DNA of 11,660 bases from Candidatus Thorarchaeota archaeon (GTDB lineage: Archaea > Asgardarchaeota > Thorarchaeia > Thorarchaeales > Thorarchaeaceae): positions 1 to 11,660 of the forward strand of contig JBHLRQ010000091.1 of NCBI GenBank assembly GCA_048882385.1, read 5' to 3'. Under the pieces are notes generated by a model. The model searched no databases. It was given only the letters and a program-made list of their open reading frames with translations, and was not told where the DNA came from. Below, one piece after another: positions 1 to 11,660 of this stretch; position 1 is the stretch's first letter, and the number at the start of each line of letters is the position of its first letter. The translations under genes and the position numbers were made by a program.

Positions 1-1
1 A

Positions 2-148
2 GAACTTTGTAACAGGGTAGGAATACTCTATCAAGGAGAACTTGTTGCCATTGGTAAACCATCAGAGTTGGAAGAAAAATACAAGGCTGCCAATCTTGAA
101 GAAGTGTTCACTGGGCTTGTCACAGGAGAGGGGGTGTACGCTGATTGA
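2..148 (+). CDS. ABC transporter ATP-binding protein, C-terminal fragment (5' truncated by window edge)
   Basis: Frame +2 translates ELCNRVGILYQGELVAIGKPSELEEKYKAANLEEVFTGLVTGEGVYAD* (TGA 146-148). The LCxRVxIxxxG and LEEVF segments are typical of ABC-2/drug-exporter ATPase C-termini. The stop overlaps the permease TTG start (TTGA). Not in the supplied ORF track. Confidence 0.85.
   Translation, partial: ELCNRVGILYQGELVAIGKPSELEEKYKAANLEEVFTGLVTGEGVYAD
125..136 (+). promoter_or_regulatory. Shine-Dalgarno site for the ABC permease
   Basis: GGAGAGGGGGTG ends 8 nt before TTG at 145. Confidence 0.6.
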
Positions 149-1383
149 AGAGCAAGAAGAAATCCCCCAATGAGAGTAAGAAGACGATTTGGCTTTTGAA
201 GAAAGAGATCAAGTCTGTTCTCCGTTCTCGTTGGCTCCTTCTTGGATTCATGATTAGCCCACTATTTGCATGGCTCTTTCAAGGAGTCTTTCTGAATTTT
301 CTGTTTGCAACAGCAATTGAACCTGAAAATGTCTACATAACTAATGATGATGGATCTGGGAGTAATGGTACATGGGGCCAGTATCTCTATGATAGTCTCT
401 ATGCTCAATATGATTATGAAAAGACCGTACCTGACGACCAAAAGTTTCTCAAATATGTAAATCTCACCACCGTAAACGCTAGCGTAGGATCAGAACTGTG
501 GGAGAACAGAACCGCACCTGTATGGATATTGATACCTACTAACTTCACTGAAGTCTTTGAAACTTACAATGTGACAACCTTGACCATCTACGTAAACTCA
601 GGAAGTTTCAGGGCTACTGCAGCGTATGAGAGAACCAAGAACTTTGCTCAGTGGCTGATGAGAGCAACTGACCTCTTTGTTCAACAAATAAGCCCGCCAG
701 CGGCTGAAGCAAGCTATGGTCACCAACTAGCAATATTTCTTGTAATGATAACCTCAGTCATGGCACCTAGTCCGTATATCAGCAAATCATTTGCAGGCGA
801 GAGAGAGCAGCACACGCTGGAGGCTCTGCTAGTTGTGCCATTAAGTCGACTCAAGATTCTAGGTGCAAAGTTGGTGGCTGGATTGCTATTGACCATGATA
901 TATTCTACATTCACTGTAGTCGGGATTCTCGCATACAACGCTCTGGTCCTAGTGAGAGGCGCGGGAAGTCTGAATAGCGAGAGCCAGATAGGATTCTATA
1001 GTGTTCAAGTCACAAGTATTCCTCTGATATTCTTCTGCCAGTTCTTGATTTTACTCTGTGCGATTGGGATTGGCGTTGTAATCTCAACAATGGCTAAAGA
1101 TCAAGCAACTTCAGAGTCGATCAACAATCTTGTACTCCTTGTACCAACGATGGTAATAGGAATCCTTGGTTTTGCTGGGAGCATCAGTCAAGTCAGTGGT
1201 CTGTTCGGACTTTTTGTGTTCCTGATACCCTTTAGTCATGCAATCATGTTCCTCAATGGAGTGCTGTCACCAGCTCCAAATGTGTTCCTGCTCTTCATAA
1301 ACGTCGTGTATATGTTGGCCTTCACAATTGTCTTTCTAATAATAGGAGCCAAGGCGTTTGAGAGAGAGGCAATCATTGCTTAG
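145..1383 (+). CDS. ABC-2 type exporter permease (NatB/YhgE-like architecture)
   Basis: 412 aa with one N-terminal TM, an extracellular domain of about 135 aa and then several TMs. The motif FAGEREQHTLEALLVVPLSRLKILGAKL matches the ABC-2 permease 'E(R/K)ExxTLExLLxxP...GK' pattern. Coupled to the upstream ATPase. Confidence 0.88.
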   Translation: MKSKKKSPNESKKTIWLLKKEIKSVLRSRWLLLGFMISPLFAWLFQGVFLNFLFATAIEPENVYITNDDGSGSNGTWGQYLYDSLYAQYDYEKTVPDDQKFLKYVNLTTVNASVGSELWENRTAPVWILIPTNFTEVFETYNVTTLTIYVNSGSFRATAAYERTKNFAQWLMRATDLFVQQISPPAAEASYGHQLAIFLVMITSVMAPSPYISKSFAGEREQHTLEALLVVPLSRLKILGAKLVAGLLLTMIYSTFTVVGILAYNALVLVRGAGSLNSESQIGFYSVQVTSIPLIFFCQFLILLCAIGIGVVISTMAKDQATSESINNLVLLVPTMVIGILGFAGSISQVSGLFGLFVFLIPFSHAIMFLNGVLSPAPNVFLLFINVVYMLAFTIVFLIIGAKAFEREAIIA

Positions 1384-2774
1384 GATATGGGCCATTTTGG
1401 ACTTATGTCAACTCCAGAACGGTCTAGGAGCTCGGTTGCATGCTCCCTTGCCTTTGCCTTGACCTTCCCTTCATCCAGAGTGAGTAATTTCCTCTCACGC
1501 ATCAGAATCTGTCCATTCACAAGTACTGTATCTACCGCATAACCAGATCCCGAGTAAACAAGGTTAGAAACAGGATTTGATGCAGGTGTAAGGCTGAGAC
1601 CTTGCAGGTCAACAAGAATGATGTCAGCCAATTTTCCAGACTCGATTGACCCAACCCGATCCTGGATACCCATGGCTGCAGCACCCCCGAGTGTGGCCAT
1701 CTCAATCGCCTGCTCAGCGGTCACAACAAGTGGGTCTTTGACGTATGATTTGTGAATGAGAGCTGCAAGTCGCATCTCACGAACCATGTCGTAAGTATTG
1801 TTGGAGGGCCCACCATCGCATCCTAGAGAAACAGGCACACCTACTTGAAGCATCTGTGGGACTTTCGCAAATCCTGAGGCAAGTTTCATGTTACTTGAGG
1901 GACAATGGGAAATGTTTGATTTACTTTCAGCAAGCACTTTCAATTCATCGTCTTCAAAATGAATCCCGTGTGCGAAAACCATGTCAGGACCCAATAGATT
2001 GTGATCCCGGGCAAATGTGGTCAAGTTAGTACCGAAATTCTCCTTCACATACCGAACATCATCAACAACCTCACCAAGATGCATAGTCATTCTCGTTTTC
2101 TTCTCCCGGGTTCTACGAGCGACGTCTTTGAAAAGATCTGGAGTAACAGCACCCAATGACCGTAGACCATACCAGACCTGGATTCTTCCGTCTGCCTTGC
2201 CATGCCACTTCTTGTACATTTCATCGGTTTCAGTCAGACAGGCTTCAGCATCCTCCACCATACCAGGATACATTATGTCAGGGCTATCTGCATAACCTGT
2301 TGAATCCATAATGATCTTTGAGAGAGCAGCTCTCATACCTGCTTGTTCAACTGCTTTCGCAATACCATCGAAACCGTATCTTGAATGAATCATGCATTCG
2401 ACAAAAGATGTTGTGCCAGTACGAATCATCTCAGCCATACAAAGTTCAGCAGAAACGCGTCCATCTTCTTTTGTGAAGTTTCCTTGAAGGACCCAGACAT
2501 ATTTTTTCAACCAGTCTACAAGTGATACATCATCAGCACAACCACGAATCAACGCTTGAGCTAGGTGAGTATGCGTATCAATAAGCCCCGGCATAACGAT
2601 CATATTCTTGGCATCAATGAGCAGGTCTGGGTTATGCCCTTTCAGTTCGTCCGTTTTCCCAACTTCTACAATTGCTTCGTTTTCAATATAGACAGAACCT
2701 CTTGAAAGAATCTCACGTTTTGCATTCAGGGTCAGAACATATCCGTTCTCTATGAGAATTGAATTAGTGGCCAA
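1380..2774 (-). CDS. Amidohydrolase-superfamily deaminase (cog0402; MtaD/GuaD/SsnA/AtzA-like), substrate unknown
   Basis: 464 aa. Contains PGLIDTHTH (HxH metal ligands), MHLGE (His ligand plus catalytic Glu), FAHGIH, HCPSSNMKL, LGCDG (Asp ligand) and GSIESGKLADI. TTG start has GGAGGAG 7 nt upstream. Confidence 0.9.
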   Translation of the reverse strand: MATNSILIENGYVLTLNAKREILSRGSVYIENEAIVEVGKTDELKGHNPDLLIDAKNMIVMPGLIDTHTHLAQALIRGCADDVSLVDWLKKYVWVLQGNFTKEDGRVSAELCMAEMIRTGTTSFVECMIHSRYGFDGIAKAVEQAGMRAALSKIIMDSTGYADSPDIMYPGMVEDAEACLTETDEMYKKWHGKADGRIQVWYGLRSLGAVTPDLFKDVARRTREKKTRMTMHLGEVVDDVRYVKENFGTNLTTFARDHNLLGPDMVFAHGIHFEDDELKVLAESKSNISHCPSSNMKLASGFAKVPQMLQVGVPVSLGCDGGPSNNTYDMVREMRLAALIHKSYVKDPLVVTAEQAIEMATLGGAAAMGIQDRVGSIESGKLADIILVDLQGLSLTPASNPVSNLVYSGSGYAVDTVLVNGQILMRERKLLTLDEGKVKAKAREHATELLDRSGVDISPKWPIS

Positions 2775-2781
2775 GAATAGA

Positions 2782-2788
2782 CTCCTCC
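2782..2788 (-). promoter_or_regulatory. Shine-Dalgarno site for the amidohydrolase
   Basis: CTCCTCC on + reads GGAGGAG on -, 7 nt before TTG at 2774. Confidence 0.7.
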
Positions 2789-2838
2789 AAGAAAGACTTG
2801 CATATGTACCGTGACATAATACTTGCGGTGGATACTAT

Positions 2839-4638
2839 TTAGGCAGGTTTAGCAAATTTGATCTTAATGGTGAGTCCTTGTTCTGGTTTGCCCTTGACCC
2901 GATCAATTACTTGAGGTGTATTTCCGTACTTTTCTGCTAATCTTCTCACAAGGTGGAGGCCAACACCACCATATCGACGGGTTGGTTCGAATAACTCCCT
3001 TTTTTTAGTGTCATCAAGTCCAGGTCCATTATCGGACACGCTTAGCCAGTAACCATCAGATGTAGATTTCCCACGTACCCTTACCATCTTTTCCGAATCA
3101 CTCTTTGGATTGTGAACAACAGCATTCTCAAGTAAATTCCATACCAGTTGACTCAGCGCTTGGTCTGCAAGTACTATCACATTCTGAGGGAATTTCCCAA
3201 TGTCAACTTTAACGCCCCTTTGTTTGAAAAGTAGCTCTGATTCGGCTCGGACAACACTGGCTAAGTCTACAGGTCCTATTGGTTCTGTTTTAGACTCCTC
3301 GGCTTTCCTTACCTTTTGTATGAGTTCTAGACAACGAAGCGCTCCATCCATGACATATCTCTTTGACCTCAGGATTTGTTCAGGTTTTGAATTCTTCTCT
3401 AGGAAATCTCCTCCAGCAAGAATGAGCTGTAATTGGTTTCCAATATCATGAAGAAGAAGATCTAGTAGAAAATAGACCTCAGCTTCTGCATTCTTTAGAT
3501 CTGACACATCTGTGAAGATAGCGAGACTACCGATATACTGACCATCAGGATCAAACAAAGGTGATGCAGAAATCATAACGGGGATAAGACTTCCAGACCA
3601 ATGCTTGAGTAGCGCTTCATAGTGATCGATCTTGCCTTCTTTTCGTTCTTCCATCTTCTCGTGAACTTTGTTCTCCGTCCATCCATGCAAAATGTCAGTA
3701 ATTGGAAGCCCTATCAATTGCTCGGGGTAATCGCAACCAATCATCTTGCAGAGGGCTTCATTAGCAAGAACCATCTTTCCATCTGCATCATCAACACCTA
3801 AGCCGGAGTCCATTGTTTCAATGAGTGATCTATAGCGACGTTCACTCTCCTGAAGTGCTCTAGCACGTAACTTCTCTTCTGTGATATCAATCAATTGAGC
3901 AACTGTTTTGATCTCTCCATCCTTGCTACGTATTGTACCTACATTCATCCGGATATCTGAAACAGCACCATCTTTCCGTACAATTTTGAATTCATATACA
4001 GAGGGAACAGATTGACCTCTCCTCCTTTTTCTATAACGATCTGCGACCATGTCGACATCATCAGGATGGACGAATTCACGAAAATCATGTCCTAGGATTT
4101 CACTTCGTCTTCGGCCTAGGATGTCACACATCTTGTCATTGACATACTCAAACTTGTAGTCCCCACCCACAACTATCATTCCAGCAAAGCTGTAGTAATC
4201 AACCATGAACTCGAGAATCTCTTTTCTTGCATCAATCTTTTCTTCAACAACTTCCCTGCGACTCAAATCCAAGAGATATACCACAAACCCAACGATCTTC
4301 CCTTGTTCGGTTATGGTGTTAGTATAGACTTGTGTAGGAACCTTGACACCATCGCCTCGAACAACTCTCAATGAGATTGATACAGAGGGGACACCACTTC
4401 TGAGAATACGAAGACCTTCCTCGACCTGGGCTAATTGCTCGGCCGCGACCAACTCAGGTACAGAAATCCCTTCGTTCAAGACCTTCTTGTCAAGTTTGAA
4501 TAATTCTATGGCAGGATGGTTTGCATAGGTCAAAATGAATTTGTCATCAAGCTCAATCACAGGTATGAGCATACTATCAGCTACCTGATGAAACGCCTTT
4601 CTTGTGGGGGACGGCTTTCGCTTGAACGACTGTTTCAT
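2839..4638 (-). CDS. Cytoplasmic PAS-domain sensor histidine kinase (3 PAS/PAC + HisKA + HATPase)
   Basis: Three PAS repeats (YANHPAIELF; YVNDKMCDILGRRRSEILG..FVHPDD; LANEALCKMIG) are followed by H-box LLHDIGNQLQ, N-box NLLENAVVHN, G1 DNGPGL, F-box LFEP and G2 GGVGL. No TM segments. ATG 4638 (MKQSFKRK) is preferred over 4692. Confidence 0.9.
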   Translation of the reverse strand: MKQSFKRKPSPTRKAFHQVADSMLIPVIELDDKFILTYANHPAIELFKLDKKVLNEGISVPELVAAEQLAQVEEGLRILRSGVPSVSISLRVVRGDGVKVPTQVYTNTITEQGKIVGFVVYLLDLSRREVVEEKIDARKEILEFMVDYYSFAGMIVVGGDYKFEYVNDKMCDILGRRRSEILGHDFREFVHPDDVDMVADRYRKRRRGQSVPSVYEFKIVRKDGAVSDIRMNVGTIRSKDGEIKTVAQLIDITEEKLRARALQESERRYRSLIETMDSGLGVDDADGKMVLANEALCKMIGCDYPEQLIGLPITDILHGWTENKVHEKMEERKEGKIDHYEALLKHWSGSLIPVMISASPLFDPDGQYIGSLAIFTDVSDLKNAEAEVYFLLDLLLHDIGNQLQLILAGGDFLEKNSKPEQILRSKRYVMDGALRCLELIQKVRKAEESKTEPIGPVDLASVVRAESELLFKQRGVKVDIGKFPQNVIVLADQALSQLVWNLLENAVVHNPKSDSEKMVRVRGKSTSDGYWLSVSDNGPGLDDTKKRELFEPTRRYGGVGLHLVRRLAEKYGNTPQVIDRVKGKPEQGLTIKIKFAKPA

Positions 4639-4751
4639 AGTCCCACTTCTGCAACTTGTTTTGATTTTCAACCATGCGCAGCAAAACAGCATCCGGGTGT
4701 GTATGAATCCAAAGTGGGCTTGTTCATATACTTTAGTAAGATGTACAAACA

Positions 4752-4770
4752 GAAAGGTAACAACTTAAAG
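4752..4770 (+). promoter_or_regulatory. Putative BRE/TATA promoter of the Fe-S/AOR operon
   Basis: Purine-rich GAAAGGTAACAA is followed by CTTAAAG (4764-4770), about 50 nt before the SD-led TTG at 4820. Confidence 0.4.
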
Positions 4771-4819
4771 GGGTAGATTCTTGAATGTGAAGACTGAATC
4801 ATAAGTGGAGACTCGACTC

Positions 4820-5308
4820 TTGAAGAGCATACTCGTGATCGATATCAACAAATGTACTGGTTGCAGAAATTGCGAACTGGCCTGTTCAACAAGGCACACA
4901 AACTCATTCAACCCGAAAAGGTCTCGGATACAGATTCTCAAGAAGGAAGACCAGAATATGATCCTACCAATGGTCTGTCTCCAGTGTGAAGTCCCCCTCT
5001 GTGAACAAGCATGTCCAAATGGTGCAATCTCATACAACGAGAAAGGCACTCTATATGTAAGCAGTAAAGATTGTATAGGCTGCATGAACTGCGTCACCGC
5101 TTGTACCTTTGGAGGAATTGAAATTGATCCAATAACTCTGAAAGCGATAAAGTGTGACCTGTGTTTGGGAGACCCGGCCTGTGTCAAGGCATGTGACTAT
5201 GGTGCAATCAGTATGATTGAAGCAAAACACACAGGATTGGATGCACGTAGAAGAGGTGTAGATCCTGTCTACCAGACACTTGGAATTGAAAGAGGAGAGG
5301 TGCAATAA
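4820..5308 (+). CDS. 4x[4Fe-4S] electron-transfer protein (DmsB/CooF/HycB-like), probable AOR small subunit
   Basis: Cys motifs CTGCRNCELAC, CLQCEVPLCEQACP, CIGCMNCVTAC and KCDLCLGDPACVKAC. TTG 4820 has GGAG (4807-4810) upstream, and GTG 4805 is an alternative start. The TAATG stop/start overlap with AOR has SD GGAGAGGTG just upstream. Confidence 0.9.
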   Translation: MKSILVIDINKCTGCRNCELACSTRHTNSFNPKRSRIQILKKEDQNMILPMVCLQCEVPLCEQACPNGAISYNEKGTLYVSSKDCIGCMNCVTACTFGGIEIDPITLKAIKCDLCLGDPACVKACDYGAISMIEAKHTGLDARRRGVDPVYQTLGIERGEVQ

Positions 5309-7236
5309 TGACATTTCCGTACAAGGGATATGCTGGGTATTATCTAGATGTTGATCTGACAAAGGGAAAGGTCCACAAGAAGGAGATGGAGAAAGAGTGG
5401 GCTAGACTCTATCTTGGTGGAAGTGGAGTTGCTGCTAGGATTCTCTGGGACAGAACAGGACAAAAAACAGACCCTCTAGGTCCCGATAATGTTCTAGTTG
5501 TTGGAACAGGACCACTCAATGGATCCATGTTCTCACCTTCGGGAAGGATGATGTTTGCAGCGAAAGGACCTTTGACTGGAGTTTGGGCGGAGTCACATGT
5601 TGGGGGATTTTTGGGTCCAGAAATCAAGTATGCGGGTTTTGACTTTGTCATTTTGAATGGGCGTTCAGAAAAACCAGTCTATTTGTATCTGAAAGATGGA
5701 CAGGCAGAGCTTCGTGATGCATCGCATCTCTGGGGCAGAGAAACAAATGTGACCACGGAGATGATTAGAGAGGAGCTCAAGAATCCAACCGCTGAAACCG
5801 CAGTAATTGGTCCAGCTGGGGAAAATGGAGTGCTCTATGGTGCAATCATTGTAGACTTCTATCGAGCAGCAGGGCGTGCGGGGCTCGGAACTGTGTTGGG
5901 CTCTAAGAATGTAAAAGCCATTGTGGCAAGTGGGTCTCTGGGCATAGAGGCTTATGATATGGAAAAATACCTTGAGGCCAATGAAGTTGAGATGCAAAGA
6001 GTCTGCGACCCAATCTGGACAGAGTCTCTTGGGTCTCTGAGAAAATACGGAACTACAGATCTAGTGGCAATCATCAATGAGATAGGTAGACTGCCAACCA
6101 AGAACCATTGGACCGGATTCTATGAGGACGCAGATGACATTGGGCCAGAATTGATTGCTGAGAAATATCGCATTGCCCAGGAAGCATGTTTCGGTTGTGA
6201 GGTTGGCTGCAAATACATAATCCGTGTAAAGGAGGGCAAGTATGCTACAGGTCCAATAGGTGGACCAGAGTATGAAACCATTATGGCATTTGGTTCAAAC
6301 TGTATGAACAACAATGTCGAGTCAGTTTTCCATCTGGGCAAAAGGTGTGACTTGCTTGGTCTGGATACTATCAGTTGTGGGAAGTCAATTAGTTTTGCTA
6401 TGGATCTATGGGAGCATGGAATCATCACAGCAAAAGACACAGATGGATTGGAGCTCACATGGGGCAACGCTGAATCACAGATTGCGCTTGTTGAGAAGAT
6501 AGCCAGACGCGAGGGATTCGGAGAGATTCTTGCAAAGGGAGTAAGAAAAGCTGCAGAGATAATTGGGGGTGATGCCTGGAAGTATGCTGTACATGTCAAA
6601 GGTCTCGAGGCATCAGGTCAAGACCCAAGAGCACATCAGAGCATTGGACTTACGTATGCGACAAATGTCAGAGGAGCTGACCACCTGAGGAGTCTCTCTA
6701 GTTTAGAAGAACTGGGATTTCCTGGAATAGTTATTGACAGGTTCGGGAAGGACAAGGCTGATGCTATTCTTGACATCATGTCACCGGAACACAAAGGAGA
6801 ACTAGTATGGGACATGGAGGATCTGTATGCACTTGTCGACTCAGCAGTCATATGCAAGTATGGAACAATGTGGCCTCCAGTCTATTACTTTGATACTTTT
6901 GTGAACGTGATACCTCCTCTCACAGGAATGAAAGAGTGGGGAGATGCAAAATTCGTCAGAAAAGCAGCTGAGAGAATCAGTCACTTAAGAAGGGCATACA
7001 ATCATAGGCTAGGTGTGACACGTAAGGAAGAAAACCTTCCACACAGACTGCTCAAGGAGCCAATGCCAACAGGTCCATCCAAAGGTGGTCTCCCTGACCT
7101 TGATATCATGCTTGACGACTATTACAAGTTCAGAGGGTGCGATAGGGAAACAGGTTATCCATTTGAGTCCAAGTTAAAAGAGCTCGAACTAGACTTTGTC
7201 ATTGAAGAACTGAAACCCAAAGGATTGACAAGATAG
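5308..7236 (+). CDS. aor: Aldehyde:ferredoxin oxidoreductase family protein (tungsten bis-pterin, [4Fe-4S])
   Basis: 642 aa. Contains YLGGSG, KGPLTG..ESHVGG, IGPAGE, AAGRAGLGTVLGSKNVKAI, CFGCEVGC (cluster ligands), GPEYET, DLLGLDTIS, VKGLE..GQDPR, RGADH, DSAVIC (fourth Cys) and YYKFRG. The family is secure but the exact substrate and clade are not. Confidence 0.92.
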   Translation: MTFPYKGYAGYYLDVDLTKGKVHKKEMEKEWARLYLGGSGVAARILWDRTGQKTDPLGPDNVLVVGTGPLNGSMFSPSGRMMFAAKGPLTGVWAESHVGGFLGPEIKYAGFDFVILNGRSEKPVYLYLKDGQAELRDASHLWGRETNVTTEMIREELKNPTAETAVIGPAGENGVLYGAIIVDFYRAAGRAGLGTVLGSKNVKAIVASGSLGIEAYDMEKYLEANEVEMQRVCDPIWTESLGSLRKYGTTDLVAIINEIGRLPTKNHWTGFYEDADDIGPELIAEKYRIAQEACFGCEVGCKYIIRVKEGKYATGPIGGPEYETIMAFGSNCMNNNVESVFHLGKRCDLLGLDTISCGKSISFAMDLWEHGIITAKDTDGLELTWGNAESQIALVEKIARREGFGEILAKGVRKAAEIIGGDAWKYAVHVKGLEASGQDPRAHQSIGLTYATNVRGADHLRSLSSLEELGFPGIVIDRFGKDKADAILDIMSPEHKGELVWDMEDLYALVDSAVICKYGTMWPPVYYFDTFVNVIPPLTGMKEWGDAKFVRKAAERISHLRRAYNHRLGVTRKEENLPHRLLKEPMPTGPSKGGLPDLDIMLDDYYKFRGCDRETGYPFESKLKELELDFVIEELKPKGLTR

Positions 7237-7300
7237 TTAAGTGAGCGAATGACGGGAGTATCTTTAAGTAAGAATCATAACTCGACCAAATATAGATGGC

Positions 7301-9142
7301 TTGCTCGCATTATCACACAGAAGGCGACATTCAGAAATGACTGAAAGGGAAGCAATGAGAAGACAGATCATTCTGTATTCGTCAGGGGCCCTGATTGGCA
7401 TAGTTTCAGGCTTCGCGGCTATCATTTTTCGATTTCTAATTTTAAATTTCAGTCTAGTGTTTCTCTTCTTGCCAGAGGTAGTAGGCATTCTGGGATGGGT
7501 GGCCGCCCCTATCATAGGCGGTTTAATTGTTGCCTTCATCGTCGTAAGGTATGCACCTGAAGCAAAAGGACATGGAGTACCGGAAGTGATTGAAGCCTAT
7601 GCCCTCCGTGAGGGAAAGATCCGCTTTCGTGTTCCTCTTCTAAAGAGTCTGGCATCAGCAATCTGTATTGGTTCAGGTGGTTCGTGCGGTCGTGAAGGTC
7701 CGATTGCACAGATTGGCGCAGGTGCAGGGTCTGCTGTCGCAACAGCTCTTAATTTCGACAAGAGAGAGAGAAGAACCCTTGTGGTATGTGGTCTCTCTTC
7801 AGGAATTGCGGCAACATTTAATGCACCTCTAGGCGGGGCCCTTTTTGGAATCGAGGTATTAGCGGGCGGAATCATTGGATTTTCAATACTTCCGGTCATT
7901 CTGGCATCTGTTGTGGCAACCGCTCTCGCTGATTTGATACTTGGGACATCTGTTTCGTTCCAAGCACCTCTCTTCGTGATGGGGCATCCCATCGAACTTC
8001 TATTCTATCTTATCCTAGGAATTGTCTTTGGAGTAACAAGTGTCATCTGGATGAGAGGATTCTATAAAATAGAGGATTTGCTTGAGAAAATACGTGTTTC
8101 AAAGTACCTCCTTCCAGCAATAGGAGGTCTATTTGTCGGAATTCTAGCTATAACAACAGTGTATGTTGAAGGTGTTTTTACGTACTCTGGAGAATTCTCA
8201 GCAAGTCGACCATATTATCCTGCAATAATGGGAGTAGGTTATGCTTTCATTGATGCGACTCTAATAGGGACTGTGGCATTGGGAGCCCTCTTCATATTCG
8301 GCTTCTTTAAACTCCTGGCAACTAGCCTCACCCTAGGCTCTGGAGGATCCGGTGGTGTATTTGCCCCAACTCTGTTCATGGGAGCTGCGTTTGGTGGTGC
8401 TTTTGGTTTATCATTTTCAGCAATTGCTCCATGGGCGGTTCCACAACCCATGGCATTTGCACTAGTTGGTATGGCTGCATTGTTTGCAGGAGCTGGACGA
8501 GCTCCAATCACATGCATTGTCATGCTCATGGAAATGACTGCCGATTATTCCTTGATACTCCCATTAATGATTGCAGTTTCAGCATCATATCTGGTGTCAT
8601 CGCTCATAGAACCTGAAAGCATCTACACACTGAAACTATCCAGACGAGGTGTGAGGCTCCAAAGAGGTACCCATGTTGAAGTACTGAAGACAATTAGAGC
8701 TGGCGACGTAATGACAAAGGACCCAACAGTATTGTATCCTACAATGACTACAACCCAAGTGCTTGAAATCATTGACAGGACACATCACACAAAATTCCCA
8801 GTCGTTGATGATTTTGGGAATGTCATAGGTATAATGATCGCTGAGGATCTATTCCAAACTCCAAAGGAAAGTGATAGAGAATTTCAAGTTATAGAACTCA
8901 TGAATCCTGATTTTCTACATCTTTCGCCAGAGTGTACTATGGATAGCGCACTCCAAGCTATGATCAAACGCGACGAAGGGCATGCAGTGATTGTAAGTCC
9001 CTCTCAACCCAACAAGATGATTGGATACATAACGAAAGCAGATGTTCTCAAAGCCTATGAAATTGCAATCATCAATCTGCAAAAAATGGGCACAGATGTA
9101 GAGGATATAGACCCTGCAGATATCATTGATGTTGCAGACTGA
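7301..9142 (+). CDS. CLC-family anion channel/transporter with C-terminal CBS pair
   Basis: Motifs GHGVPE, GGSCGREGP, FNAPLGGALFGIEV, GGSGGVFAP, EMT..Y and SIY, with many TMs, then two CBS repeats (VMTKDP..FPVVD; LMNPD..IGYITKADVL). The start is uncertain: TTG 7301 or ATG 7337. Confidence 0.93.
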   Translation: MLALSHRRRHSEMTEREAMRRQIILYSSGALIGIVSGFAAIIFRFLILNFSLVFLFLPEVVGILGWVAAPIIGGLIVAFIVVRYAPEAKGHGVPEVIEAYALREGKIRFRVPLLKSLASAICIGSGGSCGREGPIAQIGAGAGSAVATALNFDKRERRTLVVCGLSSGIAATFNAPLGGALFGIEVLAGGIIGFSILPVILASVVATALADLILGTSVSFQAPLFVMGHPIELLFYLILGIVFGVTSVIWMRGFYKIEDLLEKIRVSKYLLPAIGGLFVGILAITTVYVEGVFTYSGEFSASRPYYPAIMGVGYAFIDATLIGTVALGALFIFGFFKLLATSLTLGSGGSGGVFAPTLFMGAAFGGAFGLSFSAIAPWAVPQPMAFALVGMAALFAGAGRAPITCIVMLMEMTADYSLILPLMIAVSASYLVSSLIEPESIYTLKLSRRGVRLQRGTHVEVLKTIRAGDVMTKDPTVLYPTMTTTQVLEIIDRTHHTKFPVVDDFGNVIGIMIAEDLFQTPKESDREFQVIELMNPDFLHLSPECTMDSALQAMIKRDEGHAVIVSPSQPNKMIGYITKADVLKAYEIAIINLQKMGTDVEDIDPADIIDVAD

Positions 9143-9160
9143 TGACAACGCACGAATAGT

Positions 9161-9174
9161 CGAACAGTTTATGT
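9161..9174 (+). promoter_or_regulatory. Putative BRE/TATA for a leaderless transcript of the PreA-like gene
   Basis: CGAACAG-TTTATGT, with the TATA centre about 26 nt upstream of ATG 9197. No convincing SD precedes that ATG. Confidence 0.5.
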
Positions 9175-9196
9175 TAGTGATATCAAAAGGCATAGT

Positions 9197-10291
9197 ATGA
9201 CTGACATTAAGACTGAGTTTGCAGGACTTGAACTCAAAAATCCGGTCATGACTGCAGCAGGTCCAACTTCCAGAGATGGTATGACTCTGCTCAATGCCGC
9301 TGCTGGTGGTGTAGGTGGTCTTGTGGCGAAGACTGTCAGTATCAAACCAGCAGATGTCCCTCGCCCAAATATGGCAGCACTCGAAGAGGGAAGAGTGGGT
9401 TCACGACGAGGTATTCTGAATGCGGAGCTCTGGAGCGAGATGCCAGTTGAGCAGTGGCTCGAGAAGGAGTATGCAATTGCCCTCAGTTCAGGTTTACCAT
9501 TGATTGCCAGTGTTGGATATACCCCGGAAGAGGTGTCTCTACTTGGACCGAAACTAGAGAAAGCGGGAGTGCATGCGATTGAGTTCAGCACTCATTATGT
9601 TGGAGGACACTCAGAAATAGCAAAAGCACTGAAGGAGGTCGTTGACATCCCCATCTTTGCAAAAATAAGTCCGAAAGTCGATGTTGCTGAGGTTGCTAAA
9701 TCACTTGAACCACATGTGGATGGAATTGTGGGCATCAACACTTATGGACCATGTCTTAGAATCAACATCGAAACGGGAAAGCCATCCCTTGGGAGCAGCG
9801 ACGGATTTGGGTGGATGAGTGGATCTGCATTAAAACCGATTGCGATAAGGTGCATTGCAGATATCGCTCGAGCAGTCGACATTCCAGTGATTGGTGTGGG
9901 AGGAGTAACCTCAGGAGAAGATGTAATTGAGTTCACAATGGTAGGAGCTTCTGCAGTTGAAGTCTGTACAGCAGCCATTCTCGAAGGGGACATGGTTTAT
10001 GGCAAGATAGCAAAAGAAACCAAGGACTGGCTAGAAACACATGGCTATGACTCTCTGGAGGATATCAGGGGGAAAGCTCTTCCGTATCTAGACGGTAGTG
10101 CAACACTCACGCCACCTCCGAAGGTGGACATGGAGAAATGTACACTGTGTGGCCTCTGTCCAAAATCATGTGTGTATGGTGCAATCACTGTAGACAAGAA
10201 GCAGAATCTCTTCGAAATAGACAAGAAACGCTGTGAAGCATGCGGAATGTGTATCTCGGTATGTCCGTATCATGCGTTGACCCCTGATTAG
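9197..10291 (+). CDS. Dihydropyrimidine dehydrogenase PreA-like / class 1 DHODH-fold FMN oxidoreductase with C-terminal 2x[4Fe-4S]; non-canonical active site
   Basis: Motifs LKNPVMTAAGP, VAKT, LNAELWSE, AKISP, INT, MSGSALKP, IGVGGV and GASAVEVCTA, plus C-terminal CTLCGLCPKSC and CEACGMCISVCP. The canonical ELNxSCP loop is replaced by EFSTHY. Confidence 0.85.
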   Translation: MTDIKTEFAGLELKNPVMTAAGPTSRDGMTLLNAAAGGVGGLVAKTVSIKPADVPRPNMAALEEGRVGSRRGILNAELWSEMPVEQWLEKEYAIALSSGLPLIASVGYTPEEVSLLGPKLEKAGVHAIEFSTHYVGGHSEIAKALKEVVDIPIFAKISPKVDVAEVAKSLEPHVDGIVGINTYGPCLRINIETGKPSLGSSDGFGWMSGSALKPIAIRCIADIARAVDIPVIGVGGVTSGEDVIEFTMVGASAVEVCTAAILEGDMVYGKIAKETKDWLETHGYDSLEDIRGKALPYLDGSATLTPPPKVDMEKCTLCGLCPKSCVYGAITVDKKQNLFEIDKKRCEACGMCISVCPYHALTPD

Positions 10292-11472
10292 ACCCACAAC
10301 ATTGTGTCAAGGTTCCTCGTGAGTAGCTTAGCTTTGCCTTTGGTTACGGCATAGTCATCCTCTATTCTGACACCGCCGATTCTCTCAAAGTAGACCCCAG
10401 GTTCAATAGCCACAACATGACCTTCAGCAAAGTTGGCTTCACGGTTGTACATACTTGGTTGTTCATGAACCTCCAGTCCAATGCCATGTCCCAGACCATG
10501 GGTCATTCCATCCTTTGCATCGGGATTGAGTCTTCGTGAGTCAAAACCCAACTGTTGTAGTTTGTTGAAACATGCGAGGTTCACATCATCTATTTTGGAA
10601 CCATCAGTCAATGCATCCACTGCAGCATCAGCAGCTGCTTGCGTGGCTTCAAACATCTCTTTCACTCTCTTGGATGGAGTTCCCTTGACGATAGTCCTAG
10701 TTACATCTGCAACATAGCGTTCAATCTTGAGTCTAGGAAAAACATCAAGGATGATTGGCACTTCAGCCTTGAGCTTATCGCCTGAATTTCCAAGATAATG
10801 CCAGTCAAACGCCTTCTTCCCGACAGCAAGTATTGTGTCCTCTGAAGTTTCTGCATATCGATCAACAAGAAAATGTTCGAGTGCAATTTTTATCTGACCC
10901 ACGGTAAGTGGTTTCCCATTGTGAGTCAGTGTCTTATTTGGACCTATATCAGTGTCTTTGACCAAATCAATGATTTCTTTGATTGCTCCAACAGTAGCAT
11001 CTCCAGCTTTCCTAATCATCTTGATTTCACTAGCAGATTTTGTTGCTCTTGCATCTGGCAGTAGATCACGTACAACTTTGATATCATAGCCCAGTTTTTG
11101 AAGAATGACAAGTATGCTGGCAGGAATCTCATCGGGAACACCGAGCGTCTTGCCCGCGAACTCATCACGTAGCATGGGAGCAATGAATGCATCTTCATTA
11201 TCCGAAACCACTCTGTTCTCTTTGAGAAGTTGAACCTTGTATTCAGTCACATCATAGACTCTTTTGATAAAACTCTCATTCTTCACACGATCCAATTGAT
11301 TGAAAGAAGCTCCAATGACGCCTTCCTCACCTTTATTCTTGAGAAAGAGAATATGGTCACTAGTTCGGAAACCTGTGAGCCACAGAAGATTTGGAGAATT
11401 AAATGGACTGTCATATGTAAAGATCCCATCAATCTCATACTTTTCCATGAGAGAGTCAATATCCTTGAGCAT
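10288..11472 (-). CDS. M24B family Xaa-Pro peptidase (prolidase/aminopeptidase P-like)
   Basis: 394 aa. Metal-ligand motifs ILDVFP, YVADVTRT, HGLGHGIGLEVHEQP, IEPGVY and GGVRIEDD, with an N-terminal creatinase/prolidase-like domain. Confidence 0.92.
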   Translation of the reverse strand: MLKDIDSLMEKYEIDGIFTYDSPFNSPNLLWLTGFRTSDHILFLKNKGEEGVIGASFNQLDRVKNESFIKRVYDVTEYKVQLLKENRVVSDNEDAFIAPMLRDEFAGKTLGVPDEIPASILVILQKLGYDIKVVRDLLPDARATKSASEIKMIRKAGDATVGAIKEIIDLVKDTDIGPNKTLTHNGKPLTVGQIKIALEHFLVDRYAETSEDTILAVGKKAFDWHYLGNSGDKLKAEVPIILDVFPRLKIERYVADVTRTIVKGTPSKRVKEMFEATQAAADAAVDALTDGSKIDDVNLACFNKLQQLGFDSRRLNPDAKDGMTHGLGHGIGLEVHEQPSMYNREANFAEGHVVAIEPGVYFERIGGVRIEDDYAVTKGKAKLLTRNLDTMLWV

Positions 11473-11522
11473 AGAATTTCCCTATTCAGGCACCAAGATA
11501 TGCCGATGAATAAGCCTTCTGC

Positions 11523-11660
11523 TCATGTTGGAAGATATGCTTTCATTCGAGATTCTACCATCACTCGATCAGGCATTCCATACGGTCCTACAGTTTCTGC
11601 ATTGAATGATGAGCATGTTGCAGCGAACAGACCAGCTCTAGAAACATCCGCTGACCTCAT
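11523..11660 (-). CDS. Probable PfkB/ribokinase-family kinase, C-terminal fragment (truncated by window edge)
   Basis: The minus frame is open from 11660: MRSADVSRAGLFAATCSSFNAETVGPYGMPDRVMVESRMKAYLPT* (TGA at 11525-11523). It resembles the PfkB C-terminal 'A..FA.A..S...E..G....P' helix-loop. The GAGD motif lies outside the window. Not in the supplied ORF track. Confidence 0.6.
   Translation of the reverse strand: MRSADVSRAGLFAATCSSFNAETVGPYGMPDRVMVESRMKAYLPT

Follow-up and report, generated by a model that had tools for sequence, protein, structure and literature searches.

A conserved Asgard gene island placing a tungsten-type AOR pair beside a DHOD-like flavoprotein: a candidate variant of reductive purine breakdown

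The described system that the island resembles is the reductive uric-acid (2,8-dioxopurine) pathway of gut bacteria, reported in 2025, which includes UacX (PMC12507026). In the published accounts, YgfK (UacX in C. difficile) is described as reducing 2,8-dioxopurine only if coupled to SsnA, and UacX as being without an FAD domain, with reduced ferredoxin as the proposed donor (bioRxiv 10.1101/2025.05.19.654654; PMC12507026). The YgfK/UacX and SsnA genes are described as usually adjacent (bioRxiv 10.1101/2025.05.19.654654), and C. sporogenes is described as having two molybdenum enzymes, XDH and DOPDH (bioRxiv 10.1101/2025.04.24.650524). Among tungsten enzymes, the WorS/AorA electron wires are described as feeding different capping modules, namely AorC and WorABC.

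Here, we compare these systems with a locus from a Thorarchaeota (Asgard) genome (G000). The window, that is, the whole stretch of DNA analysed (11,660 nucleotides), is an entire contig and holds most (the left two-thirds or so) of a conserved Asgard gene island. We found no published account of this AOR-linked island in the literature. ORFs and profile matches recovered every gene named in the preliminary description, each in its place:

145..1383, + strand, ABC-2 family transporter permease (Pfam ABC2_membrane_3, 80.9 bits)
1380..2774, - strand, A1, a cog0402 amidohydrolase/deaminase (Amidohydro_1, 243 bits)
2839..4692, - strand, PAS-domain sensor histidine kinase, HK (three PAS stretches and HATPase_c)
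4693..4804, no strand, divergent spacer of 112 bp between the HK-A1 and FeS-AOR-CLC-DHODL units (ORF coordinates)
4805..5308, + strand, polyferredoxin (FeS) of the AorA/WorS type with 16 Cys (4x[4Fe-4S])
5308..7236, + strand, AOR-family (tungsten-type) oxidoreductase (AFOR_N 244 bits, AFOR_C 399 bits)
7301..9142, + strand, CLC anion channel/transporter with two CBS domains (Voltage_CLC 322 bits, CBS)
9197..10291, + strand, DHODL, DHO_dh with a C-terminal 2x[4Fe-4S] domain (DHO_dh 117 bits, Fer4)
10288..11472, - strand, M24 metallopeptidase (Peptidase_M24, 138 bits)
11532..11660, - strand, PfkB-family kinase, C-terminal 43 residues, stopped by the contig end

The genes fall into two divergent units that share the spacer, which is presumed to be a promoter region for both. 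HK lies upstream of A1 on the minus strand, divergent from the FeS-AOR pair as previously described, and the core is one plus-strand unit of polyferredoxin, AOR, CLC, and DHODL, in that order, in which the polyferredoxin stop overlaps the AOR start by 1 nt and the remaining gaps are 64 and 54 bp. The ABC-2 permease, convergent with A1, forms the left flank and is probably outside the proposed pathway; together with an ABC ATPase it adjoins the deaminase in 11 Thor-type loci. On the right, the M24 gene is convergent with DHODL (4-nt overlap). Of the two flanking genes reported earlier, the M24 peptidase is present, and PfkB is only a stub whose remainder was located by tblastn at C81:3-836 (77% identity over the 43 residues in the window). 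That contig, C81, carries the island onward: besides the remainder of PfkB it has a ThiS/MoaD-like gene, a HyuA-like amidohydrolase (29% identity to HyuA, E 7e-61), and a second FeS-AOR pair (Pfam). The earlier caveat that there is no ring-opening hydantoinase thus falls away, since its absence from the window reflects the end of the contig.

The best solved relative of the polyferredoxin is AorA (8c0z_C, 118 bits, E 4e-33), followed by WorS (9mqx_E, 93 bits), and all 16 of its cysteines are invariant among 25 orthologues; it is the putative electron wire of the AOR. The latter is the equivalent of WorL/AorB, with 9mqx_D (409 bits), the P. furiosus AOR 1aor (397 bits), and AorB (8c0z_A, 370 bits) as solved relatives, whereas BamB, a known non-aldehyde member of the family, scores only 225 bits. 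In the alignment with 1aor, the PEYE motif, the "GADH" His, and each of the four cluster Cys find their counterparts, and the residues matching Glu313, Tyr312, His448, and the cluster Cys are kept. As judged from sequence, the module looks like an ordinary aldehyde-oxidising WorSL, and both the canonical active site and the AorA/WorS-type wire fit the earlier suggestion that the AOR supplies electrons.

In the AOR tree, one clade (22 rows, SH-aLRT 89) unites the DHODL-adjacent enzymes from Thor-type, Hermod-type, and Bathyarchaeia loci, and the island's second AOR, here the C81 copy, forms a separate one (17 rows, SH-aLRT 100). Of the other eight G000 paralogues included, six fall outside both; the AOR on contig C38 pairs with the Kor4 AOR next to the DHODL-adjacent clade. 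A further FeS<AOR<flavoenzyme unit, with a luciferase-like protein, is found on contig C3 of this genome.

DHODL is a DHOD/DPD-like FMN TIM-barrel protein (DHO_dh) with a C-terminal 2x[4Fe-4S] domain and without the catalytic Cys; a short E-F-S-T-H-Y loop takes the place of the Cys loop. In the alignment to DHODB, IEFSTHYVGGH stands opposite IELNISCPNVKHGGQAFG, which bears out the rebuilt DPD-like active site noted previously; a paralogue in the same genome retains the ELNVSCPHG loop. The reported lack of an NAD(P)H-input subunit also stands, as there is no PreT/GltD-type gene within the window. Eight Cys are invariant in 25 orthologues, and the protein is present in 24/24 genus mates. The motifs LNAELWS, E-x-S-x-H-Y, and GW[LM]SG recur across the 81 family rows of an 85-row alignment, with five Hadarchaeota rows deviating at the last two residues of E-x-S-x-H-Y. 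An assignment to DHOD or DPD proper was rejected on account of the replaced Cys loop and the family's own recurrent motifs.

The bacterial relatives of DHODL (42-48% identity) sit in XDH/SsnA-type clusters, and in the DHODL tree XDH-linked bacterial and AOR-linked archaeal proteins fall into one clade (30 rows, SH-aLRT 99). Among the 11 bacterial loci, one finds XDH in 4, an SsnA-like gene in 6, M20 in 5, a PLP enzyme in 4, and a carbamoyltransferase in 2, and in these surroundings the DHODL relatives hold the place of UacX in the reductive uric-acid pathway as described (PMC12507026). An archaeal example is the cluster in genome G028, where an SsnA-like gene, DHODL, a PLP enzyme, the XDH FAD/FeS subunit, the XDH Mo subunit (xdhB, 803 bits), XdhC, and M20 occur together. 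SsnA-like genes lie directly upstream of DHODL in 10/10 Hadarchaeota loci, and the Hermod-type cluster comprises two carbamoyltransferases, A1, an SsnA-like gene (382 bits), FeS, AOR, and DHODL. The link to anaerobic purine catabolism drawn previously is thus backed by the company that DHODL keeps, and the motifs common to AOR-linked archaea, bacteria, and the G028 purine-type cluster argue for one substrate class. We propose DHODL as a candidate UacX-type purine-ring reductase; it is likened to UacX by gene place and domain description, and the statistics of its sequence link to YgfK are weak: BLASTP gives E 0.001 over 36 residues, and hhalign a probability of 1.5% with E 0.034.

Conserved linkage was assessed within 10 kb of DHODL in 42 Thor-type, 14 Hermod-type, 1 Bathyarchaeia, 1 Kor4, 10 Hadarchaeota, and 11 bacterial loci. 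An AOR lies within this distance in 37/42 Thor-type, 14/14 Hermod-type, 1/1 Bathyarchaeia, and 1/1 Kor4 loci (upstream DNA is shorter than 2.4 kb in the five remaining Thor-type loci), and in 0/10 Hadarchaeota and 0/11 bacterial loci. The genes occur in three orders, FeS>AOR>DHODL, DHODL>FeS>AOR>, and AOR<FeS<ThiS>DHODL>. The AOR end and DHODL start overlap by 1-4 nt in nine measured Hermod-type loci, and the gap between them is 6-63 nt in several Thor loci. Recurrent co-occurrence, a check set beforehand in the preliminary description, was therefore found in all four AOR-linked groups. The deaminase also recurs with the group, lying within 10 kb in 25/42 Thor-type and 11/14 Hermod-type loci.

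The accessory genes should be read with more caution. The best NCBIfam match of A1 is 5'-deoxyadenosine deaminase (412 bits, below the cut-off of 522), the SsnA model gives only 231 bits, and among solved structures the MTA/SAH deaminase 4f0r (248 bits) comes closest; A1 therefore belongs to the MtaD/DadD/8-oxoguanine-deaminase group, with guanine deaminase less close, and looks nucleoside-type rather than "nucleobase-type". We propose it as a candidate feeder deaminase for an aminopurine base or nucleoside, although its nearness to nucleoside deaminases of SAM-by-product salvage means that it may belong to another process. In the CLC, GHGVP stands opposite GSGIP of E. coli ClcA (His for the filter Ser) in 18/18 island copies, confirming the altered filter. 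Val stands opposite the inner Glu, and GREGP, GGVFAP, and the Tyr have been retained. We take ClcA Ser107, Glu148, Glu203, and Tyr445 to be the residues of the filter, GREGP, inner-Glu, and Tyr motifs. Inserted between AOR and DHODL, the CLC varies in number (0, 1, or 2 copies in genus mates); 13/42 Thor-type loci have it within 10 kb, and no locus of the other groups does. HK occurs in 30/42 Thor-type, 0/14 Hermod-type, and 0/10 Hadarchaeota loci, and 1/11 bacterial loci has an HK-cluster gene. Rather than a module with its own kinase and CLC, one therefore sees two Thor-specific add-ons. The M24 peptidase (95 bits to the archaeal PepQ model, cut-off 630) and PfkB, earlier described as flanking the group, are likewise kept in Thor-type loci only (31/42 and 30/42). 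The original interpretation is thus partly supported: its co-occurrence and purine link stand, and the place given to these four genes, the deaminase class, and the hydantoinase caveat do not.

Other candidate steps are encoded elsewhere in the genome. Contig C79 carries an SsnA-like gene (32% identity to E. coli SsnA, E 9e-61), and there are two YgeW-like genes (30-31% identity) and a YqeA-like carbamate kinase (49%). No clear YgeX (only a 98-residue match) or YgeY (best 26% identity, E 1e-11) was found in G000. A separate canonical Pyd cluster on C28 contains the PydA-like gene with ELNVSCPHG, a dihydropyrimidinase, a CN-hydrolase, an aminotransferase, and an aldehyde dehydrogenase.

Our preferred reading, held tentatively at a probability of roughly 0.45, is that the island serves anaerobic reductive breakdown of a purine-type ring, as an archaeal variant of the 2,8-dioxopurine pathway in which an aldehyde-oxidising FeS-AOR is wired to DHODL as electron donor; gene content, the conserved linkage, the active-site motifs, and the lack of XDH in the genomes searched are observed, and what we infer from them is every substrate, that the proteins form a complex, and which way the electrons flow. 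A1, being DadD/MtaD-like, would turn an aminopurine base or nucleoside into its oxo counterpart; the Cys-less, UacX-type DHODL, without an NAD(P)H domain, would reduce (dearomatise) the dioxopurine ring; the SsnA-like (C79) and HyuA-like (C81) hydrolases would open the rings; and ATP might be recovered through the carbamoyltransferase-like enzymes and carbamate kinase. The FeS-AOR pair directly upstream of DHODL would form a WorSL/AorAB-type module whose 4x[4Fe-4S] polyferredoxin wires the tungsten site to the DHODL ferredoxin domain, so that very low-potential electrons from aldehyde oxidation could drive a thermodynamically hard ring reduction. Against this, YgeX and YgeY have no clear matches, the SsnA-like gene of G000 lies outside the island, unlike the usual YgfK/UacX-SsnA adjacency, and the genome has 10 AOR paralogues, which makes AORs common neighbours there.

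The role of electron donor is favoured over that of XDH substitute, an unlikely alternative in which the AOR replaces a missing Mo hydroxylase, either taking the 6-oxo group off uric acid (as XdhD/DOPDH does) or hydroxylating hypoxanthine/xanthine (as XDH does), with electrons passing to or from DHODL via the polyferredoxin. The tungsten-type AOR and its wire do stand in the archaeal loci where XDH, the Mo enzyme of the bacterial route, adjoins DHODL in bacteria and G028. The genomes are also complementary, as expected if the AOR had taken the xanthine-dehydrogenase role: a full-length XDH Mo subunit (PF02738) is present in 0/36 AOR-linked genomes (25 from the genus of the window, 5 further Thor-type genomes, 4 Hermod-type, Kor4, and Bathyarchaeia, with no more than a 48-position fragment in one of them) and in 6/7 unlinked archaeal ones (G028, G029, and Hadarchaeota G041, G042, G054, and G055; not G053), although these genomes are related rather than independent, represent only about four AOR-linked and three unlinked lineages, and many are incomplete. 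XDH is, moreover, missing from 38/41 searched genomes of the phylum anyway, which points to a background state and not to specific displacement. G000 has no tblastn match to E. coli XdhA, XdhD, YgfM, YqeB, or YqeC, and the lack of an XDH-type enzyme to supply 2,8-dioxopurine favours an AOR that makes it. Acid-to-aldehyde reduction by AORs and urate 6-dehydroxylation are both removals of an oxygen atom at carbon, which points the same way. The canonical aldehyde-site residues, and the closeness to true aldehyde oxidoreductases (370-409 bits) over BamB, tell against it. The second FeS-AOR could cover a second Mo step, the two AOR clades of the Thor island matching the XDH and DOPDH described for C. 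sporogenes (bioRxiv 10.1101/2025.04.24.650524).

More doubtful is the idea that the uric-acid likeness is one of enzyme families only, and that the island degrades or transforms another N-heterocycle (pterin, modified base, pyrimidine analogue, or nicotinate-like ring) or salvages a 5'-deoxyadenosine/MTA-type nucleoside, with the AOR oxidising a sugar-derived aldehyde. The affinities of A1, the off-island SsnA-like gene, the lack of clear YgeX and YgeY matches, and the frequent PfkB and M24 genes, for which the bacterial pathway has no equivalent, are in its favour; yet most of the DHODL family, from AOR-linked archaea to the bacterial and G028 purine-type clusters, shares its motifs, Hermod-type clusters include an SsnA-like gene and two carbamoyltransferases, and pyrimidines have their own cluster on C28. 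That the genes are neighbours without shared function is highly improbable. Abundant AOR paralogues and descent within one genus would predict some conserved order, but the linkage persists through three gene orders in lineages with DHODLs of only 50-55% identity, with overlaps or gaps of 0-63 nt in most measured loci, one dedicated AOR clade accompanies DHODL, and the unit stays intact where a CLC or DUF362-like gene is inserted between AOR and DHODL.

For the reading in which the AOR is the electron donor of a reductive purine-type pathway, what is new is the FeS-AOR pair lying directly upstream of DHODL. By being wired to the polyferredoxin, DHODL would take the place that AorC or WorABC occupies in the known enzymes.

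The window is the whole of contig C91 of a 3.7 Mb genome (G000) that is 95% complete, and its annotation by ORF listing combined with Pfam and NCBIfam scans yielded eight genes and one stub.

Genes of the window (the first eight called from ORF and Pfam/NCBIfam evidence)
145-1383, plus strand, ABC-2 permease
1380-2774, minus strand, cog0402 amidohydrolase (A1)
2839-4692, minus strand, PAS histidine kinase (HK)
4805-5308, plus strand, 16-Cys polyferredoxin (FeS)
5308-7236, plus strand, AOR
7301-9142, plus strand, CLC with CBS domains
9197-10291, plus strand, DHO_dh protein with 2x[4Fe-4S] (DHODL)
10288-11472, minus strand, M24 peptidase
11532-11660, minus strand, stub of a PfkB kinase, last 43 residues

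These include two divergent units, HK-A1 (minus) and FeS-AOR-CLC-DHODL (plus), separated by a 112-bp spacer. A 1-nt overlap joins FeS to AOR, and gaps of 64 and 54 nt follow AOR and CLC, respectively.

DHODL is a protein of 364 residues that consists of a DHO_dh FMN barrel (PF01180, 117 bits) and a C-terminal Fer4 pair, with no further domain. Its eight cysteines are invariant in the alignment, and the combination of FMN barrel and Fe-S clusters without a FAD/NAD(P)H domain is that of the UacX type. The barrel aligns with L. lactis-type DHODB PyrD (94-102 bits) and pig DPD (90 bits), and shares its fold and FMN-binding framework with DPD (PreA or clostridial PydA) and the class 1 DHODs (PDB 1ep1, 5ksw, 1gt8); the C-terminal 2x[4Fe-4S] domain is also found in PreA, whose model NF006183 gives 173 bits, below the cut-off of 335. 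Unlike these enzymes, DHODL has the loop IEFSTHYVGGH in place of DHODB IELNISCPNVKHGGQAFG, so that the catalytic Cys motif (NxSCPN) is absent and the S-T-H-Y loop is 8-12 residues shorter than the Cys loop, and the substrate-binding N-x-G-L-x-N region reads LNAELWS. The rebuilt active site put forward in the preliminary description is thus real, and ELNVSCPHG is intact in a PydA-like paralogue on contig C28. The motifs LNAELWS, E-x-S-x-H-Y, and GW[LM]SG recur across the family, bacterial members included, except that the last two residues of E-x-S-x-H-Y differ in five Hadarchaeota rows.

Comparison with E. coli YgfK by BLASTP returned short local matches only (best E 0.001 over 36 residues). 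When the DHODL profile was compared with the N-terminal 460 residues of YgfK using hhalign, the probability was 1.5% and the E value 0.034, with a colinear alignment that pairs NAELWS with NTE-WS, SVGY with SVGY, FSTHY with LSTMH, and GWMSG with MYMSG. This similarity is not significant and, with several motifs aligned, may be regarded as suggestive only.

We rejected DHODL as a pyrimidine DPD or PyrD, as G000 holds true PydA-like and PyrD-like genes elsewhere; the DPD reading is excluded because of a separate canonical pyrimidine cluster on C28. That cluster (L131:5802-12344) looks complete for the reductive pyrimidine pathway and encodes an aldehyde dehydrogenase, a PydA-like DPD with an Fe-S domain and an intact Cys loop, a class-III aminotransferase, a CN-hydrolase, and a dihydropyrimidinase that is 38% identical to E. 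coli HyuA.

The AOR possesses AFOR_N (244 bits) and AFOR_C (399 bits) domains, and its closest solved relatives are WorL (9mqx_D, 409 bits), P. furiosus AOR (397), and AorB (370). Alignment to 1aor shows that C-x2-C-x3-C, the later Cys, the PEYE motif, and the active-site His are all kept, giving the four cluster cysteines and the aldehyde-site Glu and His (which we take to be Glu313 and His448 in 1aor numbering) that define the family. By family the metal would be tungsten, although the sequence does not tell tungsten from molybdenum. The 16 cysteines of FeS, arranged in four [4Fe-4S] motifs, are invariant in 25 sequences; its best solved relative is AorA (118 bits, E 4e-33), followed by WorS (93 bits), and like these it lies directly 5' of the AOR, overlapping its start by 1 nt.

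A polyferredoxin wire that runs from tungsten sites to a capping module, AorC or WorABC, has been described for two aldehyde oxidoreductases, Aromatoleum aromaticum AorABC (PDB 8c0z) and Acetomicrobium mobile WorABCSL (PDB 9MQX). The island resembles them in these scores, in its conserved catalytic residues, and in its order of FeS, AOR, and third redox subunit, followed in one locus group (Hermod-type) by a ThiS/MoaD-like gene. Neither the window nor the conserved neighbours contain a third module of the same kind (FAD/NAD-binding AorC or BfuABC-type core); DHODL, a predicted FMN TIM-barrel ring reductase, occupies that gene position instead. The electron sink proposed for the island is also different, being a heterocycle rather than NAD or ferredoxin, and the complex is a putative one. 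A complex prediction for FeS and DHODL (25-row alignments each, without controls) scored 0.00 and counts neither way. BamB of class II benzoyl-CoA reductase, in which tungsten ligation is distinct, is likewise an AOR-family enzyme with a polyferredoxin partner and serves reductive ring chemistry. It is only a distant relative, matching at 225 bits over residues 9-428 (PDB 4z3w), and unlike it the window AOR keeps the aldehyde-type active site.

We built quick trees of both the AOR and DHODL, with support by SH-aLRT only. In the AOR tree (49 rows), one group (22 rows, SH-aLRT 89) unites the AORs that lie next to DHODL in Thor-type, Hermod-type, and Bathyarchaeia loci, and the island's second AOR (AOR2) has a group of its own (17 rows, SH-aLRT 100). 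Six other G000 paralogues fall outside both groups, and the AOR of the Kor4 locus pairs with a paralogue on C38 beside the first group. AOR2 is about 40% identical to the first AOR. Two further G000 paralogues are also linked to flavoenzyme genes: on C3 (L148:1336-6083) the order is FeS, AOR, luciferase-like oxidoreductase, and MFS transporter, and on C5 (L147:3843-8043) it is NMO-type FMN enzyme, Fe-ADH, and AOR. The luciferase family has been proposed as an alternative dioxopurine reductase in Chloroflexota (bioRxiv 10.1101/2025.05.19.654654).

The best NCBIfam match of A1 is 5'-deoxyadenosine deaminase DadD (NF005557) at 412 bits, below the equivalog cut-off of 522. Its closest solved relative is an MTA/SAH deaminase (PDB 4f0r, 248 bits), and guanine deaminase matches more weakly (197 bits). 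We also rejected A1 as SsnA, since its score against that model (IPR017700/NF005540) is 231 bits with a cut-off of 444, DadD is its best family, and it is only 24% identical to E. coli SsnA. On sequence grounds A1 can be placed in the wider cog0402 deaminase group and no more narrowly; the nucleobase-type deaminase first described is present as an amidohydrolase, but its nearest families act as 5'-deoxyadenosine and MTA/SAH deaminases. The altered filter noted for the CLC was confirmed by alignment: GHGVP stands at the ClcA GSGIP site and Val at the inner proton-transfer Glu position, GREGP and Tyr are kept, and the hallmarks of a ClcA-type Cl-/H+ exchanger (GSGIP Ser, inner Glu) are absent. 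GHGVP is found in 18/18 island CLC copies (window 7301-9142, L049-L061, L077, L085, and L116), in which Val or Ile occupies the site of the inner proton Glu.

DHODL is present in all 24 genus mates (73-89% identity), and an AOR lies 5' of it in 14 of the 15 genus loci fetched, the sole miss having only 1.1 kb of upstream DNA. A scan of public genomes with the DHODL alignment, with sampling through the motif [ILV][LIY]N[ACH]E[LK]W[SD][ED][LKM], gave 80 loci; ORFs were called, clustered by BLASTP, and annotated through cluster representatives.

Gene orders around DHODL, and loci with an AOR within 10 kb of it
Thor-type (42 loci): [ABC genes] A1< HK< / FeS> AOR> (CLC or DUF362-like gene) DHODL> / M24< PfkB< / ThiS> HyuA-like> FeS2> AOR2>; AOR in 37/42, all 5 misses with <2.4 kb of upstream DNA
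Hermod-type (14 loci): SIS> TatD< carbamoyltransferase> carbamoyltransferase< A1< ThiS> SsnA-like< FeS> AOR> DHODL> ThiS>; AOR in 14/14
Bathyarchaeia (1 locus): AOR< FeS< ThiS> DHODL>; AOR in 1/1
Kor4 (1 locus): DHODL> FeS> AOR> HyuA-like>; AOR in 1/1
Asgardarchaeum L117: AOR in 0/1
Hadarchaeota (10 loci): HyuA-like< SsnA-like> DHODL>; AOR in 0/10
Bacteria (11 loci): AOR in 0/11

The preliminary description had made its proposal depend on recurrence in other genomes, and the AOR-DHODL linkage does recur in Thor-type, Hermod-type, Bathyarchaeia, and Kor4 loci. The AOR end and DHODL start overlap by 1-4 nt in nine measured Hermod-type loci, and are 6-63 nt apart in several Thor loci. The CLC and the PAS sensor kinase, which had been counted as parts of the module, were dropped from its core: both are Thor-specific, and genus mates carry 0, 1, or 2 (tandem) CLC genes in the interval from AOR to DHODL.

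Genes of purine-ring breakdown accompany DHODL as well. An SsnA-like gene is nearby in 10/10 Hadarchaeota, 11/14 Hermod-type, and 6/11 bacterial loci, and the bacterial loci further include XDH Mo (4), M20 (5), PLP enzyme (4), and carbamoyltransferase (2) genes. An Asgard genome with XDH (G028) has the order SsnA-like (347 bits), DHODL, PLP enzyme, XDH FAD/FeS, XDH Mo (803 bits to the xdhB model), XdhC, and M20. In the DHODL tree (43 rows), a single clade of 30 rows (SH-aLRT 99), internally unresolved, holds both the bacterial proteins linked to XDH and those linked to AOR in Thor, Hermod-type, Bathyarchaeia, and Kor4 loci, with Hadarchaeota just outside.

Several loci possess additional features. 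Hermod-type loci (e.g., L104:1-12300) contain a TatD-like hydrolase and two paralogous carbamoyltransferases with the OTCase fold, which score 143-167 bits against the YgeW models; phosphorolysis of both ureido groups to two carbamoyl phosphates could yield two ATP per purine. In Hadarchaeota L097, L102, L103, and L111, the SsnA-like-DHODL pair is accompanied by subunits of an ADP-forming acyl-CoA synthetase and by a third amidohydrolase. Downstream lie cofactor genes resembling XdhC, MobA, and MoeA, together with a topoisomerase IB gene of eukaryote type (domains Topoisom_I_N, Topoisom_I, and Topo_C_assoc). A second, apparently independent AOR/DHOD-like/SsnA-like linkage is found in Asgardarchaeum G029 (L048:7934-13658), where the genes run from a Bmp/PnrA-type nucleoside-binding protein through an SsnA-like gene and a DHOD-like gene to an AOR of another clade. 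The DHOD-like protein lacks an Fe-S domain and its loop differs (IELVSY); this genome also has four XDH-type genes.

The 2025 papers describe the E. coli uricolytic cluster as xdhD-ygfM, ygfK, ssnA, hyuA, ygeW, yqeA, ygeY, and ygeX, and a C. difficile variant of the reductive uric-acid pathway with UacX and UacY (PMC12507026; bioRxiv 10.1101/2025.04.24.650524). There, XdhD (the DOPDH of Liu et al.) converts uric acid to 2,8-dioxopurine (bioRxiv 10.1101/2025.05.19.654654; PMC12507026; bioRxiv 10.1101/2025.04.24.650524), and ring reduction by YgfK, or by UacX in C. difficile, requires coupling to SsnA; UacX is a PydA homologue (PF01180) without a FAD domain, with ferredoxin as its proposed donor (bioRxiv 10.1101/2025.05.19.654654; PMC12507026). 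Judged by gene content, the contexts of the DHODL family match these clusters. DHODL would be a DHO_dh ring reductase of the UacX type, its relatives lie inside full XDH-type clusters, and G000 or the island's continuation encodes a carbamate kinase together with SsnA-, HyuA-, and YgeW-like proteins.

That continuation lies on C81 (L130:1-5007), where the remainder of PfkB is followed by a ThiS/MoaD-like gene, a HyuA-like amidohydrolase that shares 29% identity with the E. coli protein (E 7e-61), and the FeS2-AOR2 pair, which in other Thor genomes is followed by MvhD-like and [NiFe]-hydrogenase subunit genes. The earlier caveat that no hydantoinase occurs is therefore correct for the window and does not extend to the adjoining contig. 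Elsewhere in G000, C79 carries an SsnA-like gene whose product is 32% identical to the E. coli protein (E 9e-61), C160 and C42 each encode a YgeW-like carbamoyltransferase (30-31% identity), and C14 encodes a YqeA-like carbamate kinase (49% identity). XdhA, XdhD, YgfM, YqeB, and YqeC had no match in G000 at E 1e-6, and YgeX (a 98-residue match only) and YgeY (26% identity only) had no clear gene there. The island thus departs from the bacterial pathway in that FeS-AOR adjoins the reductase in place of XdhD/XDH, the SsnA-like gene is unlinked, and a DadD-like deaminase, M24, PfkB, CLC, and PAS kinase are added. It is also archaeal, whereas PMC12507026 contains 0 occurrences of "archaea" or "tungsten".

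Using PF02738 to score the XDH Mo-binding subunit, we found no match in G000 (95% complete), its 24 genus mates, four other Thor-type genomes, four Hermod-type genomes, Kor4, or the Bathyarchaeia genome; a fifth Thor-type genome has a 48-position fragment only, so that full-length matches total 0/36 in AOR-linked genomes. XDH is present in six of the seven genomes with an STHY-type DHODL lacking AOR linkage (G028, 2 matches; G029, 4; Hadarchaeota G041, G042, and G054, 4 each; G055, 2; G053, none), a comparison that amounts to about four AOR-linked lineages versus three unlinked, with many genomes incomplete. XDH is missing regardless in 38/41 relatives sampled. A 2.5-kb contig of G000 (C255, L132:952-2481) encodes an orphan fusion of FAD-binding and [2Fe-2S] subunits of the Mo-hydroxylase family beside a 278-aa ORF without a Pfam match, and no Mo-binding subunit was found anywhere in the genome.

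The reading that we tentatively favour, with a probability of about 0.45, is that a WorSL-type aldehyde-oxidising module is wired to a UacX-type ring reductase in an archaeal purine-ring pathway; aldehyde oxidation at FeS-AOR would act through the wire to drive ring dearomatisation at DHODL. Its main rival, in which the AOR itself performs XdhD/XDH chemistry, offers the best account of the dioxopurine source in an XDH-free genome, but is weakened by the unchanged aldehyde-type active site, and we think it rather unlikely. Equally doubtful is the specific proposal that AORs of the DHODL-linked clade serve as tungsten purine (de)hydroxylases in place of the selenium/molybdenum XdhD/DOPDH, with AOR2 replacing XDH, in Asgard and some other archaea, as one FeS-wired complex with the ring reductase; if true, action on an N-heterocycle would be seen for the first time in the AOR family. 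A different heterocycle or a nucleoside-salvage role is an improbable explanation, and a chance neighbourhood is scarcely credible. Wired module and ring-active AOR would both be new. A full-text search, outside of which lie approximately 1.7 million PMC articles and the subscription-only papers, found no paper that ties the AOR family to the reductive purine pathway or places this pathway in archaea.

It was not until 2025 that the reductive purine pathway was elucidated, in bacteria alone, and all described versions rely on a molybdenum hydroxylase, often selenium-dependent, to supply the ring reductase. The island would carry the pathway to Asgard, Bathyarchaeia, and Korarchaeia-type archaea, in a version that lacks an XDH-family enzyme and links the ring reductase genetically to a tungsten AOR with its polyferredoxin wire. 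If the favoured wired module is correct, DHODL would be a third kind of module on the AOR nanowire, and aldehyde oxidation would directly drive a hard dearomatisation; if the AOR instead acts on the ring, this would be new N-heterocycle chemistry for AOR. Many highly expressed, unclassified AORs are noted in Asgard archaea, without assigned roles, in PMC11291895. Such unassigned paralogues dominate the genomes and transcriptomes of this group, and a concrete, testable role is proposed here for two of them.
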